Of a stretch of DNA of 64,000 nt, positions 1 through 64,000 are shown one piece after another. The stretch lies in NCBI RefSeq assembly GCF_030013595.1, contig NZ_CP122768.1; one strand, written 5' to 3'. Position numbers and translations under genes: made by a program. The notes below the pieces were generated by a model that was not told the origin of the DNA, searched no databases, and saw only the letters and a list, made by a program, of their open reading frames with translations. The stretch is from Escherichia coli (lineage in GTDB: Bacteria > Pseudomonadota > Gammaproteobacteria > Enterobacterales > Enterobacteriaceae). The stretch's first letter is position 1; each line of letters begins with the position of its first letter.

Positions 1-2
1 GC

Positions 3-803
3 ATGAAACGAATTAACGCTCTGACGATTGCCGGTACTGATCCCAGTGGTGGTGCGGGGATTCAGGCCGATCTTAAAACCTTCTCGGCACTTGGCGCTTA
101 TGGTTGCTCAGTTATTACTGCACTGGTGGCGCAAAATACCCGTGGCGTACAGTCGGTGTATCGCATTGAGCCTGATTTTGTCGCCGCCCAGCTCGATTCG
201 GTGTTCAGCGATGTGCGAATCGACACCACTAAAATCGGTATGTTGGCGGAAACCGATATTGTTGAAGCGGTGGCAGAACGGTTGCAACGTTATCAGATCC
301 AAAACGTGGTACTCGACACCGTTATGCTGGCAAAAAGCGGCGACCCGCTGCTTTCACCTTCGGCGGTTGCTACGTTGCGCAGTCGATTATTGCCACAGGT
401 TTCATTAATAACGCCAAACTTGCCCGAAGCTGCTGCCTTGCTCGACGCGCCACACGCGCGCACCGAACAGGAAATGCTGGAACAAGGGCGATCGCTGTTG
501 GCGATGGGCTGTGGCGCAGTGCTAATGAAAGGTGGTCATCTGGATGATGAGCAAAGCCCGGACTGGCTGTTTACCCGCGAGGGTGAACAACGGTTTACCG
601 CACCGCGCATTATGACCAAAAACACCCACGGCACTGGTTGTACGCTCTCTGCGGCGTTGGCTGCACTACGCCCGCGCCATACAAACTGGGCTGACACCGT
701 ACAGGAGGCAAAAAGCTGGCTTTCATCAGCATTAGCCCAGGCCGACACGCTGGAAGTTGGTCACGGTATTGGTCCGGTTCACCACTTCCACGCCTGGTGG
801 TGA
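3..803 (+). CDS. thiD: hydroxymethylpyrimidine / phosphomethylpyrimidine kinase
   Basis: 266-aa ORF; N-terminus MKRINALTIAGTDPSGGAGIQADL recognised as ThiD; ATG at nt 3, so the upstream gene lies outside the window. Confidence 0.9.
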   Translation: MKRINALTIAGTDPSGGAGIQADLKTFSALGAYGCSVITALVAQNTRGVQSVYRIEPDFVAAQLDSVFSDVRIDTTKIGMLAETDIVEAVAERLQRYQIQNVVLDTVMLAKSGDPLLSPSAVATLRSRLLPQVSLITPNLPEAAALLDAPHARTEQEMLEQGRSLLAMGCGAVLMKGGHLDDEQSPDWLFTREGEQRFTAPRIMTKNTHGTGCTLSAALAALRPRHTNWADTVQEAKSWLSSALAQADTLEVGHGIGPVHHFHAWW

Positions 804-858
804 GCACCGTACTATAGCTGCTTTGGTTATTGTCAGCCTTTGGCACTGACATTCAGGG

Positions 859-1686
859 ATGAAACCAATGCAGCTGAGAATCACCAGTCGAAAAAAATTC
901 ACCGCTTTATTATGCGCTCTTGGGCTAATTTCCATCGTTGCAATTTGTCCACGTCAGACGGTGAATTTTTTCTATTCGACAGCAGTTCAGATTAAAGACT
1001 ACATCCACTTCTACGGTTATCGCCCGGTTAAATCTTTCGCTATTCGCATTCCTGCCAGTTACACCATTCACGGAATAGATGTTTCGCGCTGGCAGGAGCG
1101 GATCGACTGGCAGCGGGTGGCAAAAATGCGCGACAACGGTATCCGCTTACAGTTTGCTTTTATTAAGGCGACGGAAGGCGAAAAGCTGGTGGACCCCTAT
1201 TTTTCGCGTAACTGGCAACTAAGCCGCGAAAATGGCCTGCTGCGCGGGGCGTATCATTATTTCTCCCCGTCGGTAGCAGCGCCTGTTCAGGCGCGATTAT
1301 TTCTGCAAACGGTGGATTTCTCACAAGGCGATTTCCCTGCCGTGCTGGACGTAGAAGAACGGGGAAAATTATCGGCAAAAGAATTACGCAAGAGGGTAAG
1401 TCAGTGGCTAAAAATGGTCGAAAAAAGTACGGGGAAAAAGCCGATTATTTACTCAGGAGCCGTTTTTTATCACACGAATCTGGCGGGCTATTTCAATGAA
1501 TATCCGTGGTGGGTGGCTCACTACTATCAACGTCGTCCGGACAATGACGGCATGTCCTGGCGCTTCTGGCAGCATTCCGACCGTGGACAGGTAGATGGCA
1601 TCAATGGTCCGGTGGATTTTAATGTGTTTAATGGCACGGTGGAGGAGTTGCAGGCATTCGTTGATGGGATTAAAGAAACGCCTTAA
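859..1686 (+). CDS. yegX: GH25 lysozyme-like glycoside hydrolase family protein
   Basis: 275-aa ORF with an N-terminal hydrophobic segment; position after thiD and sequence recognised as YegX; true start may be a few codons downstream. Confidence 0.8.
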   Translation: MKPMQLRITSRKKFTALLCALGLISIVAICPRQTVNFFYSTAVQIKDYIHFYGYRPVKSFAIRIPASYTIHGIDVSRWQERIDWQRVAKMRDNGIRLQFAFIKATEGEKLVDPYFSRNWQLSRENGLLRGAYHYFSPSVAAPVQARLFLQTVDFSQGDFPAVLDVEERGKLSAKELRKRVSQWLKMVEKSTGKKPIIYSGAVFYHTNLAGYFNEYPWWVAHYYQRRPDNDGMSWRFWQHSDRGQVDGINGPVDFNVFNGTVEELQAFVDGIKETP

Positions 1687-1737
1687 ATAAGAAGCAGTGA
1701 TATACTCCCACCAGACTCCCTGGCAGGAAAAAGACAA

Positions 1738-2484
1738 ATGGAACAAGCGCATACCCAGCTGATTGCCCAACTGAACGAGCGTATTTTAGCGGCGGATAAC
1801 ACGCCGCTTTATATTAAGTTTGCCGAAACGGTAAAAAATGCCGTGCGCAGCGGGGTGCTGGAGCATGGCAATATTTTGCCCGGTGAGCGTGATTTAAGTC
1901 AGTTAACCGGCGTTTCGCGCATTACGGTGCGCAAGGCGATGCAGGCGCTGGAAGAAGAGGGCGTGGTGACGCGTTCGCGTGGTTACGGCACGCAGATCAA
2001 CAACATCTTCGAATACTCGTTGAAAGAAGCGCGAGGTTTTTCTCAGCAGGTGGTATTGCGCGGGAAAAAGCCCGATACGCTATGGGTTAACAAGCGTGTC
2101 GTGAAATGTCCCGAAGAAGTCGCGCAGCAGCTGGCGGTCGAAGCGGGAAGTGATGTCTTTTTGCTTAAGCGTATTCGCTATGTCGATGAAGAAGCGGTAT
2201 CGATTGAGGAATCGTGGGTTCCGGCGCATTTAATTCATGATGTTGATGCCATCGGGATTTCACTTTATGACTATTTCCGCAGCCAGCACATTTACCCACA
2301 ACGTACGCGTTCCCGCGTTAGCGCCCGGATGCCGGATGCCGAGTTTCAGTCACATATTCAGTTAGATAGCAAAATACCGGTGCTGGTGATCAAGCAAGTG
2401 GCGCTTGACCAACAGCAACGGCCTATTGAGTACAGCATTAGCCACTGTCGCAGCGATCTATACGTTTTTGTGTGCGAGGAGTAG
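1738..2484 (+). CDS. yegW: GntR/HutC-family transcriptional regulator
   Basis: 248-aa ORF; N-terminal winged-HTH region (LPGERDLSQLTGVSRITVRKAM) typical of GntR regulators; recognised as YegW. Confidence 0.85.
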   Translation: MEQAHTQLIAQLNERILAADNTPLYIKFAETVKNAVRSGVLEHGNILPGERDLSQLTGVSRITVRKAMQALEEEGVVTRSRGYGTQINNIFEYSLKEARGFSQQVVLRGKKPDTLWVNKRVVKCPEEVAQQLAVEAGSDVFLLKRIRYVDEEAVSIEESWVPAHLIHDVDAIGISLYDYFRSQHIYPQRTRSRVSARMPDAEFQSHIQLDSKIPVLVIKQVALDQQQRPIEYSISHCRSDLYVFVCEE

Positions 2485-3423
2485 TTCCTCGCGCGTTGGC
2501 GCACAATCACCGCCCCGATGCCCGACAACCCACGACGCCACTGCATTGCCCAGTAATACGGCATCCGCCAGTGGCAGACCAGAGGCCAGCCCGGCAAGTA
2601 CGCCACCGGCATGACTGTCGCCCGCCCCAATGGTGTCGACAACTTGCGTTGGAAATGCCGGAATGCAGCCAGAAGCGTCGTTGCTGAAATACCATGCGCC
2701 TTCTTTATCGAGACGAACGATCAACGGCGCGGCAAATTTCTCCTGCCATTGCTTGCCAAGTGTTGTTATCTCTGCGGATAAAGCAAAACGTTCGGCGGCA
2801 ATCTCAGCCTCTTGACGATTGAGCGACACTAAAGGTCGACAGGCCATGATCCGCGCCAGTAATGCATCCGGGATATCGCCAATACGTGGGCCAAAATCGA
2901 TAAACGGCGTCACGTCTTGCAGCTCTTCCAGCCATTCCACTAACAATTCGCCGCAGGGCGAGGCCAGTTGATAACCGGAAAAATAGAGCAGGCTGCCAGG
3001 CGCAACGGTTAATCGCGCCAGCCACTGGCGATTCCACTGATTTTCCACACCGCTGAATGACATAAAAGTGCGTTCGCCATCCGGCTCAACCAGCGCCAGA
3101 CACCAGCCGTTATCACCTTCGGCGTTATCGATCAGGCTGATTAAGCCCTCTTTTGCCATCCGGTTGCGAATAATCTCCGCCCACACGCCCTGACCGAGCG
3201 GCAAGGCATTACCCGCTTCGATGCCGAGGCGCTTTAACGCCACGGCAATATTCAGTGCGCAGCCGCCAACGTTAACGCTCTGCTGTTTCAGTTCGATATC
3301 GCACCCACGCCAGGGGAGGGCATAAGCGTCGGCGATCACGTCAATGACCGCCGCGCCGACGACCATCACCGGCTGACGCGTGGTTAATTCAGGCAGCAGC
3401 GTGTGTAATCGAGCGCCGCTCAT
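2458..3423 (-). CDS. yegV: PfkB/ribokinase-family sugar or nucleoside kinase
   Basis: 321-aa ORF; C-terminal TIGAGDSHAGG matches the PfkB signature; 3' end overlaps yegW by 27 nt (convergent). Confidence 0.85.
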   Translation of the reverse strand: MSGARLHTLLPELTTRQPVMVVGAAVIDVIADAYALPWRGCDIELKQQSVNVGGCALNIAVALKRLGIEAGNALPLGQGVWAEIIRNRMAKEGLISLIDNAEGDNGWCLALVEPDGERTFMSFSGVENQWNRQWLARLTVAPGSLLYFSGYQLASPCGELLVEWLEELQDVTPFIDFGPRIGDIPDALLARIMACRPLVSLNRQEAEIAAERFALSAEITTLGKQWQEKFAAPLIVRLDKEGAWYFSNDASGCIPAFPTQVVDTIGAGDSHAGGVLAGLASGLPLADAVLLGNAVASWVVGHRGGDCAPTREELLLAHKNV

Positions 3424-4424
3424 ACCGCCTCCCGTTGTTGACGATATTTCGCCAGCGCTGTGGCATAGCGGTTGAAATCAAGCTGATTTACCGCATCCAG
3501 TTCCGCCTTTAACGCAGGATCGATAGCGTTAACGCCATGCAACGCGCCGCAAATTGCCGTCGCCATAGCACCGATGGTGTCTGTGTCGCCGCCAAGGTTA
3601 GCGCACAGGACGGCGCAGCGATTCGGGTCGGTTTGTGCCAGTTCAACCAGCGCAATGGCGCACGGAACGGACTCAATAGTGCTGGTACCTGCGCCAACGA
3701 CCTGGTAAAGCTGTTCGCTGGCGGATTCGGTGCCGTCGGCATTGCGCACAATTTTCAGCGCAATCTCCAGCCGCGCCGCCAGTGAGGCGCTGAACGTAGT
3801 GATGCGTTTTTGCTGTGCATGTCGCGCAATTGAAGGCAGGGAATCAACAATCGCTGACCAGCTTTCTCCGTCAATGGCACGAGAAATCGCCCATGCGATG
3901 ACTACCGCGCCTGCAACCGCCAGATCGGATTTATGGGTCGGGCTGGACGCCAGCGCTACATCATCAATAAAGGAATCAACATCACGCGCCGGAAGCAAAC
4001 AACCTAATGGCGAGACGCGCATCGCTGCGCCGTTGGTCACGCCGTTGTTTTCCAGTTCAGCAACGGGTTTACCGTCGCGAATGGCGTTAAGCGCAATCTT
4101 CGAGGTCGGACCTAGCACGTTTTTGTTGAAGGCGTCGAAACGCAGCGCCCAGTCGAGGATATTACGCCCAATCAGATCCGGATCGATCTTGCCTTTACGT
4201 TCCAGCAACGCATCCGCCAGACACAGCGCCATCGAGGTATCGTCGGTGAATTCGGCGCGGTTAAAATAACAGGCCGCGTTATTCTCCTTTGGTCCAGGCA
4301 GAAAACGGTCAATCCAGCCAAAGTGTGCTTTAACGCGGCTGCGTGGCCAAAGCTCGGAGGGCATCCCCATCGCATCCCCTAACGCCTGCCCATAAAGAGC
4401 ACCGAGAATACGTTCTGTTTTCAT
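3420..4424 (-). CDS. yegU: ADP-ribosylglycohydrolase-family hydrolase
   Basis: 334-aa ORF; start overlaps the yegV region by 4 nt and its stop overlaps the yegT start (operon arrangement); recognised as YegU. Confidence 0.85.
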   Translation of the reverse strand: MKTERILGALYGQALGDAMGMPSELWPRSRVKAHFGWIDRFLPGPKENNAACYFNRAEFTDDTSMALCLADALLERKGKIDPDLIGRNILDWALRFDAFNKNVLGPTSKIALNAIRDGKPVAELENNGVTNGAAMRVSPLGCLLPARDVDSFIDDVALASSPTHKSDLAVAGAVVIAWAISRAIDGESWSAIVDSLPSIARHAQQKRITTFSASLAARLEIALKIVRNADGTESASEQLYQVVGAGTSTIESVPCAIALVELAQTDPNRCAVLCANLGGDTDTIGAMATAICGALHGVNAIDPALKAELDAVNQLDFNRYATALAKYRQQREAV

Positions 4425-5698
4425 TTAACTTCCCCTTGTGTCAACGCAATATCGCGATCATCGACCTTGATAGCCGTAATTTCGTTGTCGGATTCGCGGA
4501 AAAAAATCATGAACAGCACGGCGATAATGGCAATCATCACCGCGCCAAAAGTCCACATCCCGGACCAGTTGAAAGTCAGTCCGTTTACCGGTTCCTGATA
4601 AGCGAACATCTTTTCCATCATCACACCGCCAAGACGATAGCCGAGCAAACTGCCGAAGCCCTGGCAGCAGAGCGTGATCAGCCCCTGCGCGGCGGTACGC
4701 ATATGCACGGGGGCTTTTTTATCGACATAGATGTAAGCGGTAACGTAGTAAAAATCGTAACTTACGCCGTGAAGCAAAATACCGAGGAACAGTAACGCGT
4801 AGGTGAAATATTCATCCGCACTACCGTAAATAAAGAAGCCATAGCGGATCGCAGCGGTGACCAGACCAAGCAATAATACCTTTTTGATACCAAAGCGTTT
4901 AGTGAAAAACGGTAATGCCAGCATAAAGAATATTTCAGAGAACTGGCCGAGCGTCATCCAGCCGGTGGCATTTTTCATGCCGACTTCGGTCAGATAACCG
5001 TTGGCAAAGATGTAATAGAACGCCAGTGGCATCGCAAACAGGAATGAACAGAAGAAAAAGACGAGGAAGTTTTTATCGCGCAGCAGGATCAGCGCATCCA
5101 GGCCGAGCATGACTTTAATATCCATTTTGCCGGTGCTTTTTGGTGGCGTGTCGGGCAGGAAAAACGCAAACACACCGAGCAGAGCAGAACTTCCGGCGGT
5201 AATCAGCAGCGGGATGTTAGTCGGTGAGATATCGGCATACCCCAGTATTTGCGGCAAGAAACCACATGCCAGACCGGAGGCAATCCAGCCGATAGTGCCC
5301 ATCACACGAATGCGCGGGAAATCACGCTCCACATCCGGCACGTTGGCAAAAGCGATGCTGTTAGTCAGCGCAATGGTCGGCATATAGGTTAGAGAGTAAG
5401 CCAGCAGTAACGGAAAGAACCCGGCAAAAGTGGTCTGTTGCGCAGCGAAATACATCAGCAGCGCGCCTGCGAACATCAATACCGCCAGCACTTTTTGCGC
5501 CGAGAAAAAGCGGTCAGTGATGGAGCCAACCAGAATTGGCGACAGGATCGCCGCAATGGCGGTACAGGCATACGACCAGCCAATTTCTCCGGCACTAAAA
5601 CCGCTTTTACTTAACCACAACCACAATGGCACAAACCACGCGCCCCAGATAAACCATTCAACAAACATCATGAACGACAGCTTTGCTGTTGTTTTCAT
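4421..5698 (-). CDS. yegT: nucleoside:H+ symporter family MFS transporter
   Basis: 425-aa ORF, highly hydrophobic with multiple predicted TM segments; first gene of the yegTUV operon. Confidence 0.85.
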   Translation of the reverse strand: MKTTAKLSFMMFVEWFIWGAWFVPLWLWLSKSGFSAGEIGWSYACTAIAAILSPILVGSITDRFFSAQKVLAVLMFAGALLMYFAAQQTTFAGFFPLLLAYSLTYMPTIALTNSIAFANVPDVERDFPRIRVMGTIGWIASGLACGFLPQILGYADISPTNIPLLITAGSSALLGVFAFFLPDTPPKSTGKMDIKVMLGLDALILLRDKNFLVFFFCSFLFAMPLAFYYIFANGYLTEVGMKNATGWMTLGQFSEIFFMLALPFFTKRFGIKKVLLLGLVTAAIRYGFFIYGSADEYFTYALLFLGILLHGVSYDFYYVTAYIYVDKKAPVHMRTAAQGLITLCCQGFGSLLGYRLGGVMMEKMFAYQEPVNGLTFNWSGMWTFGAVMIAIIAVLFMIFFRESDNEITAIKVDDRDIALTQGEVK

Positions 5699-5954
5699 CT
5701 TTTAATTCCTTCATGACAGGTAATGTAAGGTACGCGATGACAATACCACTTAATAATACCTTTTAAATACCTTTACGGTGAAAACTTGACCGCGCTAACA
5801 TTTTTTCTGATGAATCGAGCCAACAGAAAACGCTGAAAAAACATCCAAAAGATGGAAAAACTCGCCCGTAACGACCAGGATTATGATTGCCCGCAAAAGG
5901 CGGGCCAGGACAATCCATAGCCGATATCCAATCGGAATTTACGGGAGCATAGTA

Positions 5955-7007
5955 ATGACAGATATTGCGCAGTTGCTTGGCAAAGACGCCGACAACCTTT
6001 TACAGCACCGTTGTATGACAATTCCTTCTGACCAGCTTTATCTCCCCGGACATGACTACGTAGACCGCGTAATGATTGACAATAATCGCCCGCCAGCGGT
6101 GTTACGTAATATGCAGACGTTGTACAACACCGGGCGTCTGGCTGGCACAGGATATCTTTCTATTCTGCCGGTTGACCAGGGCGTTGAGCACTCTGCCGGA
6201 GCTTCATTTGCTGCTAACCCGCTCTACTTTGACCCGAAAAACATTGTTGAACTGGCGATCGAAGCGGGCTGTAACTGTGTGGCATCAACTTACGGCGTGT
6301 TGGCGTCGGTATCGCGGCGCTATGCGCATCGCATTCCATTTCTCGTCAAACTTAATCACAACGAGACGCTAAGTTACCCGAATACCTACGATCAAACGCT
6401 GTATGCCAGCGTGGAGCAGGCTTTCAACATGGGCGCGGTGGCGGTTGGTGCGACTATCTATTTTGGCTCGGAAGAGTCACGTCGCCAGATTGAAGAAATT
6501 TCTGCGGCTTTTGAACGTGCGCACGAGCTGGGCATGGTGACCGTGCTGTGGGCCTATTTGCGTAACTCCGCCTTTAAGAAAGATGGCGTTGATTACCATG
6601 TTTCCGCCGACCTGACCGGTCAGGCAAACCATCTGGCGGCAACCATAGGTGCAGATATCGTCAAACAAAAAATGGCGGAAAATAACGGCGGCTATAAAGC
6701 GATTAATTACGGTTACACCGACGATCGTGTTTACAGCAAATTGACTAGCGAAAACCCGATTGATCTGGTGCGTTATCAGTTAGCTAACTGCTATATGGGC
6801 CGGGCTGGGTTGATAAACTCCGGCGGTGCTGCGGGCGGTGAAACTGACCTCAGCGATGCAGTGCGTACTGCGGTTATCAACAAACGCGCTGGCGGAATGG
6901 GGCTGATTCTTGGACGTAAGGCGTTCAAGAAATCGATGGCTGACGGCGTGAAACTGATTAACGCCGTGCAGGACGTTTATCTCGATAGCAAAATTACTAT
7001 CGCCTGA
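5955..7007 (+). CDS. fbaB: fructose-bisphosphate aldolase class I
   Basis: ORF track extends to 5883, but the internal ATG at 5955 ([19 protein letters not shown]) gives the 350-aa FbaB with a GGGAG Shine-Dalgarno 8 nt upstream. Confidence 0.88.
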
Positions 7008-7011
7008 TACG

Positions 7012-7175
7012 CCTTATACGAACAACACCACCCCGTAGGACGGATAAGGCGTTTACGCTGCATCCGGCAACCTATGCCTGATGCGACGCTGAAGCGTCTT
7101 ATCATGCCTACATAGCACTGCCACGTATGTCGGAAAAGGCGTTTACACCGCATCCGGCATAAAAACACGCGCACT
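7012..7175. repeat. REP (repetitive extragenic palindromic) elements
   Basis: Several copies of the GCCGGATGCGGCGT / CGCCTTATCCGGC-type palindromic unit between fbaB and gatY. Confidence 0.7.
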
Positions 7176-7182
7176 TTGCTAC

Positions 7183-7210
7183 GGCTTCCCTATCGGGAGG
7201 CCGTTTTTTT
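7183..7210 (+). terminator. intrinsic terminator downstream of fbaB
   Basis: GGCTTCCC-tatc-GGGAGGCC hairpin followed directly by GTTTTTTT. Confidence 0.6.
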
Positions 7211-7271
7211 GCCTTTCACACCTCGAACAATTTTCATATTGTCGTTTTGTGATCGTTATCTCGACATTTAA

Positions 7272-8196
<925 letters not shown>

Positions 8197-8197
8197 T

Positions 8198-9471
<1,274 letters not shown>

Positions 9472-9480
9472 GGACGGTAT

Positions 9481-9843
9481 ATGACTAACCTGTTTGTTCG
9501 TAGCGGAATTTCTTTTGTCGATCGTAGCGAAGTTTTAACCCATATCGGTAATGAGATGCTCGCCAAAGGTGTGGTTCATGATACCTGGCCACAGGCATTA
9601 ATTGCCAGAGAAGCAGAATTCCCTACCGGGATAATGCTTGAGCAGCACGCCATTGCAATACCGCATTGTGAGGCGATTCATGCTAAGTCGTCAGCCATTT
9701 ATCTGTTAAGGCCAACAAATAAAGTTCATTTTCAGCAAGCGGATGATGATAACGACGTGGAGGTATCGTTGGTTATTGCGTTGATTGTGGAAAATCCGCA
9801 GCAGCAATTGAAACTTTTACGCTGTTTATTTGACAAGTTATAA
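9481..9843 (+). CDS. gatA: PTS galactitol-specific EIIA component, truncated by a premature TAA
   Basis: 120-aa ORF ending at TAA 9841-9843; the same frame continues for 29 codons to a TAA at 9931-9933, giving a 150-residue product of typical EIIA size. Confidence 0.75.
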   Translation: MTNLFVRSGISFVDRSEVLTHIGNEMLAKGVVHDTWPQALIAREAEFPTGIMLEQHAIAIPHCEAIHAKSSAIYLLRPTNKVHFQQADDDNDVEVSLVIALIVENPQQQLKLLRCLFDKL

Positions 9844-9963
9844 CAGCCCGATATCGTCGAGACACTAATCACTCTTCCTGAAACCCAGTTAAAGGAATAC
9901 TTCACAAAGTATGTTTTAGATTCAGACGAATAAATCCCTCTGTAACAATAAAAAGGACTATTT

Positions 9964-10248
9964 ATGAAACGCAAGATTATTGTCGCTTGCGGAGGCGCGG
10001 TTGCGACCTCTACGATGGCGGCGGAAGAAATTAAAGAGTTGTGTCAGAATCATAATATTCCTGTTGAATTAATCCAGTGTCGGGTTAATGAAATAGAAAC
10101 CTATATGGATGGTGTGCATTTGATATGCACCACTGCCAAAGTGGATCGTAGTTTTGGCGATATTCCGTTAGTTCACGGCATGCCTTTTATTTCTGGTGTC
10201 GGTATCGAAGCATTACAAAATAAAATTCTGACTATCTTACAGGGGTGA
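9964..10248 (+). CDS. gatB: PTS galactitol-specific EIIB component
   Basis: 94-aa ORF with the cysteine-containing N-terminus ([11 protein letters not shown]) typical of EIIB. Confidence 0.9.
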
Positions 10249-10251
10249 CCT

Positions 10252-11607
10252 ATGTTTTCAGAAGTCATGCGTTATATTCTCGACCTCGGCCCTACGGTGA
10301 TGCTTCCGATTGTCATCATTATTTTTTCTAAAATATTAGGCATGAAGGCAGGCGATTGCTTTAAAGCGGGTCTGCATATCGGGATTGGCTTTGTTGGCAT
10401 TGGCCTTGTGATTGGCTTAATGCTGGATTCCATTGGTCCGGCGGCGAAAGCGATGGCGGAAAATTTCGACCTGAATCTGCATGTGGTCGATGTCGGCTGG
10501 CCGGGCTCTTCACCAATGACCTGGGCGTCGCAAATTGCGCTGGTGGCGATTCCGATTGCGATTCTGGTTAACGTGGCGATGTTACTGACCCGTATGACGC
10601 GGGTGGTAAATGTTGATATCTGGAATATCTGGCATATGACCTTCACCGGCGCGTTGCTGCATCTGGCAACCGGTTCATGGATGATAGGGATGGCAGGTGT
10701 GGTAATTCACGCGGCGTTTGTTTATAAGCTCGGCGACTGGTTTGCCCGCGATACCCGAAATTTCTTTGAGCTGGAAGGTATTGCTATTCCGCACGGTACG
10801 TCGGCGTATATGGGGCCGATTGCGGTGCTGGTCGATGCTATCATCGAGAAAATCCCAGGCGTTAACCGAATTAAATTTAGCGCCGACGATATTCAGCGCA
10901 AATTTGGTCCATTTGGCGAGCCTGTCACCGTGGGTTTTGTGATGGGGCTGATTATCGGCATCCTCGCGGGTTACGATGTCAAAGGTGTATTGCAGCTGGC
11001 GGTAAAAACGGCGGCAGTTATGCTGCTGATGCCACGGGTGATTAAACCCATCATGGATGGTTTAACGCCCATCGCTAAGCAGGCTCGTAGTCGTTTACAG
11101 GCGAAGTTCGGCGGTCAGGAGTTCCTGATTGGCCTTGATCCGGCGTTGCTGCTGGGACATACGGCGGTGGTATCGGCAAGCCTGATTTTTATCCCACTCA
11201 CCATTTTAATTGCTGTTTGTGTGCCGGGTAATCAGGTGCTGCCGTTTGGCGATCTTGCCACTATCGGCTTCTTTGTGGCGATGGCGGTCGCGGTGCATCG
11301 TGGAAATCTGTTCCGCACCTTAATCTCGGGTGTCATCATTATGAGCATCACCCTGTGGATCGCGACGCAAACTATTGGTTTGCACACCCAACTGGCGGCT
11401 AATGCTGGGGCGTTAAAAGCCGGGGGTATGGTGGCTTCAATGGATCAGGGCGGTTCTCCCATTACCTGGTTACTGATTCAGGTTTTCTCCCCGCAAAATA
11501 TTCCCGGTTTCATTATTATCGGCGCAATTTATCTTACCGGTATTTTCATGACCTGGCGTAGAGCGCGTGGTTTTATTAAACAAGAGAAAACCGTTCTCGC
11601 AGAATAA
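10252..11607 (+). CDS. gatC: PTS galactitol-specific EIIC permease
   Basis: 451-aa polytopic membrane ORF immediately after gatB. Confidence 0.9.
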   Translation: MFSEVMRYILDLGPTVMLPIVIIIFSKILGMKAGDCFKAGLHIGIGFVGIGLVIGLMLDSIGPAAKAMAENFDLNLHVVDVGWPGSSPMTWASQIALVAIPIAILVNVAMLLTRMTRVVNVDIWNIWHMTFTGALLHLATGSWMIGMAGVVIHAAFVYKLGDWFARDTRNFFELEGIAIPHGTSAYMGPIAVLVDAIIEKIPGVNRIKFSADDIQRKFGPFGEPVTVGFVMGLIIGILAGYDVKGVLQLAVKTAAVMLLMPRVIKPIMDGLTPIAKQARSRLQAKFGGQEFLIGLDPALLLGHTAVVSASLIFIPLTILIAVCVPGNQVLPFGDLATIGFFVAMAVAVHRGNLFRTLISGVIIMSITLWIATQTIGLHTQLAANAGALKAGGMVASMDQGGSPITWLLIQVFSPQNIPGFIIIGAIYLTGIFMTWRRARGFIKQEKTVLAE

Positions 11608-11654
11608 TTTTTACCTGAGGGGGAGGTTATCCCCCTTAACAATCAGGAGTTTTT

Positions 11655-12695
11655 ATGAAATCAATGGTGAATGATACTGATGGTATAGTGCGCGTTGCAG
11701 AAAGCGTCATTCCTGAAATTAAACATCAGGATGAGGTGCGGGTAAAAATTGCCAGCTCGGGCTTATGTGGTTCCGATTTACCCAGGATATTTAAAAATGG
11801 TGCACATTATTATCCAATAACGTTAGGCCATGAATTTAGCGGCTATATTGATGCGGTGGGATCCGGTGTTGATGATTTACACCCTGGCGATGCGGTTGCC
11901 TGTGTGCCGTTATTACCCTGTTTTACTTGTCCAGAGTGTTTGAAAGGGTTTTATTCCCAGTGTGCAAAATATGATTTTATTGGCTCGCGGCGTGATGGTG
12001 GATTTGCTGAATATATTGTCGTTAAGCGAAAAAATGTCTTTGCTCTACCCACGGATATGCCTATTGAGGATGGGGCTTTTATTGAGCCGATTACCGTTGG
12101 CCTGCATGCTTTTCATTTAGCGCAAGGTTGTGAGAATAAAAACGTTATTATTATTGGTGCCGGAACCATTGGCCTGCTGGCTATTCAGTGCGCTGTCGCG
12201 CTGGGAGCAAAGAGTGTGACGGCGATCGACATTAGCTCAGAAAAACTGGCACTGGCAAAATCTTTCGGTGCGATGCAAACATTTAACAGTAGCGAAATGA
12301 GCGCGCCGCAAATGCAGAGCGTTTTACGCGAACTGCGCTTTAATCAGCTTATCCTCGAGACGGCTGGCGTACCGCAAACTGTCGAACTGGCGGTAGAGAT
12401 TGCCGGTCCTCATGCCCAACTGGCGCTGGTGGGCACGTTGCATCAGGATCTGCATTTAACATCGGCAACGTTTGGCAAAATATTGCGTAAAGAGCTGACG
12501 GTTATCGGCAGTTGGATGAACTACTCCAGCCCTTGGCCGGGGCAGGAGTGGGAAACGGCGAGCCGGTTGCTGACAGAACGTAAGTTAAGCCTGGAGCCAT
12601 TAATCGCTCACCGTGGAAGCTTTGAAAGCTTCGCCCAGGCGGTGCGTGACATCGCTCGTAATGCCATGCCGGGCAAAGTGTTGCTCATTCCCTGA
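11655..12695 (+). CDS. gatD: galactitol-1-phosphate 5-dehydrogenase (zinc-dependent MDR family)
   Basis: 346-aa ORF with Zn-ADH motifs (GHEFSGY..., GAGTIGL Rossmann motif). Confidence 0.9.
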   Translation: MKSMVNDTDGIVRVAESVIPEIKHQDEVRVKIASSGLCGSDLPRIFKNGAHYYPITLGHEFSGYIDAVGSGVDDLHPGDAVACVPLLPCFTCPECLKGFYSQCAKYDFIGSRRDGGFAEYIVVKRKNVFALPTDMPIEDGAFIEPITVGLHAFHLAQGCENKNVIIIGAGTIGLLAIQCAVALGAKSVTAIDISSEKLALAKSFGAMQTFNSSEMSAPQMQSVLRELRFNQLILETAGVPQTVELAVEIAGPHAQLALVGTLHQDLHLTSATFGKILRKELTVIGSWMNYSSPWPGQEWETASRLLTERKLSLEPLIAHRGSFESFAQAVRDIARNAMPGKVLLIP

Positions 12696-12700
12696 AACCG

Positions 12701-12731
12701 CGGGCCAGCGTGATGCTGGCCCGGTATTGTG
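12701..12731 (+). terminator. candidate terminator after gatD
   Basis: Perfect 9-bp stem CGGGCCAGC / GCTGGCCCG with a 5-nt loop just after the gatD stop; weak T tract (GTATTGTG). Confidence 0.4.
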
Positions 12732-12800
12732 CAAAACAGATCATTCACCAATGGTCCCCCTTCGTTTACACTAGCCACAATTGAATATGGGTAAATGACG

Positions 12801-13574
12801 ATGAATTCATTCGAGCGAAGGAATAAGATCATCCAATTAGTGAATGAACAGGGAACCATGCTTGTTCAGGATCTGGCGGGAGTATTTGCTGCCTCGGAAG
12901 CGACAATCCGTGCCGATTTGCGCTTTCTCGAACAAAAAGGCGTGGTTACGCGCTTTCATGGCGGTGCGGCGAAAATAATGTCCGGTAATAGTGAAACCGA
13001 GACCCAGGAAGTCGGGTTTAAAGAGCGATTTCAGCTCGCCAGCGCGCCGAAAAACAGAATAGCGCAGGCGGCAGTCAAAATGATCCATGAAGGGATGACC
13101 GTTATTCTCGACAGCGGAAGTACCACAATGCTTATCGCCGAAGGATTAATGACCGCCAAAAATATCACGGTGATTACCAACAGTCTCCCGGCTGCGTTTG
13201 CCCTTTCCGAAAATAAAGACATTACTCTGGTCGTCTGCGGTGGCACGGTCCGCCATAAAACGCGATCTATGCATGGATCTATTGCTGAACGTTCCCTGCA
13301 GGATATTAATGCCGATTTAATGTTTGTCGGTGCTGATGGTATTGATGCGGTTAATGGTATTACGACCTTTAATGAGGGTTATTCCGTTAGCGGTGCGATG
13401 GTCACAGCCGCTAATAAAGTGATTGCCGTTCTCGATTCATCGAAATTTAACCGTCGCGGTTTTAATCAGGTACTGCCAATCGAAAAAATTGACATTATTA
13501 TTACCGATGATGCTGTGTCTGAGGTGGATAAACTGGCATTGCAGAAGACACGGGTGAAATTAATTACGGTGTAG
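12801..13574 (+). CDS. gatR: DeoR-family repressor of the galactitol operon (intact)
   Basis: ORF from 12795; MNSFERRNKIIQLVNEQGTMLVQDLA... is a DeoR-type HTH N-terminus; uninterrupted reading frame of about 257 aa. Confidence 0.85.
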   Translation: MNSFERRNKIIQLVNEQGTMLVQDLAGVFAASEATIRADLRFLEQKGVVTRFHGGAAKIMSGNSETETQEVGFKERFQLASAPKNRIAQAAVKMIHEGMTVILDSGSTTMLIAEGLMTAKNITVITNSLPAAFALSENKDITLVVCGGTVRHKTRSMHGSIAERSLQDINADLMFVGADGIDAVNGITTFNEGYSVSGAMVTAANKVIAVLDSSKFNRRGFNQVLPIEKIDIIITDDAVSEVDKLALQKTRVKLITV

Positions 13575-13579
13575 TATTG

Positions 13580-13640
13580 TTCTGTATGCCGGATAAGGTA
13601 TTTACACCGCATCCGGCATTACGGATTCTCCCTGGTTCAA
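13580..13640. repeat. REP element
   Basis: GCCGGATAAGG...CGCATCCGGC palindromic unit in the convergent gatR/yegS gap. Confidence 0.6.
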
Positions 13641-13655
13641 GAGAGAATAGTTTGA

Positions 13656-14555
13656 TTAACGCAATAATGGACAATCTGGTGGTAATCGACAACGCAACGC
13701 CGCCGGAAGTATTTCAATATGAAAGTTTTGTCCACTCAACGGTTCGCCATCAAGATTAAAAGTGATTTCGTGTGGGGCTTGTATATCAAACCACGACGAA
13801 GCGCCTTCGATAATATTCGGGTTATCTTCGTCAGATTTTAAGGTTGATACGAGAGCCGGAAGAATTTCATCGCCGGTAAAAATGCGCAGTTGCAGCAAGC
13901 CATCGTTAATTAACGCGTTCGGGCACAATTGTTGACCGCCACCGGCCTGACGCCCGTTACCAATACCAATGACCAGGGCGTCACCTTGCCAGTGAAAGTT
14001 TTCACCGCGGATTTCACAACGGTCCGGTTGCAGAGTATCCATACGCATTAAGCCATGAATGATGTATGAGACGCCACCCAGCGCGGCTTTTAATTTTTCC
14101 GGCGTTTCTGTGGTAATACGCGTCCCAAACCCGCCTGTCGCCATATTAATAAAACAGGTTTGTTTGTTGACCTGCGCCATATCTATCGCAATGGCATTAC
14201 CGGCAATTGCCAGTTTCAGCGCCTTATCCAGTGCCTCAGGAATCCCTACACTGGTGGCAAAATCATTGGCGGTTCCTAATGGCAAAATTCCCAGCGCGGG
14301 TATGTCATCCCCCTCACACTGAATCAACGCCGTAGAAACTTCATTAATGGTGCCATCGCCACCACCGGCAATCACCGTTGCGACGCCCAACTTCCGGGCC
14401 TCCTCTACAAATCGTGCGGCATCACCTTTCTCCCAGGTGACCCGCACATGGATCGTCATTCCTTCCTCACGCAACAGCATAATTGCTTCGCGCAAGGGTA
14501 GATTGTCAGTACTTTTGCCATTAAGAATCAGTAAGCTGGCGGGAAATTCTGCCAT
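13656..14555 (-). CDS. yegS: lipid kinase (DAGK_cat family)
   Basis: 299-aa ORF with a diacylglycerol-kinase-like catalytic region (GGDGT); recognised as YegS. Confidence 0.88.
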
Positions 14556-14960
14556 GATCGTATGTGCCTTTATGATTGGTCTGTAGATAGTGTAGAGCAG
14601 AAAAGAAAAGGTGGAGTCAGAACAGGATGAAAGTCGGAGGATAAAAAGTCAGTTCAAGTATGGAGGATTCAGTGGTTACCACCAGGAGCTTGCAATGGGA
14701 ACAGCGAATATTAACGGTAACCACCGATAAATTTCAAAAAAGAGCATATGCCTAATATTCAACTAAACAGTGGCATCTTCAATATAATATATTAAAGCCC
14801 CCATGGAGTTACCCTGAAGGGCCTCAATGTCCGTAATTCCTACTTATGTAGGAAATGTTGTACAGAACATTTATTATAATCCTATTCAATTATAATGATC
14901 ATGCCATTATTATATTTAAACACTAGAGAGTGTCGTTGGTATTTAATGGGGGAAGGTGAG

Positions 14961-15278
14961 ATGAAAAAGATAGCTGCTATATCATTAACTAGTATTTTTC
15001 TTATATCTGGTTGTGCTGTGCATAATGATGAGACAAGTATCGGTAAATTTGGTCTTGCATATAAAAGTAATATTCAGCGTAAACTCGATAACCAATACTA
15101 CACCGAAGCCGAAGCTTCTTTAGCCAGGGGTAGAATATCTGGTGCAGAAAATATAGTAAAAAATGATGCAACTCATTTCTGTGTTACTCAGGGCAAAAAA
15201 ATGCAAATAGTTGAGCTGAAGACAGAAGGTGTAGGATTACATGGTGTCGCTCGTCTGACATTCAAATGTGGAGAGTGA
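14961..15278 (+). CDS. yegR: small putative lipoprotein
   Basis: ATG at 14961 preceded by GGAAGGTGAG; product MKKIAAISLTSIFLISGC... carries a lipobox (LISGC); the ORF-track start at 14895 has no SD. Confidence 0.8.
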   Translation: MKKIAAISLTSIFLISGCAVHNDETSIGKFGLAYKSNIQRKLDNQYYTEAEASLARGRISGAENIVKNDATHFCVTQGKKMQIVELKTEGVGLHGVARLTFKCGE

Positions 15279-15427
15279 GAATATTTTTTGGTAAGCGTCA
15301 AATATGCGCGTTCTGGCTGTGCGTAGCCGGAACCTGTGGGAGCACGATGCCGATAAGTGAAAGGCATCGTGCTATGAAGGAGGATTCTATCGATGTGGTC
15401 AATGGAAGACGGTTACCAGAGATAGGG

Positions 15428-15514
15428 CTTATGCATAAAAAAATAAGCCCGTGTAAGGGAGATTACACAGGCTAAGGAGGTGGTTCCTGGTACAGCTAGC
15501 ATTTTATGGGTTAT
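15428..15514 (-). ncRNA. cyaR: Hfq-dependent small RNA CyaR (RyeE)
   Basis: Minus-strand sequence GCTGAAAAACATAACCCATAAAATGCTAGCTGTACCAGGAACCACCTCCTTAGCCTGTGTAATCTCCCTTACACGGGCTTATTTTTT matches CyaR as I recall it, including the terminator hairpin and U tract. Confidence 0.8.
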
Positions 15515-15608
15515 GTTTTTCAGCGAAACGGATGATAACCTTAATAAATGCAGCTGTATGTGATCGGTTTCTAAGAATTTTCCATCCGGGAAAAATAATC
15601 GAAATTAA

Positions 15609-16970
15609 TCACTTACCGTGGGGATTACGCGTGGTTTCCCCGGAGAAATTACGCATCAGCAGCGCGTAATTGAGCTCAAGATCCTGCGGGACCGGGAGCC
15701 ACACAGTATAACCATCGCCTGGTGCTATCGGCATAGCTTCGCCTTTGGCGTTTTCCATGTGCTCAAGGGTAAAATTAATGTTGCCTTGCGGCGTCATCAG
15801 CTCAAGGCTGTCGCCAACGGAGAATTTATTTTTCACCGCTACCGCCGCGAGGTCCCCCTTGCGCTCACCGGTAAACTCACCAACAAACTGCTGGCGGTCA
15901 GAAACTGAATAACCGTATTCGTAGTTCTGATAATCGTCGTGAGTATGACGACGCAGGAAACCTTCGGTATAGCCACGATGCGCCAGACCTTCCAGAGTTT
16001 CCAGCAGGCTGGTATCGAACGGTTTTCCCGCAGCGGCGTCATCGATAGCTTTGCGGTAAACCTGTGCGGTGCGTGCACAATAGTAGAAAGATTTGGTACG
16101 ACCTTCGATTTTCAGCGAATGCACGCCCATTTTGGTCAGGCGTTCTACATGGGCGATGGCGCGCAGATCTTTCGAGTTCATGATGTAAGTGCCGTGCTCA
16201 TCTTCAAACGCGGTCATATACTCGCCCGGACGCTGGGCCTCTTCGATCATAAACACTTTGTCGGTTGGTGCGCCGATACCCAGCGTCGGCTCAACATTTT
16301 GCACCGGAATCGGCTCGTACTTGTGTACGATGTTGCCAACATCATCTTCTTTCCCTTCCTGGACGTTGTACTCCCAGCGGCAGGCGTTGGTGCAGGTGCC
16401 CTGGTTCGGGTCGCGCTTGTTGATATAGCCAGAGAGCAGGCAGCGACCGGAGTAGGCCATGCACAGCGCGCCGTGAACGAAGATCTCGATCTCCATATCC
16501 GGCACCTGATTGCGGATCTCTTCAATCTCTTCCAGCGACAGCTCGCGAGAGAGGATCACGCGGGTCAGGCCCATTTGCTGCCAGAATTTCACCGTCGCCC
16601 AGTTCACGGCGTTAGCCTGCACCGAAAGGTGGATCGGCATTTCAGGGAAGTGCTCACGCACCAGCATAATCAGCCCTGGATCGGACATAATCAGCGCATC
16701 CGGCCCCATTTCCACCACCGGTTTCAGGTCACGGATAAAGGTTTTCAGCTTGGCGTTGTGCGGTGCAATGTTGACCACGACATAAAACTTTTTCCCCAGC
16801 GCGTGGGCTTCATTGATGCCGAGCTGAAGATTTTCGTGGTTGAATTCGTTGTTGCGCACACGCAGGGAATAACGCGGCTGGCCCGCATAAACAGCATCTG
16901 CGCCATAAGCGAAAGCGTAACGCATATTTTTCAGCGTTCCCGCCGGGGAAAGGAGTTCCGGTTTAAACAT
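15609..16970 (-). CDS. yegQ: U32-family peptidase-like protein (tRNA hydroxylation factor TrhP)
   Basis: 453-aa ORF recognised as YegQ (peptidase U32 family). Confidence 0.88.
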   Translation of the reverse strand: MFKPELLSPAGTLKNMRYAFAYGADAVYAGQPRYSLRVRNNEFNHENLQLGINEAHALGKKFYVVVNIAPHNAKLKTFIRDLKPVVEMGPDALIMSDPGLIMLVREHFPEMPIHLSVQANAVNWATVKFWQQMGLTRVILSRELSLEEIEEIRNQVPDMEIEIFVHGALCMAYSGRCLLSGYINKRDPNQGTCTNACRWEYNVQEGKEDDVGNIVHKYEPIPVQNVEPTLGIGAPTDKVFMIEEAQRPGEYMTAFEDEHGTYIMNSKDLRAIAHVERLTKMGVHSLKIEGRTKSFYYCARTAQVYRKAIDDAAAGKPFDTSLLETLEGLAHRGYTEGFLRRHTHDDYQNYEYGYSVSDRQQFVGEFTGERKGDLAAVAVKNKFSVGDSLELMTPQGNINFTLEHMENAKGEAMPIAPGDGYTVWLPVPQDLELNYALLMRNFSGETTRNPHGK

Positions 16971-17072
16971 AATTCTCTCGTTCTGATGACAGGTCAGATC
17001 CGCTTCACCTGATGAAGCGGTTAGGGGAGTGCCCCCACTTTAAGGGCGGGCATTGTAGCGCAATCGGCGGGT

Positions 17073-17369
17073 TTAGCTCCAGTGTAAATGTCTGGTGGCG
17101 TCCTGGTTTTGGTTAAGGATACGAATGACGATAATTTCCCCTGGTGATTGCAGGAAATAAATGACGTGGCGTTCAAAAGGAAGAACAAAAATACCTTCGC
17201 CTAATTCAGGTCTGGGCGTACCTATATTATTGTTACTCAGAATCTGGAGAACGTCTGAAAGATGTTCCACATATCTGTCGGCTTGTGGTTCGCCGAAATG
17301 GTGATAGCTGTAATACCAGATGCCTTCTAAATCCTCATTGGCTTTTGGCATGAGTTTAATAATACGCAC
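17073..17369 (-). CDS. ParE/RelE-superfamily type II toxin
   Basis: 98-aa ORF; pattern ...ANEDLEGIWYY...PRPELGEGIFVLPFERHVIYF...IIVIRILNQNQD fits ParE-family toxins; start is 1 nt after the upstream antitoxin stop. Confidence 0.7.
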   Translation of the reverse strand: MRIIKLMPKANEDLEGIWYYSYHHFGEPQADRYVEHLSDVLQILSNNNIGTPRPELGEGIFVLPFERHVIYFLQSPGEIIVIRILNQNQDATRHLHWS

Positions 17370-17370
17370 A

Positions 17371-17622
17371 TTATTTCCTTATCCCTGCTTTCACCTTCCG
17401 TAAGAACGCGTCCTTTTCCCACGGCTGAGCTTCACCACTACTCAACCCTTCTGCGAGCATGTCACGTAACGCTTGCAGGCGAGACTCTGCTTGCTTTTCT
17501 CGAAGTAATCGCAGTGACTCACGGATCACTTCGCTTTGGGTGCGATAGTCGCCGGATTCAATTAAGGACTCGATAAATTCACGCAACTCATCGCCGAGAT
17601 CAACCGTCATCGTTCTGGCCAT
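17371..17622 (-). CDS. ParD-family (ribbon-helix-helix, COG3609-like) antitoxin
   Basis: 83 aa from the internal ATG at 17622 (MARTMTVDLGDELREFIESLIESGDYRTQSEVIRESLRLL...); ORF track begins at 17667 but that start lacks an SD. Confidence 0.7.
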   Translation of the reverse strand: MARTMTVDLGDELREFIESLIESGDYRTQSEVIRESLRLLREKQAESRLQALRDMLAEGLSSGEAQPWEKDAFLRKVKAGIRK

Positions 17623-17875
17623 TTTACGCCCGCCTGTAAGTAAAAATCTTACATCAGTGTATGTCATAAACCGGATAGCGTCACGAAAGTATTAGAAGAT
17701 ATTTTGGCACATGAACATGTTCAGGAGGATAAGTATGGGATGGTAAACAAAGAAAGCACAACGAGTGCTCGTCAGTGCCCACTATTTTAATGGCGGCGGT
17801 TACTCTTAATTATTAATAACTAAGCGTTATTTGGATATAAAGCCGGACGCCAACAACCCACGCCCGGCATCGTAA

Positions 17876-18208
17876 TTACGTATTGTCTTTCACCGTCTGG
17901 CTTGTGCCATTGGCTTTAACGGAGGCAATTCCGGTTTCACGAGATTGCGCGGTGGCGTACATCTGGCTGGAGCCGATAATTTGATGATTAGCGGCTTTCA
18001 GATTGAAATAGAATTTGCCGTTACTTGCCGTTTTTTTCTCATAGCGTTCTTCTTGCGGGCTGTTGCTACGCACCGACGCGATGCCCTTTTCCGCAGAGGC
18101 TTTTGAGGTATACAGCTCGCTGGTGAGGATAGTCTCACCATTGCCCGCTTTTAGCACAAACCGGAACTGATTATCACTGCTCTTACTGAGTTCAAACCAA
18201 CCAGCCAT
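17876..18208 (-). CDS. yegP: UPF0339 (DUF1508 tandem repeat) protein
   Basis: 110 aa from the ATG at 18208, preceded by AAGGAG; sequence MAGWFELSKSSDNQFRFVLKAGNGE... recognised as YegP. Confidence 0.85.
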   Translation of the reverse strand: MAGWFELSKSSDNQFRFVLKAGNGETILTSELYTSKASAEKGIASVRSNSPQEERYEKKTASNGKFYFNLKAANHQIIGSSQMYATAQSRETGIASVKANGTSQTVKDNT

Positions 18209-18398
18209 AATGACTCCTTGATTGAAATTGTGTATCGAAAACAGCATCTAAAGGTGCTGTTTACCGATTAAAGTATGAGCGATTTTCTGATGCCTGCCAG
18301 GGCGGAGAGATAATGTCAGTTTGCTGACCATGCGTGGGATAATGTTGCCGGATCGGGTCTGAACGCCATCTCCGGCTAACAAAATAATGTCGCTAAAA

Positions 18399-19121
18399 CT
18401 AAACGATGCGGCAGGCGTCGGCTTCCCAGCGGTAACCGACGCCGTAAACGGCGCGGATAAATGACTGTTCGGCGTCGAGAGATTCCAGCTTGCGGCGCAG
18501 GTTTTTAATGTGGCTGTCGATGGTGCGGTCGGTTACTACGCGGTAGTCGTCATAAAGATGATTGAGCAAATGCTCGCGGGAGAACACTTTTCCTGGTTCA
18601 TGAGAGAGCGTTTTCAGCAGACGAAATTCCGCAGGCGTCAGGTCAAGCATTTTACCGCGCCATGAAGCCTGAAAACGACCTTCGTCGATAATCAACGGGC
18701 TTTCAGCATCCTGTTGCTGCAACTCGCGCTGCGGTTTGCAACGGCGCAAAATGGTTTTGACGCGCGCTACCACTTCCCGTGGGCTGTACGGCTTACAGAT
18801 ATAATCATCTGCGCCAATCTCCAGCCCCAGCAGGCGATCGATCTCTTCGATTTTTGCCGTCACCATCACGATCGGAATGTCAGAAAAACGACGAATTTCC
18901 CGGCACAGCGTCAGGCCATCGGTGCCAGGGAGCATCAGATCTAACAGGATCAGATCCGGTGGTGTCTGGCGCACATACGGCAGTACCTGATCGCCGTGGC
19001 TGATAAGCGTCGGCGCATAGCTCGCAGCACGCAGATAATCAATGAGCAACTGCCCCAGCTTCGGTTCATCTTCCACGATCAAAATACGCGGTGTGTTTTC
19101 GTCGATTGGTAACTCGGTCAT
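18399..19121 (-). CDS. baeR: OmpR-family response regulator
   Basis: 240-aa ORF with a receiver domain (ILIVEDEP...[11 protein letters not shown]) and a winged-helix C-terminus. Confidence 0.92.
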
Positions 19122-20521
19122 ACTTCTCTCTGTAAATCCCGTTCCAGCGGTAACTCTACTGTAATGCTTACCCCGCCAAAAGGCGAATGGGCAGCAATAA
19201 TGCGACCATTATGTGCTTCAACAATGTTCAGGCAAATCGCCAGCCCCAGCCCGGAACCGCCGCTGGCACGGTTGCGGGAACCTTCGGTGCGATAAAAACG
19301 TTCAAACAATTTTTGTAGCTGATCGTCACTGACACCTGGCGCACTGTCGGCAAAGGTCAGGCGCACCGTTTTGTCGCGCTGCCCGGCAGAGATTTGCAGG
19401 CTGCCGCCGCTGTCAGTGTAGCGCAGGCTGTTTTCCAGTAAGTTATTGAATAACTGCATTAAACGGTCGCGATCGCCAAATACGGTAATACTGTCTGGCA
19501 GGGAAAATTGCAGTTTCAGGCCACGACTGGCGAATCGTTCGCGAAATGCGCCGCCCGCCACTTCCAGCAGTGGGATCAAATCTACCGGTGCTTTTTGATA
19601 GGCGAGAGCGCCTTCATCAGACATCGACAACTGATGGAGATCGTCAACCAGTTTGGTCAGTGTACCGACCTCCGCCTGTAAAGACGCCACCGTCTCCGGC
19701 GTGAATTTACGCACGCCATCCTGAATGGCTTCCAGTTCACCGCGCAGCACCGCTAATGGCGTACGCAGTTCGTGAGAAATATCGGCCATAAAATCGCGCC
19801 GCATTTGCTGGTTTTTCTCCAGTGTGCTGGCAAGCTGGTTGAAGTCTTGCGCCAGTTTGCCCAGTTCATCTTCACTGGTGGGCGTTACGCGGGTAGTGAA
19901 ATCGCCCGCCGCCAGTTTGTGCGTGCCATCGACAAGTCGTTTTACCGGTGCCAGTAAACCGCGCGCCAGCAGAAAAGTGGCAAGTGCCGCGAGTAACGTT
20001 GCCAGGGCGACAATCAACCAGCTGGTTTGCCGCTGTTGTTTATCGAAATTGATATCAGTATTGCGCGTTAACCGCTCAACGGGGGAGGCGATCACCGCGC
20101 CAACTTCCGCACCGTTGACCAGAATGGGTCGCCGTGTACCGTCAGGTGGAATCGGCGCTCGCGGACCAACCAGCACTTTGTTGTTTTGATCAACCACCCA
20201 GAACTGGGTACGCCAGCCGTGCGGTGGCATACCCGGGCCGGGTTTATCTTCCGAATTATCGTGTTCAAATGAACGCAGGATCTGAAAGACAAAGCGATCA
20301 TTGTTGCGCAGGAAGCGCCAGTTGCCATGCTGCGCATACTGCTCGCCAAGCGCATCACTTAACAGTTGTAATCGCTGTTCATTACCATGCTTGATGTAAT
20401 CAATAAAGCCACGCTCAAAACTGATACGCACCGCCCAGTGCATACTGATCAGCAAGACAATGCAGGTGGCGAAAATCGCCAGAAACAGTTTGCCGGTAAT
20501 ACCGGGTCGCCAGAACTTCAT
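19118..20521 (-). CDS. baeS: envelope-stress sensor histidine kinase
   Basis: 467-aa ORF with two TM segments, HAMP, H-box ([11 protein letters not shown]) and ATPase G-boxes; 4-nt overlap with baeR. Confidence 0.92.
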
Positions 20522-21933
20522 TGCGCGCTCCTTTTTCGCCGCGAAATAGCTACATTTTGATGCGTATCGTTCGGCACTCTGGCAAAGATGAACGCCGGAA
20601 GGGCGATGATCAACGCCATGCTAAGCCAGGTGTACATAAAGACGGTTTGTGTGGTGCCGCTGTCGACGCTGACATGCTGTGAACCAAAAAGTCCCAGCAA
20701 CAGCCCGGCGATAGTGACGCCGATACTCATCGACAATTGCATAATCATCGACAGCAGGCTGTTGCCGCTGCTCGCCAGATTGTCCGGGAGATCTTTCAGC
20801 GTCAGGGTGTTCATGGAGGAGAAACGCGTCGAGTTGACCATCCCTTGTAAAAACAGGACGAACGGCAAAACGTAGTACCAGCCCAGCAGGGCGGTAGTCA
20901 TAAACAACAGGGTGACCAGCGACAGACCCAGCGTGGTCGCTACCAGTACCCGACGATAACCAAAGCGATTCACCACCTGTACCACAATTCGCTTCATTCC
21001 CATGCTGCCAAGCACCATCGGGATCATCATCAGTCCGGCATGAAACGGCGAGAAACGGAGGCCAATTTGCAGGAAAACCGGTGTCATAAAGGGCAACATG
21101 CCACTGCCAATACGTCCGGCAAAGCTCCCCGCCAGGCCCAGCGAAAAGGTACGAGTACGGAACAGTTTCAGACTGAACAGGGCACGGTTGTTATTTCTGG
21201 CGTGCAGCAGATAAAGCACCAGTGCCACCACGCCAACTGCGACCAGGCCTGCAATCGTCAGCGGCGATAAACCTGTACCTTTACTGCCGTCCAGCGCCAG
21301 GGTTAATACCGCCATGCCAACCGCCAGCAATAAAAATCCGGAGAGATCAAAGCGCCGCGTCTGCATGGTGTAGTTTGGCATTAACAGCAATGTGGCGATC
21401 GCACCGATAATCCCCACCGGAATGTTGATCAAAAAGATACAGTGCCACGATGCGTACTCCACCAGCAGACCGCCGAGCGCCGGACCGAGCAGCGGACCGA
21501 CCTGACCGGGTAACGTGACAAAGGTCATCGCCGCCATATATTGCTCGCGCGGTACGATTTTCATCACCGTCAATCTGCCGACCGGCACCATCATCGCGCC
21601 GCCAACGCCCTGTAACGCGCGTGCCAGCAACAGTTCGTTCAGCGTGCCGGAAAGCGCGCAAAACAGTGAACCGAGAGTAAACAGCACGATGGCGGTAAAG
21701 AAAATATTGCGCACGCCGACTTTGTCCGCCAGCCAGCCGCTGGCGGGCAGCATCACCGCCACGGTCAGCACATAAGAGACAATGACCATGTGCATATGCA
21801 ACGGACTTTCCCCGAGGCTTTGCGCCATTGAGGGAAGGGCGGTGTTTACGATGGTGGTGTCCAGCGACTGCATAAAGAAGCCGAAAGCCACAATCCACAA
21901 TTGCCAACGGGTGCTGTCGGGAAGATCTGTCAT
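20518..21933 (-). CDS. mdtD: MFS-type multidrug efflux transporter
   Basis: 471-aa polytopic ORF; operon position between mdtC and baeS. Confidence 0.9.
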
Positions 21934-24900
21934 TTACTCGGTTACCGTTTGTTTAGGTTTACGCGAAAAACGCAGCCGCAGACGGTCGAAAAAGAGATAC
22001 ACCACCGGCGTGGTATACAGCGTAAGGAGCTGGCTCATTACCAGTCCGCCGACAATGGTGATCCCCAGGGGTTGCCGCAGCTCCGAGCCGTCGCCGCCCG
22101 ACAATACCAGCGGCAGCGCACCAAACAGCGCCGCCAGGGTAGTCATCATAATCGGGCGAAAACGCAGCAGACAGGCCTGGAAAATAGCTTCCTGCGGCGT
22201 CAGGTTACCGTGCCGTTGGGCTTCAAGCGCAAAATCGACCATCATAATGGCGTTTTTCTTCACGATGCCGATTAATAGCATGATCCCTATCAGGGCGATT
22301 AGGCTGAACGGGGCATTGAACAGCTCCAGCGCCAACAGCGCTCCAACGCCCGCCGAGGGCAGGGTGGAGAGAATCGTCAGCGGATGTACGTAACTCTCGT
22401 AAAGGATACCCAGCACGATATACACCGTGGCGATGGCGGCGATAATCAGGATCACCTGCGAGTTCATCGTCTCCTGGAACACCTGCGCCGTGCCGGCAAA
22501 ACTGCCGCGCACCGTCGAAGGCACACCAAGCTGGGTCATTGCGCGATCGATCGCCGCACTGGCGTCCGAGAGCGATTTTCCGGTCGGCAGGTTAAACGAA
22601 ATGGTCGAGGCCGCCGATAATCCCTGATGATTCACCGATAGTGGGGCATTCGCCGGTTGCCATTTAGCGAAATACGACAGCGGGATCGCTTTGCCTTCGT
22701 TATTGATAACGAACATTTTTTCCAGCGCACTGATGTCCTGGGTATAGCGCGGATCCACTTCCATCACCACTTTATACTGGTTCATCGGCTGGTAAATGGT
22801 CGAGATTTGCCGCTGACCGAAGGCGTTATTTAACAGACTGTTGGCGGCTTGTACGTCGATTCCCAGCCGTGCCATGGTGTCGCGGTCGTAAACCAGATTC
22901 ATCTCCGCGCCGTTATCCTGCTGATCGGAGTTCACGTCCGCCAGTTCCGGCAACGTCGCCAGTTTTTTGCGGATTTTCGGCTCCCATTCTCGCAGTGCCG
23001 CCAGGTCGTCGGATAACAACGTGTACTGGTAGCTGGCGTTCGACTGACGCCCACCAACGCGAATATCCTGTACCGCCATCAGGAACAGATTCGCCCCCGG
23101 TTCTTTCGCCAGTTTTACGCGCAGACGGTCGATAATTTGCTGCGCCGTTTCGCTGCGTTCGTCGCGTGGCTTGAGGGTGATAAACATCATCCCGCTGTTC
23201 ACTCGCGAACCGCCTGTAAAGCCGGTGACATTATCCACTGCCGGATCGTCACGGATAATTTTCATGAAATCCTGCAACTTACCGCGCATCGCCTGAAACG
23301 AAATACTCTGATCCGCCTGAATCCCGCCCATCAACACGCCAGTGTCCTGCTCCGGGAAGAAGGTTTTCGGGATCGAGATATACAGCCAGATATTCAGCGC
23401 AATGGTGCCAAGCAGCACCACGCCCACCAGACGGGTATGATTGAGCACCCATTTCAGTGACTTGCCGTAGCCTTGTTGCAGGGCTACCAACATGCGACCA
23501 AAACCACGCAGTCGCTTTTGCTCGCGCGGCTTGCTGGCTTTCAGCATCCAGCCACACATCATTGGCGTTAATGTCAGAGAAACCAGCAACGATATACCAA
23601 TGGCGACAGAAAGCGTCACGGCAAATTCGCGTAACAGTCGGCCCGGCAATCCGCCCATCAACAGCAGCGGCAGGAACACCGCCACCAGTGACAGACTCAT
23701 CGACAGCACCGTAAAACCGACTTCGCGAGTACCTTGCAGTGCGGCTTGCAACGGTTTCATTCCCGCTTCCAGATGACGTGCAATGTTTTCCAGCACCACG
23801 ATGGCGTCATCCACCACGAAACCAGTAGCGATGGTGAGCGCCATTAACGAAAGGTTATTGAGACTGAATCCGCACAGGTACATCGCCGCAAACGTACCAA
23901 TCAGCGAAACCGGCACCGAAACGGCGGGAATAATAGTGGCGCGACCCGAGCGCAGGAATAAAAACACCACCAGAATCACCAGCGCCACCGAGATAATCAG
24001 CGTTTGCTCGACTTCTTCCAGCGAGGCGCGAATGGTGGGGGAGCGATCCTGGGCAATTTGCAGATCAATCGCCGCCGGAATGGTTTCCTGCAACTCCGGT
24101 AATTTTGCCCGGATGCTGTCAACCGTCTGGATAATATTGGCTTCCGGCAGTTTGCGGATCATCAGTAAAATAGCCGGTTTGGCGTTGGTCATCCCGGCGT
24201 TGCGCACATCCTGCACTGAGTCGGTCACCGTCGCCACATCGCCCAGACGAACCGCGCCGCCGTTGTTGTAGTGAATAATCAACGGCTGATATTCAGCGGC
24301 GGTTTTTAGCTCATCATTGGTCTGGATCTGCCAGCGGTGAGTGCCATCTTCCAGCGCGCCCTGCGGTTTACGCACGTTGGCATTGCTGACGGCGGTGCGT
24401 ACGTCGTCCAGCGACACGCCCTGATTAAACAGCGCCTGCGGATTCAGCCCGACGCGTACGGCGGGCAGTGAGCTGCCTCCGACATCGACATCACCAACAC
24501 CGTCGATTTGCGAAATCGTCGGAGCCAGCTGCGTCGAGGCGAAATCGTACAGTTCACCCTGCGAATAAGTATCGGACGTCAGCGTGAGGATCATAATTGG
24601 TGCATCCGACGGGTTCGCTTTGCGATAGGTCGGGCGGCTGGGCATCCCACTGGGCAGCAAACTTTGTGCAGCGTTGATCGCCGCCTGCACATCACGCGCT
24701 GCGCCGTTGATATCCCGGTCAAAATCAAACTGCAAAATAATACGCGTGCTGCCGAGCGAACTGCTGGAGGTCATTTCACTGACTCCGGCAATGCGCCCAA
24801 GTGAGCGCTCCAGCGGCGTGGCAACGGAAGACGCCATTGTTTCTGGTGACGCACCGGGCAGCGAGGCGCTGACCATAATCACCGGAAAATCGACCTGCGG

Positions 24901-25011
24901 CAGCGGGGCGACCGGCAGCATACGGAAGCCCAGTATGCCGCACAGGGTAATGGCAACCGACAGTAAAATCGTCGCCACCGGACGGTAAATGAAGAGGGCA
25001 AAAAACTTCAC
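21934..25011 (-). CDS. mdtC: RND multidrug efflux pump subunit
   Basis: 1025-aa ORF of AcrB/RND topology; recognised as MdtC. Confidence 0.92.
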
Positions 25012-28000
25012 TTACGCCTCCTCTTCATGACGGGCAAAGCGGCTTTTGGTCCACAATGCCAGGCGGTCGAACAGCAGATAAATCACCGGCGTGGTGAACA
25101 GCGTCAGCACCTGGCTGACAATCAGGCCGCCGACCATGCCGATACCTAACGGACGACGCAGTTCCGCGCCGACCCCGGTACTCAACATCAGCGGCAGCGC
25201 GCCAAGCAGAGCCGCCAGGGTGGTCATCAGGATCGGACGAAAACGCAACAGACAAGCCTGGTAGATTGCCTCGCGCGGCGACATGCCTTGCTCGCGCTCG
25301 GCAGCCAGCGCGAAGTCGATCATCATGATGGCGTTCTTCTTCACGATACCGATCAGCAAAATAATGCCGATAATCGCAATCACATCCAGTTCGCTACCAG
25401 CAATCAGCAACGCCAGCAGTGCGCCAACCCCTGCGGTGGGTAGCGTCGAGAGAATGGTGATCGGGTGAATAAAGCTCTCGTACAGAATGCCGAGCACGAT
25501 ATACATCGCCACCACCGCCGCGACAATCAGCCAGACAGTGCTGCCCAGCGCCGACTGGAAGGCGAGGGTGCTGCCCTGGAACTGCGTGGTGATATCCACC
25601 GGCAGATTCAGCGTCTTTTCGGTGTCCATAATCGCCTGCACCGCATCGCCCAGCGAATAGTTATCCGGCACGTTAAAGGAGATGGTCGTTACCGGGAACT
25701 GATCCAGATGGTTGATGGAGAGCGGCGCAAAACGCTGCTCAATTTTGGCAATTGAGCTTAGCGGCACCACGCCGCCGTCGCTGCTGGTCAGGCGAATGGT
25801 ATCCAGCGCCGCGAGGCCTGGGGTATTTTCGGTGTTGTGCTCCAGCACCACGCGATACTGGTTGGCCTGAGTATAAATAGTGGAAATCAGCCGCTGACCA
25901 AACGCGTTGTACAGGGCGTTATCGACATCCGCCATGCTGATCCCCAGACGGCTGGCGCTGTCGCGATCAACATTGACATACGCCACCAGCCCTTTGTCCT
26001 GCCAGTCGCTGGAGACATCAGAAAGCTGTGGCAGTTGCTGGAGTTTTTCCATCAACTGTGGCACCCAGGTACTGAGCGCATCCAGTGACGTGGCCTGCAA
26101 GGTAAACTGGTACTGGGTGCGGCTGACCTGAGTATCAATAGTCAGATCCTGCGTTGGTTGCAGGAAGAGATCGACGCCCGGCACTTTATCTACCGCCGTT
26201 TGCAGACGGGCGATGACTTTTTGCACCCGATCATCACGTTCATCCAACGGTTTGAGGTTGATTTGTAAACGTGCACTGTTCAGCGACGGGTTAGTGCCAT
26301 CAACGCCAACAAATGAGGTCAGGCTTTGCACTGCCGGATCCTGCAAAATCACGTCCGCGACCTGGCGTTGTCGCTGGGCCATATTGGCAAAGGAGCTGGA
26401 TTGCGGTGCCTGCAAAGTGCCCTGAATAATGCCATTGTCCTGTACCGGGAAGAAACCTTTCGGAATGAACACCCACAGCAGCACGCTAAGCAGCAGCGTG
26501 CTGAGTGCCACGCTTAAGGTCAGCCACGGATGATTCAGCACTTTCGCCAGTCCACGACCATAGGCGGCGATTATCCTGTCGAACATTTTTTCCGAGGCAC
26601 GGGAGAAGCGGTTCTGTTTACGCAACGACTCCTGGCTGAGCATCCGCGCGCACATCATCGGTGTCAGGGTCAGCGACACCACCGCTGAGATCAAAATCGC
26701 TACCGCCAGGGTAATAGCAAATTCGCGGAACAGTCGCCCGACGATATCGCCCATAAACAGCAGTGGGATCAACACCGCAATCAGCGAGAAGGTCAGCGAG
26801 ATAATGGTAAAGCCGATTTCACCTGCGCCCTTGAGCGCCGCCGCCAACGGTTTTTCGCCTTTTTCGATATAGCGGGAAATGTTTTCGATCACCACGATGG
26901 CGTCATCGACCACGAATCCGGTGGCGATAGTTAACGCCATCAGCGTCAGGTTATTGATTGAAAAATCGAGAAACACCATGACCGCGAAGGTGCCGATTAA
27001 CGACAGCGGCACTGCGAAGCCGGGAATGATGGTCGCCGGAATATTGCGCAAAAACAGGTAGATAATCATGACTACCAGCGCGATAGCCATCATCAATTCA
27101 AACTGGGTATCGTTGACCGATGCGCGGATATTGGTGGTGCGATCGGAAAGCACTGTTACCTTCACCGATTTCGGCAGACTCTCGGTGAGCTGTGGCAGCA
27201 TCTGCCGGATGCTGTCGGCGGTGGAGATAATGTTAGCACCGGGCTGGCGCTGAACATTCATCACAATGGCCTGTTCTTTGTTCGCCCATGCGCCAAGCCA
27301 GCTGTTTTCTGCACCTTGCTCTACGGTTGCGACATCGCCAAGACGAATCGGCGCGCCGTTCTGGTAGGCGATGATTAGCTGGCGATACTCTTCGGCGGAT
27401 TGCATCTGGTCGTTCGCGGAAAGCGTGACCGCACGGGAAGGGCCGTCGAGGCTACCTTTTGCCGAGTTAACGTTAGCGCCGGTAATGGCGGTGCGCACGG
27501 TTTCGCTGGTCAGGCCGAGGGCGGCAATCGCCTGAGCGTTAAGTTTGACGCGAACAGCCGGACGCTGACCGCCGGAAAGCGTCACCAGGCCGACGCCGGA
27601 AATCTGCGAGATTTTCTGCGCGACGCGGGTTTCCACCATATCTTCCACTTGCGTCATCGGCATGGCGGTTGAGGTGACGGCGAGCGTCATGATCGGCGGA
27701 TCTGCCGGGTTCACTTTGCTGTAAACCGGCGGGTTAGGCAGATCGCTCGGTAGCAGGTTAGTGGCGGCGTTAATCGCGGCCTGCACTTCCTGCTCGGCGA
27801 CATCGAGCGGTAATGTTAGCTGGAACTGTAAGGTGATAACTGACGCACCGCCGGAACTTTGCGACGACATCTGTTTCAGGCCAGACATCTGCCCGAACTG
27901 GCGTTCTAGCGGCGCGGTAACGGCAGAGGTCATGACATCCGGGCTGGCACCTGGGTAGAGCGTGACCACCTGAATGGTCGGATAGTCCACTTCCGGCAGC

Positions 28001-28134
28001 GCCGAAACGGGCAGGGCGCGATAACCGATAATCCCGGCGAGTAAGATCGCCACCATCAGCAGCGTGGTGGCCACAGGACGCATAATAAACAGGCGCGACG
28101 GGCCGCCTGTGCTGCTCGGGGGTAACACCTGCAT
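25012..28134 (-). CDS. mdtB: RND multidrug efflux pump subunit
   Basis: 1040-aa ORF ([26 protein letters not shown]...) recognised as MdtB. Confidence 0.92.
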
Positions 28135-29381
28135 CAGGAGCGTGCTCCTTTTTTCGCGTATTCGCGGCTGGTGGCTTTCTCTTCCGGAGTAGTGGCGCTC
28201 TGGGCTTCCACCACTTCCACTTTCGCCCCTTCGGTCAGGCGATCAATGCCGTCTGTCACCACGCGATCGCCCGCAGAAATACCTGCACGGATCACCACTT
28301 TCTGACTGTCCTGAATGCCCGGCGTCACCAGATGTTTGCTGACCTTGTTTTCGCTATTCAGCACCCAGACAAAATGGCCTTCATTGCCCATTTGCAGGGC
28401 GGCTGTTGGGATCACTACGGCGTTTTGTTCGGTGTCGACTAACATGCGCGCGTTAACAAACTGATTGGGAAACAGCGCATCATCCTGATTATTAAAGCGT
28501 GCTTTCACTTTAATCGTACCGGTAGTGGCATCGATTTGGTTATCTAGACTTAACAGCGTGCCTTCACTTAATTTCTTCGAGTTGGTGCGATCCCAGGCTT
28601 CTACCACCAGCGGTTTTCCGGCTTTCTGCGCCTGCACTACGGTAGCGATATCGCTTTCCGGCAGGGTAAAGACTAAATCGATAGGATGCGTCTGGGTGAT
28701 CACCACGATCCCGGTGGTATCACCACTGGAGATTTGGTTACCAACATCAACCTGCTTGAGACCAACGCGACCATCGACTGGTGCGGTAATCCGGCTCCAG
28801 TCGAGTTGCAGCTGCGCGCTGGCAACGCTTGCTTCATCAGCCTTAATGGTGCCTTCGGTTTCACTGACCAGCGCCTGTTGGGCATCCAGCTCCTGGCGGG
28901 AAACGAGATTGGTTTTTGCCAGTTGTTGATAACGCGCCAGGTCACGGCGGGCGTTGGCAAGCGTGGCTTTATCTTTTGCCAGTTGGCCCTGGGCTTGTGC
29001 TAATGCAACTTTGAACTGGCTGGGGTCAATTTCTGCCAGTAAATCGCCTGCTTTGACCTGCTGGCCTTCCTGGAAATGTAACGCTATCAGTTGGCCGTCC
29101 ACGCGGCTGCGCACCGTAACGGTATTAGCGGCGGTAATGGTGCCAAGCCCGGTGAGGTAACGCGGAACTGCCTGTTCTACGGCGGTCGCCGCCTGAACCG
29201 GGGCTAATGGGCCGGAACGCATACCACGTCGACCACCCGCTGGCGATTGCTGCGCTTGTTTCGTCGCCCCTGGGGCTGCACTCCGGGAGTCATTGCGGCC
29301 TTGCCAGAACCAGAATGCGGCGATGGCGGCGATAACCACCACGATTACGATTACCCAACGGGATTTATAACTACCTTTCAT
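28134..29381 (-). CDS. mdtA: RND efflux periplasmic adaptor (membrane fusion protein)
   Basis: ORF track extends to 29528; the internal ATG at 29381 ([23 protein letters not shown]...) gives 415 aa; stop overlaps the mdtB start. Confidence 0.88.
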
Positions 29382-29434
29382 CGTTAAGAGTTTCTCTTCC
29401 TGAAACGTTTCGCGGAATGATACTAGTGTAGCCA

Positions 29435-29452
29435 GCCAATAAGGGAGAAAAA
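29435..29452 (-). promoter_or_regulatory. candidate BaeR binding box in the mdtA promoter
   Basis: Minus-strand TTTTTCTCCCTTATTGGC, about 55-70 nt upstream of the mdtA start, closely matches the BaeR box consensus (TTTTTCTCCATDATTGGC) as I recall it. Confidence 0.5.
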
Positions 29453-29599
29453 TGGAGGAATTATGAAACACTGTCTGGAATCGTCTGAATGACGGGCACA
29501 TTTGCGAGCACGCATCCAGTAATAACACAGGAAACTATTTTATCTACGCGTTAGCGATAGACTGCTTGCATGGCGAAAGGAGGTAAGCCGACGATTTCA

Positions 29600-29740
29600 G
29601 CGGGACGCTGAAACGGGAAAGCCCCTCCCGAGGAAGGGGCCATAAATAAGGAAAGGGTCATGATGAAGCTACTCATCATCGTGGTGCTCTTAGTCATAAG
29701 CTTCCCCGCTTACTAAGACTACCAGGGCGGGGGAAACCCC
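29600..29740 (-). ncRNA. sibB: Sib-type antisense sRNA (antitoxin of ibsB); approximate bounds
   Basis: Established arrangement: Sib RNAs are transcribed antisense across ibs ORFs. A minus-strand hairpin plus T-rich tract lies near 29600-29640. Bounds not verifiable here. Confidence 0.35.
29660..29716 (+). CDS. ibsB: type I toxin, small hydrophobic peptide
   Basis: 18-codon ORF encoding MMKLLIIVVLLVISFPAY preceded by AAGGAAAGGG; matches the Ibs toxin family. Confidence 0.7.
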   Translation: MMKLLIIVVLLVISFPAY

Positions 29741-29929
29741 GCTCTACCCTCACTCCTGAAAGTATGCCTTCACGATAAGATTGTCAATCCGCAGGCTTTG
29801 TAGTCTGCGATCCTGCCAGCAAATATTCTTTGCGAGTCGTTACGCAATAATCACAGAGGAAACTATTTTATTCACGCGTTAGCGATAGACTGCATTCAGG
29901 GCGAAAGGAGGTAAGCCGATGATTTCAGC

Positions 29930-30070
29930 GGGACGCTGAAACGGGAAAGCCTCTCCCGGAGAAGAGGGCTTTTAATAAGGAAAGGGTTATGATGAAGCAC
30001 GTCATCATACTGGTGATACTCTTAGTGATTAGCTTCCAGGCTTACTAAGAACACCAGGGGGAGGGGGAAA
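29930..30070 (-). ncRNA. sibA: Sib-type antisense sRNA (antitoxin of ibsA); approximate bounds
   Basis: Second copy of the repeat unit; inferred by analogy with the first copy. Confidence 0.35.
29989..30048 (+). CDS. ibsA: type I toxin, small hydrophobic peptide
   Basis: 19-codon ORF encoding MMKHVIILVILLVISFQAY preceded by AAGGAAAGGG. Confidence 0.7.
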   Translation: MMKHVIILVILLVISFQAY

Positions 30071-30268
30071 CCTCTCCCTAACCCTCACTCCTGAAATTAT
30101 GTCACTCCGCCCTTAGTGTCAATCGACGGCTCTCCGTTCTTGCGAGGCGAATAGCAAAATTTTCTGCGCCGCCGGGCCTAATTCTGAAAGTTTCTTCGTT
30201 TGCTCTTATTTCATTATTGCAGTCGGTATGATACCGGACCTCGATAATTCTCTAAGAAAGGATTTCTT

Positions 30269-30928
30269 ATGAGCGAACAAATCACGTTTGCCACCAGCGA
30301 TTTTGCCAGTAACCCGGAACCACGTTGCCCCTGCATTTTGCTGCTGGATGTTTCTGGTTCTATGAACGGTAGACCTATTAATGAACTTAACGCCGGATTG
30401 GTTACCTTTCGTGATGAACTGCTTGCTGATCCGCTGGCTTTAAAAAGAGTGGAACTCGGCATTGTGACGTTCGGCCCGGTGCATGTGGAACAACCCTTTA
30501 CCAGCGCCGCTAATTTTTTTCCGCCCATCCTGTTTGCCCAGGGCGATACACCAATGGGTGCGGCCATTACCAAAGCCCTGGATATGGTAGAGGAGCGGAA
30601 ACGTGAGTATCGTGCAAATGGTATTTCGTATTATCGCCCGTGGATTTTCCTGATTACCGATGGTGCACCAACCGATGAGTGGCAGGCTGCAGCCAACAAA
30701 GTGTTTCGGGGGGAAGAAGATAAAAGGTTTGCTTTCTTTTCCATCGGTGTTCAGGGGGCGGATATGAAGACGCTGGCACAAATTAGCGTTCGTCAGCCTT
30801 TGCCTCTGCAAGGATTACAATTCCGTGAACTGTTTAGCTGGTTATCCAGTTCGCTGCGTTCGGTTTCCCGCTCCACGCCGGGAACGGAAGTTGTGCTGGA
30901 AGCGCCAAAAGGCTGGACGTCAGTGTGA
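30269..30928 (+). CDS. yegL: von Willebrand factor A (vWA) domain protein, TerY-like
   Basis: 219-aa ORF with a MIDAS motif (LLLDVSGSM ... ITDGAPTD); recognised as YegL. Confidence 0.88.
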
Positions 30929-31686
30929 GCTGGCGTCTGGTCTATGCATCAACCGTTGGAACGTCGCACATCAGCGCGGACTTGCCTTGTCAGGATGCCT
31001 GCCAGATGCAGATTGCCTGGTTAAATGACCAGCAGCCATTATTGTCGGTATTTGTCGCTGATGGCGCAGGCAGTGTCTCGCAGGGTGGCGAAGGCGCGAT
31101 GCTCGCCGTCAATGAAGCGATGGCTTATATGTCGCAAAAAGTGCAGGGCGGGGAATTGGGGCTTAATGATGTCCTCGCCACAAATATGGTACTGACCATT
31201 CGTCAACGACTTTTTGCCGAGGCGGAAGCCAAAGAATTAGCGGTTCGCGATTTTGCCTGCACATTTCTGGGACTGATTTCATCGCCTGACGGCACCTTGA
31301 TTATGCAGATTGGCGATGGCGGCGTGGTGGTAGATTTGGGTCACGGTCTGCAATTGCCTCTCACGCCGATGGCGGGTGAATATGCCAACATGACGCACTT
31401 CATTACCGACGAAGATGCCGTTTCCAGACTGGAAACTTTCACCAGCACTGGGCGTGCGCACAAAGTTGCAGCATTTACGGATGGTATCCAGCGACTGGCG
31501 TTAAATATGCTGGATAATTCTCCTCATGTGCCTTTCTTTACCCCGTTTTTCAATGGACTGGCGGCAGCAACGCAGGAACAACTCGATTTATTACCTGAAT
31601 TGTTAAAGCAGTTTTTGTCCAGCCCGGCGGTAAACGAGCGTACGGATGATGATAAAACGTTGGCACTGGCGCTGTGGGCAGAGTGA
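30925..31686 (+). CDS. pphC: PP2C-family Ser/Thr protein phosphatase
   Basis: 253-aa ORF (YegK); GTG start overlaps the yegL stop (GTGA), implying translational coupling; VADGAGS / IGDGG motifs fit a PP2C fold. Confidence 0.85.
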
Positions 31687-31750
31687 GTTTCTCATGGCGG
31701 TTGAAGACAACAATTCAACCGCCAGTTTAAACAATAAATATAACGGCTGA

Positions 31751-32212
31751 TTAGCGAACTAATTTTGCTCTTAGCTCGTCGGCTTCTTCTTTTGGATAGG
31801 TGACCAATAAAGGATCAATGGTATAACCGCCGTAAATTTTATCCCCGCGCGTATACATCCAGTCTGAAATATCTTCTTTCTTGATTTTCCACTCCTGGCC
31901 ATATTCTACGTTTGTAACAATACCAGGGTCATTGCTGATTACGCCAATAAACATGCCGTTAGAATAAGTGACATCCGTAAGCCAGAAATGCTCGGTTCTT
32001 CCGTGATCGGTTATCGGGGCTTTGACTGCGAAAGTATCGGCATCTTTTTTATTCATAACCTCGATGAATTTATCGGTTTCTTTCCGCGCATGTTTAATCG
32101 CGTCAGACATCGCTTGTTTATCATAACCTCCCGTCACTAACGTATCCGAAACTTCACTAAAGCCCGCGGTAGTAAAAAATAGCAGACTCAACATAAGTAA
32201 TATCTTTTTCAT
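31751..32212 (-). CDS. yegJ: secreted DUF-type protein of unknown function
   Basis: 153-aa ORF with an N-terminal signal peptide (MKKILLMLSLLFFTTAGFS); AT-rich relative to neighbours. Confidence 0.8.
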   Translation of the reverse strand: MKKILLMLSLLFFTTAGFSEVSDTLVTGGYDKQAMSDAIKHARKETDKFIEVMNKKDADTFAVKAPITDHGRTEHFWLTDVTYSNGMFIGVISNDPGIVTNVEYGQEWKIKKEDISDWMYTRGDKIYGGYTIDPLLVTYPKEEADELRAKLVR

Positions 32213-32411
32213 TTTTTCTCCAGAATCCCTTTGTAGTCAAAGTTAGCAAAAACCTGTGGAAGTTAATCATTATCAGGCCGAAATTGAATTGTATCCTGAT
32301 AAAATTGCATTATCATTTTTATTCTTGAGTGGGTTTTCCCCATATAGAAATAATTTTAATGGTTAGTTGTTATTATTCATTGAAATATAATATAACTACC
32401 CGCGAAATATT

Positions 32412-34358
32412 ATGAAAACAAATATAAAAGTATTTACATCGACAGGTGAATTGACCACTCTTGGCCGTGAACTGGGCAAAGGTGGTGAAGGCGCGGTTTA
32501 TGATATCGAGGAGTTTGTCGATAGCGTCGCCAAGATTTATCACACGCCGCCACCCGCCTTAAAACAGGACAAACTTGCCTTTATGGCTGCGACAGCTGAC
32601 GCGCAGTTGTTGAATTATGTCGCCTGGCCGCAGGCAACGCTTCACGGTGGACGAGGCGGAAAAGTTATCGGTTTTATGATGCCAAAAGTTTCTGGTAAAG
32701 AACCGATTCATATGATCTATAGCCCGGCACATCGTCGCCAGAGTTACCCTCATTGTGCGTGGGATTTTCTACTCTATGTTGCGCGCAATATTGCTTCATC
32801 TTTTGCTACGGTTCACGAGCACGGGCACGTCGTGGGTGACGTAAACCAGAACAGTTTTATGGTAGGTCGCGACAGCAAAGTGGTACTGATTGATAGCGAC
32901 TCCTTTCAGATTAACGCCAATGGCACACTGCATTTATGCGAAGTCGGCGTGTCGCATTTTACGCCGCCAGAGCTACAAACCTTGTCGTCATTTGTCGGCT
33001 TTGAACGCACAGAAAATCACGATAATTTTGGCCTTGCGTTGCTGATTTTTCACGTCTTGTTTGGTGGCCGGCATCCTTATTCTGGTGTGCCGCTTATCTC
33101 TGATGCGGGTAATGCGCTGGAGACGGATATTACCCATTTCCGTTATGCCTACGCGTCAGATAATCAGCGACGTGGTTTAAAACCGCCGCCACGATCGATT
33201 CCGCTATCGATGTTACCGAGTGATGTTGAAGCCATGTTTCAGCAGGCATTCACGGAAAGTGGCGTGGCAACCGGGCGTCCGACGGCTAAAGCGTGGGTAG
33301 CGGCACTTGATTCTCTGCGCCAACAGTTAAAGAAATGTCCCGTTTCGGCAATGCATGTTTATCCCGCTCATTTGACCGACTGCCCGTGGTGTGCGCTGGA
33401 TAATCAAGGCGTTATCTATTTTATTGATCTCGGCGAAGAGGTCATTACCACCAGCGGTGATTTTGTGCTGGCGAAAGTCTGGGCGATGGTGATGGCGTCA
33501 GTAGCACCGCCAGCATTGCAATTGCCATTACCCGATCATTTCCAACCGACTGGCAGGCCGCTTCCTTTAGGCCTGTTACGGCGCGAATACATCATTCTGA
33601 TTGAGATCGCACTGTCAGCGTTATCGCTGTTGCTTTGCGGCCTTCAGGCAGAACCGCGTTATATTATTTTGGTTCCTGTGCTGTCGGCTATCTGGATTAT
33701 TGGCAGTCTGACAAGCAAAGCGTACAAAGCAGAAGTTCAGCAACGCCGTGAGGCATTTAATCGCGCGAAAATGGACTATGACCATTTATTCAGCCAGATC
33801 CAACAGTTGGGCGGGCTGGAAGGTTTTATCGCCAAACGGACGATGCTCGAAAAAATGAAGGACGAAATGCTCGGGTTACCGGAAGAAGAAAAACGTGCTC
33901 TGGCAGCACTTCACGACACCGCAAGGGAACGGCAGAAGCAGAAGTTTCTGGAGGGATTTTTTATTGATGTTGCCTCTATTCCCGGCGTTGGCCCTGCGCG
34001 TAAAGCGGCGTTACGGTCCTTTGGTATTGAAACAGCAGCGGATGTTACCCGTCGTGGGGTTAAGCAAGTGAAAGGGTTTGGTGATCATCTGACCCAGGCA
34101 GTTATCGACTGGAAAGCAAGTTGCGAACGCCGTTTTGTGTTCAGGCCGAATGAAGCGGTAACGCCAGCAGACAGACAAGCGGTAATGGCGAAAATGACCG
34201 CCAAACGACATCGGCTGGAATCGACGTTGACTGTCGGCGCGACAGAGTTGCAGCGATTCCGCCTTCATGCTCCAGCACGGACCATGCCGTTGATGGAACC
34301 GTTACGTCAGGCGGCAGAAAAACTGGCTCAGGCGCAGGCAGATTTAAGCCGCTGCTGA
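32412..34358 (+). CDS. yegI: membrane-anchored atypical Ser/Thr protein kinase with C-terminal helix-hairpin-helix
   Basis: 648-aa ORF; kinase-like motifs (GKGGEGAVY, VAKIY, HGHVVGDVNQNS, DSDSF), two hydrophobic helices near residues 395-440, and an HhH (IPGVGPARKAALRSFGIETAADV). Confidence 0.85.
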   Translation: MKTNIKVFTSTGELTTLGRELGKGGEGAVYDIEEFVDSVAKIYHTPPPALKQDKLAFMAATADAQLLNYVAWPQATLHGGRGGKVIGFMMPKVSGKEPIHMIYSPAHRRQSYPHCAWDFLLYVARNIASSFATVHEHGHVVGDVNQNSFMVGRDSKVVLIDSDSFQINANGTLHLCEVGVSHFTPPELQTLSSFVGFERTENHDNFGLALLIFHVLFGGRHPYSGVPLISDAGNALETDITHFRYAYASDNQRRGLKPPPRSIPLSMLPSDVEAMFQQAFTESGVATGRPTAKAWVAALDSLRQQLKKCPVSAMHVYPAHLTDCPWCALDNQGVIYFIDLGEEVITTSGDFVLAKVWAMVMASVAPPALQLPLPDHFQPTGRPLPLGLLRREYIILIEIALSALSLLLCGLQAEPRYIILVPVLSAIWIIGSLTSKAYKAEVQQRREAFNRAKMDYDHLFSQIQQLGGLEGFIAKRTMLEKMKDEMLGLPEEEKRALAALHDTARERQKQKFLEGFFIDVASIPGVGPARKAALRSFGIETAADVTRRGVKQVKGFGDHLTQAVIDWKASCERRFVFRPNEAVTPADRQAVMAKMTAKRHRLESTLTVGATELQRFRLHAPARTMPLMEPLRQAAEKLAQAQADLSRC

Positions 34359-34370
34359 GCCAGTTTTCAA

Positions 34371-35723
34371 TTAACGAAACACCACTTCCGCCCAGCGTGC
34401 CAGCCCGGCGGTGACGGAGCCAAAGTCATCGCCGCCTGCAATCGGAATGCCCGGCAACTGTTCTGCCAGCGCTTTTTTAATCAGCGGCGAACGGGCGCTA
34501 CCGCCGGTCAGGTATATAACGTCCGGTTTTTCCTGGGCGTTATCCAGCGCCAGTTGCACCTGTTCCAGAATTCGCGCAAGCGGCTGGCTGAGGGCGCTTT
34601 CCAGCCCTTGCTGGCTAATCAGCGTAGCCAGTTCATCGCTGATAAACGGCAGTGAGGCGCGAGTTTCCGCAGTGCTGGAAAGAGCAATTTTGCTCTCTTC
34701 TGCGCTGCGTACCAGGCGATAGCTTAAACGCTGACGCCAGACTTTCTGTAACAGGGCCACTTTTTCCGGTTCGCGGGCATCGCGTACCAGATCGTTAAGC
34801 AGACGACCGTTGGCACTACTGTAGAAATCACTCTGCGCAGGAACGTCGTTGATGGCAACCGCATTCCACCACGGCAGAATCGGCAGGGCGATGCCTTTTT
34901 CGGTTTCGCCACCCATGCCCAGTAACGGCATCAGGTTTTTAAACGCCAGCGCGATATCCAGATCGTTACCGCCAATACGGCAACCACTGTGACCCAGCAG
35001 GCTGGCTTCACGATCGAGACGCGAACGCCACTGCGGCCCCATCAGCAGCAATGAACAGTCAGTCGTACCACCGCCGATATCCACCACCAGCACCCGTTTT
35101 TCTTCCTGCAAGGTGGCTTCGTAATCCAGCCCAGCCGCGACCGGCTCGTACTGGAATACCACGTCCCTGAATCCGGCACGCTTCGCCGCGCGTTCCAGAA
35201 TCCCTTGCGCCTGGGCGTTTGCTTCATCGCCGCCAAGCCCCTGGAAGTTGATCGGGCGACCAATCACTGCCTGAGTAATTGCCTCCGGCAGTTGAGCCTG
35301 CGCCTGTTGGCGAATGTGCAACATCATTGCGCAGACCAGATCCTCAAACAGCGCTACCTGCTGCGGTTTTAAGCCGCTGGCACCGAGGAACGATTTTGGT
35401 GATTTCACAAACCACACTTCTTCTGGATCATCAATGTACTGTGCCAGTGAGGAAAGACCGAACTGCACGCTTTTCGCCGTAACATCGATATCTTCTTCGC
35501 GGTTATAACGAATCGCCCGACGCAACAGCGCCTGCGTTTCATCGTCGTCTGCCGGAACATCATGATGGCGGTACAGCCATTCGCTTACCGCTTCACGCGT
35601 TGGCGCGCAAAGCATTGAAGGCAGCAGCGTGCTGTCGTTTTCCATTTTTAGCAAGTGCGGTTTACCGTCACGCATGACCGCCACTGAACAGTTTGCTGTA
35701 CCGTAATCAAAACCAATAAACAC
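34371..35723 (-). CDS. yegD: Hsp70/actin-fold ATPase (DnaK-like chaperone homologue)
   Basis: 450 aa from the GTG at 35723 (VFIGFDYGTANCSVAV..., Hsp70 phosphate-1 motif; VVDIGGGTTDCSLL phosphate-2); the ORF track extends 21 codons upstream without an SD. Confidence 0.82.
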   Translation of the reverse strand: MFIGFDYGTANCSVAVMRDGKPHLLKMENDSTLLPSMLCAPTREAVSEWLYRHHDVPADDDETQALLRRAIRYNREEDIDVTAKSVQFGLSSLAQYIDDPEEVWFVKSPKSFLGASGLKPQQVALFEDLVCAMMLHIRQQAQAQLPEAITQAVIGRPINFQGLGGDEANAQAQGILERAAKRAGFRDVVFQYEPVAAGLDYEATLQEEKRVLVVDIGGGTTDCSLLLMGPQWRSRLDREASLLGHSGCRIGGNDLDIALAFKNLMPLLGMGGETEKGIALPILPWWNAVAINDVPAQSDFYSSANGRLLNDLVRDAREPEKVALLQKVWRQRLSYRLVRSAEESKIALSSTAETRASLPFISDELATLISQQGLESALSQPLARILEQVQLALDNAQEKPDVIYLTGGSARSPLIKKALAEQLPGIPIAGGDDFGSVTAGLARWAEVVFR

Positions 35724-35856
35724 GAAATAATCCCCATGCCGGTGAAGAAGGGGCGTGACTTTAGCGAAATGTTGCCGTCGCGACAACCGGAATATGAAAG
35801 CAAAGCGTAGCGTCTGAATAACGTTTATGCTGAAAGCGGATTAACAAGGAGATGCG

Positions 35857-36705
35857 ATGTATACCCTGAACTGGCAGCCGCCGTATGACTGGTCGTGGAT
35901 GTTGGGATTTCTCGCCGCCCGTGCAGTGAGTGGTGTGGAAACGGTCGCGGACAGTTATTATGCCCGTAGTCTGGCGGTGGGCGAATATCGCGGCGTGGTG
36001 ACTGCTATTCCGGATATAGCCCGCCATACTCTGCACATAAATTTAAGTGCAGGTTTAGAACCCGTTGCCGCTGAGTGTCTGGCGAAAATGAGCCGCCTGC
36101 TTGATCTGCAATGTAACCCGCAGATTGTTAACGGTGCGTTGGGCAAGTTAGGCGCGGCGCGGCCCGGATTGCGTTTACCCGGCAGTGTTGATGCTTTTGA
36201 GCAGGGCGTGCGGGCGATTTTAGGCCAACTGGTGAGCGTGGCGATGGCGGCAAAATTGACCGCCAGAGTGGCACAGCTTTATGGCGAACGGCTGGATGAT
36301 TTTCCGGAGTATATCTGCTTCCCCACGCCTCAGCGGCTGGCAGCAGCCGACCCGCAGGCATTAAAAGCGTTAGGCATGCCGTTGAAACGGGCAGAGGCAC
36401 TGATTCATCTGGCAAATGTGGCGCTGGAGGGCAGCTTACCAATGACAATTCCGGGCGATGTGGAGCAGGCGATGAAAACGCTGCAAACTTTTCCGGGTAT
36501 CGGGCGCTGGACGGCGAATTATTTCGCTTTGCGTGGCTGGCAGGCGAAAGATGTTTTCCTGCCGGATGATTATCTGATTAAACAGCGATTTCCGGGAATG
36601 ACACCAGCACAAATCCGCCGTTATGCCGAACGCTGGAAGCCCTGGCGCTCTTATGCGCTGTTGCATATCTGGTATACGGAAGGCTGGCAACCAGACGAAG
36701 CATGA
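35857..36705 (+). CDS. alkA: 3-methyladenine DNA glycosylase II
   Basis: 282-aa ORF (MYTLNWQPPYDWSWMLGFLAARAVS...) recognised as AlkA. Confidence 0.92.
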   Translation: MYTLNWQPPYDWSWMLGFLAARAVSGVETVADSYYARSLAVGEYRGVVTAIPDIARHTLHINLSAGLEPVAAECLAKMSRLLDLQCNPQIVNGALGKLGAARPGLRLPGSVDAFEQGVRAILGQLVSVAMAAKLTARVAQLYGERLDDFPEYICFPTPQRLAAADPQALKALGMPLKRAEALIHLANVALEGSLPMTIPGDVEQAMKTLQTFPGIGRWTANYFALRGWQAKDVFLPDDYLIKQRFPGMTPAQIRRYAERWKPWRSYALLHIWYTEGWQPDEA

Positions 36706-36709
36706 CGTT

Positions 36710-36815
36710 GGTCGCCGGATGCGGTGCGAGCGCCTTATCCGGCCTGGAGAATGAGCGATTTGTAGATTTGTAGGCCTGATAAGACGCGTTAGCGTCGCAT
36801 CAGGCAATGGGCAAA
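36710..36815. repeat. REP elements
   Basis: GCCGGATGCGGTG...GCCTTATCCGGCC and GTAGGCCTGATAAGACGCG...CGTCGCATCAGGC palindromic units in the convergent alkA/dgcE gap. Confidence 0.7.
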
Positions 36816-36822
36816 CGCTCCC

Positions 36823-39800
36823 TCAGTTAATCGCGAAATAACTACTATTCACCAGCAAATCCAGCGGTTGGGCATCGGCAATCACATCACCATAAATCAG
36901 ATCGACGCCGATGCCCGAAAGCGTATCCATCACTAAGGGTAAAACGACTGGCCCGGCTATAGTCTTCACCCCGAGTCGCTGAGCGTGCCCCAGAATAATC
37001 GTAATCAGCATCTCATCCATCAAATTACCCTGCACGTTGGCGCATAAATCCCCATCAAGTAGCAGGTAATCTGCCATATTCGCTTTCAGCGAGTTGAAGA
37101 TTTGCAGATCGCGGCCCACCTGGCTGAGCACTATCCGACATCCCGCCAGCCGCAGTTTTTGCACGCTTTCTGCGTGATCTAAAATCGCTTCTGCCGGAAT
37201 AACCAGATGTAATAACCGTGGTGGTAGAGGGCTATTTTCCATCTGCTCAAGCAGGTCATTCACCAGCGTGGCGCTACTCAAACCGGCAACGGAAAGGGGG
37301 AGGGCGATGCTTATGCCTTTACTGGCAACCGCTTTGGCAGCCTGCTGGAAAAATTCGTGGAATACCCGTCGGTCAAGAGCATGGCTAAGTGCCGGATCGC
37401 TGCAGCTACGACGAAATGTTTGTTCATCAATAATCTCGCCTTCGCAACTCCACAGCTTAAGTGAAATCAGCCACAAATTACGCGCTTCCGGGATCCGTGG
37501 CGAAGCGACACCGTGGGCGATCATCATCAACTGATTCTCTTTAATCATCCGCCACTGTTCATCAAGCGACATCGCCGCCTGTTCGCTATGTGCGGCAGCT
37601 TGCTGCGGTTCGTAAATCGTCACCCGGCCCCGGCCACCATTTTTGGAGGCATAACAGGCGATATCAGCCTGCGACATCACTTCAGCCGCCTGATGATTGT
37701 TGTCATCAATCAAGGTAATCCCGGCACTGGCACCTACCCGATGTACACGTCCTTCCCAGATAAAGTGATAGTCATTCACAGCACTGATAATACGTGTAGC
37801 GATAAAACGCGCACTTTCGACATTGCAGTCTGGCAGCAGCAGACCAAATTCATCACCGCCGAGCCGCGCCAGCACGTCGCTGGAGCGCAGCATGCTCAGC
37901 ATCAACGACGCCAGTTCGCGCAGTAAAGCGTCGCCCGCCGCATGCCCGGCGCTGTCATTCACCGCTTTAAAGCGATCAAGATCGATAAACACCAGGGCAT
38001 GTCGCTGATGCGTACTGTTTACCGTTTGCAGCAGGATGCGTAGTTGCTTCTCAAAACTGGCGCGATTGGCGAGATGCGTCAGTGCATCATGGGAGGCGCT
38101 GTAGCTCAGCTGGCGCAGCATTTTGCGTGATTCGGTGACGTCCTGAATCACCAGAACCGAACCAATATTGCTGCCGTCCAGAGTACTTAACGGCGTAATA
38201 CTGTAATGCACGTCGTAGCTGCCGCCGCTCCGGCAGTGCAACACCACATCTTGTTCAATCGCGGAACGTGAGGTGTCGGCACTGTAAATGTTTTCCATTA
38301 ATGGTCCGTTGTCGCCAAAAGTAATATGCAACACCGTCAGGAGCGGAACACCTAATGCTTCTTCCTGCGTCCAGCCGCTCATCTTCTCCGCCACTGGATT
38401 CATAAAGGTAATTTTCATTGCCATATCAATACAGACCACGGCTTCGCCGATGGAGTCCAGCGTAATGTGCAGGCGCTCTTTTTCCTGAAACAATGCCTCG
38501 TTAAGCTGTTTAACCTCGGTCATATCCATATTAATGCCGAGCAGGCGTTCGACTTCGCCTTCTTTATTCAGTACCCGGTTGGCGAGGGCGCGGATATGGC
38601 GGATGCCATCTTTCACGGCAATGCGAAATTCCAGCTTAAAGGGCGAGCGTGATTGCAACGAATCACGAATCACTTTTTCGGCATGCTGGCGATCTTCCGG
38701 CAGCACGCACTCGTACCACACCTGCCAGTTCGGTTTGATATGCGGAGGAATTTCATACAGCTCGAACATCCGCTTATCCCAGCTAAAAATATTCGGCTTC
38801 AGCTCCCACTCCCAGATGCCAATCCCGCCCGCTTCGTTAGCCAGCGTGATGCGTTCCATCAGTTGCTGATTCACCTGTTCGGTGCGTTTTAGCTCGTTAA
38901 TGTCTTCAATCTGAGCGATAAAATAGAGCGGCGTGCCATCCGTGTGGCGCACCAGTGAGACGGCAAGCAACGCCCAGACAACATCGCCATTGCGGTTGTA
39001 GTAACGTTTTTCCATTGAATAGGTGTTTATTTCACCGCTTATCAGCTTTTCAACCTGTTGGAGATCTTTATTGAGATCCTCCGGCCAGGTCAGTTGCTGA
39101 AAGGTGAGTCCGCGCAGCTCTTCCTGACTGTAACCGAGAAACTGGCAGAGTGCTTTGTTGGATTGCAGCCATTGTCCCTCGGTGCCCACTAATGCCATGC
39201 CGATGGCGGAATATTCCATGGCGTTCCGAAAGCGGGTTTCGCTTTCGGAAATGTGTTTGCGTTCCGCACGAAAGGCATACATCACCATGGTCATGATGTT
39301 GGCGGGCAGCAGGATCAGCAAAAACGGTAGCCACGGCATATGGCTCGTCAGGTACGTACGCGGCGTAGCAAGCAGGGAGGGATCCGCGGCCATCATCAGC
39401 GACACCATCATTACCGTGGTAAGGAAGATCAAAAAGGCTTCCATTCGTGGCAGGCGCACGGCGCTCCACATCAACAGCACAATAATGAAAGTAAAAGGCC
39501 ACGGCAGATACAGCATCGAAAGCCAGCTTAACGTCAGTGTGATGGCTAACGTGAGCAGCGACTCAAAAAGCAACCGTGGGTTGCGATGGCGCAGCAGATA
39601 GTGTGGTTTAAATAACAATCCCAGCGGCACCAGTGCCAGAGCGCCGATGGATTCTGACAGTACCCATATCAAAAATGCCCTGAGAGGATCGTCTCCGGGC
39701 GTCAGCAGGACAACCAGAACACCCCCCAACAGAGGTGGAACAATGGCGCTGCCGAGTGCCAGACGCAGCCAGTCAGCCAGATTTTGCAAGGGGTTATACC

Positions 39801-40140
39801 ACGGCAGCAATTTACGTAGCAGCACTGCCCCGACCACGGCTTCAACAATATTGATGGTCGTCCAGGTCATGTTCAGCGAGCTGGTGGAAAAAAGCAGGAT
39901 GGATGCGGCGATATTTCCCAGCGAACAGCTCAGCGCAATTCCCGGCCACATGCGCCCGGCATGGCGATAAAACGCCACCATCATGATGGACGTCGGGAAC
40001 CACAGTGGGGCGAGTTGGGTGCCAAACTGCGAAAGCTCAAGCGAGAAAAGGGTAAAGATAAACGAGACTAAACCTAAACTGACCAGGTGAAGCAGCGGGT
40101 GGGGCAGGGCAATTAATACATGCTGTGATTGTTTGCTCAT
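36823..40140 (-). CDS. dgcE: multidomain diguanylate cyclase (MASE1-PAS-GGDEF with degenerate EAL)
   Basis: 1105-aa ORF with an N-terminal polytopic region, PAS repeats, an intact GGDEF motif (LARLGGDEFGLLL) and a C-terminal EAL-like region lacking the EAL motif. Confidence 0.9.
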   Translation of the reverse strand: MSKQSQHVLIALPHPLLHLVSLGLVSFIFTLFSLELSQFGTQLAPLWFPTSIMMVAFYRHAGRMWPGIALSCSLGNIAASILLFSTSSLNMTWTTINIVEAVVGAVLLRKLLPWYNPLQNLADWLRLALGSAIVPPLLGGVLVVLLTPGDDPLRAFLIWVLSESIGALALVPLGLLFKPHYLLRHRNPRLLFESLLTLAITLTLSWLSMLYLPWPFTFIIVLLMWSAVRLPRMEAFLIFLTTVMMVSLMMAADPSLLATPRTYLTSHMPWLPFLLILLPANIMTMVMYAFRAERKHISESETRFRNAMEYSAIGMALVGTEGQWLQSNKALCQFLGYSQEELRGLTFQQLTWPEDLNKDLQQVEKLISGEINTYSMEKRYYNRNGDVVWALLAVSLVRHTDGTPLYFIAQIEDINELKRTEQVNQQLMERITLANEAGGIGIWEWELKPNIFSWDKRMFELYEIPPHIKPNWQVWYECVLPEDRQHAEKVIRDSLQSRSPFKLEFRIAVKDGIRHIRALANRVLNKEGEVERLLGINMDMTEVKQLNEALFQEKERLHITLDSIGEAVVCIDMAMKITFMNPVAEKMSGWTQEEALGVPLLTVLHITFGDNGPLMENIYSADTSRSAIEQDVVLHCRSGGSYDVHYSITPLSTLDGSNIGSVLVIQDVTESRKMLRQLSYSASHDALTHLANRASFEKQLRILLQTVNSTHQRHALVFIDLDRFKAVNDSAGHAAGDALLRELASLMLSMLRSSDVLARLGGDEFGLLLPDCNVESARFIATRIISAVNDYHFIWEGRVHRVGASAGITLIDDNNHQAAEVMSQADIACYASKNGGRGRVTIYEPQQAAAHSEQAAMSLDEQWRMIKENQLMMIAHGVASPRIPEARNLWLISLKLWSCEGEIIDEQTFRRSCSDPALSHALDRRVFHEFFQQAAKAVASKGISIALPLSVAGLSSATLVNDLLEQMENSPLPPRLLHLVIPAEAILDHAESVQKLRLAGCRIVLSQVGRDLQIFNSLKANMADYLLLDGDLCANVQGNLMDEMLITIILGHAQRLGVKTIAGPVVLPLVMDTLSGIGVDLIYGDVIADAQPLDLLVNSSYFAIN

Positions 40141-40457
40141 TACCGCTTTATCCGCAAGACCTGGTCGCCAGTATTCGTTTCTGTGTTTATGCTAGTACAA
40201 AAGTTTTACATTTTATATGCGAATTGCTCATAAAGTGACGTAAAGGCGGATAATTTGCGCAACTGCGTATAACATTTTTTACCTTACATAAAACTGATCA
40301 ACGTAATTTGCCCCCGGGAATTCTTTGTCAACAATTAACTCTGAGCGCGCGGCAACGCTATTCGACTGGTATCAGACGGATGAAATCCCTATAATTGCCG
40401 CGTTTGGCGCTTCGTCGCCCCCTTCCTAACATCCAGGTTAATCAGGTCGCTAAATAT

Positions 40458-41099
40458 ATGACTGATCAGTCTCATCAGTGCGTCATTATCGGTATCGCTG
40501 GCGCATCGGCTTCCGGCAAGAGTCTTATTGCCAGTACCCTTTATCGTGAATTGCGTGAGCAAGTCGGTGATGAACACATCGGCGTAATTCCCGAAGACTG
40601 CTATTACAAAGATCAAAGCCATCTGTCGATGGAAGAACGCGTTAAGACCAACTACGACCATCCCAGCGCGATGGATCACAGTCTGCTGCTTGAGCATTTA
40701 CAAGCGTTGAAACGCGGCTCGGCAATTGACCTGCCGGTTTACAGCTATGTTGAACATACGCGTATGAAAGAAACGGTGACGGTTGAGCCGAAGAAGGTCA
40801 TCATTCTCGAAGGCATTTTGTTGCTGACGGATGCGCGTTTGCGTGACGAACTTAACTTCTCCATTTTCGTTGATACCCCGCTGGATATCTGCCTGATGCG
40901 CCGCATCAAGCGTGACGTTAACGAGCGTGGGCGTTCAATGGATTCAGTGATGGCGCAATATCAAAAAACCGTGCGCCCGATGTTCCTGCAATTCATTGAG
41001 CCTTCTAAACAATATGCGGACATTATCGTGCCGCGCGGCGGGAAAAACCGCATCGCGATCGATATATTGAAAGCGAAAATAAGTCAGTTCTTTGAATAA
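40458..41099 (+). CDS. udk: uridine/cytidine kinase
   Basis: ORF track starts at a TTG (40395); the internal ATG gives 213 aa ([26 protein letters not shown]-loop). Confidence 0.9.
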
Positions 41100-41190
41100 G
41101 CTTGATAAATTGTGTACCGTTCAGTGATAACCTGGTATGCCCTTGACGTAATTGGCGTTAAGGGAGTGATGCGCGAAAGGAGAAAATGCC

Positions 41191-41772
41191 ATGCGTCTGT
41201 GTGACCGAGATATTGAAGCCTGGCTTGATGAAGGCCGTTTGTCGATCAACCCACGTCCGCCAGTGGAGCGTATTAACGGCGCGACGGTGGATGTACGCCT
41301 GGGCAATAAATTTCGTACCTTCCGTGGTCACACGGCAGCGTTTATCGATCTGAGCGGTCCCAAAGATGAAGTGAGCGCCGCGCTTGACCGCGTGATGAGC
41401 GATGAGATCGTTCTCGACGAGGGCGAGGCGTTCTATCTTCACCCAGGAGAGCTGGCGCTGGCGGTGACGCTGGAGTCGGTGACGCTGCCAGCCGATCTGG
41501 TGGGCTGGCTGGACGGGCGTTCCTCACTGGCGCGTCTGGGGCTGATGGTGCACGTCACCGCGCACCGCATCGATCCGGGCTGGTCTGGTTGCATTGTGCT
41601 GGAGTTCTACAACTCCGGTAAGCTGCCGCTGGCGCTGCGTCCGGGCATGTTAATTGGTGCGCTGAGCTTTGAGCCGCTTTCCGGCCCGGCGGCGCGACCT
41701 TACAACCGCCGTGAAGATGCGAAATATCGCAACCAGCAGGGCGCGGTAGCCAGCCGAATCGATAAAGACTAA
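41191..41772 (+). CDS. dcd: dCTP deaminase
   Basis: 193-aa ORF ([23 protein letters not shown]...) recognised as Dcd. Confidence 0.92.
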
Positions 41773-41793
41773 TTCAGGCCCATTGAGGATACC

Positions 41794-43647
41794 ATGAGAC
41801 GATTTCTGACGACGCTGATGATACTCCTGGTCGTGCTGGTGGCCGGGTTATCTGCGTTAGTGTTGCTGGTGAATCCGAATGATTTCCGCGACTATATGGT
41901 CAAGCAAGTTGCTGCACGTAGCGGTTATCAATTGCAGCTCGACGGGCCACTGCGTTGGCACGTCTGGCCGCAGCTTAGTATCCTCTCCGGGCGAATGTCT
42001 CTCACCGCCCAGGGCGCAAGCCAGCCACTGGTTCGCGCCGACAACATGCGTCTGGACGTGGCGCTTTTACCACTACTGAGTCATCAACTGAGCGTTAAGC
42101 AGGTGATGCTAAAAGGGGCAGTGATCCAACTGACGCCGCAGACGGAAGCGGTGCGCAGTGAAGACGCTCCGGTTGCACCGCGCGACAATACCTTGCCGGA
42201 TCTGTCAGACGATCGCGGATGGTCGTTTGATATATCCAGTCTTAAGGTGGCGGACAGCGTGCTGGTGTTCCAGCATGAAGATGACGAGCAGGTGACAATC
42301 CGCAATATTCGCCTGCAAATGGAACAAGATCCCCAACATCGTGGTTCATTTGAGTTCTCCGGGCGGGTTAATCGCGATCAGCGCGATCTCACGATATCCC
42401 TTAACGGTACGGTAGATGCTTCTGATTATCCGCATGATTTAACGGCGGCTATTGAACAAATTAACTGGCAGTTGCAGGGTGCCGATTTACCAAAACAAGG
42501 TATTCAGGGGCAGGGGAGTTTCCAGGCCCAGTGGCAGGAGTCACATAAACGCCTTTCATTTAACCAAATTAGTTTGACCGCCAATGATAGTACGCTAAGC
42601 GGGCAAGCACAGGTTACGCTGACAGAGAAACCGGAATGGCAGCTGAGGCTGCAATTCCCGCAACTGAATCTTGACAACCTCATCCCGCTTAATGAAACCG
42701 CGAATGGTGAAAACGGTGCCGCGCAGCAGGGGCAGAGCCAATCAACGTTGCCGCGCCCGGTCATTTCTTCGCGTATTGATGAACCGGCCTATCAGGGACT
42801 GCAAGGCTTTACGGCTGATATTTTGTTGCAGGCCAGTAACGTGCGCTGGCGCGGAATGAATTTTACAGATGTTGCCACGCAAATGACCAACAAGTCGGGT
42901 TTGCTGGAAATTACTCAACTGCAGGGCAAACTTAACGGTGGACAGGTTTCACTGCCGGGCACGCTGGACGCGACATCAATAAATCCGCGGATAAACTTCC
43001 AGCCACGGCTGGAAAACGTTGAGATTGGTACCATTCTGAAGGCGTTTAACTATCCGATTTCGTTGACCGGAAAAATGTCACTGGCTGGTGATTTCTCCGG
43101 TGCTGACATAGATGCCGACGCATTCCGCCACAACTGGCAAGGACAGGCACATGTCGAAATGACCGACACGCGCATGGAAGGGATGAACTTCCAGCAGATG
43201 ATTCAGCAAGCGGTAGAGCGTAATGGCGGTGATGTGAAGGCCGCTGAAAACTTTGATAACGTGACGCGGCTTGACCGCTTTACCACCGATTTGACGTTGA
43301 AGGATGGCGTCGTGACGTTAAACGACATGCAAGGTCAATCGCCTGTGCTGGCGCTGACAGGGGAAGGCATGTTGAATCTGGCAGATCAAACCTGCGACAC
43401 CCAGTTTGATATTCGGGTCGTGGGTGGCTGGAACGGGGAAAGCAAACTGATTGATTTCCTGAAAGAAACGCCAGTACCGCTGCGGGTTTATGGCAACTGG
43501 CAGCAACTCAATTACAGCCTGCAAGTGGATCAGTTACTGCGCAAACATCTACAGGACGAAGCGAAACGTCGCCTGAATGACTGGGCCGAGCGGAATAAAG
43601 ATTCCCGTAATGGCAAAGATGTGAAGAAGTTGCTTGAGAAGATGTAG
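41794..43647 (+). CDS. asmA: AsmA-family outer-membrane biogenesis protein
   Basis: 617-aa ORF with an N-terminal TM anchor (LTTLMILLVVLVAGLSALVLLV); recognised as AsmA. Confidence 0.9.
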   Translation: MRRFLTTLMILLVVLVAGLSALVLLVNPNDFRDYMVKQVAARSGYQLQLDGPLRWHVWPQLSILSGRMSLTAQGASQPLVRADNMRLDVALLPLLSHQLSVKQVMLKGAVIQLTPQTEAVRSEDAPVAPRDNTLPDLSDDRGWSFDISSLKVADSVLVFQHEDDEQVTIRNIRLQMEQDPQHRGSFEFSGRVNRDQRDLTISLNGTVDASDYPHDLTAAIEQINWQLQGADLPKQGIQGQGSFQAQWQESHKRLSFNQISLTANDSTLSGQAQVTLTEKPEWQLRLQFPQLNLDNLIPLNETANGENGAAQQGQSQSTLPRPVISSRIDEPAYQGLQGFTADILLQASNVRWRGMNFTDVATQMTNKSGLLEITQLQGKLNGGQVSLPGTLDATSINPRINFQPRLENVEIGTILKAFNYPISLTGKMSLAGDFSGADIDADAFRHNWQGQAHVEMTDTRMEGMNFQQMIQQAVERNGGDVKAAENFDNVTRLDRFTTDLTLKDGVVTLNDMQGQSPVLALTGEGMLNLADQTCDTQFDIRVVGGWNGESKLIDFLKETPVPLRVYGNWQQLNYSLQVDQLLRKHLQDEAKRRLNDWAERNKDSRNGKDVKKLLEKM

Positions 43648-43659
43648 GTTACCAGGTGA

Positions 43660-43700
43660 CCAGTCCTGTAGGCCTGATAAGACGCGTAAAGCGTCGCATC
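43660..43700. repeat. REP element
   Basis: GTAGGCCTGATAAGACGCG...CGTCGCATCAGGCG unit after asmA; a further 9-bp hairpin (CCAGGGTGG...CCACCCTGG) lies near 43805-43835. Confidence 0.6.
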
Positions 43701-43939
43701 AGGCGTTCGTGGCGGCATCATTATATTCTGAATATGTAAGATCGAAGGCTGTTCCGTTCACTTGATGTTCCTCGTTACTATGGAACGCTCAAGCCGGTGA
43801 ACGTGCCAGGGTGGCTCAATCGCCACCACCCTGGCAACCCGGGCCCACACCCCCGCTGTGATGTCCATGTACCACAGACAACGCTTCATTGCTGAAGTTA
43901 TAAGGCGTTACGCAGCATCGGGTAAAATGACCGATACCA

Positions 43940-45523
43940 TCACACCTCGTACTCCATCTCGCCATCCTTACGCAGCGGTATAATCTGCACCTTCTGCACG
44001 CGATGGCTTTCTACCTGCAACGTTTTAAGCAAATAATCCCCCACCTGAACTTCTTCGCCAGGTTTTGGAATACGCTGCAAATACTCCATCAACAGCCCGG
44101 CAATGGTGTGATATTCACGTTTTTCATCCAGCGGCAGCGGCACATATTGCACCAGATCCTCCAGCGGCATATGACCATTCGCCGTCCAGGAACCGTCCGC
44201 ATTCTTCTGAATATCATGGCGGGCGTCGATCTCTTCCACTTCGTTCGGTAAGTTACCGGCAATGGTTTCAGTGACGTCACTTAATGTCACAATCCCTTCC
44301 ACCGAGCCAAACTCATCCACCACAAAAGCAAAGTGCGTGCGGGCATTACGGAACTGCTCCAGGGCAGGTAACAACGGCAAGGTTTCCGGGAACACCAGCG
44401 GCTGGCGAATCAACACCCGCAGGTTGAGCGGTTCGCCGCGCAGAGACTGTTGTAGCAGGTCGATAACGTGAACAACACCGAGCAAATCTTCTGCGTCATC
44501 ACCGTCGGTAACCACCAGCCGCGTATGCTGATTTCGCTCCAGCAACTGGTGGATCTCGTCTTCCGGCGCGTTGAGATCGATATGCTCAATATCGTGGCGC
44601 GACGTCATAATGCTGCTGACGGTACGCTGGTTAAGATTTAGTACCCGCTCAATCATCCGCCGTTCCTGCGGATTAAAGATCTGCTGGTTACCATGATCCA
44701 CCAGCATGGACGCGGTTTCGGCGTCCAGTTCCGCATCTTCTTTTTGCCCGCTAAGCAGGCGCATTACCGCTTCGGTAGTCCGCTGGCGCAGCGTCTGGTT
44801 AGCGGAAAGAAAACGTCGCCGGTTAAAGATAGCCAACTGATTGAGCGCCTCGATCATCACCGAGAAACCAATGGCAGCGTACAGGTAGCCTTTCGGAATG
44901 ACGAAGCCGAAACCTTCTGCCACCAGGCTAAAGCCAATCATCAACAGGAAGCTTAAGCAGAGAATAACGATCGTCGGGTGACTGTTAACAAATTGCGTTA
45001 ACGGCTTGCTGGCCATCAACATCAGGCTGATAGCGATAACCACGGCGGCCATCATGACCAGTAAATGGTCGACCATCCCGACGGCGGTAATCACTGAGTC
45101 GAGTGAGAAAATGGCGTCCAGTACCACAATTTGCGTCACCACGCCCCAGAACTTCGCACCTTTGCGTTGTGTGGGATTATTGCTGTCTTTCCCTTCCAGC
45201 CGTTCGTTCAGCTCCATCGTGGCTTTGAACAACAGGAAGAAACCACCAAACAGCATGATTAAGTCGCGGGCACTAAAGGTAAACGAGCGGAAGCTGAACA
45301 GCGGTTGAGTCAGGGTGACCAGCCAGGAGATTGACGCCAGCAGTAACAGGCGCATTAACATTGCCAGCAGCAGCCCGGTAACCCGTGCGCGGTCACGCTG
45401 CTTCGGCGGTAGTTTTTCGGCGAGGATGGCAATAAAGACCAGGTTATCAATGCCGAGGACCAGTTCGATCACAATCAGCGTGATTAACCCGGCCCAGATA
45501 GACGGATCGGCAATCCATTCCAT
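43940..45523 (-). CDS. yegH: TerC-family integral membrane protein with C-terminal CBS/CorC domains (UPF0053)
   Basis: 527 aa from the ATG at 45523 ([32 protein letters not shown]...); the ORF track extends 22 codons further upstream. Confidence 0.85.
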
Positions 45524-45991
45524 AGTAAGTACAAAACCTATTCGTTGTATGACAAATGTCACAATTCGATCATGGATAAATCGGGGCAAAAATGCAATGT
45601 TGCAGCACTATTTATCTCATATTATTTGAGGGTAATAACCTCACATTATCCCTGAATTAAAAGTGGTAATAATAAAACATTATTTAAGAAATATCGCATG
45701 TGGAGGCGCAATATTAAATATTGTCAACCTAAAGAAACTCCTAAAAACCATATTGAATGACACTTAATATAATTCTTAAAAATAGCCAATTGCCGAATTG
45801 TTACCTTGCCTGCTATTCCGTTAGCTGTAACACTTCCTCCTGCATTATTGGAGAGCCAATATTCAATTACCATAATGTCACCTTATATTCGGAAGTTAAT
45901 TTCCGCAATAACCCTTTCTCATCAACGATTGTATGCTGAGAGGGTGTGAAAAATTAAGCTAAATCAGTGTATTGGTAGCTAAAAAGCCAGG

Positions 45992-46003
45992 GGCGGTAGC
46001 GTG
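45992..46003 (+). promoter_or_regulatory. ops element (RfaH-dependent antitermination signal, within JUMPstart)
   Basis: Exact GGCGGTAGCGTG about 180 nt upstream of the wza start. Confidence 0.65.
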
Positions 46004-46181
46004 TCTGGATGCCTGAAAGACCAGTCTGAATTATTCTGTCAATAGCCTGCGGATGAAATCAATTTTTTTAGGACTGATGCCAGTTAAATTTTTATTCAAT
46101 TAACTGCAAGGTAAATGTGCATGGCGACATTGCTATTAATAGTGCACAGGATAATTACTCTGCCAAAGTGATAAATAAACA

Positions 46182-47321
46182 ATGATGAAATCCAAAATGA
46201 AATTGATGCCATTATTGGTGTCAGTAACCTTGATAAGCGGTTGCACAGTACTTCCGGGCAGCAATATGTCGACGATGGGCAAAGACGTCATCAAACAGCA
46301 GGACGCTGATTTCGATCTCGACAAAATGGTGAATGTTTATCCGTTGACCCCGCGCCTGATTGACCAATTACGTCCACGACCCAACGTAGCGCGCCCCAAT
46401 ATGACGCTGGAAAGCGAGATCGCGAATTACCAGTATCGCGTCGGGCCGGGCGACGTTCTGAATGTCACCGTCTGGGATCACCCGGAACTCACCACGCCAG
46501 CCGGTCAGTACCGCAGCTCCAGTGACACCGGCAACTGGGTACAGCCTGACGGCACTATGTTTTACCCGTATATCGGCAAGGTTCACGTAGTCGGGAAAAC
46601 GCTCGCTGAAATCCGCAGTGATATTACCGGGCGCTTAGCGACGTACATCGCTGACCCGCAGGTGGACGTTAATATCGCCGCCTTCCGCTCACAAAAGGCC
46701 TATATCTCCGGACAGGTGAATAAATCCGGTCAACAGGCGATCACCAACGTACCACTGACCATTCTCGACGCCATCAACGCCGCAGGTGGCCTGACCGACA
46801 CCGCTGACTGGCGCAACGTGGTGCTAACACACAATGGTCGTGAAGAACGCATTTCTTTGCAGGCGCTGATGCAAAACGGCGACCTCAATCAGAACCGACT
46901 GCTTTATCCCGGCGATATTCTCTACGTGCCGCGTAATGATGATCTGAAAGTGTTTGTGATGGGTGAAGTGAAGAAACAGAGCACCCTGAAAATGGACTTT
47001 AGCGGCATGACCCTGACTGAAGCCCTGGGCAATGCCGAAGGTATCGACATGACCACCTCCAACGCCAGCGGCATCTTTGTCATTCGTCCGCTGAAAGGCG
47101 AGGGCGGGCGTAATGGCAAGATTGCCAATATCTACCAGCTGGATATGTCCGATGCGACGTCGCTGGTGATGGCGACAGAATTCCGCCTGCAACCTTATGA
47201 CGTGGTGTATGTCACCACCGCCCCGGTTTCCCGCTGGAACCGTCTGATCAATCAGTTGCTGCCAACTATTAGCGGTGTCCGTTACATGACGGATACAGCC
47301 AGCGACATTCATAACTGGTAA
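46182..47321 (+). CDS. wza: outer-membrane polysaccharide export lipoprotein (colanic acid)
   Basis: 379-aa ORF with a lipobox (LISGC); recognised as Wza. Confidence 0.92.
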
Positions 47322-47326
47322 TCGTC

Positions 47327-47770
47327 ATGTTTAACAACATATTAGTTGTCTGTGTCGGCAATATTTGCCGTTCCCCGACGGCGGAACGCTTACTGCAACG
47401 TTATCACCCGGAGCTGAAAGTGGAGTCCGCTGGACTCGGCGCGCTGGTCGGTAAGGGCGCTGATCCTACCGCTATCAGCGTCGCCGCAGAACATCAACTG
47501 TCTCTGGAAGGTCACTGTGCCCGTCAAATCAGCCGCCGTCTGTGTCGCAACTACGACCTGATTTTGACCATGGAAAAGCGCCATATCGAACGCTTATGCG
47601 AGATGGCACCCGAGATGCGCGGCAAAGTGATGCTGTTTGGTCACTGGGATAACGAATGTGAAATCCCCGATCCGTATCGCAAAAGCCGGGAAACGTTTGC
47701 AGCGGTGTACACATTACTTGAACGGTCTGCCCGCCAGTGGGCGCAGGCATTGAACGCAGAGCAGGTATAA
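47327..47770 (+). CDS. wzb: low-molecular-weight protein-tyrosine phosphatase
   Basis: 147-aa ORF with the CVGNICRS active-site loop. Confidence 0.92.
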   Translation: MFNNILVVCVGNICRSPTAERLLQRYHPELKVESAGLGALVGKGADPTAISVAAEHQLSLEGHCARQISRRLCRNYDLILTMEKRHIERLCEMAPEMRGKVMLFGHWDNECEIPDPYRKSRETFAAVYTLLERSARQWAQALNAEQV

Positions 47771-47772
47771 GA

Positions 47773-49935
47773 ATGACAGAAAAAGTAAAACAACATGCCG
47801 CTCCGGTAACGGGCAGTGATGAAATCGATATTGGTCGCCTGGTCGGTACAGTCATTGAAGCGCGCTGGTGGGTGATTGGCATCACCGCCGTATTTGCCCT
47901 CTGTGCTGTGGTTTACACCTTCTTCGCCACGCCGATTTATAGTGCCGACGCACTGGTACAAATCGAGCAAAACAGCGGCAATTCGTTAGTGCAGGACATT
48001 GGTTCGGCATTAGCCAATAAACCGCCAGCATCGGACGCCGAGATCCAGTTGATTCGTTCGCGTCTGGTGCTTGGTAAAACGGTGGACGATCTCGACCTCG
48101 ATATTGCGGTGAGCAAAAACACGTTCCCGATTTTCGGTGCGGGTTGGGATCGCCTGATGGGACGTCAGAACGAGACGGTGAAAGTGACCACCTTTAACCG
48201 CCCGAAAGAGATGGCGGACCAGGTGTTTACGCTTAATGTGCTGGATGACAAAAACTACACCCTGAGCAGCGACGGCGGCTTTAGCGCCCGGGGGCAAGCG
48301 GGCCAGATGCTGAAAAAAGAAGGCGTCACGCTGATGGTTGAAGCCATTCACGCCAGCCCGGGCAGTGAGTTTACCGTCACCAAATACTCCACGCTGGGGA
48401 TGATCAACCAACTGCAAAACAGCCTGACGGTAACGGAGAACGGCAAAGACGCTGGCGTTTTGAGCCTGACTTATACCGGTGAAGATCGTGAACAGATCCG
48501 CGACATTCTTAACAGCATCGCCCGTAACTATCAGGAACAAAATATTGAGCGCAAATCGGCGGAAGCGTCGAAAAGCCTCGCCTTCCTCGCGCAACAGTTA
48601 CCGGAAGTACGTAGCCGCTTGGATGTTGCCGAAAACAAACTGAATGCCTTCCGTCAGGATAAAGATTCTGTTGATCTGCCGCTGGAAGCGAAAGCGGTGC
48701 TCGATTCGATGGTGAACATCGACGCCCAGTTGAACGAACTGACCTTTAAAGAGGCGGAAATCTCCAAGCTGTACACCAAAGTTCACCCGGCGTACCGCAC
48801 GCTGCTGGAGAAACGTCAGGCGCTGGAAGACGAAAAAGCCAAACTTAACGGTCGCGTAACGGCGATGCCGAAAACCCAGCAGGAGATTGTCCGTCTGACC
48901 CGCGATGTCGAGTCTGGTCAGCAGGTCTATATGCAACTGCTGAATAAAGAGCAGGAGCTGAAAATCACCGAAGCCAGCACCGTCGGCGATGTGCGCATTG
49001 TTGACCCGGCAATCACTCAGCCTGGTGTGCTAAAACCGAAGAAAGGGCTGATTATCCTTGGGGCGATTATTCTTGGCCTGATGCTCTCTATCGTGGGTGT
49101 GCTGCTGCGCTCGTTGTTTAATCGCGGCATCGAAAGCCCGCAGGTGCTGGAAGAACACGGTATCAGCGTCTATGCCAGCATCCCGTTGTCGGAATGGCAG
49201 AAAGCGCGCGATAGCGTCAAAACCATCAAAGGGATTAAACGCTATAAACAGAGCCAGCTACTGGCGGTGGGGAATCCAACCGATCTGGCGATTGAAGCCA
49301 TCCGCAGTCTGCGTACCAGTCTGCACTTCGCGATGATGCAGGCGCAGAACAATGTGTTGATGATGACCGGGGTTAGCCCGTCAATCGGTAAAACCTTTGT
49401 CTGCGCCAACCTGGCGGCGGTGATCAGCCAGACCAATAAACGCGTGTTGTTGATCGACTGCGATATGCGCAAAGGCTACACCCACGAGCTGTTGGGCACC
49501 AATAACGTCAATGGCCTGTCGGAAATTCTGATTGGTCAGGGCGATATTACTACCGCAGCTAAACCGACCTCTATTGCCAAATTTGACCTGATCCCGCGCG
49601 GTCAGGTGCCGCCAAATCCTTCTGAACTGTTGATGAGCGAACGCTTTGCCGAACTGGTGAACTGGGCGAGTAAAAACTATGACCTGGTGTTGATTGATAC
49701 GCCGCCGATTCTGGCAGTGACCGATGCGGCAATTGTTGGTCGTCACGCTGGAACCACGTTAATGGTGGCGCGTTATGCGGTCAACACCTTGAAAGAAGTG
49801 GAAACCAGTCTGAGCCGCTTTGAGCAAAACGGTATTCCGGTGAAAGGGGTGATTCTGAACTCCATCTTCCGCCGCGCCAGCGCGTATCAGGATTATGGCT
49901 ATTACGAATACGAATATAAGTCGGACGCGAAATAA
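47773..49935 (+). CDS. wzc: tyrosine autokinase / polysaccharide co-polymerase
   Basis: 720 aa from the ATG at 47773 (MTEKVKQHAAPVTGSDEIDIG...); Walker A (SPSIGKT) and a C-terminal Tyr-rich tail (YQDYGYYEYEYKSD). Confidence 0.92.
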   Translation: MTEKVKQHAAPVTGSDEIDIGRLVGTVIEARWWVIGITAVFALCAVVYTFFATPIYSADALVQIEQNSGNSLVQDIGSALANKPPASDAEIQLIRSRLVLGKTVDDLDLDIAVSKNTFPIFGAGWDRLMGRQNETVKVTTFNRPKEMADQVFTLNVLDDKNYTLSSDGGFSARGQAGQMLKKEGVTLMVEAIHASPGSEFTVTKYSTLGMINQLQNSLTVTENGKDAGVLSLTYTGEDREQIRDILNSIARNYQEQNIERKSAEASKSLAFLAQQLPEVRSRLDVAENKLNAFRQDKDSVDLPLEAKAVLDSMVNIDAQLNELTFKEAEISKLYTKVHPAYRTLLEKRQALEDEKAKLNGRVTAMPKTQQEIVRLTRDVESGQQVYMQLLNKEQELKITEASTVGDVRIVDPAITQPGVLKPKKGLIILGAIILGLMLSIVGVLLRSLFNRGIESPQVLEEHGISVYASIPLSEWQKARDSVKTIKGIKRYKQSQLLAVGNPTDLAIEAIRSLRTSLHFAMMQAQNNVLMMTGVSPSIGKTFVCANLAAVISQTNKRVLLIDCDMRKGYTHELLGTNNVNGLSEILIGQGDITTAAKPTSIAKFDLIPRGQVPPNPSELLMSERFAELVNWASKNYDLVLIDTPPILAVTDAAIVGRHAGTTLMVARYAVNTLKEVETSLSRFEQNGIPVKGVILNSIFRRASAYQDYGYYEYEYKSDAK

Positions 49936-49944
49936 CGAGATCCG

Positions 49945-50005
49945 CTGTCGGATGCGATGCTGACGCATCTTATCCGACTTACGCTCACGCCGCATCCGGC
50001 AACAG
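49945..50005. repeat. REP element
   Basis: Palindromic CGGATGCG...GCATCTTATCCGAC...CGCATCCGGCA units after wzc. Confidence 0.6.
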
Positions 50006-50063
50006 AACCCGTAAACAAGCTTATAAACCGGCAGAACATCTCGACACTCCGGGAGAACAACCT

Positions 50064-50903
50064 ATGAAAGACAATCCGCTGATCTCAATCTATATGCCGA
50101 CCTGGAACCGCCAACAACTGGCGATTCGGGCAATAAAATCGGTTTTGCGCCAGGACTACAGCAACTGGGAGATGATCATCGTGGATGATTGCTCCACCTC
50201 CTGGGAACAACTGCAACAGTACGTCACTGCCCTCAACGATCCGCGTATTACCTACATTCACAACGACATTAACAGCGGGGCGTGCGCGGTACGTAACCAG
50301 GCGATTATGCTGGCGCAAGGGGAATACATCACCGGGATCGATGATGATGATGAATGGACACCCAACCGTCTGAGCGTCTTCCTCGCCCATAAACAGCAAC
50401 TGGTCACTCACGCCTTTTTGTACGCTAACGACTACGTTTGCCAGGGCGAAGTCTATTCCCAACCAGCAAGTTTGCCGCTATATCCCAAATCGCCGTATTC
50501 ACGCCGCCTGTTCTACAAACGCAATATCATTGGCAACCAGGTCTTTACCTGGGCATGGCGTTTCAAAGAGTGTTTGTTCGATACCGAACTGAAAGCGGCA
50601 CAGGATTACGACATCTTCCTGCGGATGGTGGTGGAGTACGGCGAACCGTGGAAAGTAGAAGAGGCGACGCAGATCCTGCATATCAATCACGGTGAAATGC
50701 AGATCACCTCGTCACCGAAAAAATTCTCCGGATACTTCCACTTTTACCGCAAGCACAAAGACAAATTCGACCGTGCCAGTAAAAAATATCAGCTGTTTAC
50801 CCTCTACCAGATCCGCAATAAACGTATGACCTGGCGCACTTTGCTGACGCTGCTGTCGGTGCGTAACGGCAAACGTCTGGCTGATGGTATTCGGGGGCGC
50901 TAA
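50064..50903 (+). CDS. wcaA: colanic acid biosynthesis glycosyltransferase (GT2)
   Basis: 279-aa ORF with GT2 motifs (ISIYMPTWN, DDCS); first in the conserved wca gene order. Confidence 0.9.
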   Translation: MKDNPLISIYMPTWNRQQLAIRAIKSVLRQDYSNWEMIIVDDCSTSWEQLQQYVTALNDPRITYIHNDINSGACAVRNQAIMLAQGEYITGIDDDDEWTPNRLSVFLAHKQQLVTHAFLYANDYVCQGEVYSQPASLPLYPKSPYSRRLFYKRNIIGNQVFTWAWRFKECLFDTELKAAQDYDIFLRMVVEYGEPWKVEEATQILHINHGEMQITSSPKKFSGYFHFYRKHKDKFDRASKKYQLFTLYQIRNKRMTWRTLLTLLSVRNGKRLADGIRGR

Positions 50904-50905
50904 AG

Positions 50906-51394
50906 ATGCTGGAAGATCTACGCGCCAACAGCTGGAGTTTACGCCCGTGCTGCATGGTTCTTGCCTATCGCGTCGCTCATTTTTGTTCGGTGTGGCGCAA
51001 AAAGAACGTTCTCAACAATCTGTGGGCGGCCCCGCTGCTGGTGCTGTATCGCATTATCACCGAATGCTTTTTCGGTTATGAAATCCAGGCTGCCGCGACC
51101 ATTGGCCGCCGCTTTACTATCCATCACGGTTACGCCGTAGTGATCAATAAAAACGTGGTAGCGGGGGATGATTTCACCATTCGCCACGGCGTCACTATCG
51201 GCAATCGGGGGGCCGATAACATGGCATGTCCACACATTGGCAACGGCGTCGAACTCGGTGCCAACGTCATTATTCTTGGTGATATCACGCTTGGTAACAA
51301 CGTCACCGTGGGCGCGGGCAGCGTGGTGCTCGACTCTGTCCCGGACAACGCGCTGGTGGTGGGAGAAAAAGCGCGAGTGAAGGTAATTAAATGA
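50906..51394 (+). CDS. wcaB: colanic acid biosynthesis acetyltransferase (hexapeptide repeat)
   Basis: 162-aa ORF with left-handed beta-helix repeats. Confidence 0.9.
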   Translation: MLEDLRANSWSLRPCCMVLAYRVAHFCSVWRKKNVLNNLWAAPLLVLYRIITECFFGYEIQAAATIGRRFTIHHGYAVVINKNVVAGDDFTIRHGVTIGNRGADNMACPHIGNGVELGANVIILGDITLGNNVTVGAGSVVLDSVPDNALVVGEKARVKVIK

Positions 51395-52608
51395 ATATTT
51401 TGCAATTTAATGTGCGACTGGCGGAAGGCGGGGCAGCAGGTGTGGCGTTAGATCTCCACCAGCGTGCGCTGCAACAGGGGCTGGCGTCACATTTTGTCTA
51501 CGGTTACGGCAAAGGCGGCAAAGAGAGCGTCAGCCATCAGAACTATCCGCAGGTCATCAAACATACGCCGCGGATGACCGCGATGGCGAATATTGCTCTG
51601 TTTCGTCTGTTTAATCGCGATCTGTTTGGCAATTTCAATGAGTTATATCGCACCATTACTCGCACAGCGGGTCCGGTGGTCCTGCATTTTCATGTGCTGC
51701 ACAGCTACTGGCTAAATCTTAAGAGCGTGGTGCGCTTTTGCGAAAAAGTGAAAAACCATAAACCGGACGTCACTCTGGTCTGGACGCTGCACGACCACTG
51801 GAGTGTTACCGGACGCTGCGCCTTTACCGACGGTTGCGAAGGCTGGAAAACAGGCTGCCAGAAATGCCCGACCTTAAATAACTATCCGCCGGTGAAGATT
51901 GATCGCGCACACCAACTGGTGGCGGGCAAACGCCAGTTATTCCGTGAGATGCTGGCGCTGGGCTGTCAGTTTATTTCCCCCAGCCAGCATGTGGCTGACG
52001 CTTTCAATAGCCTGTACGGTCCAGGGCGTTGCCGGATTATCAATAATGGCATTGATATGGCAACTGAAGCGATTCTGGCGGACTTGCCTCCGGTGCGCGA
52101 AACCCAGGGCAAGCCGAAAATCGCGGTGGTGGCGCATGATCTGCGTTACGACGGCAAAACTAACCAGCAACTGGTACGCGAGATGATGGCGCTGGGCGAC
52201 AAAATTGAACTGCATACCTTTGGTAAGTTCTCGCCGTTCACCGCTGGCAACGTGGTTAATCACGGCTTTGAAACCGACAAACGTAAGCTGATGAGCGCGC
52301 TCAATCAGATGGATGCGCTGGTATTCAGTTCTCGCGTCGATAACTACCCGCTGATTTTGTGTGAGGCGCTATCGATTGGCGTGCCGGTGATTGCCACCCA
52401 TAGCGATGCGGCGCGGGAAGTGTTGCAAAAATCCGGCGGTAAAACCGTCAGCGAAGAAGAGGTGCTGCAACTGGTGCAGTTAAGCAAACCGGAAATCGCG
52501 CAGGCGATATTTGGTACCACGCTGGCTGAGTTCAGCCAACGCAGCCGTGCCGCTTACAGTGGACAACAGATGCTGGAGGAGTATGTCAACTTCTATCAGA
52601 ATCTGTAG
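51391..52608 (+). CDS. wcaC: colanic acid biosynthesis glycosyltransferase (GT4)
   Basis: 405-aa ORF; 4-nt overlap with wcaB. Confidence 0.9.
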   Translation: MNILQFNVRLAEGGAAGVALDLHQRALQQGLASHFVYGYGKGGKESVSHQNYPQVIKHTPRMTAMANIALFRLFNRDLFGNFNELYRTITRTAGPVVLHFHVLHSYWLNLKSVVRFCEKVKNHKPDVTLVWTLHDHWSVTGRCAFTDGCEGWKTGCQKCPTLNNYPPVKIDRAHQLVAGKRQLFREMLALGCQFISPSQHVADAFNSLYGPGRCRIINNGIDMATEAILADLPPVRETQGKPKIAVVAHDLRYDGKTNQQLVREMMALGDKIELHTFGKFSPFTAGNVVNHGFETDKRKLMSALNQMDALVFSSRVDNYPLILCEALSIGVPVIATHSDAAREVLQKSGGKTVSEEEVLQLVQLSKPEIAQAIFGTTLAEFSQRSRAAYSGQQMLEEYVNFYQNL

Positions 52609-53800
52609 CTACCTGCTGCTGCCGCTGATCTACCTGCTGGTTAACGTCAAAATCGCCCAGCTTGGTGAAAGTTTCCCCATCACCATCGTAACTTTTTTAC
52701 CTGTTTTGTTACTGCTGTTTTTAGAACGCATCAGCGTTAAAAAATTGATGATTGCCTTAGGGATTGGCGCGGGACTCACGGCGTTTAACTATCTGTTTGG
52801 TCAGTCGCTGGATGCCAGTAAATACGTCACTTCAACTATGCTGTTTGTCTATATCGTGATCATTATTGGTATGGTGTGGAGTATTCGCTTTAAAACGATT
52901 TCGCCACACAACCATCGCAAGATATTACGTTTCTTTTATCTGGTGGTCGGGCTGGTGGTGGCGCTGGCGGCGGTGGAGATGGCGCAAATTATCCTCACCG
53001 GCGGCAGCAGTATTATGGAGTCGATTTCGAAATATCTGATTTACAGCAACAGCTATGTGCTGAATTTCATCAAATTCGGCGGCAAGCGCACGACAGCACT
53101 TTATTTCGAACCGGCATTTTTCGCTCTGGCATTAATCTCAATTTGGCTCAGCATCAAACAGTTTGGTATCAAAACGCCTAAAACAGATGCTATGATTCTC
53201 GCAGGGATAATATTATCCGGATCGTTTTCAGGGGTTATGACCTTTATCCTGTTTTATTTGCTGGAGTGGGCATTTCAATATCTGAATAAAGAGGCGATTA
53301 AGAAAAAGTTACCGTTAGCATTGATTTCTCTGGCTGTATTCCTGGTTGGTGTGGTAATTGCATTTCCTTATATTTCCACCCGTCTGGGCGATTTAGGTAC
53401 GGAAGGATCGTCATCGTATTATCGTATTGTCGGTCCGCTGGTGATGGTCGGTTATTCTTTGACCCATATTGACGGTGTAGTCAGATTTGGCTCACTTTAT
53501 GAATATGTCGCATCATTCGGAATATTTAACGGTGCGGATGTCGGAAAAACCATAGACAATGGTTTGTATCTGCTGATTATTTATTTTTCCTGGTTCGCAG
53601 TGTTTTTATCGCTGTGGTACATGGGGAAAGTGATAAAAATGATGATCAACGCTTTTGGTGATAACCGCAATTTTCGCGTGCAATTATATCTTTTTACTCC
53701 GGTGTCGCTGTTTTTTACCGGTTCGATATTTAGCCCGGAATATGCATTTTTAATCGTCTGTCCGTTTATTTTGCGAAAAGCGTTAAATATTACGAGGTAA
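52583..53800 (+). CDS. wcaD: putative colanic acid polymerase (Wzy-like)
   Basis: 405 aa from the ATG at 52583 ([21 protein letters not shown]), polytopic; overlaps the wcaC 3' end by 26 nt; the ORF track extends to 52511. Confidence 0.82.
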
Positions 53801-53810
53801 GAATAAGAAC

Positions 53811-54557
53811 ATGTTGCTTAGCATAATCACTGTCGCGTTTCGTAACCTCGAAGGGATAGTCAAAACACATGCCTCGCTGGCGCATCTGGCGCTGGCGGAA
53901 GATATCAGCTTCGAATGGATTGTTGTCGATGGCGGTTCCAATGACGGCACCCGTGAGTATCTGGAAAATCTCAATAGTATCTATAACCTACGCTTTGTCA
54001 GCGAGCCAGATAACGGTATCTACGACGCCATGAACAAGGGCATTGCGATGGCACAAGGCAAGTTCGCGTTGTTTCTCAATTCGGGCGATATTTTTCATCA
54101 GGATGCCGCAAATTTTGTCCGTAAGTTAAAAGTGCAAAAAGATAACGTGATGATCACCGGCGATGCGCTGCTGGATTTTGGCGACGGGCATAAAATTAAA
54201 CGTAGCGCCAAACCGGGTTGGTATATTTATCACAGCCTGCCCGCCAGCCATCAGGCGATATTTTTCCCGGTATCCGGCTTGAAAAAATGGCGTTATGACC
54301 TGGAATATAAAGTTTCTTCCGATTACGCGCTGGCAGCCAAAATGTATAAAGCCGGTTATGCATTTAAAAAACTCAATGGCCTGGTGTCTGAATTTTCCAT
54401 GGGTGGGGTATCAACAACCAATAATATGGAATTGTGTGCTGACGCCAAAAAAGTCCAACGGCAAATATTACATGTGCCTGGCTTCTGGGCAGAATTATCC
54501 TGGCATTTACGCCAACGTACTACCTCAAAGACGAAAGCCTTATATAACAAAAGCTGA
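53811..54557 (+). CDS. wcaE: colanic acid biosynthesis glycosyltransferase (GT2)
   Basis: 248-aa ORF recognised as WcaE. Confidence 0.9.
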
Positions 54558-54572
54558 ATATAAGGGAAAACG

Positions 54573-55121
54573 ATGCAAGATTTAAGTGGGTTCTCGGTGC
54601 CGAAAGGGTTCCGGGGCGGCAACGCTATTAAAGTGCAATTGTGGTGGGCAGTACAGGCAACATTATTTGCCTGGTCGCCACAAGTATTGTATCGCTGGCG
54701 GGCATTTTTATTACGTTTATTCGGGGCGAAAATAGGAAAAAACGTAGTTATTCGTCCGTCAGTAAAAATTACCTATCCGTGGAAATTAACCTTAGGTGAT
54801 TACGCGTGGGTCGGCGATGAGGTCAATTTATATACCCTCGGTGAAATAACCATTGGCGCACATTCGGTGATATCGCAAAAAAGTTATTTATGCACCGGGA
54901 GCCACGACCATGCAAGTCAACATTTCACCATTAACGCCACGCCTATTGTGATTGGCGAGAAATGTTGGCTGGCAACCGATGTCTTTGTTGCCCCAGGCGT
55001 CACAATCGGCGACGGCACCGTCGTGGGGGCGCGAAGCAGTGTTTTTAAATCGCTTCCGGCAAATGTGGTTTGCCGGGGGAATCCCGCAGTGGTGATACGC
55101 GAACGCGTTGAAACTGAATAA
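54573..55121 (+). CDS. wcaF: colanic acid biosynthesis acetyltransferase (hexapeptide repeat)
   Basis: 182-aa ORF recognised as WcaF. Confidence 0.9.
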   Translation: MQDLSGFSVPKGFRGGNAIKVQLWWAVQATLFAWSPQVLYRWRAFLLRLFGAKIGKNVVIRPSVKITYPWKLTLGDYAWVGDEVNLYTLGEITIGAHSVISQKSYLCTGSHDHASQHFTINATPIVIGEKCWLATDVFVAPGVTIGDGTVVGARSSVFKSLPANVVCRGNPAVVIRERVETE

Positions 55122-55147
55122 ATTCAAAAAATACAGAGGAATAAGAC

Positions 55148-56269
55148 ATGTCAAAAGTCGCTCTCATCACCGGTGTAACCGGACAAGACGGTTCTTACCT
55201 GGCAGAGTTTCTGCTGGAAAAAGGTTACGAGGTGCATGGTATTAAGCGTCGTGCATCGTCATTCAACACCGAGCGCGTGGATCACATTTATCAGGATCCG
55301 CACACCTGCAACCCGAAATTCCATCTGCATTATGGCGACCTGAGTGATACCTCCAACCTGACGCGCATTTTACGTGAAGTGCAGCCGGATGAAGTGTACA
55401 ACCTGGGCGCAATGAGCCACGTTGCGGTCTCTTTTGAGTCACCAGAATATACCGCAGACGTTGATGCGATGGGTACGCTGCGCCTGCTGGAGGCGATCCG
55501 CTTCCTCGGTCTGGAAAAGAAAACTCGTTTCTATCAGGCTTCCACTTCTGAACTGTACGGTCTGGTGCAGGAAATTCCGCAGAAAGAAACCACGCCGTTC
55601 TACCCACGCTCTCCGTATGCGGTCGCCAAACTGTATGCCTACTGGATCACCGTTAACTACCGCGAATCCTACGGCATGTACGCTTGTAACGGTATTCTCT
55701 TCAACCATGAATCCCCGCGCCGCGGCGAAACCTTCGTTACCCGCAAAATCACCCGCGCAATCGCCAATATCGCCCAAGGGCTGGAGTCGTGCCTGTACCT
55801 CGGCAATATGGATTCCCTGCGTGACTGGGGCCATGCCAAAGACTACGTAAAAATGCAGTGGATGATGCTGCAACAGGAACAGCCGGAAGATTTCGTTATC
55901 GCGACCGGCGTTCAGTACTCCGTGCGTCAGTTCGTGGAAATGGCGGCAGCACAGCTGGGCATCAAACTGCGCTTTGAAGGCACGGGCGTTGAAGAGAAGG
56001 GCATTGTGGTTTCCGTCACCGGGCATGACGCGCCGGGCGTTAAACCGGGGGATGTGATTATCGCCGTTGACCCGCGTTACTTCCGTCCGGCAGAAGTTGA
56101 AACGCTGCTCGGCGACCCGACCAAAGCGCACGAAAAACTGGGCTGGAAACCAGAAATCACCCTCAGAGAGATGGTGTCTGAAATGGTGGCTAATGACCTC
56201 GAAGCGGCGAAAAAACACTCTCTGCTGAAATCTCACGGCTACGACGTGGCGATCGCGCTGGAGTCATAA
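55148..56269 (+). CDS. gmd: GDP-mannose 4,6-dehydratase
   Basis: 373-aa ORF ([31 protein letters not shown]...), SDR NAD-binding motif. Confidence 0.93.
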
Positions 56270-56271
56270 GC

Positions 56272-57237
56272 ATGAGTAAACAACGCATTTTTATCGCTGG
56301 CCATCGCGGAATGGTCGGTTCCGCCATCACCCGTCAGCTCGAACAGCGCGGTGATGTGGAACTGGTATTACGTACCCGCGACGAGCTGAACCTGCTGGAC
56401 AGCCGCGCGGTGCATGATTTCTTTGCCAGCGAGCGCATTGACCAGGTCTATCTGGCGGCGGCGAAAGTGGGCGGCATTGTTGCCAACAACACCTGTCCGG
56501 CGGATTTCATCTACCAGAACATGATGATTGAGAGCAACATCATTCACGCCGCGCATCAGAACGGCGTGAACAAACTGCTGTTTCTCGGATCGTCCTGTAT
56601 CTACCCGAAACTGGCAAAACAGCCGATGGCAGAAAGCGAGTTATTGCAGGGCACGCTGGAGCCGACCAACGAGCCTTACGCCATTGCCAAAATCGCCGGG
56701 ATCAAACTGTGCGAATCTTACAACCGCCAGTATGGACGCGATTACCGCTCAGTCATGCCGACCAACCTGTATGGCCCGCATGACAATTTCCACCCGAGTA
56801 ACTCGCATGTGATCCCAGCATTGCTGCGTCGCTTCCACGAGGCGACGGCACAGAATGCACCGGACGTGGTGGTGTGGGGCAGCGGTACACCGATGCGCGA
56901 ATTTCTGCACGTCGATGATATGGCGGCGGCAAGCATTCATGTGATGGAGCTGGCGCACGAAGTCTGGCTGGAAAACACCCAGCCGATGTTGTCGCACATT
57001 AACGTCGGTACGGGCGTTGACTGCACTATCCGCGAGCTGGCGCAAACCATCGCCAAAGTGGTGGGTTACAAAGGTCGGGTGGTTTTTGATGCCAGTAAAC
57101 CGGATGGTACGCCGCGCAAACTGCTGGATGTGACGCGCCTGCATCAGCTTGGCTGGTATCACGAAATCTCACTGGAAGCGGGGCTTGCCAGCACTTACCA
57201 GTGGTTCCTTGAGAATCAAGACCGCTTTCGGGGGTAA
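56272..57237 (+). CDS. fcl: GDP-L-fucose synthase
   Basis: 321-aa ORF ([19 protein letters not shown]...) recognised as Fcl/WcaG. Confidence 0.93.
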
Positions 57238-57719
57238 TGATGTTTTTACGTCAGGAAGACTTTGCCACGGTAGTGTGCTCCACACCGCTTGTCTCTCTCG
57301 ATTTTATTGTCGAGAACAGTCGCGGCGAGTTTCTGCTTGGCAAAAGAACCAACCGCCCGGCGCAGGGTTACTGGTTTGTGCCGGGAGGGCGCGTGCAGAA
57401 AGACGAAACGCTGGAAGCCGCATTTGAGCGGCTGACGATGGCGGAACTGGGGCTGCGTCTGCCTATAACAGCAGGCCAGTTTTACGGTGTCTGGCAGCAC
57501 TTTTATGACGATAACTTCTCCGGCACGGATTTCACCACTCACTATGTGGTGCTCGGTTTTCGCTTCAGAGTAGCGGAAGAAGAGCTGTTACTGCCGGATG
57601 AGCAGCATGACGATTACCGCTGGCTGACGCCGGACGCGCTGCTCGCCAGTAACGATGTTCACGCTAACAGCCGCGCCTATTTTCTCGCTGAGAAGCGTGC
57701 CGGAGTACCCGGATTATGA
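57237..57719 (+). CDS. gmm: GDP-mannose mannosyl hydrolase (Nudix)
   Basis: 160-aa ORF with a Nudix box region; start may be the second ATG at 57240. Confidence 0.9.
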
Positions 57720-58939
57720 AAATACTGGTCTACGGCATTAACTACTCGCCGGAGTTAACCGGCATCGGCAAATACACCGGCGAGATGGTGGAATGGCTGG
57801 CGGCACAAGGTCATGAGGTGCGGGTTATTACCGCACCGCCTTACTACCCGCAATGGCAGGTGGGCGAGAACTATTCCGCCTGGCGGTACAAACGAGAAGA
57901 GGGGGCCGCCACGGTGTGGCGCTGCCCGCTGTACGTGCCAAAACAGCCGAGCACCCTGAAACGCCTGTTACATCTCGGCAGTTTTGCCGTCAGCAGTTTC
58001 TTTCCTCTGATGGCGCAACGTCGCTGGAAGCCGGATCGCATTATCGGCGTGGTGCCAACGCTGTTTTGCACGCCGGGAATGCGCCTGCTGGCGAAACTCT
58101 CTGGTGCGCGTACCGTGCTGCATATTCAGGATTACGAAGTGGACGCCATGCTGGGGCTGGGCCTTGCCGGAAAAGGCAAAGGCGGCAAAGTGGCGCAGCT
58201 GGCGACGGCGTTCGAACGTAGCGGACTGCATAACGTCGATAACGTCTCCACGATTTCGCGTTCGATGATGAATAAAGCCATCGAAAAAGGCGTGGCGGCG
58301 GATAACATCATTTTCTTCCCCAACTGGTCGGAAATCGCCCGTTTTCAGCATGTTGCAGACGCCGATGTTGATGCCCTTCGTAACCAGCTTGGCCTGCCGG
58401 ATAACAAAAAAATCATTCTTTACTCCGGCAATATTGGTGAAAAGCAGGGGCTGGAAAACGTTATTGAAGCTGCCGATCTCCTGCGCGATGAACCGCTGAT
58501 TTTTGCCATTGTCGGGCAGGGCGGCGGCAAAGCGCGGCTGGAAAAAATGGCGCAACAGCGTGGTCTGCGCAACATGCAATTTTTTCCGCTGCAATCGTAT
58601 GACGCTTTACCCGCACTGCTGAAGATGGGCGATTGCCATCTGGTGGTGCAAAAACGCGGCGCGGCAGATGCCGTATTGCCGTCGAAACTGACCAATATTC
58701 TGGCGGTAGGCGGTAACGCGGTGATTACTGCAGAAGCCCACACAGAACTGGGACAGCTTTGCGAAACCTTTCCGGGCATTGCGGTTTGCGTTGAACCGGA
58801 ATCGGTCGAGGCGCTGGTGGCGGGGATTCGTCAGGCGCTCCTGCTGCCCAAACACAACACGGTGGCACGTGAATATGCCGAACGCACGCTCGATAAAGAG
58901 AACGTGTTACGTCAATTTATAAATGATATTCGGGGATAA
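57716..58939 (+). CDS. wcaI: colanic acid biosynthesis glycosyltransferase (GT4)
   Basis: 407-aa ORF; 4-nt overlap with gmm. Confidence 0.9.
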
Positions 58940-58941
58940 TT

Positions 58942-60378
58942 ATGGCGCAGTCGAAACTCTATCCAGTTGTGATGGCAGGTGGCTCCGGTAGCCGCTTATG
59001 GCCGCTTTCCCGCGTACTTTACCCCAAGCAGTTTTTATGCCTGAAAGGCGATCTCACCATGCTGCAAACCACCATCTGCCGCCTGAAAGGCGTAGAGTGC
59101 GAAAGCCCGGTGGTGATTTGCAATGAGCAGCACCGCTTTATTGTCGCGGAACAGCTGCGCCAACTGAACAAACTCACCGAGAACATTATTCTCGAACCGG
59201 CAGGGCGTAACACTGCACCAGCCATTGCGCTGGCGGCGCTGGCGGCAACACGTCATAGTCCGGAGAGCGACCCGTTAATGCTGGTGCTGGCGGCGGATCA
59301 TGTGATTGCCGATGAAGACGCGTTCCGTGCCGCCGTGCGTAATGCCATACCGTATGCCGAAGCGGGCAAGCTGGTGACCTTTGGCATTGTGCCGGATCTA
59401 CCTGAAATCGGTTATGGCTATATTCGTCGCGGTGAAGTGTCTGCGGGTGAGCAGGATACGGTGGCCTTTGAAGTGGCGCAGTTTGTCGAAAAACCGAATC
59501 TGGAAACCGCTCAGGCCTATGTGGCAAGTGGCGAATATTACTGGAACAGCGGCATGTTCCTGTTCCGCGCCGGACGCTATCTCGAAGAACTGAAAAAATA
59601 TCGCCCGGATATTCTCGATGCCTGTGAAAAAGCGATGAGCGCCGTCGATCCGGATCTCGATTTTATTCGCGTGGATGAAGAAGCGTTTCTCGCCTGCCCG
59701 GAAGAGTCGGTGGATTACGCGGTCATGGAACGTACGGCAGATGCTGTTGTGGTGCCGATGGATGCGGGCTGGAGCGATGTCGGCTCCTGGTCCTCATTAT
59801 GGGAAATTAGCGCCCACACCGCCGAGGGCAACGTTTGCCACGGCGATGTGATTAATCACAAAACCGAAAACAGCTATGTGTATGCCGAATCTGGCCTGGT
59901 CACCACCGTCGGGGTGAAAGATTTGGTGGTAGTGCAGACCAAAGATGCGGTGCTGATTGCCGACCGTAACGCGGTGCAGGATGTGAAAAAAGTGGTCGAG
60001 CAGATCAAAGCCGATGGTCGCCATGAGCATCGGGTGCATCGCGAAGTGTATCGTCCGTGGGGCAAATATGACTCTATCGACGCGGGCGACCGCTACCAGG
60101 TGAAACGCATCACCGTGAAACCGGGCGAGGGCTTGTCGGTACAGATGCACCATCACCGCGCGGAACACTGGGTAGTGGTAGCGGGAACGGCAAAAGTCAC
60201 CATTGACGGTGATATCAAACTGCTTGGTGAAAACGAGTCCATTTATATTCCGCTGGGGGCGACGCACTGCCTGGAAAACCCGGGGAAAATTCCGCTCGAT
60301 TTAATTGAAGTGCGCTCCGGCTCTTATCTCGAAGAGGATGATGTGGTGCGCTTCGCGGATCGCTACGGACGGGTGTAA
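58942..60378 (+). CDS. cpsB: mannose-1-phosphate guanylyltransferase
   Basis: 478-aa ORF ([24 protein letters not shown]...) recognised as CpsB/ManC. Confidence 0.93.
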
Positions 60379-60380
60379 AC

Positions 60381-60656
<276 letters not shown>

Positions 60657-60746
60657 AATGAATGCGAAACCGCGGTGTAAATAATGACAAAAACAAAATT
60701 GGCCGTTTCGGTCAGGGCCAACTATTGCCTGAAAAAGGGTAACGAC

Positions 60747-62117
60747 ATGAAAAAATTAACCTGCTTTAAAGCCTATGATATTCGCGGGAAATTAGGCGAA
60801 GAACTGAATGAAGATATTGCCTGGCGCATTGGTCGCGCCTATGGCGAATTTCTCAAACCGAAAACCATTGTGTTAGGCGGTGATGTCCGTCTCACCAGCG
60901 AAACCTTAAAACTGGCGCTGGCAAAAGGTTTACAGGATGCGGGCGTTGACGTGCTGGATATCGGTATGTCCGGCACCGAAGAGATCTATTTCGCCACGTT
61001 CCATCTCGGCGTGGATGGCGGCATCGAAGTTACCGCCAGCCATAACCCGATGGATTATAACGGCATGAAACTGGTGCGCGAAGGGGCTCGCCCGATCAGC
61101 GGTGATACCGGACTGCGCGATGTCCAGCGCCTGGCTGAAGCCAACGACTTTCCTCCCGTCGATGAAACCAAACGCGGTCGCTATCAGCAAATCAACCTGC
61201 GTGACGCTTACGTTGATCACCTGTTCGGTTATATCAATGTCAAAAACCTCACGCCGCTCAAGCTGGTGATTAACTCCGGGAATGGCGCAGCGGGTCCGGT
61301 GGTGGACGCCATCGAAGCCCGCTTTAAAGCCCTCGGCGCACCCGTGGAATTAATCAAAGTGCACAACACACCGGACGGCAATTTCCCCAACGGTATTCCT
61401 AACCCGCTGCTGCCGGAATGCCGCGACGACACCCGCAATGCGGTCATCAAACACGGCGCGGATATGGGCATTGCCTTTGATGGCGATTTTGACCGCTGTT
61501 TCCTGTTTGACGAAAAAGGGCAGTTTATCGAGGGCTATTACATTGTCGGCCTGCTGGCAGAAGCGTTCCTCGAAAAAAATCCCGGCGCGAAGATCATCCA
61601 CGATCCGCGTCTCTCCTGGAATACCGTTGATGTGGTGACTGCCGCAGGCGGCACCCCGGTAATGTCGAAAACCGGACACGCCTTTATTAAAGAACGTATG
61701 CGCAAGGAAGACGCCATCTACGGTGGCGAAATGAGCGCCCACCATTACTTCCGTGATTTCGCTTACTGCGACAGCGGCATGATCCCGTGGCTGCTGGTCG
61801 CCGAACTGGTGTGCCTGAAAGGAAAAACGCTGGGCGAACTGGTGCGCGACCGGATGGCTGCGTTTCCGGCAAGCGGTGAGATCAACAGCAAACTGGCGCA
61901 ACCCGTTGAGGCGATTAATCGCGTCGAACAGCATTTTAGCCGTGAGGCGCTGGCGGTGGATCGTACCGATGGCATCAGCATGACCTTTGCCGACTGGCGC
62001 TTTAACCTGCGCACCTCCAACACCGAACCGGTGGTGCGCCTGAATGTGGAATCGCGCGGTGATGTGCCGCTGATGGAAGCGCGAACGCGAACTCTGCTGA
62101 CGTTGCTGAATGAGTAA
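60747..62117 (+). CDS. cpsG: phosphomannomutase
   Basis: 456 aa from the ATG at 60747 ([29 protein letters not shown]...); the ORF-track start at 60684 runs back toward the REP array. Confidence 0.92.
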
Positions 62118-62171
62118 TGTCGGATCTTCCCTTACCCCACTGCGGGTAAGGGGCTAATAACAGGAACAACG

Positions 62172-63566
62172 ATGACAAATCTAAAAAAGCGCGAGCGAGC
62201 GAAAACCAATGCATCGTTAATCTCTATGGTGCAACGCTTTTCAGATATCACCATCATGTTTGCCGGACTATGGCTGGTTTGCGAAGTCAGCGGACTGTCA
62301 TTCCTCTACATGCACCTGTTGGTGGCGCTGATTACGCTGGTGGTGTTCCAGATGCTGGGCGGCATCACCGATTTTTATCGCTCATGGCGCGGTGTTCGGG
62401 CAGCGACAGAATTTGCCCTGTTGCTACAAAACTGGACCTTAAGCGTGATTTTCAGCGCCGGACTGGTGGCGTTCAACAATGATTTCGACACGCAACTGAA
62501 AATCTGGCTGGCGTGGTATGGGCTGACCAGTATCGGACTGGTGGTTTGCCGTTCATGTATTCGCATTGGGGCGGGCTGGCTGCGTAATCATGGCTATAAC
62601 AAGCGCATGGTCGCGGTGGCGGGGGATTTAGCCGCCGGACAAATGCTGATGGAGAGCTTCCGTAATCAGCCGTGGTTAGGGTTTGAAGTGGTGGGCGTTT
62701 ACCACGACCCGAAACCGGGCGGCGTTTCTAACGACTGGGCGGGTAACCTGCAACAGCTGGTCGAGGACGCGAAAGCGGGCAAGATTCATAACGTCTATAT
62801 CGCGATGCAAATGTGCGACGGCGCACGAGTGAAAAAACTGGTCCATCAATTGGCGGACACCACCTGTTCGGTGCTGCTGATCCCCGATGTCTTTACCTTC
62901 AACATTCTCCATTCACGTCTCGAAGAGATGAACGGCGTTCCGGTGGTGCCGCTGTATGACACGCCACTTTCCGGGGTTAACCGCCTGCTCAAACGTGCGG
63001 AAGACATTGTGCTGGCGACGCTTATTCTGCTGCTGATCTCCCCGGTGCTGTGCTGTATTGCGCTGGCGGTAAAACTCACTTCACCAGGGCCGGTTATTTT
63101 CCGCCAGACTCGCTATGGCATGGATGGCAAACCGATCAAAGTGTGGAAGTTCCGTTCGATGAAAGTGATGGAGAACGACAAAGTGGTGACTCAGGCGACG
63201 CAGAACGATCCGCGCGTCACCAAAGTGGGGAACTTTCTGCGCCGCACCTCGCTGGACGAATTGCCGCAGTTTATCAATGTGCTGACCGGGGGGATGTCGA
63301 TTGTCGGTCCACGTCCACACGCGGTGGCGCATAACGAACAATATCGCCAGCTCATTGAAGGCTACATGCTGCGCCATAAGGTGAAACCGGGCATTACCGG
63401 CTGGGCGCAGATTAATGGCTGGCGTGGCGAAACCGACACGCTGGAGAAAATGGAAAAACGCGTCGAGTTCGACCTTGAGTACATCCGCGAATGGAGCGTC
63501 TGGTTCGATATCAAAATCGTTTTCCTGACGGTATTCAAAGGCTTCGTTAACAAAGCGGCATATTGA
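62172..63566 (+). CDS. wcaJ: undecaprenyl-phosphate glucose-1-phosphate transferase (colanic acid initiating enzyme)
   Basis: 464-aa ORF with N-terminal TM helices and a C-terminal sugar-transferase region (PRVTKVGNFLRRTSLDELPQFINVL). Confidence 0.92.
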   Translation: MTNLKKRERAKTNASLISMVQRFSDITIMFAGLWLVCEVSGLSFLYMHLLVALITLVVFQMLGGITDFYRSWRGVRAATEFALLLQNWTLSVIFSAGLVAFNNDFDTQLKIWLAWYGLTSIGLVVCRSCIRIGAGWLRNHGYNKRMVAVAGDLAAGQMLMESFRNQPWLGFEVVGVYHDPKPGGVSNDWAGNLQQLVEDAKAGKIHNVYIAMQMCDGARVKKLVHQLADTTCSVLLIPDVFTFNILHSRLEEMNGVPVVPLYDTPLSGVNRLLKRAEDIVLATLILLLISPVLCCIALAVKLTSPGPVIFRQTRYGMDGKPIKVWKFRSMKVMENDKVVTQATQNDPRVTKVGNFLRRTSLDELPQFINVLTGGMSIVGPRPHAVAHNEQYRQLIEGYMLRHKVKPGITGWAQINGWRGETDTLEKMEKRVEFDLEYIREWSVWFDIKIVFLTVFKGFVNKAAY

Positions 63567-63567
63567 T

Positions 63568-64000
63568 ATGAGCTTACGTGAAAAAACCATCAGCGGCGCG
63601 AAGTGGTCGGCGATTGCTACGGTGATCATCATCGGCCTCGGGCTGGTACAGATGACCGTGCTGGCGCGGATTATCGACAACCACCAGTTCGGTTTGCTTA
63701 CCGTGTCGCTGGTGATCATCGCGCTAGCAGATACGCTTTCTGACTTCGGTATCGCTAACTCGATTATTCAGCGAAAAGAAATCAGCCACCTTGAACTCAC
63801 CACGCTGTACTGGCTGAACGTCGGGCTGGGGCTTGTGGTGTGCGTGGCGGTGTTTTTGTTGAGTGATGCCATTGGCGACGTGCTGAATAACCCGGACCTG
63901 GCACCGTTGATTAAAACATTGTCGCTGGCGTTTGTGGTGATCCCCCACGGGCAACAGTTCCGCGCGTTGATGCAGAAGGAGCTGGAGTTCAACAAAATCG
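63568..64000 (+). CDS. wzxC: colanic acid repeat-unit flippase, 5' partial (runs off the window end)
   Basis: ATG at 63568, 1 nt after the wcaJ stop; open frame to the window end encodes MSLREKTISGAKWSAIATVIIIGLGLVQ... (polytopic Wzx-like); not in the ORF track because no stop is reached. Confidence 0.85.
   Translation, partial: MSLREKTISGAKWSAIATVIIIGLGLVQMTVLARIIDNHQFGLLTVSLVIIALADTLSDFGIANSIIQRKEISHLELTTLYWLNVGLGLVVCVAVFLLSDAIGDVLNNPDLAPLIKTLSLAFVVIPHGQQFRALMQKELEFNKI

What the first reader, a model, noticed from the sequence alone, without database searches (positions are those of the whole stretch)
45560..46181. Colanic acid promoter region with exact ops (JUMPstart) element and a possible RcsAB box
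An exact GGCGGTAGCGTG ops motif sits at 45992-46003, about 180 nt upstream of wza, which would recruit RfaH for antitermination across the long wza-wcaM operon. Further upstream, TTAAGAAATATCGCA (about 45684-45698) loosely resembles an RcsAB box, but I cannot confirm the match.
Basis: partly seen in the sequence, partly recalled or inferred. Interest (0 to 1): 0.3.

Follow-up and report, generated by a model that had tools for sequence, protein, structure and literature searches.

The report
Known colanic acid (wza) control region
This is the already well-studied switch region in front of the E. coli colanic acid slime-capsule genes: the RfaH-recruiting ops/JUMPstart signal is real, and the suspected RcsAB activator site is credible but is only one of four conserved sites of that type.

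Summary
The window holds the E. coli yegH/wza divergent intergenic region (45524-46181), 99% identical to K-12 MG1655.

**ops and JUMPstart.** The ops 12-mer GGCGGTAGCGTG is exact at 45992-46003 on the wza sense strand. It lies inside a full JUMPstart element (Rfam RF01707, 57 bits against a cut-off of 35). The ops core is kept in 73 of 77 Enterobacteriaceae species. Published ChIP shows RfaH bound at this ops in E. coli CFT073.

**The RcsAB-like string.** TAAGAAATATCGCA (45685-45698) is present and matches the consensus TaAGaatatTCctA at 9 of 14 positions, including every capital. That match alone is not significant: 23% of simulated regions give one. Comparative data support it better. A T-RG-N5-TC site sits at a fixed offset in 64 of 77 species.

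This site is one of four copies of the half-site TTTARGA (chance about 3.5e-4). Two other copies (45739, 45774) are more strongly conserved, and the fourth lies in the leader after ops (46067). A conserved extended -10 promoter (TTGCCT-17-TGnAACAAT, 45806-45834) probably sets the start near 45841.

I could not establish which site is the published wza RcsAB box. The feature is already known and of low interest.

The parts
45524..46181 (.). yegH(-)/wza(+) divergent intergenic region. It is 658 bp, 35% GC, and forms the colanic acid (cps/wca) operon control region.
   Evidence: Searches identify the flanking genes. It is 99% identical and colinear with K-12 MG1655 2137244-2137901. At least 80% of 45400-46400 is present in 4818 of 5426 complete E. 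coli genomes.
45683..45698 (+). It reads TTTAAGA half-site plus 14-mer TAAGA-AATA-TCGCA (45685-45698).
   Evidence: It matches the consensus at 9 of 14 positions, including all capitals. A T.[AG]G.....TC site lies 37-39 nt (or 48 nt) upstream of the invariant GTCAA anchor in 64 of 77 species, as 17 distinct 14-mers, including TGAGGATATTCCTA (12/14) in Atlantibacter. The match alone is not significant.
45719..45748 (+). Element B, a near-invariant block TTGTCAAyATnAAnnAAAwTCCTAAAA. The 14-mer at 45730-45743 reads TAAAG-AAAC-TCCTA, and the RcsB-type right half plus A-tract TCCTAAAA is at 45739-45746.
   Evidence: TCCTAAAA is present in 66 of 77 species, with TCTTAAAA or TCCGAAAA in 9 more. The 14-mer averages 9.55 of 14 matches to the consensus across species. 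It is a good box in Kosakonia cowanii, Franconibacter, Atlantibacter and Siccibacter. Its right half and flank resemble the rcsA promoter box TAAGGATTATCCGAAAAA.
45764..45783 (+). Element C, the block CTTAATATwAwTCTTAAAA. The 14-mer at 45765-45778 reads TAATA-TAAT-TCTTA, and TCTTAAAA is at 45774-45781. An alternative reading is a -10 hexamer (TAATAT/TATAAT, 45765-45773).
   Evidence: TCTTAAAA is present in 75 of 77 species, and the other 2 have TCCTAAAA. The distance from this half-site to the TTGCCT -35 hexamer is 32 nt in 63 species, 31 in 8 and 43 in 4, the last being a one-turn insertion.
45806..45834 (+). Promoter D, the most likely core sigma-70 promoter. It has -35 TTGCCT (45806-45811), a 17-nt spacer and an extended -10 TGT-AACACT (45826-45834). 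The predicted start is about 45841, which is inferred and not mapped.
   Evidence: TTGCCT is present in 69 of 76 species. The spacer is exactly 17 nt in 70 of 70. TG(C/T)AACAAT is present in 67 of 70, and the E. coli lineage has TGTAACACT. The simple consensus scan does not flag it, as expected for a weak, activator-dependent promoter.
45965..46003 (+). JUMPstart element, with the ops 12-mer GGCGGTAGCGTG at 45992-46003 on the non-template strand.
   Evidence: locate and score it. The GGCGGTAG core is in 73 of 77 species and the exact 12-mer in 61. It lies 186-199 nt from the wza ATG in 72 species. RfaH ChIP signal was reported at the identical site in CFT073.
46066..46086 (+). Element L, a leader block TTTTAGGACTGATGCCAGTTA. 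It holds the fourth TTTARGA half-site (46067-46073) and the 14-mer TAGGA-CTGA-TGCCA (46069-46082), starting 63 nt after ops.
   Evidence: TTTAGGA is present in 70 of 77 species. It is retained even in the three lineages that have deleted the JUMPstart. No covariation-supported RNA structure was found here.
46143..46181 (+). Near-invariant 39 nt immediately upstream of the wza ATG (GCACAGGATAATTACTCTGCCAAAGTGATAAATAAACA). It has no canonical Shine-Dalgarno sequence at the usual distance.
   Evidence: Searches show the conservation, and the sequence is read directly. Its function was not determined.
46182..49935 (+). wza (46182-47321), wzb (47327-47770) and wzc (47773-49935), the first genes of the operon served by this control region.
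   Evidence: NCBIfam matches PRK15078, PRK10126 and PRK11519 all exceed their cut-offs. RefSeq annotation agrees.

Best explanation
This is the control region of the colanic acid (wza-wcaM) operon, and it works in two layers.

**Layer 1, initiation.** A weak sigma-70 promoter needs the Rcs activators. It is most likely TTGCCT-17-TGtAACACT at 45806-45834, starting near 45841. Upstream of it lies an array of Rcs-type sites, each made of one strong and one weak half-site of the RcsAB box:
- B at 45730-45743
- C at 45765-45778

A fourth site (L, 46069-46082) sits in the leader. RcsA-RcsB, and possibly RcsB alone, bound to these sites switches the AT-rich, H-NS-silenced promoter on.

**Layer 2, elongation.** About 150 nt into the roughly 340-nt leader, RNA polymerase transcribes the JUMPstart element. 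The ops sequence on the non-template strand then loads RfaH, which keeps polymerase going through the long operon against H-NS and termination.

**What is shown and what is inferred.**
- Shown here: the sequences, their positions and their conservation.
- Shown in the literature: RfaH occupancy at this ops, H-NS silencing, and the existence of an RcsAB box in the wza promoter.
- Inferred: the start site, which site(s) RcsAB binds, and any role for B, C and L.
For: **Locus identity.**

**ops and JUMPstart.**
- Exact 12-mer, unique in the window.
- Rfam score of 57.3 against 35.
- Core kept in 73 of 77 species at 186-199 nt from the ATG.
- The only part shared with the Klebsiella-type wzi leader (33 of 39), as expected of a modular element.
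- RfaH ChIP positive at the identical site, 190 nt from wza, in CFT073 delta-hns delta-stpA. H-NS was bound and sigma-70 appeared upstream only when H-NS and StpA were removed (PMC9765446).

**Rcs control and the RcsAB box.** Citing papers state that the wza promoter is under Rcs control and contains an RcsAB box (PMC2478693, PMC11014345, PMC9976346).

**Site A.** Positional conservation is shown.

**Half-site array.**
- TTTARGA occurs 6 times in 64 kb, and 4 of those are in these 658 bp.
- Simulation gives a mean of 0.35 and P(>=4) = 3.5e-4.
- For TCYTAAAA, P(>=3) = 6e-4.
- Each copy is conserved in most of the 77 species.
- Insertions between elements come in steps of about 10-11 bp.

**Promoter D.** Both hexamers and the 17-nt spacer are fixed, while spacer bases vary.

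**Documented boxes for comparison.**
- K. pneumoniae galF: TAAGATTATTCTCA (found in L084).
- S. Typhimurium rcsA: TAAGGTTTATCCGA.
- E. coli rcsA: TAAGGATTATCCGA-AAAAA, 251-264 nt before rcsA.
Against: - No transcription start data could be reached. The start near 45841 is a prediction.
- A start near 45778-45780, from TAATAT/TATAAT at 45765-45773, is a live alternative.
- Promoter D in E. coli has a poor -10 (AACACT), and the consensus scan does not report it.
- The match of site A to the box is not significant by itself. Site A is missing or displaced in 13 of 77 species.
- Sites B and C lack the conserved G at box position 4 in E. coli.
- No binding data for any of the four sites were available to me.
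- RfaH occupancy was shown in CFT073, not in this strain, and only after H-NS and StpA were removed.
Confidence: 0.85

Rival explanations
1. The functional (and published) RcsAB box is element B (45730-45743), perhaps with C. Site A is then at most an auxiliary or lineage-specific upstream site.
For: - B and C are nearly invariant in all 77 species, whereas A is 70-90% conserved and absent or displaced in 13.
- Mean consensus match is 9.55 for B and 10.2 for C, against 6.95 for A.
- In genera that lack A, B is a good box, for example TGAGGATAATCCTA and TCAGGTTAATCCTA.
- B shares the right half plus A-tract with the rcsA box.
- With promoter D, B is centred near -104. That fits my unverified recollection that the wza box lies about 100 bp upstream of the start.
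Against: - In E. coli, B reads TAAAGAAACTCCTA, with the G at position 5 rather than 4.
- A is the only site in the spacer that carries all six capital positions of the published consensus, which was derived partly from the K-12 wza site.
- A keeps the T-RG-N5-TC pattern through many substitutions.
Confidence: 0.4
2. The TTTARGA array, site A included, is bound by something other than RcsA/RcsB. Candidates are H-NS or another nucleoid protein, or a different FixJ/LuxR-type partner. Alternatively, site A serves the divergent yegH gene.
For: - The region is 35% GC, and H-NS was reported bound there.
- Site A lies about 160 nt upstream of the yegH ATG.
- RcsB is known to pair with several auxiliary regulators that share its half-site (PMC3950696).
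Against: - The half-site is the RcsAB-box half-site itself.
- The operon is the classic Rcs target.
- A separate conserved promoter-like block for yegH lies at 45551-45600, well away from A.
Confidence: 0.12
3. ops is bypassed in practice. Most wza transcripts would start from a promoter between ops and the ATG, so RfaH would have little role.
For: - The 180 nt after ops are highly conserved and contain TTGCTA and GATAAT hexamers.
- One study used the fragment 45982-46181 as a 'wza promoter' in a lacZ fusion (PMC11112850).
Against: - The two hexamers are only 14 nt apart, and the promoter scan finds nothing there.
- RfaH ChIP signal at this ops shows that polymerase reads through it.
- ops and its distance to the ATG are conserved in 72 species.
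Confidence: 0.05

Closest known systems
E. coli K-12 cps/wza promoter as described by Stout 1996 and Wehland & Bernhard 2000
   Same: It is the same locus. The spacer is 99% identical and colinear with MG1655, and elements A, B, C, D, JUMPstart and L are all identical.
   Different: There are only 11 single-base differences, all outside the elements. I could not read either paper, so the published +1 and box coordinates are not mapped onto the window.
JUMPstart/ops leaders of RfaH-dependent operons (rfaQ/waaQ, rfb/wzx, hly, kps, tra)
   Same: It has the same 12-mer as rfaQ and wzx in CFT073. It is on the non-template strand, inside a 5' leader, ahead of a long envelope-polysaccharide operon, and has a full match to the Rfam JUMPstart model.
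   Different: By the published account the operon is silent without Rcs induction or H-NS removal, so its RfaH dependence is 'cryptic'. The leader beyond the JUMPstart is unrelated to that of the group 1 capsule wzi leader.
Documented RcsAB boxes: K. pneumoniae galF TAAGATTATTCTCA, and the rcsA promoter TAAGG(A/T)TTATCCGA
   Same: It shares the 14-bp pseudo-palindrome pattern T-A-R-G ... T-C ... A. Site A shares 10 of 14 positions with the E. coli rcsA box. Site B shares 9 of 14 plus the A-tract flank.
   Different: Each wza element has one degenerate half, and there are four of them rather than one. The galF spacer is not homologous to the wza spacer.
RcsB homodimer box TN(G/A)GAN4TC(T/C)NA (Huesa et al. 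2021, PMC7913699)
   Same: Site A fits it except at one position.
   Different: Site A has G where T or C is required (TCGCA). In E. coli, B and C fail in the left half.

Membership tests
ops / JUMPstart element of RfaH-controlled operons | ops consensus GGCGGTAGnnTG | tested here: met
   The exact sequence GGCGGTAGCGTG is at 45992-46003.
ops / JUMPstart element of RfaH-controlled operons | Full 39-nt JUMPstart context | tested here: met
   Rfam RF01707 scores 57.3 bits against a gathering score of 35, covering model positions 1-38 of 38.
ops / JUMPstart element of RfaH-controlled operons | Located on the non-template strand within the transcribed leader of the operon | tested here: inconclusive
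   Strand and position before wza are met. Whether it is transcribed depends on a start site that I could only predict, at about 45841 or about 45779. Published RfaH ChIP implies read-through.
ops / JUMPstart element of RfaH-controlled operons | RfaH occupancy and RfaH-dependent distal gene expression | not testable with these tools
   The literature reports RfaH ChIP signal at the identical site in CFT073 delta-hns delta-stpA. Expression dependence was not examined here.
ops / JUMPstart element of RfaH-controlled operons | Conservation of the element at the orthologous position | tested here: met
   The core is in 73 of 77 species and lies 186-199 nt from the ATG in 72.
RcsAB box | 14-bp match to TaAGaatatTCctA with the conserved (capital) positions | tested here: met
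   Site A matches 9 of 14 with all capitals, and is the only such site in the spacer.
RcsAB box | Match stronger than chance in this sequence | tested here: not met
   23% of simulated spacers contain an equal or better match, and 12 such sites occur in the window.
RcsAB box | Site kept at the orthologous position, with the core pattern preserved | tested here: met
   64 of 77 species have T.[AG]G.....TC at a fixed offset, as 17 sequence variants.
RcsAB box | Lies upstream of an Rcs-dependent promoter | tested here: met
   The site is upstream of wza in the cps control region. Rcs dependence is taken from the literature.
RcsAB box | Bound by the RcsA-RcsB heterodimer, with mutation abolishing induction | not testable with these tools
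   This needs gel shift or footprinting and promoter mutants. It was reportedly done for 'the wza box' by Wehland & Bernhard 2000, which I could not access.
RcsAB box | Identity with the published wza RcsAB box | tested here: inconclusive
   Sequence searches of the paper library found neither candidate printed. Elements A and B both remain possible.
RcsB homodimer box TN(G/A)GAN4TC(T/C)NA | Exact fit to the structural consensus | tested here: not met
   Site A has G at the (T/C) position. In E. coli, B and C miss the left half.

The most novel reading that the evidence does not exclude
The wza control region may not be 'one RcsAB box plus a promoter'. It may instead be a conserved array of four Rcs-type half-sites: A and L in one orientation, B and C in the other. 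Spacing changes by whole helical turns, and one site lies inside the transcribed leader just downstream of ops. That arrangement would suggest a multi-site, possibly looped, RcsA/RcsB complex. The leader site could couple Rcs binding to the step at which RfaH is loaded.
Probability: 0.25. Interest if true: 0.35.

Novelty: already known. Interest (0 to 1): 0.12.

Why it matters
The finding itself adds nothing new. JUMPstart/ops upstream of wza and Rcs activation of the colanic acid promoter have been described since the 1990s, and RfaH binding at this ops was shown in 2022.

The useful outcome is practical:
- The window is correctly identified.
- A bare consensus match is shown to be insufficient to name the RcsAB box.
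- The comparative data give a concrete map of A, B, C, promoter D and L, with K-12 coordinates, for anyone who builds wza reporters or engineers colanic acid production.
- At least one published 'wza promoter' reporter fragment (45982-46181) lacks the promoter and all upstream Rcs-type sites.

Tried and rejected
**Primary papers.** Stout 1996 (PMID 8763957, PMC178186), Wehland & Bernhard 2000 (PMID 10702265), Sturny 2003 and Ebel & Trempy 1999 are not held.

**Full-text searches for the candidate box sequences.** No relevant paper was found for either strand of A or B. Further searches for the box position or the start site were empty or uninformative.

**Transcription start data sets.**
- The Cappable-seq supplement is truncated before 2.13 Mb.
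- Thomason 2015 is not held.
- The Hustmyer data set gives 'NA' for the wza start.
- The Salmonella RcsB paper has no wza entry and no held supplements.

**Mapping the documented K. pneumoniae galF box onto A or B by homology.** E. coli strains with a Klebsiella-type group 1 capsule locus carry the box. Their yegH-galF spacer is unrelated to the wza spacer, and the wzi leader shares only the JUMPstart.

**Reaching the Erwinia amylovora amsG promoter through Wza homologues.** The best 120 hits were all at least 85% identical, and none was an Erwinia amylovora protein (one 88%-identical hit was labelled Erwinia sp. CPCC 100877). I abandoned this route.

**RNA structure in the ops-to-ATG leader.** Only the small JUMPstart hairpin and two short stems were predicted, with no compensatory changes. 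I rejected structure as the explanation for the conserved leader blocks.

**Intrinsic terminators inside the operon.** There were 19 terminator-like sites against 20.5 expected, so there is no excess.

**Element B as a promoter.** TTGTCA-15-TAAAAA on the + strand, or TTGACA on the - strand, both fail: the spacing is wrong or no conserved -10 is present.

Full report
**What is in the sequence**

The finding lies in the 658-bp spacer (45524-46181, 35% GC) between yegH and wza. yegH is on the minus strand with its ATG complement at 45523. wza is on the plus strand with its ATG at 46182, and wzb and wzc follow it.

The stretch 45400-46400 is 100% identical to E. coli O157:H16 strain Santai. At least 80% of it is present in 4818 of 5426 complete E. 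coli genomes. The spacer is 99% identical and colinear with K-12 MG1655, and every element discussed below is unchanged. K-12 coordinate = 2183425 minus window position.

**The ops observation**

GGCGGTAGCGTG is exact at 45992-46003 on the wza sense strand. It is the only copy in the window even when one mismatch is allowed. It forms the 3' end of a complete JUMPstart element at 45965-46003, which scores 57.3 bits against the Rfam gathering score of 35 (E about 1e-11).

I collected the yegH-wza spacer from 77 Enterobacteriaceae species representatives that keep the same gene arrangement.
- The GGCGGTAG core is present in 73 and the exact 12-mer in 61.
- It lies 186-199 nt before the wza ATG in 72.
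- Three related lineages (L035, L036, L039) have deleted the whole JUMPstart.

In an E. coli strain with a Klebsiella-type group 1 capsule locus, the wzi leader shares only the JUMPstart with the wza leader (33 of 39 bases). This shows that the JUMPstart is a modular element.

**Literature on ops and RfaH**

Hustmyer et al. 2022 (PMC9765446) catalogued ops sites in E. coli CFT073. Their Dataset S2 lists GGCGGTAGCGTG at -190 from wza, in the leader, on the non-template strand, with RfaH ChIP signal in a delta-hns delta-stpA strain.
- H-NS covers the promoter in the wild type.
- A sigma-70 peak appears upstream only when H-NS and StpA are removed.
- The authors call wza-wcaM a cryptic RfaH-regulated locus.

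Other papers describe the operon as using a JUMPstart-RfaH mechanism and RcsA/RcsB activation, citing Stout 1996, Hobbs & Reeves 1994 and Wehland & Bernhard 2000. This half of the finding is therefore correct and already known.

**The RcsAB-like string**

TTAAGAAATATCGCA is at 45684-45698 as stated. The 14-mer 45685-45698 matches the consensus TaAGaatatTCctA (quoted in PMC4325325 and PMC3950696) at 9 of 14 positions, including all capital positions. It is the only site in the spacer that does so.

The match alone proves little. Twelve equally good sites occur in the window, and 23% of simulated AT-rich spacers contain one.

Comparative data are more telling.
- In 64 of 77 species, a site with the pattern T.[AG]G.....TC lies on the same strand 37-39 nt upstream of an invariant GTCAA. 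In six species the offset is 48 nt, one helical turn further.
- These sites comprise 17 different 14-mers.
- Most genera have TAGGA(A/T)ATATCGCA. Atlantibacter has TGAGGATATTCCTA, a 12 of 14 match.

This is the signature of a constrained binding site of the RcsAB/RcsB type. Thirteen species lack it at that position, although some have a similar site displaced or with 5-nt spacing.

The footprint shows blocks that are more strongly conserved than site A.
- **Element B** (45719-45748) reads TTGTCAAyATnAAnnAAAwTCCTAAAA.
- **Element C** (45764-45783) reads CTTAATATwAwTCTTAAAA.
- **Element L** (46066-46086) reads TTTTAGGACTGATGCCAGTTA and lies in the leader 63 nt after ops.

All three, together with site A, contain the same half-site TTTARGA. 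[quoted passage not shown]
- TTTARGA occurs six times in the 64-kb window, and four of those are in this spacer. Simulation of the spacer gives a mean of 0.35 and P(>=4) = 3.5e-4.
- For TCYTAAAA, P(>=3) = 6e-4.
- TCCTAAAA at B is kept in 66 of 77 species, with close variants in 9 more. TCTTAAAA at C is kept in 75 of 77. TTTAGGA at L is kept in 70 of 77.

Read as 14-mers, each element has one strong and one weak half:

| Element | 14-mer |
|---|---|
| A | TAAGA-AATA-TCGCA |
| B | TAAAG-AAAC-TCCTA |
| C | TAATA-TAAT-TCTTA |
| L | TAGGA-CTGA-TGCCA |

Averaged over species, B and C match the consensus better than A: 9.55 and 10.2 against 6.95 of 14. In several genera B is a good box, for example TAAGTTAATTCCTA in Kosakonia cowanii and TGAGGATAATCCTA in Franconibacter.

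The E. coli rcsA promoter box is TAAGGATTATCCGA followed by AAAAA. It lies 251-264 nt before rcsA and corresponds to the Salmonella box listed in PMC7913699. It shares 10 of 14 positions with A, and 9 of 14 plus the A-tract with B.

**Where transcription probably starts**

No mapped start was reachable, so this section is inference. There are two candidates.

1. **Promoter D.** TTGCCT (45806-45811), a 17-nt spacer, and TGT-AACACT (45826-34).
   - TTGCCT is kept in 69 of 76 species, and the spacer is exactly 17 nt in 70 of 70.
   - The extended -10 is TG(C/T)AACAAT in 67 of 70.
   - The spacer bases vary.
   - The C half-site lies 31-32 nt before this -35 in 71 species and 43 nt before it in four.
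   - This predicts a start near 45841 and a leader of about 341 nt, with ops at about +152. A, B and C would be centred near -149, -104 and -69.
2. **The alternative.** TAATAT/TATAAT at 45765-45773, with a start near 45779. B would then abut the -35 position and A would be centred near -88.

I favour promoter D at about 60%. I found no convincing promoter between ops and the ATG: the conserved TTGCTA and GATAAT hexamers there are only 14 nt apart.

**Which site is the published RcsAB box**

I could not settle this.
- The two defining papers are not in the library.
- No open paper prints either candidate sequence.
- The documented K. pneumoniae galF box TAAGATTATTCTCA is present in an E. coli group 1 capsule strain (L084 5803-5816). 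Its spacer is not homologous to the wza spacer, so it cannot be used to map the box.
- An attempt to reach the Erwinia amsG promoter failed.

My estimates:
- Site A is a real Rcs-type site: about 0.65.
- Site A is the box as published: about 0.45.
- Element B is the box as published: about 0.4-0.45.

**Mechanism**

The best-supported account has two layers. RcsA/RcsB bound to the upstream array activates a weak, H-NS-silenced sigma-70 promoter. Polymerase then meets ops on the non-template strand of the leader, loads RfaH, and transcribes the long operon without premature termination or H-NS blockage.

The leader after ops shows strong sequence conservation but no covariation-supported RNA structure. 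The operon body shows no excess of intrinsic terminators. This agrees with the published view that RfaH acts against H-NS and factor-dependent termination.

The 39 nt before the wza ATG are nearly invariant and lack a canonical Shine-Dalgarno sequence. I did not determine their role.

**Verdict**

The feature is a known regulatory region and of low interest. The one point that may be new is the conserved four-copy half-site array, including a copy in the leader. It needs binding and mutational tests.

Noticed in passing
window 45724-45873 (- strand): RefSeq/PGAP annotates a 49-aa 'hypothetical protein' (WP_162829205.1) here in many E. coli genomes. It overlaps elements B, C and promoter D. Its 5' part lies in a stretch that is poorly conserved and full of indels across genera, so it is probably not a real gene.
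   Followed up: partly
window 45551-45600: A conserved block lies just upstream of yegH (ACAAATGTCACAATTCGATCATGGATAAATCG...AAATGCAATGTT). On the yegH strand it reads as a plausible promoter, TTGCAT-17-CATGAT. It is well separated from the wza elements.
   Followed up: partly
window 45982-46181; PMC11112850: A published 'wza promoter'-lacZ reporter (pwza primers AAAAGCCAGGGGCGGTAGCG and CTGCCAAAGTGATAAATAAACA) spans only the 3' end of the JUMPstart to the ATG. It lacks the predicted promoter and all upstream Rcs-type sites, so its negative result for LsrR says little about wza promoter control.
   Followed up: partly
loci L035, L036, L039 (Pseudescherichia vulneris and relatives); L005: Three related species have a spacer about 180 bp shorter (478-479 nt) that lacks the whole JUMPstart/ops but keeps elements B, C, D and L. 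One Citrobacter (L005) lacks the GGCGGTAG core. These are natural test cases for RfaH-independent colanic acid expression.
   Followed up: no
E. coli genomes H51-H54; L083, L084: About 600 of 5426 complete E. coli genomes lack this wza control region and carry a divergent yegH (60-90% identity). In the one intact example examined (L084), a Klebsiella-type galF-PAP2-wzi capsule locus follows, with the documented RcsAB box TAAGATTATTCTCA 174-187 nt before galF. The other (L083) has yegH, IS/transposase fragments and galF.
   Followed up: partly
window 49936-50063 (wzc-wcaA gap), hairpin about 49947-49978: There is a strong REP-like stem-loop without a U-tract (fold of the gap -37.1 kcal/mol, z = -3.3). 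It may be the attenuator or stabiliser hairpin described after wzc in related capsule loci.
   Followed up: partly
window 60693-60742 (+): The Rfam 'algC RNA' motif (RF02929) scores 78 bits against 33.8. By the Santai annotation it lies just inside the annotated 5' end of cpsG (phosphomannomutase). Two REP/naRNA4 elements (60448-60518 and 60536-60606) lie in the cpsB-cpsG gap before it.
   Followed up: no
window 29645-30122 (-); 15441-15526 (-); 7038-7108; 43671-43743: Other RNA features in the window are two Sib antitoxin RNAs (next to ibsA/ibs toxin genes), CyaR, a REP/naRNA4 element at 7038-7108, and a sub-threshold REP-like hit between asmA and yegH.
   Followed up: no
L045 (Citrobacter amalonaticus), leader between element L and the wza ATG: An insertion of about 120 nt lies in the wza leader downstream of ops, so ops is 308 nt from the ATG instead of about 190. 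I did not examine its nature.
   Followed up: no
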